Shown piece after piece: positions 1 to 64,000 of a DNA stretch of 64,000 nucleotides. Under the pieces are notes generated by a model, which did not search any database, was not told the DNA's origin, and worked only from the letters and a program-made list of their open reading frames with translations. The DNA comes from Ginglymostoma cirratum. Taxonomy: Eukaryota. The position numbers and the translations under genes are program-made. The DNA lies in assembly GCA_024137785.1 (NCBI GenBank), contig JAHRHZ010000082.1, positions 9,202,052-9,266,051 of the forward strand. Direction: 5' to 3'. Every line of letters begins with the position of its first letter. The stretch's first letter is position 1.

Positions 1-431
1 TGGATGGTGAAGCAATACCGACGTTCAGGAAACATAGTCTCACCAGAGTCGGCTACATCTTGACAACAGATGTCTTAAAGATTAGCTTCCTTTCATCCTT
101 GTATGTGCTTAAGTCAAAAAAAAATCATCAACTACAGAACTCCTTCATAATTCCTTGTTGGAAATAGGCAATGTTTTTATCATCTGGTTGGATTAAGATC
201 AGCTGTTTCTTACTAATTAGCATTAAAGTACAAAAACCAACCGACATTCACTTAACCTCCCAACGTATGCCCTGCAACAGTAGCATTTACCACAGATGAA
301 TCAAATTATCCCTTGTTTAAATGTCTCGGTAATCTCCAGTAAGGCCATGCTGCCTTATTGTGACATTTCACTTTAAGACAGAGATGCCAACATTTATACC
401 TACATTTTGCCCTGTTATATTTGCATAGTAT

Positions 432-543
432 TTACAGCATAGAGACAGATCATTTGGACCAACTGGTTCATGAAAATGTTTACGCTCCACACCAGCTTCC
501 TCCCGGCATCCCCTCAGGAAATATCAGCATTTCCTTATATTCC
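432..543 (-). mobile_element. Old CR1-type LINE 3' end fragment, apparently continuing at ~1195-1320 beyond nested SINEs
   Basis: TACAGCATAGAGACAGATCATTTGGACCAAC is the reverse complement of a CR1/HER1-type 3' tail like those at 17270-17300 and 40130-40160; heavily diverged. Confidence 0.4.
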
Positions 544-607
544 TAGGACTCTTGAGGGACAGTGACAGTGTCCTTCCTCTGAAACTGAGGGATTGGGTTC
601 AAATCTA

Positions 608-943
608 GGGCAGTGTGGTGGCTCAGTGGTTAGCTCTGCTGTCTTGCAGCACTTGGGACCAGGGTTCGATACCAGCCTCAGGTGACTGTCTGTGTGAAGT
701 TTGCACGTTCTACTGTGTCTGTGTGGGTTTCCTTCGGGTGCTCCGGTTTCTTCCCATAGTTCAAAGGTGCGCAGTTTATGTGGATTGGCCATGCTAAATT
801 TCCCACAGTGTCCAGGGGTATGCAGGCTAGGTGGGTTAGCAGGGTCACAGGAATAGGGTAGGATTGATGGGTGTGCACTTGGGAGGGTTGGTGTGGACTT
901 GCTAGGCTGAATGGCCTGCTTCCACACTGTAGGGATTCTATGA
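608..943 (+). mobile_element. HE1-type V-SINE (tRNA-derived), full length
   Basis: A-box TGGCTCAGTGG 619-629, B-box GGTTCGATACC 663-673, V-domain core GTGTGGGTTTCCTTCGGGTGCTCCGGTTTCTTCCCA, CR1/HER1-like tail GGCTGAATGGCCTGCTTCCACACTGTAGGGATTCTATGA. Confidence 0.9.
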
Positions 944-977
944 AATTCCAGTGATTAAGAAACATCTATCCCTCTAG

Positions 978-1190
978 CAGGAGTTTGGTTATCCCATTTG
1001 GCTGGATAGCTGGGTTGTGATGCAGAACATTACCAATGGCATAAGTTCAATTCCTATACCAACTAGAGGTCACGATGAAGGTCCTGCCTTTCCCACCTCA
1101 CCCCTTCCGAAGGAATAGTGACCTTCAAGTTAAACTGCCACCAGTCGTCTTCCTCTAATGAGACAGTACTCCATGATGGCGATGACTCTA
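978..1190 (+). mobile_element. Old tRNA-derived SINE remnant
   Basis: Degenerate B-box AGTTCAATTCC (~1044-1054) followed by a body ending GTTAAACTGCCACCAGTCGTCTTCCTCTAATGAGA; recognised by pattern only. Confidence 0.4.
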
Positions 1191-1708
1191 CTGTCCTTTA
1201 TTCTTTTCTCTCCTCTATTTACCTAATCATTTAATTTGATGCGTCTACATATTTTGCCAAAATCACCCCTTGTTGCAGAGAGTTCTAAGTCAGTATAATT
1301 CACTGGTAATCAAGTTTTTCCCAACTCTCTCCAAAATGATGTAAATAATTTAAGATTTGTAGCACAGTGGCTATTGTATTTGTTAAACTTGATATCTTTC
1401 TATTTACCTTTTATCTCTCTCTTTCAATTATTACAATTTGTATTGTTGATCTTATTTTGATTGTAAATGTTGGATGCCTGTTTATTGCTCCGACTCATTT
1501 GTAGCATTAAGTTGTCTGGTAACTGAGTGCATCAAGAATGCTGCATAAATTTTACAATGTTTATAATTTGTTTTTCTTGAGCTAAAATTTGGAGAACTGT
1601 TCGCTCTTTCAAAGGCAAATACATATATGTAAAATATTAATATTTTCTGATAAGGGACTGCCACAGATTGTGCAGACAGTATGGTATTTGAAAAAAACTG
1701 CTGAAAAT

Positions 1709-2065
1709 CAGGGTTAGTTGTAGCTTGGTTGGTTGCAGTCATGCCTCTGAGTCATAAGGTTCTTGGTTTAAATACCAGCCCAGGGCTCAAGTGCAAAAAA
1801 ACGAGATTAACGTTGCAGGATGCTACTACAGGAGTGCTGCTTTGTTATGGATCTCCCTTTTAAATCAAGGGCCTGTTTAGGTAGATGTAAAAGATCCTAT
1901 GGAAGTTTTATGTTTATCTTATGTCCTATGCAATATTTACCCTTCAGTCATGTGGTCATAAAAACATTATCCGGTCACTTTACAGTTTGAGACCATTTGC
2001 TATTTGACTGCTAAGTTCCTACATCTTAATTGCACTTTGTTAGCTGTCATTTGTTTTGAGAAGTT
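1709..2065 (+). mobile_element. DeuSINE (SacSINE1/AmnSINE1-like), degenerate
   Basis: tRNA-like head (TGCCTCTGAGTCATAAGGTTCTTGGTTTAAATACC) plus Deu-domain motifs AGGTAGATGTAAAAGATCCTATGG and CAATATTTACCCTTCA. Confidence 0.65.
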
Positions 2066-2904
2066 TGTAATTAGTGCCACATTGCCAATGTGCTTGGAAA
2101 GGTGAATGTATTGATGGAGTGATAAAGTTTATCCAGGTATCAATAGCTCCCATACTGCAATTCTGAAATTCTTTCCAACATTTCATAAAAAGCACATTTT
2201 CTTCAAAAAAGACATGTCAGCTTCAATATTTCCAATGACTATGATTGTTAAAGGAAAACCTAAAGCTATTCAGTCTGCATCTTCATTGCCTTTTTAGCTT
2301 TACTAGTCTTTATATAAATTGTTCTCATTCCTGATTTAATTATGACCAGAAAGAAATCTTAATTTGCAGTTAATGTAATGCTGCAGAAGTTTACTAACTT
2401 ATTTCTCTTCCGTTTGCTTTCCTTCAGTCTACAGTAAAAAAATTCCAAACTTTAGGACAGTTCTAGAAATATTTTGCAATACTGTCATATGTATTTTCTA
2501 ATTCTCTTTGACACAAATCATACTCTGCTTAACAAAATATCACCTTGAGTAAGTATTATAAGAGAGTTAAAAAATATTTTGAATAATACAGCAATTAATC
2601 ATTTTGTGGTAGTGTCAACAGTTTTGAAAGAATGTGTTCTCTCCAGATTTGGCTAAAGGCTGACTATGCATATTCATGTGCAGTTTGTAAAAAAAAAAAA
2701 TCACAGCAAGAAAAAGCTTACATTGAGAATTTCTGAATCAAAATTGAAAATGAGTTTGGCAGCAAATGAAGATGCAGTCCTGTAAGAGTACCTGAGTAGT
2801 ATGTTTTGAAGATGGCTCTGTGGAGATGAGATCCACAAGAACTTGTCCAACATTTCAATTCCTTTCTGGTTACTAAGCTTTCACAGAGTGGATCAAAAGA
2901 GTTG

Positions 2905-3100
2905 CAATGGGTAGTGAGCCTGCTTCTGAGCCAGAAGTTGTAGGTTCAATTCCCAGTCCAGTACTTGATGGTCGAGGAAAGTGTGTTTTATAAACTGCCC
3001 AACAGGTCAAGTATCAGTTTGAGCCCTTCCAAGAAATAACAATGGTAGATAGTAAAAGTGGGAGAGATTCCTGGTCAGCCAAGAAAGAAACCGGAGCTCC
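2905..3100 (+). mobile_element. tRNA-derived SINE remnant
   Basis: Head GCTTCTGAGCCAGAAGTTGTAGGTTCAATTCCCAGTCC with a B-box; body not assignable to a family. Confidence 0.4.
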
Positions 3101-3336
3101 TATCAATTGAACTTACAGCTGTAGATTACAGCAACCATTTTACTGTGTATGTTGTCACTATCCTGTGTGTACTTTGTTAAAAATTCGCCTCCACAGATTC
3201 CATGTGTTGTATGTACATCTGCAATGTTGAGACTAGCTTTGGCTAGTCTGAGGTATGTTTGCAAGCTGCACAAATAAAAACCAGTTAGTTTGTTATTTTC
3301 CTGCTTTATCATTTTTAAATTATTTTACTGTTTTAG

Positions 3337-3372
3337 GTGAACTAACCCTCAGTGTAAATGAATCCATTACAG
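3337..3372 (+). other. Candidate 36-nt phase 1-1 exon, (G)ELTLSVNESIT(G)
   Basis: Acceptor attttactgttttag, donor CAG|gtgact, length divisible by 3, only the phase-1 frame is open. Host gene unknown. Confidence 0.25.
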
Positions 3373-3744
3373 GTGACTGATTTTATACTGTTAACATTAG
3401 CATAGCAGTTACAACATCTCAATTGCCATGGTGGTTCTGTTGATTAGATGGCATGAGTGCATCACATTGGTGTCAACAGTTTGATACTCATTTCCTGCCC
3501 TAGCTGGGAAGGATTTAGAACCAGTCTCCTTTCCCTATCCCTGATGGAGATTTCAACATTTCAAGTTTTGCCTTCAAGCAGAGAATTGAAGAAGTGTATT
3601 TATTCTCCATGGCTTGACCAGCCCTGAAATAAGCAACTGTGTGCTGTGTAAAAATAAATTTCTACTTTGTGTAAACAGTACACGAAAACTCTTGCACTTG
3701 TTGGTAGGAAGTTATTAGAATTAATTCCGAGGAACAGAATATAT

Positions 3745-4955
3745 CTGCGATTAATTAATCAGGGATAATCAGCATGGAATTTTTTTAAGGGAAGATTATA
3801 TTTAATAGATTTGTTCAAATTCATTGAGGAGGAAACGGTGAGTGTTGGTGAGGGTAACGTATTTGATGTGGTTTATGTTTGGCAAGGTTTCTGATATGGT
3901 CTATCACGATCAAGAAATTAAGAGCCTATGGGATTCAGACCAAAATAGCATGTTAGATCTCATTTTGGCTGAGGGGCAGATGATGGTAGAGGGATGTTTC
4001 TGTTTCCAGTGAGGTTCTGCAGTGCTCAGTGCTGGGGCCTTTACTGCTTGCAGTATGCATTAATCATTTTGACTTAAATGTAGAGGATATGGTCAAGAAA
4101 TTCGTGACTGACACAAAAATTTGTAGGATGGTAAAAAGTGAGGATGATAACTATGAACTGCAGGAGGATATCAATGCACTGGTCATGTGGGCAGACCAGT
4201 GGACAAATGAAATCAACCCAAAAACTGTGATGTAATGTGCTTGGGGAGGGCTGACAGGGCAATGGATTACACTGTGGACCTTAGAACTATAGAAAGTAGT
4301 GAGGATCAGGCAGACCTTGGTGTTCACATCTACAGATCCCTGAAGGTACCAGGGCAAGTACCTAAGGTGATTATTAAGGAATATGGGATATTTGCTTTAA
4401 TTAGCTGAGGCATAGCGTATATGAGCAGAGGGTATATGCTGGAACTGTATAAGATAGTAATAGGTCAGAACTGGAATACTGCATGCAGTTTTGGTCACCA
4501 TATTATTGGAGAGGTGTGTTTGTATTAGAGAGAGGGCAAAGGAGGTTTATCAGGGGATCTGAGCCATGAAGAAAGATTGGATAGGTTGGTGTTGTTTTCC
4601 TTGGAGCAGCGTAGGTGTGGAGACCTGATAGTTTAGTGTGGATATGAAGGCAATTTCCCTTGAGTAGAGGGGTCAATAACTGGGTATAGATTTAAAGTCA
4701 AGGGTAGAAAGATAAGGAGGCAGTTGAGGAAAGGTGGTTTGACCCAGAGAGTGTGGGAGTCTGGAACTCACTATCTGAAAGGGTAACTGAATCACAAAAT
4801 CTTGTACTATGTATACAGTATCTAGATATTCACTTGCATTACCATAGCCTCCAGGGCTTTGGGATAAGAGCTAGAAAATGCAATCCGTGCAGTCAGAACA
4901 TTGTTGGCAAGCATGGATACGATGGAATGAATGGCCTCCCACTGTGCTGTAAACA
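3745..4955 (+). mobile_element. CR1 LINE, 5'-truncated decayed ORF2 (RT) plus 3' UTR
   Basis: ORF 4029-4235 carries (S)VLGPLL...KKFVTDTKI, degenerate GSVLGPLLF / KFADDTK; 3' tail GAATGGCCTCCCACTGTGCTGTAA; many stops and frameshifts. Confidence 0.9.
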
Positions 4956-6084
4956 TCTGAGTCTGATGTTAGGTTGGAGGCAAAAGGACTGCCCTTCTGT
5001 AAGTGATGAGTAGGTAATCAACGTAAGTGAAGAGGTCAGTTAACACGAGCAGACTGGAACTTCCCAATCACCCAGCAGGACCCCTTTGCTTCAAGAACAG
5101 GCAGAATTCTACTGTAAGACAACATTCCAGTGGTACACAGTGTGGTCTGTACTCCAGGTGGACTGAGACCCTTTTTGCCAACCTCCCTATCTTTGTAGCC
5201 ATGGCGCTGTCCTGTGGAATGGTCCCCTTCCTAAATGGTTGATTGGAAGTTACGACCAATTTCCAAACTCAAGTTTTGAAAGCGCAGAGAAATTCTGCCT
5301 CAAAGTAGAATGACCTAGCCATAAGGCTCCTTCGTCCTATTGAACAGACAGCTTCAAGTGTCTATCCCCTGTCCAGTAATTATTTAGGGGGTGCAATCTA
5401 TTGCCATTAATTGAGCAATACAGGAAAAACCACTGCTACCTGACTGTTCCCAACCTGTGTTCCATTTGCACTTTGTTTTCACACAGGTTTTGGGGGTTCA
5501 TACCAAAATTGCAAAGTCCTACTTGTGGAGTCAGTCATAGCTCAGCTCGTAGCACTCTAGACTGAGGCAGAAGGTTGTGGCTTTAAGCCTCACACCACAA
5601 ATTAAGAACAAGCACTAAACTGCATGCTAAGTGTACATATTTCATAATCTGTTGATCTTCTTACTTTTGGCTCAATCCTATTAGTTGCTGTTTCAATACC
5701 TTCACTACCTTTTTCCTCTGTATAAGTAAAGCTTACATTGAAGATCCGAAGAATGACAAACATGGCGTAATTCAGTGGAGAGTATGTGCATACACATCTA
5801 CGCAGATGGAGAGAGGCAGTAGAGGTGAGTAGGTCAGAAATATCAACTGATTACACTCTTCCAGTTACAATCAATTGCACTTTGTACGATGTAAAGGATG
5901 GAAAATATTTAGTAAAACTGGAATCAACTGCTTTTTGATTGTGGAATATGCATTAATGCATGCTGCAAGATTTTGCACTGGTGGGAAAATCAACATGAAA
6001 AGACTGCATCAAACAATCACAGTTACAATGTCAATTGTCCCAAAGGCAGTGTGTTCATGTTTGTCCCTCAATATGGATTAACTA

Positions 6085-6200
6085 ACATCCTGGGGAAAGG
6101 TCACCGGACTTGAAATGTTAACTCTATTTTTTCCTTCACAGATGCTGCTGGACCTGCTGAGTTTTTCCAGTAACTTTGTTTCTGTTTCATCTGGAATTGT
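6085..6200 (+). mobile_element. PLE 3'-terminal fragment with degenerate HHR core
   Basis: GAAAGGTCACCGGACTTGAAATGTTAACTC...ACAGATGCTGCTGGACCTGCTGAGTTTTTCCAG matches the copies at 21937-22000 and 53035-53105. Confidence 0.65.
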
Positions 6201-6309
6201 TGTTTTAACTTTCCCCAAGAATCATAATGGTTTTACCATCACTGGATCATCGACTTTTCAGTTTGTTCTAACATTATGGACACCACTAGCTTCATCAGTT
6301 TTAACTGTC

Positions 6310-6775
6310 GGTCCCTAATTGCCTTTGAGAATGTGGTGGCGAGGCTTCCTTGAACAGTTACAGTCCATGTTGCGACGTAGGGACACCCACAGTGCTGTTA
6401 AGAAGGGAGCTCACTGACAGTGAAGGAACAATGATTTAGATCCAAGACAAAATGGTTTGTGGCTTGGAGGGGAATTTGCAGGTGGTGAAGTTCCCCTTGC
6501 ATCTGCTGTCCATGCCTGTGCTTCTGGGTGTTCAAGGTTTCAAGTTTGACAGATTCTGCCAAAGTTAATTGCATTGTATCTCGTACATCAAGTACACTGC
6601 TGCCAGAGTGCAACAGTGATAGAGGAAGTGACTGTTCAACATTGTGGGTTGGATGCCAATCTAGTGGGCTACTGTGGATACCATGCTTATTGAGTATTGT
6701 TGGAGCTGCAATCATCCAGGGAAGTGGAGAGTATTTCATCACAATGCTGACTTGTGCCTTGTAAAATGATGGACT
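6310..6775 (-). mobile_element. CR1/L2-group LINE, ORF2 C-terminus and 3' region
   Basis: Minus ORF 6398-6742 starts MMKYSPLPWMIAAPTILNK, resembling the conserved 'VMEYSPLAWMSAAPTTLKKL' block; its 3' end shares CCCTAATTGCC with the SINE tails at 12570 and 15815. Confidence 0.7.
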
Positions 6776-7234
6776 GCACTTCTGATTGATATCAACGGAA
6801 AGTGAAATCTGACCAAACTTAGTACAATCTGTCAGTTAGCTGAAATTAACCATTTTTAAAAATGACCAACTGCACAACTTTATCTTACAATGAGATAACA
6901 ATAATTGTAAAGTAAAATTGTACAGTCAATCCTTATATTGTACATTTAAAACAAAATCTGTTACATTGAAACAAATTTGCCCACTAGTAGATTCTACTGC
7001 TATGACTTCGCTGCTATTGTCAGTGGTATATATTTTGCTAGATATCAAAATTGCTTAACTCTTGGTATTCAGCCAACGCTAGGTGAGAAAAAAAACAGTT
7101 TCACTGAGATTAGATCTGAAATTGCCAACTATTATCATCTTTCCTCATTGCCACAAATTCACGCACAGTTGGATCAATGAAGGAAAATAAACTTGAGCTG
7201 AATTTGTTTTTACATGTAATCATTCATCACTGAA

Positions 7235-7570
7235 TTTCCAGCATCTGAACTGCTCTTCAAACCAATATTTATAAGGCTGACGCAGTTTGGTTTCTGGTCA
7301 ATGGTAAACCTCCAGAATGTTGATAGTGGGGAATTCAGTGATGCTGATGCCATTGAGTATCAAGGGCAGATAGTTGGATCTGCTCTTGTTGGAGATGGCT
7401 ATTGCTCGACATTTATTTGGCTGGTGACATTTATGCCACACATCAGCCCAAGTGGAGTGCTTTCCAGGACTTACTGTGTGCAGGCTTTAGGATCACAGGA
7501 ATTGCAAATGGCTCTGAGGACTGAGCAATCAGCGGATATCCCCAACGTTGGAGTTTATATTGGAGGAAGG
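7235..7570 (-). mobile_element. Degenerate LINE RT fragment, probably the same family as 6310-6775
   Basis: TTTCTGGTCAATGGTAAACCTCCAGAATGTTGA read on the minus strand gives INILEVYH*PE, a frameshifted 'INILGVTIDQKL'-like RT domain 7. Confidence 0.55.
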
Positions 7571-10500
7571 GGATCGCGAAAGGATTGGATGATAACACTA
7601 ACTATTGAATATTCTTCTTGTTTTTATTAATTAAAAACTGATTGTGGTTCTGGGTTGGGAAAAAGAGCTGTTTTGCCCAGTTTATGAATAAGTGTAACAG
7701 CACGTTCAGTGCAAGTTCACTTCATTGATCCAGCTGTGTGTAAATCTATTGCCAAAAGAAAGAATGATAATAATTGGCAATATCACATGCAATCTTGGTG
7801 ATGTTCCTTATTCTTTACAATAGGCTGGCTGGATACTGAAAGTTGATATCAAACAACTGAATTACAGCTGACAGAAGCAGCAAATCATAGCAGTAGAGCC
7901 CACCAGTGGAGAAAATTCTTTTCAACTTGACAGATTCTTTTGTATTTAAAACAAAATATACTGATGATTGACGATTTTATTATTTAGCAATGATTACTAT
8001 AACCTACTTACCTGCTAAAATGAAATAAAGAGATTAATTTTAGCTAATTGACAGAAGTTGGTGTTAAATGGGTGATCTGTCAATCCTGTTAGTTTTTCAC
8101 CAGGTGAACTTGGATAAAATTGCTTAAGATTGCACCAGAAAATTTGAATTTCGCTTTTCTTTCAGCCACGTTTGCATAGCAATCACTGATAGTGGTAAAG
8201 GGCTTAGGAAGTCATAATGACATTTATGTTTATCAGCTTGGACATAACTTAAATTCTTTAGCTTTGCGAGCAACCAGTAGAAATGTTCTGGGCAGAATAA
8301 TTCTTCACTCGTGCGAATGCCAGCTGAGTGTGAATTTTAATTTTGTTTCTGTTTTCGAATTACAAAGGTAAACATGAGTTGATGTCATTCTGGATGAGAA
8401 GCCAGCAATGAACACCTTATAACCTAAATAAAGCATAAACTGACCTTTCAGTAAATTTGATATGAGTCACCAGGATTAACACTGTTCTCTGTCAGAATAA
8501 GGAGGATGGGACAATGAAAGAAAGTAAATGTGTGATGCTGGAAGAGCGATGTGACTATCTGATGTCAGCTGTAGGGTACAGAACAGTCTCACTATTCTGA
8601 TGGAAGAAATTGCTCAAATGACCACCGACGAATTGGATTTTTTATGTGACCTGATTTAACTCTGGAAAAGACTTCTTGTATGTGAGCACAGTTCATTTTG
8701 AACTCCACTTTACTGACCACATTAAAATTCTCTTTTGCACAACTCCCCATCCCCACCTTCCTGGATTGACCCATAAAAGTGTGGAAATGGTTTTCATGAA
8801 AAATGAGATGTTTGAAGTTGCAGTGTAATGAGAAAATTGTCCTGTTCTAAAATATGTGTGCACTGGCAATACTGTAATAATTGTCAATTCAGGTTAATGA
8901 AACTCTGTATATATCTGGACACAATCTTCATGTCTTTGTACACACATGCTGTAACATCATATTAAAATACAATCTCGACTTAATGAGCAAGGAATGGGAC
9001 AGACACATGGCACTTTAGAATGCCAAGTGCCTTTCCCATAGGACGAGCATTCCTGGAAACAGGACCCTGAGCTTCCAGATTGTTTTCCACACTTGCATGA
9101 TTCAGTGATATTTGGCAGTGACCTTACACTTCAGCAAAGCATGTGTGCACCATTTGATTTACTAGGCTTCCTCCACAATTGTCAGACCAAACAAACAACA
9201 ATATTGAAGTGGTCATTTGAAGATGTGCACTATCACAAGAAAATAAATTTACTCTATCACACCCTTCAGTTTTAATGTTTTCTTGTTAACTTGATTATCA
9301 ACAACAAGTTTACAACTCTCCCCATCGAGGATGGTAAGCTACTTTAGAGCTCTGAATAAGAGTAATGGTATGTTGGCATTGCCATACCAAATGCTCTAGA
9401 CACATTGATCAGTGACGGAGGCATTACTCAGATTAATTACAGCATTGGTGGGGCTCCATTGTGACTCAGCATGGAATATAGCTTTCTGTTCCAACAACAC
9501 ACCCTTATTATTAATTGCCACAGTAAATCAGCAGCTTGAATTAGTTGATTTCAATGTTCTTGCAAACTAAAATTGAGACATTATATTTCATGCATGCTTT
9601 GTACCAGAATTGATGTGGAAATAATTTATAACAAACAACGTTTTAGTTATGATGGCATGTTTGTCTCTCTGCTTCACCTAAACTAATTACATATCAGCCT
9701 TTGTAAATGAGAGTATTGCAAGTTGGACATGATTGTCTGCCAAAAAGTGTTCACGTTTGCTTCCATTGACAGATTAAAATCTTATAAATATTATTGAGGA
9801 CAAGAAGATGATCGACACTACTTAATGTTGTAATTTAAACTAAACTAATTCTCATATCTGGAACTCCCTGCTGTACAATGCTTAGCCTTTCCTTAACATT
9901 CTGCTACATTCATTGGAATTGTAAACTGAAAGGTACCTGATTCACACGAAAAATGATAGAATTTTGACACCTAATGTAGTTTTCAGCTCCAAACAAAAAT
10001 GACATGCGCTTGTGTTTATTAAGCTCATCATGATCATGAATTTCTACACTATTTCTGGACTGTCAACAAAGATCTTTGCTCCAGAGAAACAGCTTCAAAT
10101 CGTCATAGAAGGAAAAGTGTGAGTCAGTGTTCATCAGGATTGCAAATTTCTCATGTGTGCAAAGAAAAATTGACTGTGACCATGCCTACACCAACATCCC
10201 TCAAAATGCAGGTAATGAGCGGTGGTAGGTGCCACACCATGCAGACCAACATTCAGTTTCCTGGTACTAATAATGATGCTATTGTCCTCTGCCATTCCTC
10301 GATACTCGGGTTAATTCCACCCAGATTATCAGGTGTCAGACCAATAACGAAGATGTTTATGTGGCCCATGATTACTGAAAGCAACCTAAGCACGCAAGGC
10401 ATACAATGAGAGGCATACATCTGTCAAAGCTCTGAGCAGTCTGACAGGACTTCAAGCAGAGCTTCCAGTGTCTCAATCACCCTGCCAGCATTCTGTAAAG

Positions 10501-12532
10501 TAGTCTAACATGACTCGTCAATTTTGTTGGTGTCTGTTTCAAGCTGTATAAATGTGCCCTTCAAGGGAACCATGTCTCAGAACCACCTGAATAGGAAGAA
10601 GTACAGGAGGCTGAAGATGATAATTGGGATCATTTCATCCACTAGAGGACCAGAAATTCCATACCCCCACCACTTTAATATCCTTGAAGTTTAGATCTTC
10701 TTTGGTCTTGCCTCACCAATAGTTAAAGCAGCAATGCAGTTATCAGAAGATCAATCATATCAAACTGTGTCATTGGAATTTTGTTATCGTACTGAATTAG
10801 CAACAGGAAGCAGACAATGACTACTAACCAAGCCCTGGTCCCTGCTTTGTGTTCTATTCTGGTTGTCATGTAGACAGAGTTTGGGAGACTGAAAGCCGCT
10901 GAGCTTCCATTTGAAGCTGTCTTAGTTGATGGTGGATGGTGGCCTTGACAATTTGGGCACAGAAAGCCTGGCTGAAGGCTACAACAACTTAGTCAGCACT
11001 GAAACATTGGGATGAGTTGTCTGGCATCAGCCTGGGCACTATTAATGAAGCTGGATAGCAAGATGCTACCCTGATAGAAGATAGCGCTGCTTATACTATC
11101 CCAAGGCTCTGTGTTATCACTCCCATTGCCTTGAGTGAAGACTAAATATACGAACTAGATGAGGCTGTCAACAACCTTTTCAATTAAGTCCTTTATGTAC
11201 TTTGAAATGCTAACAATCCATGTTCCCAGCAAGCTGTTCCATTTACCACTAGAGGTTCCTTTGTTGGATTTTCCCTCCATTGTTATCAGAATTGGCCTTT
11301 CCATAGTTGGCTGCTATTGCAAAGGCCCATGAGAAGACCTTACACAGTTTAGAAATGAGCACTTCAATACTTAGTGCCATATATTCCTCCACAGCGACCT
11401 AGAAGGTCGCAGTGTACAACTGGTAATCTGCTATCGGCTGGGCAATGAGTTGCCTTCTGCGTTCTCTGCATCAAGATTCTGATGCTCTCTGTCTCACACA
11501 GACGAGCTGCTTTTTGATGTAAAATGCAATCAACCTTAATTTTATTAAATAGTAGAGCTGCATCAGGCAGCTGAACAGCCCATTCCCTTTCCTTATTTGC
11601 AAATTCTTGGGATAGGTATAATCATCTTACAATTCTTACAATTATTTTAAAATCTGCGTGTGTGAAAAATGACAATTATTGTTAGACAACTAACTTACAC
11701 TTTAGCTAAATGAATTGCAATTAAGGAACTTCACTTAAAGTATTCAAAAAGAGAAGAGGAAAAATCCAAAGCAAAAATCACCTTCAGGCTTCCCAATGAG
11801 AAACCATTGAAAGTAATTTAAATATGGAATGAATGTAATTGAAAAGGCCCTTTGCATTGGGAAAGCTAACTTCAGAATTGGTGATGTGATGACCTTTACT
11901 GCGAAAACAGTATAGAAGGAAACTTTTCATAATTTTTAAATATCTTATTTCTTAATTCTTTTTAAGAAGTTTTTGTTACGGAAATAAATTACAATAATTG
12001 TAATTTTCTTGGATAATAAGCAGCACGGTTTATGATACTTGGTGACCCTTAACCTGGAAGCAGAGCCAACAGGAAAGTAGGTAAGATATGATCAGAAAAT
12101 AACCAGGCATGAAGGAGAGTTGCAGACAGAGATGCTGGACAGTCAGATCAAGAGAGAATGATTCTACTTATACAGAGGAGAAGAAAATTCCTCTTGTATT
12201 CTGTTTTTTGCAAAACAGGGACAGGTGTTCTTGGGAAGCAATGTGGGAGGTGGATTTTTTTTTGTCTTAAAAACAGTTTTAAAGTCTGAAACTATGCAAT
12301 AGCCTGGATACAAGAAGATCTGTGTAGGATATTAAAGGACTAGGGAATGTCTGGAGCCTGGTTTTTTTTTTAATTATACTAATGTACTTCCTTAATACTG
12401 ATGTTAGATTGTATTGGCTGATAGCTCTTTGGACTCAAAATTGCTTGGTTGAAAAATCAAACCTCAACACACACATGACATATCAGGAGATGATCCCAAA
12501 GTTGTTAACTGTGTATGCTGGGCTGTGCTTGC

Positions 12533-12860
12533 TTTTTTTAAAATTCAAGACCAGTGTTTATTCTCCATCCCTGATTGCCCAGAGGGCAGTTAAGAGTTAA
12601 TCAAATTGTTGTGGGTCTGGAGTCATATGTAGATCAGACCAGGTAAGGATGGTGGTTTCCTTGCCTAAAGGCCATTAATGAATTGGAAGGGATTTTCCAT
12701 CAATTGATTTATGGTCATCATGGTCTTAATTCCAGATTTTTATTGAATTTATTGAAATGCCACCATCTGCCATGATGGAATTCTGACCCAGATACCCAGA
12801 ACATTACCTGGGTCATTAGATTAACAGTCCAGTGATAATACCACGAGGCCATCACCTCCC
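12533..12860 (-). mobile_element. tRNA-derived SINE with a LINE-shared tail (family of 15752-16114)
   Basis: Visibly similar to 15752-16114 (GGGTCTGGAGTCA.ATGTAG..CAGACCAGGTAAGGATGG); minus-strand head GGGAGGTGATGGCCTCGTGG. Confidence 0.8.
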
Positions 12861-15751
12861 CTAACGTGATTAGTCTGTTTATGCTCTGCTTTGTTTGGAA
12901 TTGTTCACTATCCTTCTGTCTTTGTTGTTTTGTTTTAATTTTAGAAATGTGTAATGGGGTGGGAACTGTCATGCTTGCTGCATCTTTAGAGATTGCATTT
13001 TCCTGGAATGTAATTTTTGGATGCATTTTATGTGTAATACAATTGGGGACTAAAATAGAATTAAACAATTCAAAAATAGCAAGTAAATAAAGCCTCAACA
13101 AAATGATGAAGAGGGAAATTGGCCCCACAATCAAAATGCAGATGAGCGATTCAAGAGACATGACAACTAGAAGAATTATGACACTTACATGAAAAATAAT
13201 TTAACAGGGTGCGCTTCATTGAGGGGAAATAGGAGGAGCTGATCCATCAAGTAAAACTCCATTGTTTTTCCTCAGTACTAGAGTTGAGAAAATATATATT
13301 TTCTGATTATTTTAAGCTTGGATTTCCTTCTAACATTATTAAACCTCTTTAACAGATGTAAGAGATTGCATTTTATTAAAATAAAACTCTCACTAATCTC
13401 CCTTGACATGTTTGTGCTTTGGGGAATAACATAACCCTTGCAGACTTTGCTCTGTTCTCTCTTACACTATCTTCATGTAAGAGAGTTCTATATCATCCCT
13501 GATGGTTATCCATTGTTAGTGGGTCCTAAATGGGATGGAGGAAAGTGCATTAAACTGCACCTGAACAATTTGTGTAAACAAGTCAAACAGAATAACGACT
13601 TTGAAGAAGCAGGCATAATAAAAATAACTTAAATCTGACCAACTATGTATTGATAGCAGTCTTTAATTAAACCCAGGGTTCATAACCTGAAGGGTTAATA
13701 TTGTTTCTGCATGTTGACTATTTCCAAAGCTTCATGTATGAAGCTGGGTTTGAGGCTTCAGTCTGTCCAGGCCACCTGTTTAATAAGAGTTATAATTATT
13801 TGATCATTCATCAGCCAGTGAAGGAATCTGGAAAGAAGATTGATTTCTGTTGGCAAGGTTGACGTCAGAGGTATTTTTCACATTTGATTTCAAGTGTAAA
13901 TACCAAGGCAGATGCAAAAGCCAGCTGCCCTGGCACAGCTTCTCTTTATTCCAAAGGAACTGAATGCCAGCGAGCTTTTCCCTCTTGATGCCTAGTGCTC
14001 ACAATGATCACTTTAAAAATGACTCTCAATTTGGGTCTGCTGATTGCTAAATAGAAGAAGCTGGAGGTGTCTCTTGCTCAGGCGTTGTGGGATACGATTG
14101 AATAAAAGGTTCATGTTTTTTGCAACTGTCCCCTGAGTGGGGAATTTGAAGGTTTCTCCCTGGGGTCAAAATAGTTTGGGTCAGGTGTCAGCATGGGAGC
14201 TTCGTGAATGGATGGAGATTTCTGTGAGGCCAGTGCAAATGTTAATACCTCTGTCAAGATCATTTAAAAGCCTCTTTCTTCCTTCTTGCTTTGTTCAGCT
14301 GTCTATGTTACTGTTTTACTGGTGATCATCAGAACGTGGTGGCAAAGGATGTGTTATTTTGGGCTCTGGGTACCACCATCCACAGGTGGCCTGTTGTTGA
14401 GGTAGGTTTCCATCACCAATTTGCTATTCTGAGTCCAAGAGCTGTTGTAATATCAATGATAGAGGATAAATCACAATAGAGTCTTAATAAGAGGAGGGAC
14501 TTGCTTTATATAACGTGGTATAGGTTACTTTTATGATAGCAATTGGAATAATTAATTAGTTAGGCATAATTACAACCATCAGGAGTCTGGTATGTCATGT
14601 CTGCTTCCATTGGACAAGGCTAACTGTTCCACAATGCAAAGACTTCATGACATCATCAGACTGAGTGAAGTTAATGCAACATTATCATTAGCCATCTCCG
14701 GACCATTACCTTGCACAACAGGATGCCAGTGGTGGGATAGGGTATTGAGCACGTTGTTAGGGTTGCTGACCATTATTAGTCTGTGTAGGCATGGGGGAAT
14801 TATCTACTCAATCTAGCACAGCCAAATGCTGCTATTGCCAAAGGAATCGACTGTTGACGATTTACAAAATGGTTGATTGCTCCCATTCTGTGTGCTGAAA
14901 GTGGCCAATTGATGAGGGGATGTAAAACATTAGTTTTCTATTTGTGGCATTTGTGGATTTCTAACTTGCATTCAGCAATATGCTTTTATTATTAGCTTTC
15001 CTGGACTTTCCCTGTTTAACTGCTACCAGATGTCTATAATAGACTGAAATACAGCTACAGTTTAATATGAGTATGTGCACCAGCACATCATCTAGTGGTA
15101 GAAAGAGTTGTCCTCACTTGTATTATTTTATCAAAAATTGAGACAGAGCTGTCAAGGTCAAAATATTTTTCAGGAAAAAAATGATTTGATGTCCTCTGTA
15201 ATATTTGAAGTTTAGAATAATGTGACAATTGTTATGTCATTTCCTAATTCTGTTCTGATGTGATAACAGATGTGATTATATTTTATTTCATCATCTTGGC
15301 GCTTTAATAACATTCCCCAGAAGTCACAAAATCATCACATTTTTTACACTCCACAATGGCCTGCTTTCTTCAGTGTATTTACAACATACTTTTGGCTACT
15401 CGAATCCCAAAAGAATTTTGTTAGTAGAAGTTCTGATGTGTGAACAGTGTACTTGAAACCCCAAAGTAACAAGAGAATTTCTTTGAAATAAAAAGACACA
15501 ATGCATTTTATTTCTTATTGAATCAGAATGAGATGTTACTCCAAAATGGAGTTTGGGCAATGGACTCAAATGGTCAGGTGCTAATTGAATTTCAGTAATA
15601 TAAGCATATGGGAAATGCAATGACAAATATTTTCCTCCTGAACCATTTCTGATTTTCCTAAGCAATACTGTAGAGTTAGCACACACTTTGATTTTCTGTC
15701 ACTGTGCAGGTATTGTTTTAAGTTTGTTTTGACTTGTAATGTCTGCGTGTA

Positions 15752-16114
15752 TTTTTTCTTCTTTATTCATTCACAGGTTGAGGGTGTCACCGGCTAGGCA
15801 GCATTTATTGCCCATTCCAAATTGCCTAGAAGGCAGTTAAGAGTCAACCACATTGCTGTGGGTCTGGAGTCACATGTAGGCCAGACCAGGTAAGGATGGC
15901 AGTTTCCTTCCCTAAAGGACATTTGTGAACCAAGTGGGTTTTTCCAACAATTGACAATGGATTCACGGTCATCATTAGATTCTTAATTCCAGATGTTTTA
16001 TTGAATTCAAATTCCACCATCTGTGGAGGCGGGATTTGAATCCAGGTCCCCAGAACATTAACTGGGTCTCTGGATTAACAGTCCAGCGATAATATCACTA
16101 GGCCATCGCCTCCC
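15752..16114 (-). mobile_element. tRNA-derived SINE, near full length
   Basis: Minus head GGGAGGCGATGGCCTAGTGA (A-box) ... GGATTCAAATCCC (B-box); tail ...GTGAATGAATAAAGAAG; related copies at 12533, 37681 and 57865. Confidence 0.85.
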
Positions 16115-17078
16115 ATAATCACATCTTAGCTGTTCATTTGAGAGATAATATTAGAAAAATATGGGCAAAGGACTGTCCCCTCCTTTGAAATGGTGCCTAC
16201 AGATAGGGACGTGGTTCGATGTCTTGATCAAAAGACAGACTCAAGTGAAATAAAACTCTTTTTCTTTGTTTTAAGCTCAATTGTGTTGAATGGGATTTAA
16301 ATCCTCAACTTCCTTCTGCAGGAGAGCTATAATTGAGTCTATAGGCTAATCGAGGCACATCTGTGTGTAGACCAATGTTGGTCCCTTATTACAGTTGGTA
16401 CTGTAATGAGAAATATTGATATAATTATGACTGGCAAGTGTTTGCATGATCTGTAACATTGTTGTATTTTGAGACTATTTTAGGTGTTACTTTTTAATTT
16501 AATTGCTCTGGTAACAAAGGCAAAGAGAGATATTTTTCATTAACATCTGCATAATTAAAAAGATCCTTTCGAAAAGTGTTTTATTTTACGCACAGAATTC
16601 CTCTTGGTGTGGTTAACAGACTGTAAATCCCAGCTGTTACTTGTGTTTATTCAGGAACACAAACAAAAATAAGCTGTTGTCAATCTGCCTTGTTAAATGA
16701 GACTGTGAAAGGTGATGGTGCTTCACTAATCCCCTTTCACTATTCATTAAGCACATCCATTCCATTGCTAATCCTAACACATTGCTGACAGCAGAAACTA
16801 CCTCAACAAACAAGTGCTGGGATTTCTGTCACAGCTCAGCAGAGACAAGCTGGGCATCTGTTTGTCAAACTGTCCACAGTCACTGACTGGGTGAGGTCTG
16901 AGGCCATATTGTGCTCAACTTAGCTCTACCTCATACCGATATGTTTAATCCTTATTTGTAGCTTTGCTGAGGATGAACCACTTCCAATTTCAGCAACATT
17001 AACTTATAAAGAAACCTGAAAGGGTATTTTTTGTTGTTTTAAACTCTTGAGGAAAGACTTAAGAAGGACTTAAGAGTT

Positions 17079-17310
17079 AACTTTTTCACACAGCGTCTGG
17101 TGCATGTATGGAATGAGCTGCCAGAGGAGGTGGTGGAGGCTGGTACAATTGCAACATTTAAAATGCATCTGGATAGGTCTATGAATAGGAAGAGTATAGA
17201 GAGATACGGGTCAAATGCTGGCCAATGGGACTAGGTCGGGTTGGTCATCACAAGCAAGTTGGACCAAAAGGTCTGTTTCTGTGCTGTACAACTCTATGAC
17301 ATTATGACTC
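17079..17310 (+). mobile_element. CR1/HER1 LINE 3' end
   Basis: TTTTTCACACAG..GTATGGAATGAGCTGCCAGAGGAGGTGGTGGAGGC (FFTQR..WNELPEEVVEA), ending in CTCTATGA-type repeats; very similar to 39808-40167. Confidence 0.9.
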
Positions 17311-17689
17311 TTGATTTCTAAATAGGAAATTATTTAGACTTTTAATCATTTCGACCCTTATAAAAGGCAAGAATGATAAGATATGAGTCGTGTTGCTTTC
17401 TTTCGGTGATTTTGCCTGATTTGCTTATATCAACTGGAGGATCTTTCTTTACAATGATGTCTGACACAAAGATCATAAAACAGACTTTGCATTTTTTCAA
17501 AAATAGGTGGGGCATAGATAGTGACCTTGGGTAATATAGTTGCCATCTAGCCAACGCCAATTGGAATCTCCTTTCGGTATGCCCTGTTTCTTTTTGTCGC
17601 CCACCCCCAGTATTCTTACTTCTGATTTTCAAAATTGTGGTTTTGAATTGTAGCCGAAGTTGAATATATAATTTTAGCAGATGTTCAAT

Positions 17690-17925
17690 GAAATACTGAA
17701 GGAGTGCTGCATTGCAGAATATATCAACCCTTCAATCTGATCGAACAGAACAGAAAGAGTTTCTCCTGGTGTCTTGGCTCATACAGTTTTGCAACCACAC
17801 CTACCAGAAAGCAGATTTAATGAGGCACTTAACTGCCTATCGTTTGGCTACCTTTGGGACATTGTGTAGAATTGATGCTACATTTGATATGAAATAGCAC
17901 ATGGTGTTGATAGTTCGGGACATCA
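17690..17925 (+). mobile_element. DeuSINE fragment
   Basis: TACTGAAGGAGTGCTGCATTG, GAGTTTCTCCTGGTGTCTTGGC and AAAGCAGATT Deu-domain remnants. Confidence 0.5.
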
Positions 17926-18075
17926 TCGACATGCACAAGCAAGACAAGGGAGCAGCAGACAGAATTGTCAAGGGTACTGGGTAAGTTAAAGGCTATAGGG
18001 TAGCAATCAATGCTGCAGGATCTTACTCCCTCAGGCCCTGTCCATGGACAGGTTGCCAACTGCCAGTGAAAACTG

Positions 18076-18261
18076 GGTGCAGAATTCTCAGAATCTACCG
18101 GATACACACAAAGACTTACTCAGCACCAATGGCATGGCAACAGGGCGATGAGGGACCCCAATGTTGATCCAGGTGCCTTGAGTCGGGCACCTCATTTGAT
18201 TTTCCTCCAACTTGCCCACCATAGCCTGTGCACACTGTTCAGGTTCTGGGAAGATTCTACC
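18076..18261. mobile_element. Possible ancient MITE (~185 bp)
   Basis: Imperfect terminal inverted repeats: GGTGCAGAATTCTCAGAATC at left versus GGTAGAATCTTCCCAGAACC (reverse complement of right end). Confidence 0.3.
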
Positions 18262-20329
18262 TTATGATTCTGAAGAGGTCAATGTTCATATTACATTTGG
18301 CCCCACCCATTCTATTGATGTCACACCCAGTGTGTAGTTGTAGGCAAGGCGTTCTAGAGCTTTCAGAGATTGCTGGTAATAATACATCTGCTCTGTAAGG
18401 TCCTAGTAATTATACTTGACAAAGCATAGTTGTCCTTGTCACTGACATGTAATAAATTTACTTGTTATTCCACATACAATGCTTCTGCTGTAAATTCTCT
18501 ATGGTTATGTATCCACTACCATTAATTATTATATACATAAAGACATAGGAGGATTGGTGGCTGTGAACTATTTTAAACAACTCCTACATTATCTCACACA
18601 CTGGTAAAGGTACCAAATACAGCAAGGTACCAGGAATGGTCATCTGGGAGAAGTACCCACGTTTTATCAACTAAATTGGTTCTCTCCCTCTCCTTGCTCC
18701 TGTTTTTCTTTCTTTGTCCACCCTGTTCTACTTCCTGCATTTTTTTTATTTCTGAAGTTTGAATAGTTCGTTAATCTTTTGTCAAATTATTTGCTAGTAA
18801 TGCATTGAACAAAATGCCCTTCTCTCTGCAGATTGATTTCATTCATCTCACACTTGAAGGTAGCTTAGGCTGAAATATCTCAACAAGGGTGTTAACTAAC
18901 TAAGAGATGTCTCATTGTAGCATTGCTAAAGTAACTCTAACAGGAAGCCAGGAGGCAGGGCTCATTTTGATGTATTTCTTGATTGCCTCTTGGGTTATGA
19001 TTGGGTTGGAAATAATTAACTTAGCCATAAAATAATGGACAACCACAGGTTAATATTGTAACAAAAGGCAGTGAGACCTGGACAGAGACATCTTTGCAGC
19101 AGGAAATGGTAAGAGTTGGTGCTATGCAGGTCTGAGATGAGTCAGGACGTCGCACATTCTTACAGCATCACTGATTCAGAAAGAGTAGTTAATTTTTTTT
19201 TCTTTTGTCTGCTTTTAATAGTGTCTGGATAATCTGTCAATATTTTGGAACATAAACTTAAAGCTTCACTTTGTCTGCTTTTAGAGACTGCCATTTATTT
19301 TTGAAAAAGGAAAATTGTTTCAGTATATCTAATTTTTTATTTAAAAAAATCTGCTTCATTCATTGAATGGAAATGTAATTGATGCTACTGTTTAACTTTA
19401 CAAGAAAACTCCAAAGTATGATCTTGGCAATACCACTTCCAACAGAGATACAGATCATACGCAAATGAACTCAAGACCCTTTGGCTTGCTTTAGTGGTAG
19501 CTTGAACACACTCAGACTGGCTCCAGTTGGTCCCAGGCCACAATCAGGCAGTTATAGGGGCTACTAAAATAATCATGCTTTTCATTAAGTACAATGGGTC
19601 TGTGAATAGTCTAATTGTGCACATGATTTTTCCAGTTTGATAATTTTACCGGTAAATTTCTCAGCCTGAGGTGAATGGCCGTGATTCAAAAATGATGGAT
19701 TAATCTGCATCCTTTTTTCAACCCTTCTGTTTCCCTTTTATTATTTACAAGCTTGTTAACCATTTGCAGCCAAGCTATAAAATAAACACTAACACTCCAG
19801 ATTACTTCAGCTACCCCAACATGCCTCGCATGTGTTTTTGAGAGACATTTTAAAAACCATGCAACAGAAGTCAATAGGGTCAATCACAGCTGTGACTTCA
19901 TGTGACAAACGGCTGCATGCTGAGGGAACGTGAGGCATTTTTGAAAAACAAGAAGGTACTATGTATACATTTGCTTATCAGATTCCAGGAAGTTCTATAT
20001 TTAAACAACAAAACTATTAGCACGGCAATCAGCTCCTTAGAATTATTATATTATTGAGCAGGATGTGTTTCAGGTGTTTTTTGAAACATACTGCTTGATC
20101 CAAGTGGATTAACTAGTTACAATTTGCATATCTGACTAGAATTGTGTGGAACAATGATTCTGAAAGAGGGGCATAAAGATTAATTCAACAGAGGTTAGGG
20201 ATCTCTTTTGGGAGCTCCAGTCAGGACATGGGCATTTTCGCTATCGTTCTTCCTTCTCTCCCATGGTAACTACTACATATCCTTTGTGAGGTTTTCCTCA
20301 AGCTGTGTACTGACTGTCAGCAGCATTTT

Positions 20330-20635
20330 TAGCCAGCAATTATGAATCCCTTCTCTGCACAGTCAGTCGGTTAATTTCCTTTGCTGCTTTATTTGCTCAG
20401 TTAGTTAAACTCCACTTCTCTAGGTAATTAGGTCAGTTATAACCCTCCATGAAAGTTTAGTCAATTCACGAGTTATAAATCCATCTAGCCAATTATTTAG
20501 TTATGACCCTTTTGCTCAAAGCGTGATTCATTCTGTTATAACTTGCCTGCAAACAGCCAGTCAGTTGGAACTGATTTTTGAGCACAATTTCCGATTAATT
20601 TAGTTTTAATTCCCTAAGGTTTATAATCTTACTTT
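20330..20635. repeat. Degenerate minisatellite, period ~30-37 bp
   Basis: Recurrent (C/T)AGTTATAACCC-like core at about 20335, 20366, 20400, 20433, 20470, 20498, 20533, 20562 and 20600. Confidence 0.5.
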
Positions 20636-21294
20636 GTATCTCACTATAGATGCTTCTCATAGGCAATCATTCAGTTCAATGTTGAAATCATTTAATTGAT
20701 TTGAGGGAAACAATTCAATTTTATATTTGGAAAGGGTTAAAATGGAGTTTGCATTATTTCTTTATGCTGAATCAGATCAACATAAACCATGGATAAAATG
20801 TCAGTAGCGGAAATGTTGGTCCCTCAGTCAAAGATTTCCAGTTTGAAATCTGTAGGTACACTGTTTGAAAATTGGTAGTGATGACAAATGCTCACACATG
20901 ACTTGGTAATGCTTAGCTTTCCTCAGGAGTGCGAGAAGAGATGTGCATGTGGTTCACAGAATTTGAAGATTTTTACAAGGGGTGTTTAAAATATTTTCTC
21001 AACCACTGATAAAAAATGACAGTTTTTTTTTGTTCAAGTGCCATTAAAACACATCTGAGCTTTTTTTGACAATCTGTATTCATTCATCACAAAGTAAGTT
21101 ATTTTAACTGCAGCTGAGCCAGTGTTAACTTATCTAATCAGGGTAATTTCACGAAGAATTTGTAAGTTGTAATAATTTAGAAGTCAATTATCTATTCAAT
21201 GGACCTTCTAGAATTCATTCCTTGAATATCCTTTCTACTTCCTCAAATTAATTTTATTACAGTAATGCAGCACATTTTTTTCATTTCTCTTTGA

Positions 21295-22285
21295 GGTAAC
21301 AACAGAGACAATTGATATGATACTCATAGACTTCCAAAAGATGTTTGATAGAAGTGCCATATAATCAGCTTGCTAGTAAAATTGAAGCAATGGATGCGAA
21401 AGGGAGAGTGGTAGCATATGTACAAAGTTGTCTGGCTGATAGGAAACAGAGTTGTGGTGAGTGGTTTTGTTTCAGACTTGAGGAAAGTGCAAAATAGCAT
21501 TCACCAGGATTTAAGTGATCTACCTTAAAGATTTAGACACAATCTCAGAATTTTCAGATTTCGCGAAACTTGGAAGCATTTTGAACTGTGAGGAGGATAG
21601 TGATAAATTTCATCTGTCATGTGTTTCCCTATTCCACCAGCCTATGTCCCCTTGAAATCCAAGGTAGAGAATGTGGAGTGATATATTTTCGTTGGAAGAA
21701 TGAGGAGAGACAATATTAGAGAAAGAAGTCCATTTTAGGTGGGGCACAGAAGCTAAAGGATCAGGGACAAGAAGGGAGAGGGGAAGGAGTGGAGAAGAAT
21801 CAATATATATAAAAACCAAAAGAAATATGGATGCTATAAATCAGAAGTAAAAATAAAAATTGCTGGAAAAACTCAGCAGGTCTGGCAGCATCTGCGGAGA
21901 GAGATCGGAGTTGAGAGCCACTGGACCCAAAACATAAACTCTGATTTCTCTCCACAGATGCTGCCAGACCTGCTGAGATTTTCCAGCAATTTCTGTTTTT
22001 GAATCAATATTTGTACATGAATTGCTATATGTGGCAGGAAAGGTTAGAAAATAGTTAAAAGGGCAGGAAAGTTACACTGAACCTCAACGAAACACTGGTT
22101 CACCTTTGATACGTGTCCAATTCTGGGCATCACTTTAGGAAGAAAGGAAAATTAAATAATTATTCGAGGTAAAATTGACAGTTACAGGGAAAGAGTAGGG
22201 AATTGGGACAACCTCAGTTTGTTTGGTGGACAACCAACACTGATGACAGGTCAAATGGCGTTTCTTCTCTGCTATAACTATTCTG
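21295..22285 (+). mobile_element. Old CR1 LINE RT/3' fragment with internal deletions, interrupted by a PLE hairpin insertion
   Basis: ATAGACTTCCAAAAGATGTTTGATA (DFQKAFD-like), GTGTCCAATTCTGG (CVQFW) and 3' tail GGTCAAATGGCGTTTCTTCTCTGCTATAACTATTCT. Confidence 0.8.
21807..22000. mobile_element. 194-bp palindromic PLE-terminus insertion with 10-bp TSD
   Basis: TSD GAATCAATAT at 21797-21806 and 22001-22010; inverted arms ~21850-21912 and 21937-22000; loop holds GGACCCAAAAC, a decayed CCCGAAAC. Confidence 0.8.
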
Positions 22286-23174
22286 ATATTTTTCATCTAT
22301 TTTCTCCTTTTTGGTCTGTGTGGTTTGAGATCATGTTTGGACGGCTGCAGTTTTCAGAAGGGTTACTTTGTTTCTGCTCCTGCTGTCTGATGATGCAGTG
22401 CTCTTGCGTTGTAACTTTGCACCTTTCAGCCCGGTCAAGGATCTGAGTAGTTCACCCTTCAAGTCCATTTAAAAAAATGCAGTTAAAATTCAGAATTGAA
22501 ATCTGTTGAAACAAAGTGGCGAGCTGCCATAACTTTGTTTGTTCTAAACTAATTTATTCTTTATTGAAACATGGTCCCTCCTTTCATTTAACACCACCTT
22601 TCTTTCAAACTTTGAGTCATTTAGTGATCTTATATTGTTCTGACCTTACAATGAAGTCTATTTTAGTTCGGAAACAGCGTATGAATTTACCGAGTAAAAA
22701 CTCTGCAACAGGAGAAGTTCAATGCTGAACATGAGTTTTATCGCTGAGAGATAAATGGCTTTGCACTTCATAAGACTGACATTTTGTCTGTTTCTTAATT
22801 TGGTTAAGACCCACTTTCATGTCATCTACTTCTCTTTTGACACTGCGTGCTGTGCTTTAATCTCTGACAGTCTGATTCCATCCAGACTACAAAGGTCAGT
22901 GCAAAGGGCACTTTTCCTGTTGTAATGGTAGAAGAAGATCCAAAATAAACCCATTAGTCAGAAGATTTAGGCTGGTGCAAAATGTCAAAAATCTTTCCAG
23001 TTTTCTCACTTGACCTGGTGGAAGAACAAGAACAAGGCAGTCATTTCCAACCACATTGTCACTCCACTAGATAAATGGAAAAGTTATTTTTGAATCTAAG
23101 CTAATTGAGGTAGAGATCACCAAAAAGATCTTTGGGACAAGAATCATTCCATATGTTTGGGATCTGGCAACATG

Positions 23175-23400
23175 CTGAGCTTGCATTCCAGAGGCCTGGA
23201 TGAACACATCTGAGACATGAGTTCAAATCCGACCAGTAACAATGATTGTGAAACTACTGGATTGTCAGAAAAACCAATACAGTATGCACTTGCCCCTCTG
23301 GGAGCAAATCTGCCATGTCCAGCCTAAATCTAACTCCAGACCCACAACAATGTGGTTGACATTTAACTGCCCTCTGAAATGGCCTACCAAGCCACACAAT
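23175..23400 (+). mobile_element. Internally deleted SINE of the 15752/37681 family
   Basis: B-box GAGTTCAAATCC and CTCCAGACCCACAACAATGTGGTTGACATTTAACTGCCCTCTG. Confidence 0.6.
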
Positions 23401-23714
23401 TGTAACCTTTACGGTTTTCTATGATTATTATGTTTGTTCTTAGCACACTGTGAAACCATATGGAAAGGGAAGCTTAGAATGTTGTTGCCCATCTCTAGAA
23501 AGAGAATAGAGTGTTTTAATCCGTCACTTCAGGAAAGTGCAGTAACGTCTTTAAGTGAATAGTTCCGAGGTTCTAAAATTTAGAAGAAAATGTGTAGTTT
23601 TAAGTATTGGTTGCTACACTACAAATTCTTGAAAGAATGATACTTATCGTAAGTTTTCACTTTTTATCGTTTTATATCTTTAGACTCAAACTGACAGATG
23701 CCTTACTATAATCT

Positions 23715-24030
23715 GAGTTTTTATACAGTGCTTCAGAAGCGCTGCATTTTCATAAGGTTTTCCTTCTGAATGAGACACTAAACCAAACTCCCTTTTGTCT
23801 ACTCGGGTGAATATTAAATATTCCATGGCAATATTGAAACAGGGGGGAAGAGAATTCAATTTTGCTACTCATCATTTACTCATTCGTCCCTTGAACAAGA
23901 TTACTAAAATAGATTAACACATCATTTATTCTTATATTTGTGGGCCTCTATTGTGCTCAAATTGGCAGCTCTGTTTTTCTACATAACAGCACGTACACTT
24001 CAAGCATATCTGTGAAGAATTTTGGGATGT
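23715..24030 (+). mobile_element. DeuSINE
   Basis: GAATGAGACACTAAACC, CCATGGCAATATT, CTAAAATAGATTA, CAAATTGGCAGCTCTGTTTTCTACAT and TTTGGGATGT. Confidence 0.65.
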
Positions 24031-24729
24031 TCCATCTTCGCCACCAGTATTTCCCAGTGGTTAACATGAGGCCATAGAGGGTGACCAATGTTTTATTTTC
24101 TTCCCTTCTCCTAAGATGTAACATCTCACTGGTCGTTCTGCCTCTGCCAAGAACTGACAGGAACCATTCATGGCGAAACTAAGTATTTCAAATGAGTGTC
24201 TTTTTTGGGAGTCAGCAGCAAACAAAATGTTCCTAATATCATGCTGCTGGACCTAATAGTCATGGGGACATAATTTTCCTTATACAAAATAAAAATATTT
24301 TTCACTTTCCTCATGGAATTTCCATCAAAGTCCTATTGACAACATTCCAGCTGTTGGAAAACTGTTTTGAGAGCTAATTTTAATGCTGTATTTTTTTATT
24401 TGATAATCTGTTTCCTTTAGAACTTCAGTACTTCATAACTGAGAGGCCAGAGTTCTATATGGCTTAAACGTTTTGACTTCAATTAAAAGAGTCAAGAGCT
24501 AGGAGGATTCTCTTTCCAGCTAAATGGTGACAGATTTGACTGTCACGTAAAACTGTCACTTTAAATACTTTGTCTAAGTTATGAATGGTTCTGTCAGTTC
24601 CTGGCAGGGCCAGAAACACGAGTGAGATGTTCCATCTTCGGAGAAAAGGAGGAAAAACAAAGATTGGTCACCCTCCTGGGCCTCTGCTAACTGACGTGAG
24701 AAATACTGGCGGTGGTTGTGGAAAACTGT

Positions 24730-25010
24730 CCCCAGAATGTCCCAAAGCACTTCACAATCATTCAATTCATTTTGAACCAACTAACTGCTGTTGTGCAGCC
24801 TAGAGCTCAGCAACTTAGTACACAACTTCCCACAAGTCATTGTGTTGATAAATGGCCAACATCCGTGTTTTAATTGATGAAACAAAGCTGAATAGGAAGC
24901 CAGGATTACTCCTCTTAGCAAGGCAAGGTGGGCCTTAATGTTTAATTGAAAGCGTAGCATCTCTGACAGTGTCGCATTCCATGAAAACTGCACTAATGTG
25001 TCCACCTAAA
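24730..25010 (-). mobile_element. DeuSINE, inverted relative to 23715-24030
   Basis: ATGTCCCAAAGCACTTCACA and GCATCTCTGACAGTGTCGCATTCC are reverse complements of DeuSINE tail and body motifs. Confidence 0.55.
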
Positions 25011-25899
25011 TTGTGGTTTAGCATCTTTCTGTCATAGCTTTATGTGTCATAGCTGGTTTTCTGTAAAATAACTGCTTAAACCTAAATTTAAATAAATTAT
25101 ATTGTCTTTCATCATTTAAATAATGCTTAGACATGAAAGATACAATATATTTCACAGAGTGGGTTTAATCAAATAGGCAGGATTAATTGAATGCAATTTA
25201 TAGGATTTATGGAATAGAATATTTTATTGTACAACATTATTACATTCCTTCTAAAACATGGATGAAGAGTGTGGCCACTGAGTGAAAGTTAGATCCTTCT
25301 TCACCCTTTTGCAGGAATGTTTTTGTTGGATACGTTTCCTAAAAACTCAGATTTATTAAATTAATCTTGAATATTCTATGCAGTGCTTATGAACTGACTA
25401 CAGTTAGTCCGTAACTGGCTTGCTGTGACTTGTCGTCTAAGGTTAGCATCAGAAATGGCTATTCCTGTTTCACTTGCCTGTGCTCTCTGCATGGGGGTGG
25501 TCCTGCCTGTCTGAAATTCAAATAATTGTAGGATGGCTTCACAGATCCTAAGCAAATCCACCTCACAATATTGTTCAAAAATGCTTTCCTTTTATAGCAG
25601 GGTTTGGTCAGATGAAGGTTGACCTGAAGCGTGTCCTATCTTAAAAGTGCAAAAAAAGAATAAAAATAAAGCAAAACAAAATCATCAGGAACAATTTTGA
25701 AGAACCTTACTGAGAGAGATGCTCTATGGAGGATGTGCATTATTCCTAAATGGTTTAAAAGAAAGAACTTTAAATACACAGAGATTTGATCACTGGAACT
25801 TTGGTTTGAAAGTCAAGAGGTTTAAACAGAAAATTAGCATTTTACCAGTAATTTGAACTTGTTAGTTTTAAGGCTGTGATTATGAGGTGCATTGTGAAA

Positions 25900-25968
25900 T
25901 AATTTGGGATTATGCTTGGCATGGACTGGTTGGACTGAAGGGTTTATTTCCGTGCTGTATGACTCTAA
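25900..25968 (+). mobile_element. Very short CR1/HER1 3' end
   Basis: GGCATGGACTGGTTGGACTGAAGGGTTTATTTCCGTGCTGTATGACTCTA. Confidence 0.7.
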
Positions 25969-26207
25969 ATGAAACAGTCTAATTGGAGAACGCATCAACT
26001 TGTGACTCAGGATGAATGATAGTAAAATTATTCCCCGCCTTCCTTGAGGGAATTTAAAACCCTTATTTGTGATTAGCATTTCTTCAGTTAAATTTGTTTG
26101 GTTAAAAACAGAAGTACTTTAAAACTGAAAATATTGCTGAGAAGCCATTAACTATGCAATTTCTAGAGGTATAGGCTGATAATATTTGAAATTTTTCCAC
26201 TCCTGAC

Positions 26208-26340
26208 CATGTTGCACAAAGAAGCTTTCGAATGCGCTGTACAAGACTTTCCACTGGTGTCACGGTGACGTTTCTAGTGCCAGAACTGGTGAGTCTCCGT
26301 ATTTCCTCAGCCAAACGCTTGCAAAGAGGACCTCGGCATT
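26208..26340 (-). CDS. Candidate internal coding exon (133 nt), unidentified: (E)CRGPLCKRLAEEIRRLTSSGTRNVTVTPVESLVQRIRKLLCAT(W)
   Basis: Acceptor ggtttgacag|AA, donor ATG|gtcagg, exactly one open frame on this strand, 7 CpGs in 133 nt against a CpG-poor background, no repeat signature. Confidence 0.35.
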
Positions 26341-26689
26341 CTGTCAAACCATGCATGGAACATTTAACACTTGGCCTTGAGTCAGCACCCCAGTTTCCAC
26401 TGACATTTTCTGTTCTTCTGGTTTTAGTCCAATTTCCTATTTAAAGGAGCAGAAGTGGATGACAATCAGGAAAGACATTCCTTTCTTTACATCATTTGCC
26501 TTTTTTTGTTCTTTCTAATTCTCCAATAGATTTTTGGCTACCTCGTCGTCTTCTTCCTCTGGTTAATGCCTTCCATGAGCACACGTTCTAATAACTGAAG
26601 TAAAAATGCCATGACTGACTGAGCAACATGAGGTCATTCTCAATAAAGTGAAACAGCAGAACATGAAAGACTAATGCACATCTGTCCAA

Positions 26690-27000
26690 AAATATTTGAA
26701 AGCACTTTATACACTATGAAGTGCATTAATTGTGATTATGTAGCATCATGTGTCAGTCCCTATGTTTTAGAGGCCTAATGGACATCAACGGTAAAATAAA
26801 TAATAATTCTGTTTTGCTTGTGATAGTACTGATTTAGGGAGGAGCATTAGCCAGGAAACAACAGAAGCAAACTAAAAGAAGTGCAATGGGGTAATTTGCT
26901 TCCATCTGAACAAGTAAAAACAATTTTCTCTGACATTCAACTTTTCTTCCGTACTGGATTGCAGTATCAAGTTGAATGATAATCTTCTTGCCTTAAATGT
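26690..27000 (-). mobile_element. Degenerate DeuSINE
   Basis: AAAGCACTTTATAC..TGAAGTG, AAGAAGTGCAATGGGG and TCCATCTGA reverse-complement Deu motifs. Confidence 0.4.
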
Positions 27001-27849
27001 GGCCTTCAATTGAGTGATACGACCAGACGTAAGCTACAAATTCAGACAGCATGAAACTAACTATACTGACCGACTAAATAAGTAGTTGACGACTAATGTT
27101 AGGTAAAATCTGAATGTTTATTACACTTAAGTATTTTAGCTGGAAAATAATTTCATTGAGTGTAGAAATAAATAGGCTAGACAGTTTTAATCAAATTTAG
27201 ATCAAGCCACAATAAGAGTTGCTATCCCTCTGCAATTTCTAGGTCCAAATTTAACCTGGAGTTGAAATCTTGTTGAAAATTCGTGAGGTGGATGAGAGAA
27301 GAATGACACAAGTACCAGAATCTCTAAGAACTTTGGACCGAGCAATTTTAATTCTTTAAATTTTGATTACCAATGCTGCCACCACATTTTTCATTCTAAA
27401 TGGCAACTTGGTGCAGGGAATTACATCTGGCTGTTTTACATTGCCCAAGTGCATTAGTAAAGTGCCTTGTGAATAAATGCTTGATTGAAAATAAGGATCT
27501 GGGAGATTCTCAGCAAAATTGATGCTTTGGAGGCACAAATTTGATCTGGAAGATCCATCACAATAACATTTAACCGCAGTAGTTGTAGGAATTGGAAACT
27601 CAGACTGAACTCAACCAGCGGGCTGAATGGCATCCTTTTGTGTATTTTGTCAGACACTATGGACAGAATTTTAGCTACCCTAGGAGCAGCATTTGTCTAG
27701 TGCAAGATTAGTTTCAATCCAAAGGGCTGGGCAGCTGATTTGCATCATTAATGACCCTATCTTTTTAGGAAGCCACAAGTTTTTGCAGACAGGAAATAAT
27801 TTCACTGTGTAGGGAAGGCACAGCTGTGTGCTGGTCATCTAGTTTCAGA

Positions 27850-30370
27850 AAGACTATTGTGTCATTGGTATATTTAATCAAGACTATTATATGCATTCAA
27901 ACTACATGTAGCTCTCCAAAAGTAAATTTTACCCTGCTGAAGTCATTCTTCTATCTCTATCACGAGTCCTCTACCTCATCATTATAAGAGATGCTATTTG
28001 CTCTGTCCTACAATTTAACTGTTACAAACTTTAATATACTCCCCGAAGTCCTTCGACTTACATTCATAGTTACATACCACTTCATCCCAGCTGTTAGATA
28101 TCACAGATTCAACCTCTGATATCATCATAACTCTCCCTTATCTTGTTTATGCCAAACTTGTTAGAGATGCCTTGATACACCAATTTCTGGGTGTGGACTG
28201 TTTTCATTTAGATTTGCAGTATTTGGGTCTTTACTAAATTTCTGATTTAAAATGTGGTTCTTCTAAATATATTCATTGTTATATTTGATAAATAGAAATG
28301 AAATTCCTCTGCTTTCCCTGTGTAGGACATTCTGAAGAAAATCCCTTCTGATTATCATCTTTCTTGACTATTATTCTTCTCCCTCGGTCTCTCACCCAAA
28401 TCTTTTCTCCTTCTATAAATCTGAGTAGTTCCTGATATGGGATGTCAGGTTGTAAGCCGTTTTCAAAAGTATGGTTCTCATTTTTGAATTCTTGATAATC
28501 TGGATTTGGGAACAATTATTTGGATAGGATGGGATACTATTTTTGTAGTCTTGAGCCTTGATGATACTGAATCACATTGCAGTGGAGTTAACCTGTATTT
28601 AGGAATATAGTCAGAAAATCCTTCTTCTTCAACAGTATGCTGATGTCCTAACATGTCTTTCACTTTCAAGGACTTGTGGAATATCTGGGGTAGGAGGAAA
28701 ACCATGATCTTTGATGTATTCACCATGGACTATATTGTCATTTATGCGACATCTTATTCTGTCAATGCACTGTAGAATCTATGACAGTTCTATAGAAAAT
28801 CTCCATTGTGGCATTAAGTCAAATAGCAAATGATTTAAGCCAATATCTCCCAAGTGGATTCATGGATGTTGTTAGTAATTTTGTCATCTCATTGAACTCA
28901 CCTGCCAAATGTCGCTGTTAACATCTGTGGATATCATACTTTTTGACAGCTCTAAGAAGCCTTCATCCATTGATGATATTCCCTCACTGTGGTTGATGTT
29001 GGCCTAAGCCTAAACAAGTGCAAAGATATCCATTACAACCAGAGCCATTCTTAAGCACCATTCTGTAGGCCTAGTGACAGGAGAGATGACTCCCATTTTG
29101 ACAATCTCTTCTAGCTGTGGTGGGACATGTATCATTCGTGAGTGTAGAAGGTTTAGCATTTCTTTGCAAACTAATGCTGTGTGCAGTCGTAAGTCTTCCC
29201 CGGCCAACAAACAATGTTGGAAAGTCTTTTGCTGATTGATTTTTCCCACTTTCCTGATAAATTAAGGATTATGCAATATCTTCTAGTCAATAGAAAATAT
29301 TTAGATTCTATAGAGTACACAATGTTTCCAATGCCTTCTTTCCCTGGTACTGGCGTTTTGCCTATAAACTTCACTTTACTCTTATGTTGATCACTCCTGG
29401 ACCATGATGTGAAGATATTGGTGTTTGACTGTGGTGGATAAGGTTAGAAATCACACGACACCACCTGATGAAGGAGCAGTGGTTCAAAAGCTTGTGATTT
29501 CAAATGTGTTGGACTATGAGATGGTGTTACGTGATTTCTGACCTACTCCTGGACCATGCAGCTGGGTTCCCATCAGTTGCTAATGCATTTGTAACGATCA
29601 TCAATGCTTGACCAAACTGTTACACTTGATTCCAATGTCTAGTTTAAAGTTGGTGATATGCTTGTCAGTTTATATACATTTCTGAACACATGATTTGGGT
29701 CATTGGTCTCAGCGAGGAAATATTTTTGTTCCTCTTTTTGTGGAAATTCTTCAACTTCATTGGTAACCTTAGATGTAAAGTCTTTTATTTTTCTGAAACC
29801 TATGAAATTAGAAATTTTTGATTGGCATATCATCTTCTTGAAGTGGTCAATTCTTCTGCAGAGAATGTTTTATTCTGCGTGTTTGCAGGATTCTATTTAT
29901 GATGATGATGCCACATGTTGGCAGGGTTTAATAACATCTTACTCTTTTTCCCTGCCACTTGTACATTATTTTCTGATGCTTCTTTTACATTCAGTGCTTT
30001 TAAAGAAAGATCTGGTGATTAGAAGTTTCCTGAACCAAGTTCTCCTTCATTTTGCTGTATTGCCCTGTTCAAGTTCTGTCCAACCCACTAGCATAATTGC
30101 TTTCTCGAAGTTGAGGTCTTCCTAAGATCACAATTAGATGGAGAGATTCATTGGCAGAACTGACAACAATGTGATCTTATATTATTTCTGCTTTTGCATC
30201 TTTATAGTCTCACTCTTCGAACAGCATGTATAGGTCAATTAAAATATCTACTTATTCACCTGATTTCTGGGCTCTTTTGTTCAATATGATCTTTTTCAGA
30301 ACATCAATGTTCCTCTGGTTGTCGAAGGCTTTTATGAAGAGGTCTCATTATTCATTGATTTCATTATTTA
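27850..30370 (-). mobile_element. Decayed Ty3/Gypsy LTR retrotransposon (gag-pro-RT, deletion, integrase C-terminus, probable 3' LTR)
   Basis: Minus-strand motifs in Gypsy order: CCHC remnant LCRRIDHFKKMIC (~29825-29865), protease FKLDIG (~29630-29648), RT start LEEIVKMGVISPVTRPTEWC (~29055-29115), DVNSDIWQV (~28900-28925), PLGRYW (~28840), CRINDNIVHG (YxDD remnant, ~28722-28750), integrase tail EGEKIWVRD (~28390-28415); purine tract AAGGGAGAG at ~28131-28139. Confidence 0.75.
29407..29544. mobile_element. 138-bp PLE-terminus insertion with near-complete minimal hammerhead core and 14-bp TSD
   Basis: TSD ACTCCTGGACCATG at 29393-29406 and 29545-29558; inverted repeat 29441-29463 / 29522-29544; CAC-CTGATGA-AGGAGCAGTGGTTC-AAAAGCTT-GTG at 29462-29496. 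Confidence 0.8.
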
Positions 30371-30394
30371 AGGTTTGAGTCATAAGCAGTTGGT

Positions 30395-30575
30395 GGATAG
30401 GCTGGGACTTTTTTCACTGGAGTGTAAGAGGTTGAAGAGTGATCTTGTAGATGTTTATAAAATCATGAGTGGTATAAATAAGGTGAATGGCAGGTGCCTT
30501 TTCCCTCGGCAGGTGGAATTTCAAGGTTAGGGTCTTTTTTTTTAAGGAGAGAGGAAAAAGATTAAAAAAGACAGG
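30395..30575 (+). mobile_element. CR1/HER1 fragment
   Basis: GGATAGGCTGGGACTTTTTTCACTGGAGTGTAAGAGGTTGAAGAGTGATCTTGTAGATGTTTATAAAATCATG (RLGLFSLE..RLRGDL..VYKIM-like). Confidence 0.85.
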
Positions 30576-31182
30576 AGTCCATGGAGCCTCCCTTATCCTT
30601 CCCAGAAGGGATCAACACTACCCACTAATTCTCAACCTTCCAAATTTTCTACCGCGAAGGCTCTGCCTCCTGCGCATCTCTGCATCCAAGTCATTTCCCA
30701 ATAGTGCTGTTGAAACTTCACATCTCCGGGTCTGATATGGCCAATAGCATTAAAGGCATTCCCATCCATAATTGGATGGCAGGGCTCATACATGACCAGT
30801 TGGGAGACCTTGTGGTAAAATTGCCAAAATGGATGTATTGTTAGCCCAGTGCAGCTCACAATCTATAGTGACACCAAGATCCAACTTCTGGGGAAATCTT
30901 AGCCTCTGACTTTATCATCCACTTCCCTGTGACACTAATGAATAATGACTGGTAACCAGATTAGGAAAAACTTTGATTCGATTCCTGCTTTACACTCATG
31001 CTGACAGTCTGTGCTGATTTAGTACTGTCATTGGCCTTAGAATCTTGGGTCGGGAAACTTTGCTCTAAAAGTGGCTGGTGGAATGTTCATCTATTCAATG
31101 TCTCTTGAAAATTACACAAGGTGTACAATGGCTATCAGTGGGATGGACAGTATGCTAAATACTCAGACTGACTGCCCCTAAT

Positions 31183-31225
31183 TCAGAGATAAAAGGTACT
31201 GCAGATGCTGGAGAATCCGAGATAT
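31183..31225 (-). mobile_element. Tiny PLE 3' tip
   Basis: TCAGAGATAAAAGGTACTGCAGATGCTGGAGAATCCGAGATA matches the start of the 38790 copy. Confidence 0.6.
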
Positions 31226-32892
31226 ATTAAGGCAGCTACAGATCATCCCCAGGGAGTGGGTTAGCAATTTTAGCTTATTTGCTGTGCTGAGGGACTTCAA
31301 GAGAATTCTTAAATTAAAAAAAACTTTTACAAACATAAATTGAGCATGTAAATTGCAATCATGTAACACTCCACAGCAAATCCTGCATCCATCAATGCCC
31401 TGCAGAGTTGCTACCTGCTTCTGAAATATGGAAATCCTACATAAATTCTTAACACCCCTTTTTAAAGACACCTGAGCAACTCTGAATGATTTTAACCAGG
31501 CATGCATTGTGGTAACCAGCTCCAAATATGGGAGTTACCATTACTTACTTGCTATTTTGTTACTTGTGTTTTCTCCCCCAGGTCCTTGATCTCTTCTCCT
31601 CATATGTCATAGCAACTAATTCCACACACTGAACAACATGTTGCTTCTTCTGCATCTGGTAATGCCCCCTTCCTCGCTGCACATCAGGCCTGCTATGCTG
31701 CTTTATCAGGCAAAGCTGAGTACAGAACTGAGTATTTGGACATATCTGTCTTATGTATCAGAGGGTCCTGCCTGGTGGAAATGAAAGGTTGGCGAACTAC
31801 TCAGCACTTCTACAATACAGTTTAAATAAGGACAGAGATAAATGCTTATTATCTTAACAGACTTACTCTGAAGGCAAGCTCCTCTCCTCTAAATATTTAT
31901 AGCAGCCTCCCTGAAGCAACTTGAAACCTTATTAGTTATGCTCCAATTATTTAACTTTGCTTTTATTTAACTGTGTTAACACTGCTGGGAGATTGCACTG
32001 ATTCTATTTTCAATCTTTTGATAATATAGTTTACAAGGATACTTAAGCACAAATACATCGCAGCAAAGTGGGCACAATTTTGAGTGGAACTATGTAGTTA
32101 ATGTTACGTGAGTAACTCCAGGGTAGTGTGCACTTACACAGGCAAGTTGTTTATTAAAAGTTATTTATTTTGTAGACAATTTACTTGCACCTTTTTTTAA
32201 GGACTTAAAGCAAATGCATTAAATAATGCTAATCAGTTCAGCTGCAAGCCATTTGTACTTTCTAAACTGTAGTCATCTCCTCATCCCAATGTTATGTCCC
32301 AAGCAACTGCTACTGACTCATCTACCTGTCACAGATTTAATACAAAGTTTGAAAACCATTTTATTACCAAATACTTTTTGAAAAATTGAATGCAGATTTC
32401 TATTTCCATTTTGATTAACGTGCTGAAAGGAGACTAGAAATGCAAATATTTTCAGAAGGATAGAGAGTTCATATCCAGGTCTTTATGGTGATTGAGCTCA
32501 TTATTCAATTTCACTTTTTTTGAGTAGTTGCAAATAAACCAATTGAGGGGTTGTCTAGAAATTGGCCCAAACCCACTCAGGGGTGGTCCAAATGCTCTGT
32601 TATCTTGTACAACTGGCAATTATACTTCTGTGTTAGTGGACAACGAAGTACTTGGCATGGCAGGAATCACAACCACAGTCCTGTCCCTTCTGCTAACCTT
32701 CCCCACCTCAGAGTTCCTAGATATTCATTGCTTCCTGTTCCGAATTACACACAGTTCCTCAAACCGGAAGGAGCAACTTAGCTGCGACACCGAAAATAGC
32801 TGCACCACGCATAGGGGTGTCTTTGAGAAAAGAAGAAGGGGTAGTGTGAAAATGTATTTTTGATAAAAGGTAGTAAAGCCATCTGGTTTGAA

Positions 32893-33625
32893 TGCAAGAT
32901 GGCGACGAAGTAAACAGTGCAGCATTCAGGGTCCTGAACCCAAGCGCCCAGGCTCACTTGCACCAGCGGCTTTTCCTTTTTTTTCTTTTCCTTTCCCGTT
33001 CCTCCTTCCTCCTTCCTCCTTTTCTCCTTTCAGCTTTTTCTTACACTGACCTTCTTGTGGACAGCACGGATGGCATCGGTGGTGATGAGGTGTCCAGTGA
33101 GTTAGGGGCAAGTTTGTGTTTCCGCTGGTGGTGGTGACAGAGGTAGGTGAAATTTGGCCCAGTGCCCTGTGCGGGACCTGGCAGCATCTGCGATAGATGC
33201 TTTGGCACGGTGGGACCAGTGTCAAGTTTGAATCCAGTTAGGGACCTGACAGCTTCAGTGATGGCATTGCCGAGATTGGCCCAGTGTGGACTCATGGCAT
33301 CGATGACTTGGTGGAGGCAAATTGGTGCTGAAGAATGGTGACAGGATTCCTGCAGTGGTACGGCCCAGGGAGTCAAGTTTGGCCAACAGGTTCATGCTGG
33401 CGTTGGACTCAGCATTGAGGTGGCAGAGCCTGGATCCAGGCCCAGGGCTAAGACACTTTACAAGAAGGACTACAATGTTGAACTCAACTTCTACCTATTA
33501 TGTTCTATGTCTTGGTTTATTTTCTGTATTTTTATGATGGTACCGGATAGTAGTGACATTATATAACACTTTTCACTGTATTTGCAACAAATGCATGTAA
33601 TATGTACATGTAATAATAAATAAAT
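32893..33625 (+). mobile_element. Non-coding non-LTR retroposon with a Rex1/Babar-like 3' tail
   Basis: Starts CAAGATGGCG (YY1-like), then a CT-rich tract and a GC-rich body with loose GGCATC/GGCATT repeats; ends CTTTTCACTGTA...GTACATGTAATAATAAATAAAT. Confidence 0.55.
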
Positions 33626-35004
33626 ACATTTTGTGTTAGAACGACAACTCCAGTGAAAGTTAGCAAGAATGGTACCCTGCGTTACTGGGTGTTGTCATCC
33701 ATTCTTTGACTTTAAGACCTGTCTTCGCTGTTACTCAATTGTTGTGCGATCTAGAAAGAGCCTTGAATTTCAGTTAACCCTTAACATGCTTGACCTGATT
33801 GAAATGTTTCATGTGAATTCTGGATACAAAGGAATCAACATTTTTTTGCTTTTCCAGTTGAGTACAAATGCACTGGAATGAAAGTAAAATTTAATTGACA
33901 CCATCTGAAGCTGCTGTTGAGATTGTGTGAAAAGTCCAGTGGACTACTTTCATGTCAAGGTCATCACCAAAATGAGAATTGAGGAACAACCAATAGAAGT
34001 TTCAATCCACAAATCCATGAAGTGAACAGGATTAACGGGTGTTCTCCTGCATTTCTAAGAATACATTTACAAATCAATCAGGAACCACTGTAGAGAGATG
34101 GAAAGCAACAATAAAGATTAGTCCACCTTTAAACTATGTGTCAAAGTCAGAGGGCCAATGTGTAATTCTCACATGACAGTTAATTAAGGGTGATTATTTG
34201 TGTCAATGTCATTGTCTGACTATCTCACAAATCCTTCAGCAGAACACTTGGATTGCCATAAAATTTCTACTTGTGTTTTAAAAACTCCATTATGTAAATG
34301 CAGGAAAAATAGACATCTTTTGGCCAAATAAACAGAAAAAGCACTTACACACACTCAATGTCAATTCAGTTGCCCTGATGTCTACTCTGGAGTTTTAGAA
34401 TTTTGTCTACATTTTGATGTTTGATTTGTTGTACACTGGTATTCTCCAAACAAAACTTGACAGAAGATCCAGGCCAGAAAGCTGGGAGACTTATAGGGCT
34501 GTTTGTGACTTGACTCATTCACGATCAATAGATAACCTTTCAGTTTATTTGTTCTTTTAGTCAAGACCTAATTTCAAGAATAATGTTTGGAGTAGCAAAG
34601 AATCAAATTCTGTGTCTAAGATCAGCAGTAGAACAATTGGAAAAACGGCATTATTTATTTACCTGTACTTTTCTGGTATTGGTATACAAGAACCACACCT
34701 CCCCTTCGTTTTTAGTGAATGCTAGAGTCAGCGAAACTGTTTAGAAATGTCATTTTGGAAATTTTTGCAGCAGGACACTTTCCTTAGCAATGGCTTTTCA
34801 CTTTGGGTTTGGCTAATTCCCTAAAGTGAACTGTTTAGCAATTGTTTAAAAATTAGACAATTCATGACAGAGTTACAAAAGTGAGAGTCAGAAGGGTCTG
34901 TTTTGAACATAAATCAGCCAGGTCACCGGATATGTATGTGAGTGTGAGACCAGGATGCAAATATAAAGAAAAAGTACATACTTGTGAAATGTTATTGCCA
35001 TAAT

Positions 35005-35370
35005 AAAAAAAAATGAATACTGCAGATGTTGGAAATCTGAAATTAAAAGTGAACATGATAGAAATACTTATCAAGTTATAGCAACATCTAGACAGCAAGA
35101 AACATAACATACATGTTAGTTTTGTGACTGTTCATCAAAACAGGAACTGACAGAAGTATACTGTTCCTTCCAATCAGAAAATGCTGGCTAAACATGATGA
35201 ACTAAAAAAAGTTGGAAACCCTATTTCCAATCTATATTGAACAAAAAGTTACATGTTTTACCAGACCAAATACAGAGAATGCTGAAGAAACTCGGCAGGT
35301 CTGGCAGTAACTGTGGAGAGAGAAACAGAGTTAATATTTTGAGTCAGTATGATGTGCCTTCAGAACACAT
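35005..35370 (-). mobile_element. Two or three degenerate PLE 3'-end fragments
   Basis: ACTGCAGATGTTGGAAATCTGAAAT (~35019) and TGCTGAAGAAACTCGGCAGGTCTGGCAG..GTGGAGAGAGAAACAGAGTTAA (~35280-35333) match 21860-21912. Confidence 0.65.
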
Positions 35371-35574
35371 TGTCCAATTCCAACCCAGGGGGCTCCTTGC
35401 AAGTTTCTCAGCCTTCTCAGCATGAAACAGTCTAGCATAGACTTGGAATCTATGCAGCCAACAGGAAGTGATTCAATGTTGAAACACACCCCTTTTTCAC
35501 GACAATTTCTGCCATATTCCAGGACTTGATGGTCCTGAAACCAATGTCACAGCTCCTAAGTAAAGACAAGTTTG

Positions 35575-35990
35575 GTGAGGGCACAATGTGGGTGAGGGTT
35601 TGGGGTGGCAGGTGAGTAGTGAGTGAGTCTGGTCAGGTGGAGGGAGGTGTTCAGTTGGGGCTGTGGGGAGATGGAGGGGATTGGGTTGGAAGTGTCCTGT
35701 TACAAACTTATAGAGTCCAAATAGTTCAGGGACTGTGTCTAGATTCAGTGGTCAGGTCCAGGCAGGGAGTGGGGAGTCTGTAGTGGGTTAGATAGGGCTG
35801 TCAGTTTCCAGTGAACAATAGAGTGAGTGGGGTTGAGGGGGGTTTGGGTTAGAATGGGAGGACATATGGCATTGGGTTGGATCTAATTAGGGTCTGTGTA
35901 AGATTTGGGGGTGTATGGATCAGGGGTTTTGGTGCCAAAGGATGGAGTTAGGGAATGGTTTTCAGGATTGAGTATGGGGAAAGGGGGTGT
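35575..35990 (+). repeat. G-rich low-complexity tract
   Basis: More than 20 GGG/GGGG runs, strongly C-depleted on the plus strand. Confidence 0.6.
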
Positions 35991-36639
35991 CTCAATTTAA
36001 TAGTTATCCAGGATTTAAAGCTGGTTTTAATTTCTCTAATGCTCCTTGAATAATGATTTTAATCTAACTTGGTTGAACTCCCTATAGCATCTAACTCCAA
36101 CTTGGAGATGGGCCTATTATTTAGGGGTTCCAGACACCCAGTAGTTGTCATTCAGAAGTTTCAATTACCAGGGGATTCAGCTGTGTTGGCACTTCCAAAT
36201 GTACATTTAACCCCAGTCCATGTAACTGTAAGGACATAGGAAGATTTGTGTCATTTGTTTTCCAGCAAAGGCTGGTGGAGAGTATCGAGGACAAAAAGAA
36301 AGTGTGATAGGTTGAGAGTCAGGGAAGCTTGAAAGGCAGAAGAATTAGTCTTCAGGATGCAAAGGGAATAGTGATGGAGCAGGAAGAGAAACCACAGCTG
36401 TGCTGGGAATTGTTTTTGCTGTGACTGATTAGAAAAATAACTGAAACAAACAAAGGAAAGAAAACAAGATGGACACTGAAATTACATTCTGACATTGTTG
36501 AACAATATTGAAGGTAGACTGTAAGGTACCTCGTCAAAAGATGAGGTGCTGTTCCTTGAAATGAGTTTTCCCTAAGTCCTCCTTCATTCAAACTCATTTG
36601 ATGAAGTTCAGAGTCCCCAGCAATATTTCAGATCAATCC

Positions 36640-36970
36640 TTTATAATTAGAATTATGTTTTATTGTCACGTGCACTCAAGTACAAAAGTACAGGAAAACA
36701 GTGAAAAGTGTACAATGTCATCACATATGGCACCACCTTAGGTACAAAGTAGCTAGTTACAAATCTTAGGTACTACAATAGATTAGGTACAAAAACAGAG
36801 GAATAAAGAAAAATGCAATAAGTTCTACATTGCTCTTCTTCATAGTATAAATTAGAAAAATAAAGTTAAAAGATAAACATTACAGTCCTTTTATTGCCTG
36901 CAGTTGCTCCACACTGGGGGCTTGCCACATGTGGTCTAGTTCTCCTGCATTTAGCCAACCCCAACCAGGC
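36640..36970 (-). mobile_element. Truncated relative of the 32893 element (Rex1/Babar-like tail)
   Basis: Minus strand reads CACTTTTCACTGT...GTGCACGTGACAATAAAA; internal TTAGGTAC repeats at 36738-36790. Confidence 0.55.
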
Positions 36971-37111
36971 TCAGAAGCCACTGATTCAAATTAATTATAC
37001 TGTTGTCTTGCATACAATTGAGAGGCCAATAAAAAATTCAAGGAAAGATAAGTGGGAGTTTCAAATCATCGGAGAAATGGAACAAAAAATGACAGTGTAA
37101 ATTCATTCAGT

Positions 37112-37385
37112 TATAGAGTCATCCGGCACAGAAGCTTTAGTCCAACTAGCCCTTGCTGACCATAAATCCCAAACTAAACTAGTCTTACCTGCCTGCACTT
37201 GGCCCATATTTGTTCAATCATTTCTTATTCATGTACTTAGTACATACTAGTTTTGAAATCCCCTAGCCTAAGGAAAAGAGACATGCCATTCACCATATCT
37301 ATACACCTCATGATTTTACAAACTTCTAAAAGGTCACCCCTCAACCTCGTACAGTTCAATGAAAAAAGAGCCCAGACTATCAACC
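37112..37385 (-). mobile_element. CR1/HER1 3' fragment with internal deletion
   Basis: ATAGAGTCAT terminus and CCTCATGATTTTACAAACTTCTAAAAGGTCACCCCTCAACCTC (reverse complement of RLRGDL.EV.KIMR). Confidence 0.8.
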
Positions 37386-37680
37386 CTTCCGTATACATTT
37401 GCTTTTTTTGAAAATTTCGTTAAAAGCTTATTAATCTCACTGATTTTAGAAGAGGTCATTTAGATTCTTTCTTTTGTGAGCCTGTGTTAATCGTTTCAAA
37501 TGAAGGCTTAACGTGGACAGTTTCAAACTAAAAACAAGAGAACTCAATGTGAATCACATCGTCAAAACAAAATGGCGCATTAAAGATGAACTGGATCCAA
37601 TCAAAAAGCTGGTAATTATTGTTGTCTCTTAATGTACCAATCCATTAACTTTTCATTTCAAATTTGAATGAGGGTATTAA

Positions 37681-38069
37681 GTGAGATGGTGGTGTAGTGG
37701 TTATGTCACTGGACTCATAAGTATCCAGAGGTCCAAATTAATGTTCTGGGGACTTGGGTTCAAAACTCACCAAACCTTCTGGTAGAATTGTGCTTCATTT
37801 TCTAAATCTGCAATTGAGAGCTAGTCTCAATAGTAGTGAACAAGGCAACTATCACTGACTGTTGTTGAGAGCCTCTGTGGTTGAGGGAAGTCAAGTTGTC
37901 ATCCTTAGTGGTTTTGGCCTACATGTGATTCCAGGCCCATAACAATGTGTTTGGCTCTGAACTGCCCTCTGAAACAGTCCGAGCAAGTCACTCATTTCAA
38001 GGACAATTGGGGTGGGCAACAAATGCTGGCCTTGCTAGCAACGGCCACATGTCATGAAAGGAGAAAAAA
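37681..38069 (+). mobile_element. tRNA-derived SINE, full length (family of 15752)
   Basis: A-box TGGTGTAGTGG, B-box GGTTCAAAAC, tail GGGCAACAAATGCTGGCCTTGCTAGC..CACATGTCATGAAAG followed by an A-rich end. Confidence 0.8.
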
Positions 38070-38789
38070 TAAGCCTGATCCTGCTAATCAATTTAATGCT
38101 TCCAGTGAATAAATAGAGAAAAGAACAGGATATGAGCACATGAAATATTTCTGTAGTAACATTCACATCGAGAACCTCTAGGCTGTAAGAGAATCAAAGT
38201 TGAAAAAATTATATTGGGCTCTTTGAAATTCACCAATTAATTTTCCCATTATGTTACCCAGGCACAAATTTGAACTACCACCACCAGTATATCTTGACTC
38301 CACTGTCCATCCTAGCAGATTATTCCAGGCACTCATCCTTCCTTTAGTAAATAATCCTGCCTAAAGTCAGTTCTATTCCCACCTAAAATCTATTTTAAAT
38401 TAACAATTAATTTTCTGTCTTCAGCTCTTAAAGATTTAATGTAAAATGCTGGTCTTACTGCCCAATTCCATTTAACTCTACCTTTACAATGTTCTTTTGA
38501 AACCAGCTTTCTTTAAGATGTTACCCATTGAATTTGCTTATTTCTGAACTTTTATATAAGAAATAATGACCACACTCAATTGACTACCAAAAACGATTGT
38601 GTTTACATAACACTCCTCACAAACACTATGTCCTGAGGTGCCCTATGGTCACAGTTGTCCTTTACAGACTGAATCAATCCCATCTGGCCTACATTTGATC
38701 CCAGAACCACAGCAATGTTGAGGGCTCTTAACTCTCCTCAGAAATAGCCTTGCAAGTCATTAGGGATAAAAACAGTTGCCAACTAATGC

Positions 38790-38912
38790 TGTATCAGAGA
38801 TAGTAGGAACTGCCGATGCTGGAGAATCTGAGATAACAAGGTGTAGAGCTGGATGAACACAGCAGGCCAAGCAGCATCAGAGGAGCTGGAAAGCTTGACG
38901 TTTCGGGCCGAG
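38790..38912 (-). mobile_element. 123-bp PLE-terminus insertion with 8-bp TSD, inside a SINE tail (~38680-38960)
   Basis: TSD ACTAATGC at 38782-38789 and 38913-38920; minus strand begins TCTCGGCCCGAAACGTCAAG, the 3' half of the HHR core. Confidence 0.75.
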
Positions 38913-39807
38913 ACTAATGCAGCCTTGTTGATGATGCTGCTGCATGCATCACCTTAAAGAGAAAAGGAATAACGAAGTGCGGTGAGGTGAATTTCGAGAG
39001 GAGTCCCTGAAACTTGTAGCTCAAAATTCAATAATGACATCCAACCCAGATGGCAATTTTAGCTGGTAGCTTGAGCAAGGATTCTCTTGCTCCTTTTCTT
39101 AGAGGGGAACATAGTGGGAAGAGCCAGAAAGTGTCCAAATCACAAAAGTCACTTTTCTGAACATGGAGTAACATGAATGCAATTCCAGCCCGCCACAACA
39201 AAGGTTAGATATTGCTAATTGTTCCACAGTCTTTCCCTTCCCCTCTTTTCTTAGACTCTGTCAACCTTCTCTCTTCACAATTTTCCTGAAAGCTGTCTGC
39301 CATTCCTTCAGTCCCACCTAGTAGGTCCTTGCCACATGAGCTCATGATCATACTCACTGGACAAATGTCAAGGTCAGGGTGAGTCTGACCCCCCATCTCT
39401 TACACCAAAGATCAAATTGAACTATTTGAAGAGAGAGTAATGCTAAATAATGCAGAGAGTATAAAATCACAAATCATGTGATCAATATGTGTGGCATATT
39501 ATAAACAGTTATACAGAATCCAAGCCATGTCATTCTATCCATTAATTGTTCATTGAACTCATTGATAAATTGTAAAGACCTCTTTAATTTAAGACAAATC
39601 AGGATCTTGCTCCTGATCCTGGCCCGGACTTCCTAGTAAGCCCCACTTCAAACCTTTTTCTTCCTTGGCATCATTTACTCAAATCTGACAGAGGAATTGG
39701 GTATGAAAATCCTTAGAAATGAAACTTGTGGTGTAATTCCAGTTCAAGTCTGGGACCTGATAAGGTACGTTGTTCTTATAATATCCTGTTAAAGTCACCA
39801 CAGAAGT

Positions 39808-40167
39808 CGAGGGCATGGATAGGGTGAATAGTCAAGGTCTTTTCTCCAAGGGCAGGGGAGTCCAAAATGAGAGGGCATAGGTTTAAGGCGAGCGAGAGGA
39901 AATATTCAAAAGGGGCCTAAGAGACAACTTTTTCACACAGAGGGTGGTGTGTGTATGGAATGAGCTGCCAGAGGCAGTGGTATAGGTGGGTAAAATTAAA
40001 ACATTTAAAAGACATCGGGATGGGTACATGAATAAGAGGGGTTCAGAGGGATATGAGCCAAATGCCGGCAAATGGGACGAGATTAATTTAGGATATCTGG
40101 TCGGTATGGCCGAGTTGGATGAGAAGGTATCTGTTTCCATGTTGTACATCTCTATGAGTCTATGATT
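39808..40167 (+). mobile_element. CR1/HER1 LINE 3' end, relatively well preserved
   Basis: GAGGGCATAGGTTTAAGG, TTTTTCACACAGAGGGTGGTG..GTATGGAATGAGCTGCCAGAG, terminal CTCTATGAGTCTATGA. Confidence 0.9.
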
Positions 40168-42299
40168 CAAAGTCAGATCTTTGGGTCTGTGTTTTTCATC
40201 ATTTGTTCACAGGATATAATTTCAATAGCCCACCTTAAGTTGTCTACAGACGGCAGTGGTGAACCATTTGATTGAGTTACTGAAGGTTGCTTTAATTAGT
40301 CTTTTGGGTTACAAATTTGTCTATTCTCTCTCAGCTGCATATAAAAGATCCTGCAGCAAAAATTCAAAGATCTCAATCGATATGCATTGCTTAATAAACC
40401 TCATTAGAACAAATGATCCTGGGTTATTTATCTTATTATTGTTCATAGAACCCTTGCTGTTTAAATTTTCTGCCATGATTCTATACATTTCAACTTTGAC
40501 AGCACTTCTCCAGTTCGAAAGTTGTGAAGTTATTTCACAATCCTGAGGCCAAGAGATACAATTTTTAAAAAAATTAAACCCCTGAATTGAAAGTAAATTT
40601 AATAATGTTTAATAGCATGGAATAATTTCAAAAAATATTATTTTTGCATGTAATTGTTCTGCCACGATATCAAATACTGAAAAAAAACCTTGTGCGCTGA
40701 ATCCAGTGAGTTAACAAGTGTGCAGGGATCCGGGTGAATAGCCAGCAGATGAGAAGTCTGGTTTTGAAGTTGCCCATAACTTTGGAAGATTGAGAAAAGT
40801 AGCTCTCCCGCTGGGCTACATCACATTAAACAGGTCCACAGCTGTCTGGGCAATAATCTGAACAATGTTTTTTAGCAACATGGGAATATTTTGCAGCTAA
40901 CACAAGTGCTGGCTACAAATAAACAGGCCATAATAGAAGCGTGACAAAATCCTCTTCATGTCTGATCACGCTCATCACTGAAGCATTAGAAGTACTTAGA
41001 CCTTTGGTGCAAAGTATGCCTTGAGTGGCAGCAAGATTACTGAAGAAAGATTTAGACCAGCTGCTTGAGTGAGTAAACCCGGGTCAATTGCTCTGATGGA
41101 CTGGCACATATGGTCAAGTTCAAGACCTGTTAACAATCCATGGCTCATGTTGCTTTATTTAGTTTTATTAAGCTATGACAGTTAAAGATGTAGGTATTAA
41201 CACTCCCATCTGCCCAAATTATCAGTGAAAGGGATGACTGTTTCACAGTCTTGGCTCCAACTTCATACTCTGCTTAAGCATGCTGGATGCACACCCATTG
41301 CCTGTTGAAAATTACATTACTGTCTCTACTTCATTGCCACAAGTTTGCATGAGGTGACATAAGACACTTAGTAAGGCTGCGTTGATACTACGACACTTCA
41401 TTGAAAGTTGGTCAAATGTCACTCGAAACTTTTCTTTCACATTGACATTAGAGTTTGAAATCAGTGGTGATATTTGTGAATGATTGCTAAACATATTTGC
41501 ATGACTTGTTGAACTAAAGTAAACTGTTAATTTCTTTAAAAGGTCAGAGAAAGTCTCCTAATCTGATCAGTGGTAATTCTTAGGTTTTTCTTAAATTGGA
41601 ATATTTATAGTGACTTTTATATTTTGCTGCATTTTCTTAATAAATTGTTCCTTTCACTTTCTTGTCAGGAATGCCATCACTGAGCCACAAATCCCCTTCA
41701 CCTTTTCATGCTGCAGTGGAAGAAAAACTGTGGCTTCCTATGAGCCATGCACTTACATCCAAATTTCTATTTGGTGACATTGAAAAGGATAGGGATGTGA
41801 TGAGAACTATACAGAAGAGCCTATGAGCAAAAACAACATGGGTTAATATCTCTGCCCACAGATGGTGAAAATTTCCAGTATTTTCTGTTTCTAGTTTAGA
41901 TTAAGACAGAATCCTTTAATCCAGTCAAACCTCCCAAAGTTTTGAGTGCAACTAGTTAGTACAGTCCCATCACTTACTAATTCTTACAGCCAGGTCTAAT
42001 CTGCCGACTCCCCTGACAATTTTTATAGAGCAGTACATAGTAGGAGTCCAGCTTCAAGCTTTCAGTGTGTTGTCAACAGAGATGCTCCCATGTGAAATTA
42101 CTTCTTTTTCTAACAAATTTGCATAATACACACTGATTTGTTCGTAAATATCTCCCCATGTTACTATTTTAATACTTTCTCAACTACATTTCTGCTGTAT
42201 GTTATTGTCATTTCCATATCATTTTGTGTATTTTGGGACTTATTAACAACTGTATTTATATAATGCACTCAGAGAAGAAAAATGCCTCATTGAACGTAA

Positions 42300-43155
42300 G
42301 TGACGAGCAGAAGTCATCAATAGAACCCTCTGAGCCTGTCATATTTCAATATGAACTTGGTTGATTCTTAAATTTAACTCTCACTTTTTCATGCAATTGG
42401 TACATCCCTTAATTAATTAACCCCTTATTGCCTGTCTAAAATGAGGTTATTAGGCAACAGATTATTCTCCCAATTTTTGTTTCTTTGGGTCAAATTGTCT
42501 TTTTATATACATTTAGAACTAACAGCAAGAGCAAACCTTTCATCCCTTAAGACCATTTGATTTTCAGTGCGATCATGACTGAACTTGAGGCTCAGCTCTT
42601 GTTTTCTCCCCCTTTAACTCACGCTTTGATTCCTTGAGTGATCAAAAAGTTTTACACTCAATCTTGAATGTCTTCAACATCGTTGCATTCACAACTCTCT
42701 AGAATGGATAACTTTAAAGATTCACAACCCTGAATGTAAAGTAATTTCTCCTCATCTCGATCCTAGATGGTCAAATTCCTTATCATGAGGCTATGTGTCT
42801 TCATTCTAGGTTCCACAACTGGCTGGAACAGCCTCCAAGTCTACCCTATTCAGCCCTGTTGAAGTCCTGTATGTTTCAACGATATCAGCTCCCATTTTTC
42901 TAAACTCCACAGAGTATAGGTTCAATTTACTGAACATCTCATTATGAGGTAATCCTCCCATCCTGTGGGACAATCCAGTCAATCATTGTATTACAGTTCA
43001 GATATATTTTTACAAGTAGATATATCCTTCCTTTGTTATAGATACCACAACTGCTCACAGAACTCTGTGTGGTCTCCTCGAAGCTTATTATATCTGGATT
43101 AAGGTTTCCTTGCTCTTTTATATCTGTCTCCTTGCAATTAATGCCAACATAACAT
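42300..43155 (-). mobile_element. Old CR1 3' fragment(s)
   Basis: AATTTCTCCTCATCTC, TGTATGTTTCAACGATATCA..TCTAAACTCCA and ATGCCAACATAACATT are reverse-complement CR1 ORF2 C-terminal motifs. Confidence 0.7.
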
Positions 43156-43310
43156 TTATCTTCCTAATTACCTGCACAGAGATCTCAACAAAAGTCAGAG
43201 GGACTTTGGCTCGATGTAGGTGGGAATAGGTGACCTAAGTAGTAGGTGACCCAATCTTTTGTTGGAGATATGGGTTTAATGGAAGGTTTTGAGGTAAAAG
43301 AGGAATGTAT
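43155..43310 (-). mobile_element. L2-type LINE 3' fragment, extreme tail probably at 42244-42290
   Basis: GGTGACCCAATCTTTTGTTGGAGATATGGGTTTAATGG resembles the reverse complement of 45480-45540; ACAACTGTATTTATATAATGC at 42247 is the reversed tail. Confidence 0.4.
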
Positions 43311-45329
43311 TGAAAGCAATAAAGAAACAAAGTTAGAGCAGTTAACCTGGTAAGAGTATACACTTTCATTTGTCTACTTCTGCATTTAAAGCCTTCGATA
43401 TAACTCAGCAAAACAAGATACATGTGCAGAAGCATCTGCTATCATGCTTGATTGGCATCCTAACCAAAACAGCTTGGCAGTCAGCAGGGCTTCCAGCAGA
43501 AAACAAGTGTTTTGGAAGGGTCTCTGGGTCTTCAGGAATATGGGAAGATGTTCAGGAAAAGCTAAAGTTCAAAGGACAAAAGTTTAAAAACTTACTTTAC
43601 TGAGCCCCTTCTCCATCCAGCTGCTGCTCCCAGCATGCTCCAGCCTGAGAGGAAGCCACCATTGCACCACCTCCCTGGGCAGGATCTTGTTTCGAATGGC
43701 ACAAGAGGTCTTGATAACTTCACTGTAGAAAAATGATGCCAAACTGTCAGGTATGTCAAGGCAGGAAGGGAAAGGAGGTATGTTTTCTCCATCCACTTTA
43801 AATGACCCTCTTCTGGTCACTGTCATTGCTATAATTTTGGACGGTGGGGATGAAGAGCCAGGGGACTAAATTCGATCCCACTATAGGAATTAAGCAGAAG
43901 CAGTGCTTTTTTTTAATGTGATGATTAGCTGAGACTCTGCTTGAAGTTGCTTTATTCATCTGTGTGTCTTCAGACCATTCTCCAGTGAAAGTGATATGAA
44001 GAATAATTAGATATTGATTTTGGCAACTCTTATACTTATTCCTAAATAACTTTTGTAAAGGATGTAGTTTATAATCTCTAAAATAGAGCAGTGGCAAAAG
44101 TGGGGGTATTAACAGCTGTTGCAGCAGCATTGTAACCATGCCTGTGTTGTTGAATTAACCTAAGACCTTTTAGTTTTTAAGCAAAGTAACTGAGAGGTAA
44201 AATTGGAGTGAAAGCAAGGAGTAATGGGGGCCCGCTGAGACATGCTTTATTTTGATTTGGCTCCAATTCAATAACTTGTTTTTCATTCTTGGGCCATGGG
44301 AAGAGTTACAGGCACCAACTGACAATCTAATGGGGTCATACAACTTTACAGTTAGAAACTTTCAGCGTGCTGAGTTTGCACAAGACAGTCCTTGCCTTGG
44401 CCAGGACCTGCTGTCATACTGTCAATATTTGTTTGGTGGGATTTGAATTTGAGCAGGAAATGGAGGAGACTACATGGAGTGATTTTTTTTTGTCAGCTCT
44501 GGCCATGAGACCCAGGACACAAGAACTTTCAACTCTCATCACCTGTGGGACAGCAAAAAAGTCAATTGCTCGCACCTCCCAAATCTTTCTTTTCCACTCT
44601 TGACTGGTGAGCCTAAGTCCATTATCGGGATCAATAGATGCAATATAATTGACCTGTAACTTCAGCCACAGGACACTGGCTTTAAAGCCAGGATGCTATC
44701 AGCGACCTCCATCATTTAAGGTTACCATGCCACAGAGTGCATTCCGTAAGTTTGTCACAGATTTTTCGGAAGTGCCATTAGTCTTTTCACATTCTTGCTG
44801 TCATCCTGACAGACATTACAATAATAATCCGACATCTGTGTTTTCCCTTGTGCCAAACAATATATTAAACTCTTGCTATCCTAAGGCACTTCAAACGCTT
44901 GGGAGACAAGAGGAATAGTAAAGAAGTGCTTGTAGTTGGCTGTAAGGAACATATTAAAGCTGTATTCCTTTGATTAGTTTCATTAAAATGTTAAAAAAAT
45001 TAACAATTGTTCAATACTTGACTCTGATTCATGGGAAGAAGAGTTGCCTTGGAAAATTGTGAGCGATTTATTTAGTCAGAAAGCAACTGAAAATCAGAGA
45101 ATCTGCCAACTGACAAATGCCTGGGATTTATTTTTTCTTTATCATTATACTACAGGCAACATTTTGGTACCTGAAAATATCTTGAAAATTAATATCATCT
45201 AGGCCAGTTATTTTATTGATGATTTTTTGCTTTCAGAGCTATTTGAACTTAATGCCAATTTTTGTTTTTGTTTTGAGGTGGGAGACTAGTTTCAAATTCT
45301 TCCTTCGGCTTAATCCTCCCTTTCTCTGT

Positions 45330-45627
45330 AGTCACACCCACTCCACCAAGATATCTGCATTCCATTCTTTATGGCCTCGTGGGTGACCCTGATTTTAATT
45401 GTTCCATTGTTTGGCAGCTGTGCCCTGAACTACAAAGGTCCGAAGCTCTGGAATTCCCTCCCAAAACCTCTCCACCTCTCTTTCCTTCTTTAAGACGCTA
45501 CTCAAAACTCTAATTTGCTGACCAGATATTTGGTCATCTGCCTTTCTTATAGCTCCATGTCATATTTTTCTTTGTAATGAGTCTGTGCAAATGCTTTATT
45601 TTGGTCAAGGCACTCTATAAATGCAAA
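45330..45627 (+). mobile_element. L2 LINE 3' end (tail type shared with DeuSINEs)
   Basis: AAGCTCTGGAATTCCCTCCC (LWNSLP), TTTAAGACGCTACTCAAAAC (FKTLLKT), terminal AAGGCACTCTATAAATGCAA. Confidence 0.75.
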
Positions 45628-47859
45628 CAGCTGACTACAGTTCAAATCTCCACACCAGGCATTCACATATTCATCATCATGACTGGGAATCATGACTGTC
45701 AAAGCAACCTTTGTATAACTTGGAACAAAGAACATGTGCAGATAGCAGTGCTTGCATGGGAGTTCAAACTGAATACAGACAGTAATAGTACCTGGCTGAT
45801 GCACTTCAGACTTTAATATATTTAACATCTTTTCATATAACAGGAGCAGAATTCAACATCATAGCATCACAAAAAGAGAGCAACCCACTTTTACAATTTC
45901 GTCCTCACTCTGACAACTTCTCCGTGGTCTACATAATTCCCTAATTATGGAAGTGGGTTTGTGCTCTCTAATAGTTAGCTTCTGCCTGTGACATTTTCAA
46001 ACTTCTTCATTCTGCTGTGTACATGAGTGATCAGGTCTGATAGTAGGCTGCAAAGTCTCTTCACCTTTATAACATTCACTTGACATTTCTCTCTCTGGCA
46101 GTTGCTGCGTGGGAAACCATTAAGGATAGGAACACCAAAGTGGAGCATGAGCAAATGTTAGCATGGACTTCACCACAGTGGTAGAGGTGTATAATCTTCC
46201 CACCAAATGGAACATATTTCCTCATGGATCGATGGCAATTATTGTACAAAGATGTAATTTTTTTTTAAATCAAGGTGTAGGATGGCAAGAGTGAGGGGTC
46301 ATAATTTTTGTAAGAAGAACAGTTGAAGATTTTTTTAAAAATTCAGCTCAGAAATGGGCACTGAGTTCTGAAAGTAGATAGTGGGTGAATAGCTAACTTA
46401 TTTGGTGACTCCAGTTCCATCTCTTTTTGTGGAGAAATTAGCTGGTTTTAACAAGTTTGGGTGAGGAATGCCAGAGAACTCCATCCCCAATATTTCCTGT
46501 CCCTGTATCAAGATCTTGGCGACACAGTATTTAATGGAGACTGTTTCAAACCAGAAAAGTCCAACATCATCATTATGAAGCATAAAATCATTAAGCTTAA
46601 AGGTAGAAAACAGAATATTGAAATACAGTAGGTGATACTCCAAGATTCATTGATTTTTCCTAACTGAAATAATATACTGCCCAGATCAAACATTTCAAGG
46701 AATTGTAAGATATCCACCTTACAGGTTTTTGTAATAAAATGTGATGCCCTCAAACCCCAAGGAAGTAAATGTTTAAATGTTGATTCTAAACATGTAATGT
46801 ACATTAAAATTCTACACAGAATACACCAGACATTTTTGTATAAAATTTCTTTAAAAGGAAACAAGTTTCTCTTTAAATATTCTGCTTTGTGTGTACCTTC
46901 ATTTCTTTTTCAGGAAAAGAAGTGAAGTCTTTTTTTTCTATTGAATTGAACACCTAATACTAATTGCAATAATGCAAGATTATTCATGGCTGTCACAAAA
47001 TGTTGTAGTAGTTTTGTATTCCCTGGCATGTGGATGATATTTAAGTGTGTTTTTCAGTACAATACTGAAGGATTCTTGTTCTGTCACTTTGGAGTGTGCT
47101 CAGCTAGTTGCCTTACAGAAGAGCCTGAAGGGTTTTACCAAATTTCACATTTAAGCAAACCTTCAAAATGTCATTTCATTTTAATTCACCGTGATTCTAT
47201 CCAACACTAAAATTTGATACAGTTAATGTTCTAACTTTTTATGTCGCAACGGCTTTTAATGTCTTTCATATGGCTCAATGTCATTGCCCTTCGAAAAGAA
47301 CAGGGATTGGTCAAACTGTAATGTCATCAGATTTGATCAATATTGTGACAATTAATTCCTTTATAGTTGATGATTGGCAGGCCCTGTGTATCTGGTTGAA
47401 ATGATTTATACAGTCATTATTGTAACATGTCACATTCATACATTCAGAAAGAACCTCTACGACTGTCCAGATCCATGCTGGATAACCACACATCCCCATC
47501 AAACAACCTTTGATTTGCTGATTGAAACAGATGATTTACAAAATGATTGCAAAGATCCTCCCAAAACCTGGGGAAATTCTGATGACAGTTGATTTTTGCC
47601 ATACCTATTTTGAAGAAAGGTAACATGAGGCAGGGAGCCAGAACAAAGTTAACATGGGATCAAGGAAAGAACAACAAACCAGGAAAGTTAACAAAAGTAA
47701 ATAAAATAATGCAACACAGAGTGTGGGAGATCTGAAACAAGGAAATAGCAGAAAACAAAACAAAGAAAAGAGAGACGCAAAAAAAGCATGAGAGGGAATG
47801 ACTCGAGTGTTGATGAAACCAGTCTGTAAAATTAAATATAAATAAAAAATGCTGAATGT

Positions 47860-47990
47860 ATCATCATGCTGAAAAATCATCAACCTAAAATGTTAACTCT
47901 GCTTCTGTCTTCACATATGATGCCTGACCTTCCAAGATTTTCCAATATTTTAACTTCAAATTTCTAATATCTGCAGCGTTTTGCCTTCAC
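47860..47990 (+). mobile_element. Degenerate PLE 3' end
   Basis: ACCTAAAATGTTAACTCTG..TTCACATATGATGCCTGACCT..ATCTGCAGCGTTTTGC. Confidence 0.55.
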
Positions 47991-50180
47991 ATGGAATTAA
48001 ATGACGGTTTCACTGACAATAAAGTTCATGATTTTGGTTATTTCCATTGTTCATTTTATGATTTTAAAGTTCACATTAGTTGAGTTCATTTTAATATGGT
48101 TCAGTTTAATATATTCAGTATAATACGGTTCTGGATATCTAATTAATATAGTTTATCTAGTTCTGCATATCTAATTTCTAGACCTAAGTAAAAGGCTAGA
48201 GTGCAATAAAAAATTAAATTCTCATGGGCAGCATTCTCCATAAGCTGATTTTAGCAAACACCAGTCCAAAAGCAGAATATCTGATGAAGGGTTCAATTTC
48301 AGTCCAGTGAAGTAAACTCTCCAATGAGGTGAATCTCCTCTGCTGAACTTTCAATTCATCAGTGGCTGGTTCACTCAGTTTAAACTACAGTAGATACAGG
48401 TCCTGGTCCTGATACGGTGCTTAAATTGCTGATCCAGGTCTAATTGACTCTCAAATTCAGAAAAGTACTTCGCTGTCCATGGCTTCCCGCCTATGTTTTT
48501 GATTTTGAATTGGCTACTGAAGTATCATTTGTATGATCCAAATACTCCCAAACAGAATTGTTAATTTTCGTACATGGAATAGTTGCAGTATCTGCTGTAA
48601 TATCTTATACCACCCAAAGCTGGCAGACACCAGACACCATGTATTTAGTATCAGCCTGTTCCTGATTTTAAGTGGCCATACTATCACCATTTACAAATAG
48701 CAATTAGGCAGTGTAAGTTCAGCTTTAGGTATTGTACCACTATGGCACTTTATTTATTCCTGGGAGAACACTGCAACACTAGTTACCCACAAGAGCAATC
48801 ACTATATGGCAAAATATTAGACTGATGTTGGCCAGAACAATTTTATAATCATAATAGTTTGGAAGTTCAGTGAGATTTATTGAAATTTCATACTTTGTAT
48901 ATTGGTTTCAGTTTTTCTCCTTACTCTGTTTGTACAGACAGCCATGTGCTTATGTTGAGTATAATAATGACCAGAAGTTCGACTTGGAGGGATTTTGCTT
49001 GTGTTGGCTCAGGCTGACTAACTGCAGACAGACTGTTGGAGTTAATTACATTAAATGGTGAGAACATTATTTGACCTTACTGGTGGAGTACCAGATGGTA
49101 TCCATTGTACTTTCTTAAGTCTTCGGGTTTAATGGCAGCCTGATATCTGAGCATGCATGGAGCTGTTTTTGGCAGGGGAAGCAGGGGGCAGATTTAGTGG
49201 GTGGTTGTCAGCTGACCAAGCTTCCATTTTTGTAGTATGTTACATTTTGGCAGAAAGCAGCAAAGTTATGTATAATTCATTTTATAAAGCGCTTTTATTG
49301 GATTCAGGAACTATGCAATATGGATATGGTGTTCTTTCCTTTTTCAGAAGGTAATTCTGTAGAGGTGAAGAACCAAGACTCCAGCTGGACTGCAACAGAA
49401 AAGAGAATGTTAAAATAAATTAAGGTAATGGATAATAGTCGACCTCCTTTAGTAAAATATCTAATGTAGCTCTGGATGAATATTCCCCAGTTAGAGAACC
49501 AGTAATTAGATGGTGCATCAAAAACAGCACAGCTGCAACTTGAAGTAAACTGAAAATTGACTCTAGGCCTCCAGGGGCGAATGTTTAATAAGTTGCTGCT
49601 GGTATCAAAGGGCATTGTGTTTATTCTCTGGTCAACCATGTTATATCTACAATTATCCATTTAGCAAACTGTGCATTTGGAAAACACCGCAAGGCTTTCC
49701 TCACAGATGGGAATAAATTCAGACTGTGGTCTGCTCCTGTACACCATTGGCAAAGGGGCATTTCCAGCCCTGCCAGCTATGGAATAGTGGGCACCTAACA
49801 AATGTCTTTTTTATTGTCTTCCTCAGAACTCGACTTGAAGGCAGTCTGATCCACATTGCCATATGATCTTCGTTTGTGGGTAGGGTAAACAGCTGGGTCA
49901 AAATCTACCATAAAGGAGCAAGCAAAGCCCATGATGTTGGCACCAATCTGATTCACAATGGTGATCCATCTAAGTAATCCCAATAGCATCCCCCCACAGG
50001 GAGACCCCATTGCTGTGTGACCATACAATTTCACACGTGTGTTGTTGTGGAGCTATGCATAGTGATGGTAGATGCTCCAATTTATTTCCATAACATAACT
50101 AATGGGGAATTTCTCCCACTCTTACCGCCCACCATTGGCATATATTTGAAGGATTTATAAGTTGATATACGACAAAATAA

Positions 50181-52535
50181 GTCATAGAGTCATCGAGCAA
50201 TACAACATGAAAACAGGCCCTTTGACCTAAACTGGTCCATGCTGACCATGATGCTCACTCAGCTTGTTCCAATTGCTCACATGGTCCATTTCCCTCTAAA
50301 TCCTTCTCATCCATGTACCTATCTAAATTTTTTTTAATGTTGCTATTGTACCTGCCTCAACTAATTTCTCTGGTGGCCCATTCCATATATGCACCACTCT
50401 CTGCATGAAGAATTGCCCCTCAGATCCTTCTTAAATCTTTACCCTCTCACTTTAAACCTATAGCCTCTAGTTTTCAATCTCCTTCCCTGGGAAAAAAGAC
50501 TTTATGCATTCATCCTATCTATGCCCCTCATGATTTAATACTCTTTAATAATGTCACCTCTCATTCTCCTACGTTCCAAGGAATAAACTCCTATTCTGGC
50601 CAAACTCTTCCTTTAATCCAGGCCTACTAATCATGACAACATCTTCGTAAATCTTCTTTGCACACTTTCCAGTTTAATCATGTATTTCTTATAACAGGGT
50701 CACCAAAACTGTACACAATACTCCAAGTGCGGCCTCACCAACGACTTATACAACTGTAACATAATGAGCCAACTCCTATACTCAATGCCTCGATGGATGA
50801 AGACCAGCATGCTAAATGCCTTCTTCACCACCCTGTCCACCTGTGATGCCGCTTTCAATAAATGATGTACTTGTGCTCCTAGATCCCTTCATTTCACAAC
50901 ACTCCTCAGGACCTTACCATTTATCGTATAAGTCCTACCTTGGTTTGACTTTCCAAAGTTCAACACCTCACACTTATCTGTATTGAATTGCATTTGCCAA
51001 TCCTCAGCCCCACTTCCCCATCTGATCAAGATCCCACTGTAATTTTTCATAATCTTCACCACAATCAATGATATCTCCTATTTTTGTATCATTCACAAAC
51101 TTACTAGTCATGCCTTGTACATTCACATCCAGATCATTTCTATAAATAACATATAACAAAGGTCCAAGCACCGACCCCTGTGGCTTACCGGTAGACACAG
51201 GCCTCCAGCCTGAGAAACAACCTTCAACCATTACCCTCGGCTTCCTAACATCAAGCCAATTTTGAATGCAATTCGCAACTCTCCCTGGATCCCATCCAAT
51301 CTAACCTTCATGACTAACCTGCCATGCAGGACCTTTTCAAAAGCCTTACTAAAGTCCATATAGACAACATCCACTGCCCTACCCTCTTCCATCCTCTTGG
51401 TTACCTCTTTAAAAAATCTCTAAAAGATTTATCAGACATGACTTCCCACACACAAATCCATACTGAATATCCCTAAGTAATTAGACCTTGACTATATAAT
51501 TGTTGCTTGATCCTGTTCCTCAGTATCCCCTCCAGTAACTTACCTACCACCGATGTCAGGCTCACTGGCCTGTAATTTCTTAGTTTGTCTTTGCTACCTT
51601 TCTTAAACAATGGAACAACATTAGCTACCCTCCAGTCTTCCGGAAATTCACCAGTGGCTAAAGATGAAGCAAAAATCTCTGCAAGGGCCTCTGCAATTAG
51701 TTCCTTAGCCTCCCACAACATCCGAGGTTGGACTTGATTAGGCTCAGAGGATTTATCCACCTTAATGTGATCTAAGGCTGAGGGCACCTCCTCTCTGGTA
51801 ATATGTATGTGGTCCAAAACATCCCCACTTGTTTCCCTTCTTTCCTTAGCATCCATGATTCTCTCATTAGTAAACACCAAGAAGAAATATTCATTAAAAA
51901 TCGCCCCCATCTCCTGTGGCTCCACACATTGACAGCCATGCTGATCTTTAAGGGGACCTATTCTCTCTCTGGCCATCGTTTTGTTCTTAACATAGTTATG
52001 GAGCCTCATGGGATTTTCTTTACCCTTATCTGCCAGATCCATCACACACCCTCTTTTTGCTCTTCTGATTTCCCTCTTAAGTGTGGTCCTACACTTTTTA
52101 TAGTCATCTAGGGATTTACTTGAGCCCAATAGCTTAAACCCAATATATGCATACTTCTTCCTCCTGACCAAAGCCTCAATATCCCTCGTCAGCCAGGGAT
52201 CCCTAAACCTGCCAGCTTTTCCCTTCACCCGAACAAGGATATATTGTCCCTGGACTCTTGATATCAAACTTTTAAAAGCCTCCCATTTGCCAGTTGTTCC
52301 TTTTCCTTCAAGTCGACTCACCCAATCGACTGCTGCTAGATCCTGCCTAATGGCCCCCAAATTGACCCTGCTCCAGTTTAGCACCTTAACCTGTGCACCT
52401 GTCCTATCTTTTTCCATAACTATGTTAAAACTAAGAGATAAGTAGTAACTGCACCCAAAGTGCTCTCCGACTGACACTTCAGTCACTTGCCTGACCTTGT
52501 TTCCAAGAGGATGTCCAGAGTTGCACCCTCCCGAG
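50181..52535 (-). pseudogene. CR1/HER1 LINE, ~2.35 kb, 5'-truncated; disabled ORF2 (endonuclease C-terminus, RT) and 3' UTR
   Basis: ORF 51473-52633 has VGEHFGCSYY (SDH lost), PEDWRVANVVPLFKKG and NYRPVSLTSVVGKLLE; ORF 51004-51231 has GKPQGSVLGPLLY and KFVND (FADD lost); ends (CTCTATGA)-like at 50181. Confidence 0.95.
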
Positions 52536-52574
52536 TAGGGCCCTCCACATTCAGGAAACTTTCTTAGACACATT

Positions 52575-52770
52575 TGACACAGAAAGCCAGGACACAGCAA
52601 GCCAGGCAACATCTGGAGGAAAGGAGAAGTCAATGTTTTGTGTATTACCTTTCTTCAGGCCTGGGTGTGGGGTAAGGGGAGCTGCAGATAAAGTGTGTGT
52701 GGGGTGGGGGGCGCGGGGTAGGTGGGTAATGGAATGGTAGTGATAAATGGGCACTGGTAGTAGGGCTTGA
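52575..52770 (-). mobile_element. PLE 3' region fragment
   Basis: ACACAGCAAGCCAGGCAACATCTGGAGGAAAGGAGAAGTCAATGTTT..CCTTTCTTCAGG; the minus strand shows CTGAAGA..AAACATTGAC, then a G-rich UTR-like tract. Confidence 0.6.
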
Positions 52771-52789
52771 GGCACCTTCACATATGGTT

Positions 52790-53130
52790 ATCCCAATCCC
52801 CACACATCAGGCCTTGTTATCATATGGTCTGCTGTTACATACCACATCATTAGCCACTAATTGTCCACTAACCGCTATTCATTTTCCCAGGCTGATCGTT
52901 ATCCACTCCTTTATCGGTCCAACTATTTTTCTCTCTCTTTGGGTTCTATCTCCACCTATCATTTACTCCTTAACCCCTCTCCCACCCTATCTTTTCCATA
53001 CAAGCCAACATTTTCCTGGCTACCATCAGTTCGGAGGAAAGGTCACTGAACCAGAAACGTTGACTCTGATTTCTCTCCACAGATGCTGGCAGAGCTGTTG
53101 AGCCATTCCGTGATTTCTGGCTTCGTTACA
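52790..53130 (+). mobile_element. PLE 3' region fragment
   Basis: CT-rich UTR, then CAGTTCGGAGGAAAGGTCACTGAACCAGAAACGTTGACTCTGATTTCTCTCCACAGATGCTG. Confidence 0.7.
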
Positions 53131-53954
53131 GGAATACAATCGCTGCGCCACAAGATTCCATTAAAGATAAGAAAGGATATATTAAACTAAACATTTTGGG
53201 AGTAATACAACTTTAAGAAGAGAAAAAATTGCCTTTTGGAATTACAAATGAAAGGCTTGTGGCTTGTGTGTTTCAGTGACAATTGATTGGAACCAGCAGG
53301 AGCCCCTCAAACATAACTTACAAATATACTGAACAGCTCCTGCTAACTCTAATGACTTAAAGGTGCTTTTCTGCATACTCACAGGCCAGGAATTCCTGAA
53401 TACACAGCTGAGCAACTTAAAGGTGTTGGTGGAAATGTCAGTTCACCATAATCATTCTCAAAGGTCTCTTCTGCTGTCCAGTTCCAAGGGTATGATCTTC
53501 CTCTAAAAGGACATATTTTAATAAAACAATGGCAGCAGACCTGCATCTCTGTCACCATTTGTGGTTTTTGGACTAGTCACTGCTTACACACTGGAACTCT
53601 GGTTGATTGACTTTGTTATTCATGAAAACCACATGCCTTTGTTCCAATGCTCTATTTTAATTTAAAAAAGTGAAGAGTCACTGCTATAAATTAGGTGCTA
53701 GAAGCAATAATGCTTACTCATTATGTGAAAGAAAGAGCGGCAAAATAAAATCTAACACAGATATAAAATGCATATACTTTCAATCAGACTCAGTATCAGG
53801 AACTGCATTTAACCTTCTCACGACAGTGGCGATTGCAAATGAACTGCTGAACTCTACTTGGGTTGTCTCTATGTTATGTTTATCACTGGGGTCATGAAAG
53901 GCTTATTCGTGACTGGTAAACTATATCAGTGCTTTGATTCTGTGGCCACCCTTC

Positions 53955-54285
53955 ATTAAAAAGAACAGAATAATTCATTCTGGTGACCTGACAATATTTA
54001 TCTCTCAACCAGCAACACAAAAACAAATTAAAGCCAAAATTGCTGGAGAAACTCAGCAGCTCTGGCAGCTTCCATGGAGGGAAAACAGAGTTAACTTCCA
54101 AGTCCAGCAATCCTTCTTCCAATCAAATTACCTGGTCATTGTTGTTTGTGAGACCTTTGTGTGTGCAAGTTGGCTGCATAATTCCTGGCATTTCAACAGT
54201 GATTATGCTGCAAACTACTTAATTGGTTCCACAGCACTTTGGGATATCCTGTGATCATTCACAAAGCTACCTAAATGTAAATTGA
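53955..54285 (+). mobile_element. DeuSINE 3' half, interrupted by a PLE insertion
   Basis: CTGGTGACCTGACAATATTTATCTCTCAACC, CTGGTCATTGTTGTTTGTGAGACCTT, CAACAGTGATTA, AGCACTTTGGGATATCCTG. Confidence 0.75.
54031..54123 (-). mobile_element. 93-bp PLE-terminus insertion with 7-bp TSD
   Basis: TSD CAAATTA at 54024-54030 and 54124-54130; removing the insert restores the DeuSINE CAAATTA-CCTGGTCATT junction. Confidence 0.75.
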
Positions 54286-55924
54286 TCTCTTGTTTTGCTC
54301 TATATAAGGTGATTGATGAAAGTTTTGAAAAACATATATTTTACATTTTATCTGATGGAAAGTTTCCCGGTAAACAGGCTCTAATAATGGCACCGCATTA
54401 TTACAACCACAGTTACAATTTCATTTATCTGCCTTCATTGCACATAATGGATTTCTGAACATATTTTCTATCAGGAATCTTGAGATCTGGGGTGTTACTA
54501 TGCAATACAAGGAGAGATCTAGGCATTTTAAATTTGTGCAAACAAATTTGCGAAGAAAAGTTATGAATCCTTGTAAGTTAGCAGCAAAGCAATAGTTTGA
54601 TCAAATGATTTGTGGGAAGGCCATAAACTATGAGATTGAAGTTCAGGTGGTGCATATGCATTCTTTGAATCCTGAGTCTATGTTGCTGTAATTCCCTTGC
54701 ATCTGTTATTAGTTATTATCTATGCCAGGTTATGTATTTTCATATTTTCTTATAAAAGATACTTCTGTGCTACTGACACCCATTTCTTTGATTTTTGGGT
54801 TTTTGGATATTGTTAAATTTGAAACTAATGTCATGTGACAAATGACAAAGAACATTACTGTTTCAGTATTGTATGATTTGAAGCTATGTTGGATGATGTG
54901 ACAGGACCTGTATCATTGCCAACTTCTCTTTCTAAGCAGATTTTTTAAAAAAAATTCTTTCATAGGACATAGGCAGCATTGGCTAAACCAGAATTGATTG
55001 GCATACCCAAATCCATTTAATAAGGTGATGGTGTGTGTCAGCTTCTTGAACTGCAGTAAGATTACAGCTCACTTACCGTCTCTTACAGATTCTATCCTGG
55101 CTCTGCCCAACACCTTGGTGCAATGAAGTGTCTGTATCTGTTCTCAGGAGGCTGATTTATGGTCATGCATATTTTCACAAACAAGAATTACAAATGGGAA
55201 TGTAGTGATCAACATCCTGTTCACCATAGATTTACTGAGACAGGAAACTCCCACTTTGAGAAATTATTTGCCAGCATTTAGTCCAGTCATCAAAGAGAAG
55301 GCAAGATTTTGCATGGCAATTCCCTGCTGTCATGATTTAGGAGGTGGGTAGCAAAAGTCCTGGCACTTTGCATCCCATTCCCATTGGAATCTCACTGTGT
55401 ACAATCTTATTTTGGCTGGTGTTAATGTTGCCAATAATATTTCAACATTTAAATATGGCTTTAATCGGCAAACCTCAGATTGTGTGTGATTTCTAATTTA
55501 TAATGTGATGACACTGAGAATCTAGTCTGCCCACTTGGATTTAGTCAGTGGAGAAGTTCCATGAATAGAGAGTCCAAGCAAAAGTTAAAAGAAACATCCT
55601 CTTTTTGTCGAAGGCGTTTTATTTTTAACGACAATATTTTTCAATGATTTCCGTAACACTATTTTGCTTGGTGTGTTTTCTTGCTTTTATGTTCTCTTTT
55701 GGCATCAGACCACGTTGGAAATGTTTATGTGGCATTAAAAAACAATAGAAAATATTTTTCCAAAAAATCTCTATTTTAAAGACTTCAGCAGAACAGGAAA
55801 GAAGTAAAAAGAATGAATAGGCAAGAAAAGGGGAAGTCTAACACAAGCAAGCATTTAATCTGGTTCAGTATATCAGGCATCATCTAATCACATCTTGCAT
55901 GTCACTTGATGAGCCCGCAAATCG

Positions 55925-56310
55925 TATAGAGTCATCGAATAGTTGCAGCACTGAAGCAGGCCATTCATCCTGTTAAATCCATGATATAAGCACCAGTCAG
56001 CTAGTCTTCCTCCACTGTCTTTTCCTTGCTGATTTGCAATTTTTATTCTCTCCAGATAAGTGTGAAATGTCTTTTTGAAAGCCAAAATTGTTTTTATCTT
56101 CAAGCCATTCTCAAACAAAAACAGGACAGGTTTTCTTCCCAAGTACTCTAGACTTGATCCCTTCTGATTGTGAAAGCCTCCATCAAATTTCCTCCCAACT
56201 TTCAATTTGACAAACCTAGATCTGCTATCCTATATATCCCTGTAATTGAAATCTCTTATGCTCAAATCTATCGTTGTGAATCTTTTCTGCATCCTCTTTA
56301 ACCTTTCTTG
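55925..56310 (-). mobile_element. Old CR1 3' fragment
   Basis: ATAGAGTCATCGAATAGTTGCAGCACTGAAGCAGGCCATTCATCC terminus; GTGAATCTTTTCTGCATCCTCT (reverse complement of RVQRRFT-like). Confidence 0.6.
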
Positions 56311-56425
56311 GGGCAATCAAGCATTATGGAAGAAGGGCAGAAAAGTGAAGGTGAGGAGAGTTGGATCAACCATGATGCTATTGAATGGTGAAGCAGGTTC
56401 ATGCAGCCAAAAAGTCTACTCCTGT
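56311..56425 (+). mobile_element. CR1 3' UTR fragment
   Basis: GGATCAACCATGATGCTATTGAATGGTGAAGCAGG...CTACTCCTGTTCTTATTTCTTATGGTCTT. Confidence 0.7.
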
Positions 56426-57864
56426 TCTTATTTCTTATGGTCTTGATACCTTTACATCACTCATAAAAGTCTGCCATATAGAATTACTCTAGTTTAGGCT
56501 AAACCAGTGTTTCATAAATGTTCAGCATTGTCACTTTTGTATTTGGTGAGTAAAATTTTTGCATTTACAGTTAAATCTTCTGTCAATTATGATTCATGGT
56601 GCTTGTTTTGCCATTACTTGGAGTGACTTTTCTCAAACAATCTTCATTAATTATTTAACTGGGTTCATCGGCACCATTGTCATGGAATCATGGCAAAGGA
56701 GGTGGAAGTGCTCTCTAATATTAAAATCTTCCAGCATTTGTGCCACCGGTGCCATAAACAAAGCTGATCTGTACACTAATTCAGATGCTGCAAGACAGGA
56801 ATAACCTCTCATACTGTAGTGCTCTGTCAAATGAATGAACAAATGAGTCAGAAAGGTAAGTTAGCTCCCCGTCTTGCAGGTAGGGACCGAGAGGTGCTGG
56901 TGGATTAAACGATGGAGAACAAAGCCATCCTTTCTCCTGCGGATCACCCAAGAGGCCACACCACCAGGCATAGCCAGCTTGTGTCCTTAAGAACAGAATA
57001 CACAATAGTGTGGGAAGGAGGTTAAAAGTCACCTATGTTCCTCCCAGCTAAGTACCACAATCTTCTGCCTGCTACTTCACACTCAAAAAGCCACCACTTA
57101 CTCCAACACTGCCACTGCACATGCACTAGTGCACATATTTAATCCCAAATGCACTTCATCCTCCCAAACTACTAAATCTTTCTTGCCCTCTGTGTTTCCT
57201 ACTCATTCATGGGGGACATCTCACTATCTCTCCTGCCCCTGTATCAGCGTAAACTGCTCTTCCATCCATCTTCATCAGAGTCAATCTCTCCATTTGTCTC
57301 ACAGGAACAAATTGCTCACAACTGGGCCAAGACCAATAAAGGTGTAGTGGACATCCAACATCTCATTCCCTCCTCCTCATTCCAACTTGGCCAGAGAAGA
57401 GTAAAACCACTCAGAGATGGGGAGAACTCAACAGCACCCCACTCCATTAAGCTTCATTGTCCTGTGCTCTACTCCAATCTTGTTACCACCAACACAACTT
57501 ATTCTGACTCATTTTTTTCTGACAGAGGTTTACATATCATAATAACTCACTGCATTAAAAACATTCTCAACTCATTGAATTTATTATCCCATCCCTTTAA
57601 GCACACAGGTGTCATGTCATAGTTTGTCTCAAGGTTCTTATTTTGTTAATCATTAATCCTCAGTGAAACTAAAACTCTGTCAATCCGAACGGCTCATAAA
57701 GAGAGAGATATCTAATAGAAAATCCACTTTTGCAAAGTTGTTTCTGTATGTTAGCATAATGAGGGCTTCAGAGCACTGTCTGTTCAATACTTTTCCTACA
57801 TTGCAACAGTGACTATACTTCCTAGGTATTTCATTGTCTTAAAAAAAGTTTAAAAGTAAGTTAT

Positions 57865-58235
57865 TGCATTTATTTGTGGAATGTAGGTGTAAGTCGACAT
57901 ATATTGCCCATCTTTAATTGCCCTTGAGAAGATGGCATTTAGCCATCTATAACTAAGTGGCTTGCTTAGCTATTTCAAAGAGCAGTTATGAGTCAGTCAC
58001 CTCACTGTGGGTTCAGTTTCGGAAACAGACCAAACCACGTGATAGTGGAAGATTTCCTTCAGTAAAAGGCATTGATATATTCTCGTTGCAACCTTCTGAT
58101 CACTGTTGCTTACACCAGTCATTTTTATCTCTTCAAATTAATTTAGTTAATTGAGTTCCTCAATTTCTGAGACGGAGTTTTGAATTATGTCGTTTGACCA
58201 TAAGTCCAAAAGTCTAACATTATGCCACTGCACTC
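57865..58235 (-). mobile_element. Degenerate tRNA-SINE (family of 15752)
   Basis: ATTGCCCATCTTTAATTGCCCTTGAGAAG, GAGCAGTTATGAGTCAG, CAGACCAAACC and TTTCCTTC. Confidence 0.6.
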
Positions 58236-59964
58236 AAATTGCGATATACTGAGATTGTGAAAGTCTTTCTCTTGTTTAAATATGTAATTATAGACTCTAG
58301 GTATGTATTCTTGCTGTTTGATGAAGATTATGTTCAAAATGGATACATTAGCAGCAAAGTGTTCTCAGCAAATGCCCTTCCAACAGCAGGTAAATGACAG
58401 AGCTGACCTTTAAAAATGTGCAAACAAGCCTGCATTTTGCATTATTTCTTATGTTAGACTTTTTACACTCTGAAAGATTCATTTGGAAGTTCAATTTCTG
58501 AAAAACATCTTTGGGGATTTATGCTGGAAAGAGTTACATTGTTCAGAGTCACTATTAGTTAAAATTATAATTCGGAGAATTCCTTTGTTGATGTAGTAAT
58601 TTTTCCTATCACACTGAATAATAACGAGTTAAGTTTATTAGTGTACATTAACTGCAATGTAAGTTTTCCAAAAGAGTTTTAACTTACCTGCTTAATATTA
58701 CTTAGTCGCTGAGTGCTTCATTTTCAATATCCCCGTGATTGACCTAAAGCAGAACCAACCTGCAATCTAAGTAAGTGTGAACACAGGCTATATACATGCT
58801 GCAGTTTAGAGACTGTTTGAAGAATGAGTCCCTCTGGGATTAAGTAGATAATAGAATTGGAACTTTATTCTTTTCTGTGTGGGGGAACAATAGTGCTCAG
58901 TAGTTCCCTATGCCTTCCATCAACACTTTGGACACCCGGAGATGGCAGTCACAGGATAGGCATCACAGAACTTGGCAATGGGCTAAGTAACTTGTCTTAG
59001 CTCCAGATTCAAACCAGGATGGTCTTTGCAAATTACATTTTGTACACCAGTCATCTGAATCAGATTCTTGATTTATTGTCAATTAAGGCAAATTGGGGAC
59101 ATTTTTCTGCTGTTGGCCTAAGCCCACTGTAGGATTTGGATTGACACTGTTCAAACTCACTTGAAAGAGGACCTTCATAGTCAATAGACAAGGGAGTCTT
59201 TCATCCCTTCCATCTCGGCTCAGTTTGAAGCAGCTCCCAATGGTGCATAAAGCAATATTTGAAATCTGCGTCTTAATTTAGCAAAATGGACTTATTGAGC
59301 ACGAACAATCTGCTTTTAAAAAAAATACAACAATCAACTATTTTATGCAGCTTGATTAGTTATAGCCTTACTTACAGCAACCGAGCGCAATAAATGTAAT
59401 TATATTTATGAAAGATGGGAGAATCTGTTTTGTAACTTGTCATTATTTTGCTTGTATACATTAGTTTAATTCATCAATCTTATCTTGATTCCAAAATATG
59501 ACAGCTCTCAAACAGCTTCCATAAGCATTATGTACTTTTTTTTTAGATTGACGAGGTTAAGTCTGCATTTCAAGCAATGAAACCATGAATTTACTGTGAA
59601 AATTCAACTCACACATTCATCCTGCATGTGATAGTATATTGTATATGTTTTATCACTTGCAAGTATTATATCACTGATGAACAAAATTCTGTAGTGTATA
59701 CTTGTTAATATATATTGGAATGGATTTTGCAGCCAATAGCAAAGAAGCAGGTTGGACTGTTGTCAGTGATGTAAGCAGTGACCAACGTCCTCACAGGCTT
59801 TAAAGTAGAGGTTTGCTCTACTCTGGCATCTGATTCAATGCATCACCATTTACACAGTATTGTAGCATCTGTGAGTGGTACATGAGATAGCTAGTCTGTT
59901 CAACAAACCAGATTGAAGAATCCACGCAGACACACAGAATCTAAAACAAAGAAGCTCAAAGCAG

Positions 59965-60178
59965 AGATAGTCAGAGCTCCCGATGCTGGAGTCAAACATA
60001 ACACAGTGTGGAGCTGGAGGAGCACAGCAGGCCAGGTGGCATCAGAGGAGTAGGAAAGTTGACGTTTCGGGTTGGGACCCTTTTATAAAGAAGGGTCCAG
60101 ACCTGAAATGTCAACTTTCCTGTTCATCTGATGCAGACTGGCCTGCTGTGTTCCTCCAACTCCACACTGTGTTATCTC
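59965..60178. mobile_element. 214-bp palindromic PLE-terminus insertion with 13-bp TSD
   Basis: TSD AAGCTCAAAGCAG at 59952-59964 and 60179-60191; ~87-bp inverted arms 59998-60084 / 60089-60175 meeting at GGACCCTTTT-ATAA-AGAAGGGTCC. Confidence 0.85.
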
Positions 60179-60249
60179 AAGCTCAAAGCAGGAACTGCAA
60201 CAGAGTTTAATACACTAAATAAGAGCACATGGTGTAGGGGCCATACAGG

Positions 60250-61090
60250 ACGGACAGAAATTGGTCAGCTAGATAAAGCAGGGCATTCATCGATTGTTTT
60301 CAGGTCGGCAGGAGGTAGCAAATAGAGCGCCCCAGGTTCAGTGTTAGTCCTCAACAATATCCAATCTATACAACTGATTTGGATGAAGGGATATAGTGCT
60401 TAATTTGTTGATGGTTCAATGATAAGTAGGAGAGAACATGTAAAGAGGACACGAGGAGTCTGCAGAGGGACATAAGTAGGTGAAGTGAGTGGAGCAATAA
60501 TTTGGCAGATGGAGTATCATGTCGGAAAATATGAACTTGTCCACTTTTGCAGGAAGAATAAAACTGTTTAGCCTCCTTCTTTAAGAAAGGTAAGGCATGT
60601 GCTGCAAGCAATTCAGAGAAGGGTCAATTGTTTGATACCTGGGATTGGGATGGCATATCTTCTGAGGAAATAATGGTCAGGTTAAGCCTGTATCTACTGG
60701 AGTTTAGAAGAATAAAAAGTGATTTTATTGAAGCATATAAGATCCTGTGTGGACTTAGCATGATGGATGCTGAGAGAATGGTTCCCTTTTTGAGAGAGAT
60801 TAGAACAATGAGATACACTTGGAAAATAAAGGGCCACCTACTTAAGATGATGATAAGGACCATGTTTCCTCCCAGATAGCTGTCAGTCTTTAGAACTCAC
60901 TATCCTGAAAAGTGGCAGAGGCAGGGTTATCAAACACCTTTGAAACAGAGGTATATTCTTGGGTAACAAGTGAATCAAAGCTTACTAGCGAGAAAGTGCA
61001 AATATGGAGTTGAAGCCATAAGAAAAGTTATGAATAGCTGAGCAGGCATGAGGGACTGAATGGCCTACACTTGGTCCTAATTCATATGTA
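60250..61090 (+). mobile_element. Old CR1 RT/3' fragment
   Basis: ORF 60628-60879 RLSLYLLEFRRIKSDFIEAYKIL; LQRDISR-like block at ~60460; tail GGGACTGAATGGCCTACACTTGGTCCTAATTCATATG. Confidence 0.85.
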
Positions 61091-64000
61091 TAATATTCAT
61101 ATTAAGAAAGAAACGCAGGAAAATTTTTTTTTAGAAAATATCTCTAACACAAAATGATTTCTGTGAGAATACAACTCCACATTTGTAAAGTTAGGTTTTC
61201 AGGACTCGAGTGGTTGCTTGATAATTGTGAAGAAATGTGTGTATTTCAATGCTGAGTCAATGGATGAATTCAATTTTCTCATTGTGGCAAGTTTGATGGT
61301 GTGGCATTTAATCAAATGCGTGAATGGTGGGTGGGTCATGGCCATATTCCTCCCTGCACCATGATAAATTCATGACAAAAAGTTTTGTGGATGCCCTTTC
61401 TGCCCTTCGATCAACTGAGACTTGAAGCCCTTAAGGCATTCCTCAGCCTCTACCACTGGTATTGACCCAGAAAGAGCTGTATATGGTGGGATCTTTGCTC
61501 TGCTGGGAGTTTGATAAATGAACCTATGCATTGTTATATATGAGCTCCTGGGAGGTTCCCTCATTCAAAGGCACCCAGGACCTGGCATTGGGAAAATGGA
61601 TCCTGCTGAGAGCCAATCTCTTGATGTTGACACTCTCCTCCCTGGCAACCCTGGCCTCCTTTTACCATCATTCGCCCAGATCCTGGGATCCAGTGACGAT
61701 CCTTGGTATCAGGTGGGTACTGAATTGCCAGCAGTCACTGCCTCCTCAGTGGCACAAGCATTCAATAGAGCTGCTGGTCTCTGATTCACTAGCAGTGCCG
61801 GGCGGCAAGCGTTTAACCTCTAGGTGTTTGATCCCACCCCTGTCCTGCTGTGATGTATTCCTGACTCAGAGTCTTGAGTTTTGGGATAGTTCCCTTAACA
61901 TCATGGACCTGATTCAAACTTTGAGCTGAGAGCATATTGCGTCATTCACTCTAACTTTATTAATCAAAGTTTCACCAAGATGGACTGACCCTTGAGTGAA
62001 AGGCCTTTGTTATTTTCAACTTGTTACTCGTTTCATTACTGTTTTTTCCAAAGGTGTACAAATGTTTTTCAGTTCAGTAAATGTGAAAATATTACAGCAG
62101 CGCCTTATTGACATTCCTTACATAGGCTCTCACCTGGGCAGAGCAAAAGTAAATAAGTTCTACAAATAACAAGTGGTAGATTTTCAAGTGTATTATTCCA
62201 GGTATAAAAGAATGCAGTGAATGAAATATGTACATATATTTCCTTATCACATTGTCAGAACATCACACTATGAATCCCACACAGTTTTTGGAGTGAAGTT
62301 CAGTGACTGCTGCCAAATAGATAACACACAAGTCAAAATGCCCTTTAAGTTGAAGAAAGACAATACTTGCATTAATATAGTATCCAATCACTTTCTCATT
62401 CCATTGTTAAGTGCTTACCAATTCATGAATTACTTTGGAAATACAGCTGCTGTCATTAAGTAAATAGCAAATCATGTCAGGTCTCTTTTTTCATTCTCCT
62501 GCTCCTCTTAAGTGTTGCACTGACCAGGTAGCAATCCTAGTTGAGCAAGTGTGCAGGTGATATAAGCATTCTGTGTTCCAAACATTGGATTATAGTATGG
62601 TTGATTGAAAGAGGCTGCAGGCTAAGAATAAATCCCCCAAGCCTTCCTCGATTCCCTGCTGTAGTCTGCAGGCCACATTGCATTATCTTCTATTTGATCA
62701 GGCCTTCCCAATATTAAACAAAACTGATTTCTTTGGCATAGAGATTTTTTTTCAGTTAGCATTCATGTATTTCACCTTCAGTACAGTATAACACATGGCA
62801 GCTGCCGAGCTCCCCAGCGATGTCAAGGCATCCTCTATCGAGACTAAAAAGATGGATGAGTGCCAATCGGAATGTGGGGCTGTTTAACAATGTGAGGAAG
62901 AGAAAAGCATTAAGTTGCAAGTTTGTGTTAATATTATACTAGCCTGGCCATTGTACATGTTCTGTATGAATGTTCTTTGTAGGCAGCAAAAAAGTTACAT
63001 TTTTTTCTTGGATTTTCAAAGCTTCCCTCTTGGAAATAATCATCAGAACCTGACCCTCCCTCTCCCGATTTCCAATTACAACCAAAACACTTGATTATGT
63101 CAGCAAAAATCATCAGCTAAAAGACTTGAATTTGGAATATTCAATCACACCCTGATAAAGGTGATACAAGGGATAATACTGAACTAATAATGCTGCATCT
63201 TTCAGGTTTGAATCCACCATCTCTCCTATCTCCAGAAGGTTACAACATACAATTTAAATAAACTTAGTATAGGAATACGAACTGCAAGGAGTATCTACTT
63301 AGTCAAAATGAGACAATTATCTCTTTTTTGTCACAGCGACACTTTATGCATTTCATATGAATAAACATTGTCAAAGAAACAGGCTCCACAATGGTCTTGA
63401 AAATCCATGTTTTGGTTTGTTGATTGTGTCAAATTTACTGCACAAATGGAGCTGTACTGGGGGTATTTACAATGGGAATAGAAGTTTCCATTACAACATA
63501 ATTGTTTGGTATACAGTCCAACGATATACAGGTTTTAAAAGGTCATTTGACTCTTCATTTCTGGTATACTTATTGGTAGAATGTCAGTAACATGGATATA
63601 TCGCAATAGATATTTACAGTTGGGATAAGTGTTCACTTCGTCATTTCCAATTATCTAATTCCTTTGACATGCACTTATTTGACAGTTAACTGAATAAACC
63701 ATTGACATATGTTTGCTTAGAAAATTAACATTCTTACTTATGGAGCAGCCTACCATGTTAAATTAATTAGGTATATTTGTAAAAAATGGGTTATTGGAAA
63801 CTAGTCATAGCATCCTATCATCATCTTCAGAAAGGATTCAGTTTCAGTTATAATGATAAAATATTAATGTCAATTTATTGGCTGTGGTGTGAGCTTTGTA
63901 AACAGAATGTGTCAGATCTTTCAAAAAGTCTCACATAGTTTATCACAGCCCAAGATAATCAAGATGAACCTTATGGAGAATAATGTGTGTCAAATGTATA

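Follow-up and report, generated by a model that had tools for sequence, protein, structure and literature searches.

A 214-bp insert lies in a stretch of contig JAHRHZ010000082.1 of Ginglymostoma cirratum, 64,000 nucleotides long and referred to below as the window, and folds back on itself around motifs of a hammerhead ribozyme. The locus raises the question of whether such a hairpin was built at its site of insertion or copied whole from a pre-existing one, and of what placed its axis at a ribozyme. An inverted truncated copy with a tail on one side is the textbook arrangement of Penelope-like elements (PLEs; PMC8557442, available text); the architecture is already published and the locus itself is ordinary. 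The origin of the inverted ends and tails of PLEs and the role of their hammerheads are given as open points in the available text of two sources (PMC8557442; PMC11167929).

Structure of the insert

The insert is flanked by an exact 13-bp direct repeat on the plus strand (59952–59964 and 60179–60191), as the initial annotation had described, and the last 1–3 bases of the left copy also fit a continuation of the template. The inverted repeat reported there was found at 59998–60082 and 60091–60175 (85 nt, 86% complementary), and its fold is strong (-161 kcal/mol, z -18), none of 200 shuffled sequences being equally good. On alignment, the insert is recognized as two copies of the pLTR, or terminal repeat, of a PLE encoding RT and a GIY-YIG endonuclease, placed head to head with a tail on one arm. 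Positions in the pLTR are counted from 0, the first base after GUC, i.e. the predicted hammerhead cut, whose place in both arms we take from the hammerhead numbering.

The left arm (59995–60082, minus strand) covers -21 to +66 and lacks the CUGANGA box. It continues into 30 nt (59965–59994, minus strand; +67 to +96) that the other arm does not have; this unpaired segment, for which no explanation had been offered, is the Penelope ‘tail’ as the term is used in the available text of PMC8557442 and PMC11167929. Together the tailed arm and its tail span -21 to +97 on the minus strand and are 89.9% identical to the family reference. The tail-less arm (60078–60178, plus strand) covers -35/-31 to +66 with 88.1% identity to the reference. 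The arms meet at a head-to-head junction (60078–60084) and overlap there by about 5 nt of microhomology, their alignments sharing 60078–60082. Divergence from the family majority is 7% and 11% for the two arms. The insert has no ORF, and this copy is a dead stub. The ORFs listed for the 64-kb window pointed to no host gene.

Both arms, read outward, contain helix II, GAAA and (C/T)GTC, as had been noted. The further claim that both stop at the CUGANGA box holds for the left arm, which starts 21 nt upstream of the predicted cut and retains a partial core of helix II, GAAA and CGTC (60061–60082, minus strand; predicted cut between 60061 and 60060). It does not hold for the right arm, which starts 31–35 nt upstream and retains a decayed but complete minimal core with box, helix II, GAAA and TGTC (60085–60112, plus strand; predicted cut after 60112), the box at 60085–60091 having two substitutions relative to the CTGAAGA of the family. 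An Rfam search of positions 58000–62000 gave nine matches at E ≤ 10, none of them a hammerhead, and on the hairpin itself only sub-threshold miRNA models; the ribozyme reading therefore rests on the motif and its context. A 34-mer with an intact core box has 364 exact matches in the genome, and the pLTR of the family carries the minimal hammerhead motif. The computed pairing probability of helix II is 0.0 in the whole insert on both strands, compared with 0.84–0.99 in an intact solo copy. In a read-through RNA, the long hairpin is predicted to enclose the ribozyme motifs of the insert, and helix II would not form. If transcribed, the hairpin would be a candidate substrate of Dicer or ADAR, as the initial annotation suggested; two contig sets presumed to derive from RNA did not cover the unique left flank, a result that speaks neither for nor against expression. 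Two A-to-G changes on the plus strand are found among the differences of the insert, with no editing scar in this copy.

Other PLE stubs occur in the window. A solo arm with tail at 38797–38914 (minus strand) belongs to the same group, is 87% identical to the reference and starts inside helix II. A head-to-head hairpin of a second family (family B), with another hammerhead and another arm, lies at 21809–22001, and stubs resembling that family (77–84% identity to copy L214) lie at 6081–6186, 35264–35345, 47883–47944, 53027–53109 and 54037–54119. An older PLE end at 52592–52726 (minus strand, 71%) abuts a 393-aa frame at 51473–52654 (minus strand), presumably a piece of a CR1/L2-type LINE. At three fetched loci (L197, L214 and L252), A/C-type and B-type stubs interrupt or abut one another, and mixed-family head-to-head pairs are among them.

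The parent element

Searching the genome with the insert gave 3,959 candidates, of which 40 were scored and most matched almost end to end. In the best 30 loci the outer ends are constant, the centre is variable and one arm is 30 bases longer. A 39-mer of the arm has 3,580 exact matches, which indicates a large family. Many of the 30 intact-core loci that were fetched run upstream into a common sequence, the translation of which contains an RT thumb, a cysteine linker and an endonuclease; long copies with an exact family-A arm align into the RT/EN coding sequence, one of them with 82% identity over 2.1 kb to copy L091. The 692-aa frame of L091 gives Pfam matches to RVT_1 (E 5e-6, below the cut-off) and GIY-YIG (E 8e-5, above the cut-off). 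It contains YIDD, a CX2-5CxxC linker at residue 541 and a CxxC before YIG at residue 581, with histidines downstream of this CxxC that complete the CCHH motif of EN+ PLEs. A further Pfam search gave weak RVT_1 only, and one old copy, searched as five frameshifted pieces, matched no Pfam family.

Copies sharing the terminus of the insert have a single ORF with RT and, at its C terminus, a GIY-YIG domain, and the pLTR is also found 5' of this ORF; in EN+ PLEs such a pLTR is direct or inverted, with an optional tail of 30–40 bp. The tail-to-ORF junction has 1,124 exact matches; an earlier pattern for it had matched only its own source copy, which carries a deletion. In the copy that was translated, the frame opened by the ATG of the pLTR, inside the arm, meets a stop after 39 codons. 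The PLE origin suggested by the initial annotation is thus supported, the arms being the terminus of RT + GIY-YIG elements, as are the minimal hammerhead motif and the extreme truncation. A CX2-5CxxC linker between RT and EN is a feature of Neptune and Nematis (PMC8557442, available text), and the parent ORF has Neptune/Nematis features in its sequence. An RT piece used as query gave 38,090 candidates, many of them nearly identical and open. Among named proteins, the closest belong to carpet sharks (91%, 84% and 75%), which points to a shark as host. We assume Neptune rather than Nematis from the vertebrate distribution. A young PLE subfamily is also present, with many near-identical RT frames of 500–900 aa, which makes recent activity likely as judged from these frames.

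Tails, 3' ends and duplications

Of the 3,580 exact matches to the 39-mer, which is taken from the 3' part of the arm, 100 were listed and the first 90 of these sampled (contigs C1–C4); after five incomplete ones were left out, 85 arms from 82 independent insertions remained. Their 3' ends are bimodal: 27 of 85 lie at +64 to +68 and 55 at +93 to +97, with three in between. Small hairpins account for 40 of the 85 arms, 38 of these being in hairpins with exactly one tail, two in hairpins with none and none in hairpins with two. Two hairpins of a third family (family C), read by eye, appear to carry both tails. Duplications of at least 7 nt flank 38 of 80 insertions, compared with 3.3% of shuffled pairs; by class, they flank 25 of 38 hairpins and 13 of 42 other insertions. 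Many short copies among loci L301–L330 end 37–277 bp past the tail, inside the 5' region of the ORF, which, as measured against one copy, suggests that RT may also start at other sites beyond the tail.

The 5' ends and the ribozyme

When copies are picked by their 3' end, 49 of 82 5' ends fall in -38 to -22, with a peak at -31, while one falls in -3 to +3 and 16 lie beyond -60. Relative to a uniform distribution, this excess has p of about 3e-21 for the 66 ends that lie in -60 to +24. Families B and C, with 14,200 and 8,805 exact matches, were sampled at 30 loci each; leaving out the reference copy and one or two incomplete ends, 22 of 28 ends in family B and 15 of 27 in family C lie within -10 to +6 of the first C of the core. 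In contigs of a relative (87 and 101 contigs), the loose-end consensus likewise fades just upstream of the hotspot point. If RNAs began at the hotspot, copies spanning the pLTR-to-ORF junction would be expected to end there as well. Near-full-length copies were taken from 30 loci, 18 of which have the pLTR-to-ORF junction and 14 of which were measurable: half of these (7/14) end in -38 to -25 and none beyond. In a second junction set (30 loci, 26 measurable), six end in -31 to -23, five beyond -38 and three at +1 to +3, the rest being internal. Because 5 of 26 junction-bearing copies pass -38, the hotspot is a peak and not a wall.

The initial annotation had linked the breakpoint to the ribozyme. 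The axis is indeed non-random and near the ribozyme, but the link is to its front edge and not to cleavage. That ribozyme cleavage of the template set the breakpoint would be compatible with the few ends at the cut, namely the single family-A end of 82, one of 27 in family C and the three at +1 to +3; these seem, on a rough comparison, no denser than other internal ends. The hotspot lies 22–38 nt upstream of the predicted cut, and the templates that ended there were therefore uncleaved. The chance that cleavage defines the ends is practically negligible. A stall at a G-run was also rejected as the cause of the hotspot, since family B has no C-rich tract and yet has the hotspot.

What stops the copies at this edge may be the start of the RNA or its structure. 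The A of an initiator-like motif, which has the same register in family B, falls at position -32, where helix I also starts; the motif carries little information and overlaps helix I. Families A and C have a TATA-like hexamer 31 nt upstream, which is absent from the two long family-B copies. A TATA/Inr pair in the pLTR has been proposed for rotifer elements (PMC3846280, available text), and the Drosophila Penelope promoter is described as internal and TATA-less in the available part of PMC2377424. Taken on its own, the step in which the hotspot marks the transcription start of the parent RNA has about even odds. A cap-derived extra G was not evident, by eye, at the ends of the family A–C copies inspected.

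Alternatively, a de novo two-ended insertion might stop at the base of helix I by RT drop-off or trimming, with RNA structure or processing, and not the transcription start, setting the point. In each of families A, B and C the hotspot falls on the 5' strand of helix I, some copies run past it, and family B has it without a TATA-like box. However, an RT moving 3' to 5' would come upon the structure from the 3' side, and few ends lie there (0.33 per nt in -21 to +24 vs 2.9 in the hotspot); the near-full-length copies also accumulate at the hotspot. A structural stop is accordingly considered unlikely.

Hairpins probably made anew

The 5'-end pairs are distinct in 33 of 36 independent one-tailed hairpins, and in 26 of the 36 the longer arm starts at -37 to -30. 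In an allele comparison of 62 hairpins (29 top matches and 33 unbiased), no position distinguishes the majority of tailed from that of tail-less arms. Within a hairpin, on the other hand, the two arms agree: a subfamily marker is concordant in 46 of 54, and partner arms share 27 minor alleles, compared with 14.4 ± 2.8 after permutation (0 of 2000 permutations as high). Short (n = 68) and long (n = 17) copies are separated by no allele at p < 0.05, and the long copies are capped by the same small hairpins. The junctions and alleles together make a master hairpin an unlikely source. A separately amplified, non-autonomous hairpin element, with centres eroded after copying from masters, had been one proposal of the initial annotation. 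It would fit the constant outer ends, giving about 214–222 bp in the best 30 matches (a set biased toward full matches), and the share of sampled arms that lie in hairpins, about half. The junction variety and the lack of arm-specific or short-copy-specific alleles speak against it, and we regard it as very improbable. Later deletions at palindrome centres could contribute to the junction variety. A T-run expansion is seen at 6 of 28 short junctions vs 0 of 13 long ones (p = 0.15), and microhomology could explain it.

The other proposal was a fold-back at the ribozyme, in which cDNA or antisense RNA turns at the helix II palindrome and recopies the arm by self-priming. The two arms are highly concordant, and their junctions often use CCC microhomology beside helix II; such junctions are read as self-priming on an antisense template by Arkhipova et al. 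in the available text of PMC3846280. Under this scheme the first-made arm should always be the longer; instead, either arm may be, 21 of 36 tailed and 18 of 36 tail-less arms reaching -27 or further. The hotspot is also present in solo arms, which lack any partner (-38 to -22 in 22 of 28 short solo-class arms), and the end of the second arm at +66 is left unexplained. Directional fold-back is in consequence quite doubtful.

The insert itself is probably not confined to this genome. Two runs of the relative, with 26 differences in 590 bp and 18 in 400 bp, extend into the insert by 25 bases on both sides; this relative, at a divergence of about 4.5%, therefore probably has the same insertion. 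An empty site was not found among the joints listed for its contigs.

A proposed mechanism for head-to-head insertion

From the composition of the insert, the tail asymmetry, the duplications, the hotspot, the diversity of junctions and the concordance of arms, all of them observed in the copies, we infer priming, run-off and joining within one event: a de novo insertion of a head-to-head pLTR pair, to which we assign a probability of about 0.6. The endonuclease would nick the two target strands about 13 nt apart, and both 3' ends would prime reverse transcription on the element RNA, one at the end of the tail (+97) and one at its start (+66). Each cDNA would pass through the uncleaved hammerhead and stop near its 5' edge (-38 to -22), which is most likely where the RNA begins. 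Short microhomology would then join the two cDNA ends, one of them often being trimmed at that time or later. In vitro, the protein of a lizard PLE cleaves both strands and extends them on uncleaved RNA, from two start sites bounding the tail (PMC11167929, available text), and the uncleaved templates at the hotspot are in line with this result.

More tentatively, and at clearly less than even odds, the shark's stubs and hairpins, which number in the tens of thousands, may form an in vivo fossil record of the PLE cycle, with run-off from a pLTR start at the first hammerhead base. If so, the whole ribozyme would be the 5' leader of the RNA and would be copied uncut, and both nicked strands would prime at two fixed sites. 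The counts over the population supply figures that can be tested: a hotspot at the front edge of the ribozyme, none at the cut, and one tail per hairpin. No published description of a 5' hotspot or of double priming in such stubs was found in a search of largely open-access papers; repeat databases such as Repbase or Dfam may already describe the families.

Comparison with known systems

The literature of this section is cited from its available text. The Poseidon PAc of Anolis shares with the proposed scheme the two RT starts bounding the tail, the cutting and extension of both strands and the uncleaved template (PMC11167929). PAc belongs to the Penelope/Poseidon clade, whereas the shark ORF has the CX2-5CxxC linker, and hairpin products and start-site run-off are not among the in vitro results in the available part of that report.

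Minimal type I hammerheads in the pLTRs of PLEs (PMC4209133) have the same core, the same bulged base before helix II and a palindromic helix III. The 2014 survey found mostly single motifs, with opposite-strand pairs 100–700 bp apart, tied to truncated PLEs (PMC4209133); in the shark insert, by contrast, the cores are decayed or incomplete and are predicted to be locked in a hairpin. Non-LTR retrozymes (PMC7229834; bioRxiv 10.64898/2026.07.22.740005) are likewise short, non-coding, hammerhead-bearing and PLE-related. They are head-to-tail tandems with complete ribozymes, while the insert is head to head with a tail and a duplication; its assignment to the retrozymes was rejected, the arms being head to head with one core incomplete and the other decayed. 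A MITE-like mobile hairpin was also rejected, as neither a conserved junction nor diagnostic alleles of its own were found. Hairpins like this one should be annotated as PLE stubs rather than as precursors of microRNAs or as new MITEs.

The closest counterparts are the canonical units of EN+ PLEs (PMC8557442) such as Pen2a_Av (PMC3846280), which show the same inverted pLTR, a tail at one end, duplications of 8–15 bp and strong 5' truncation. The shark unit differs from these in that it is shrunk to the last 100–130 nt on each side and that its 5' ends pile up at one point.
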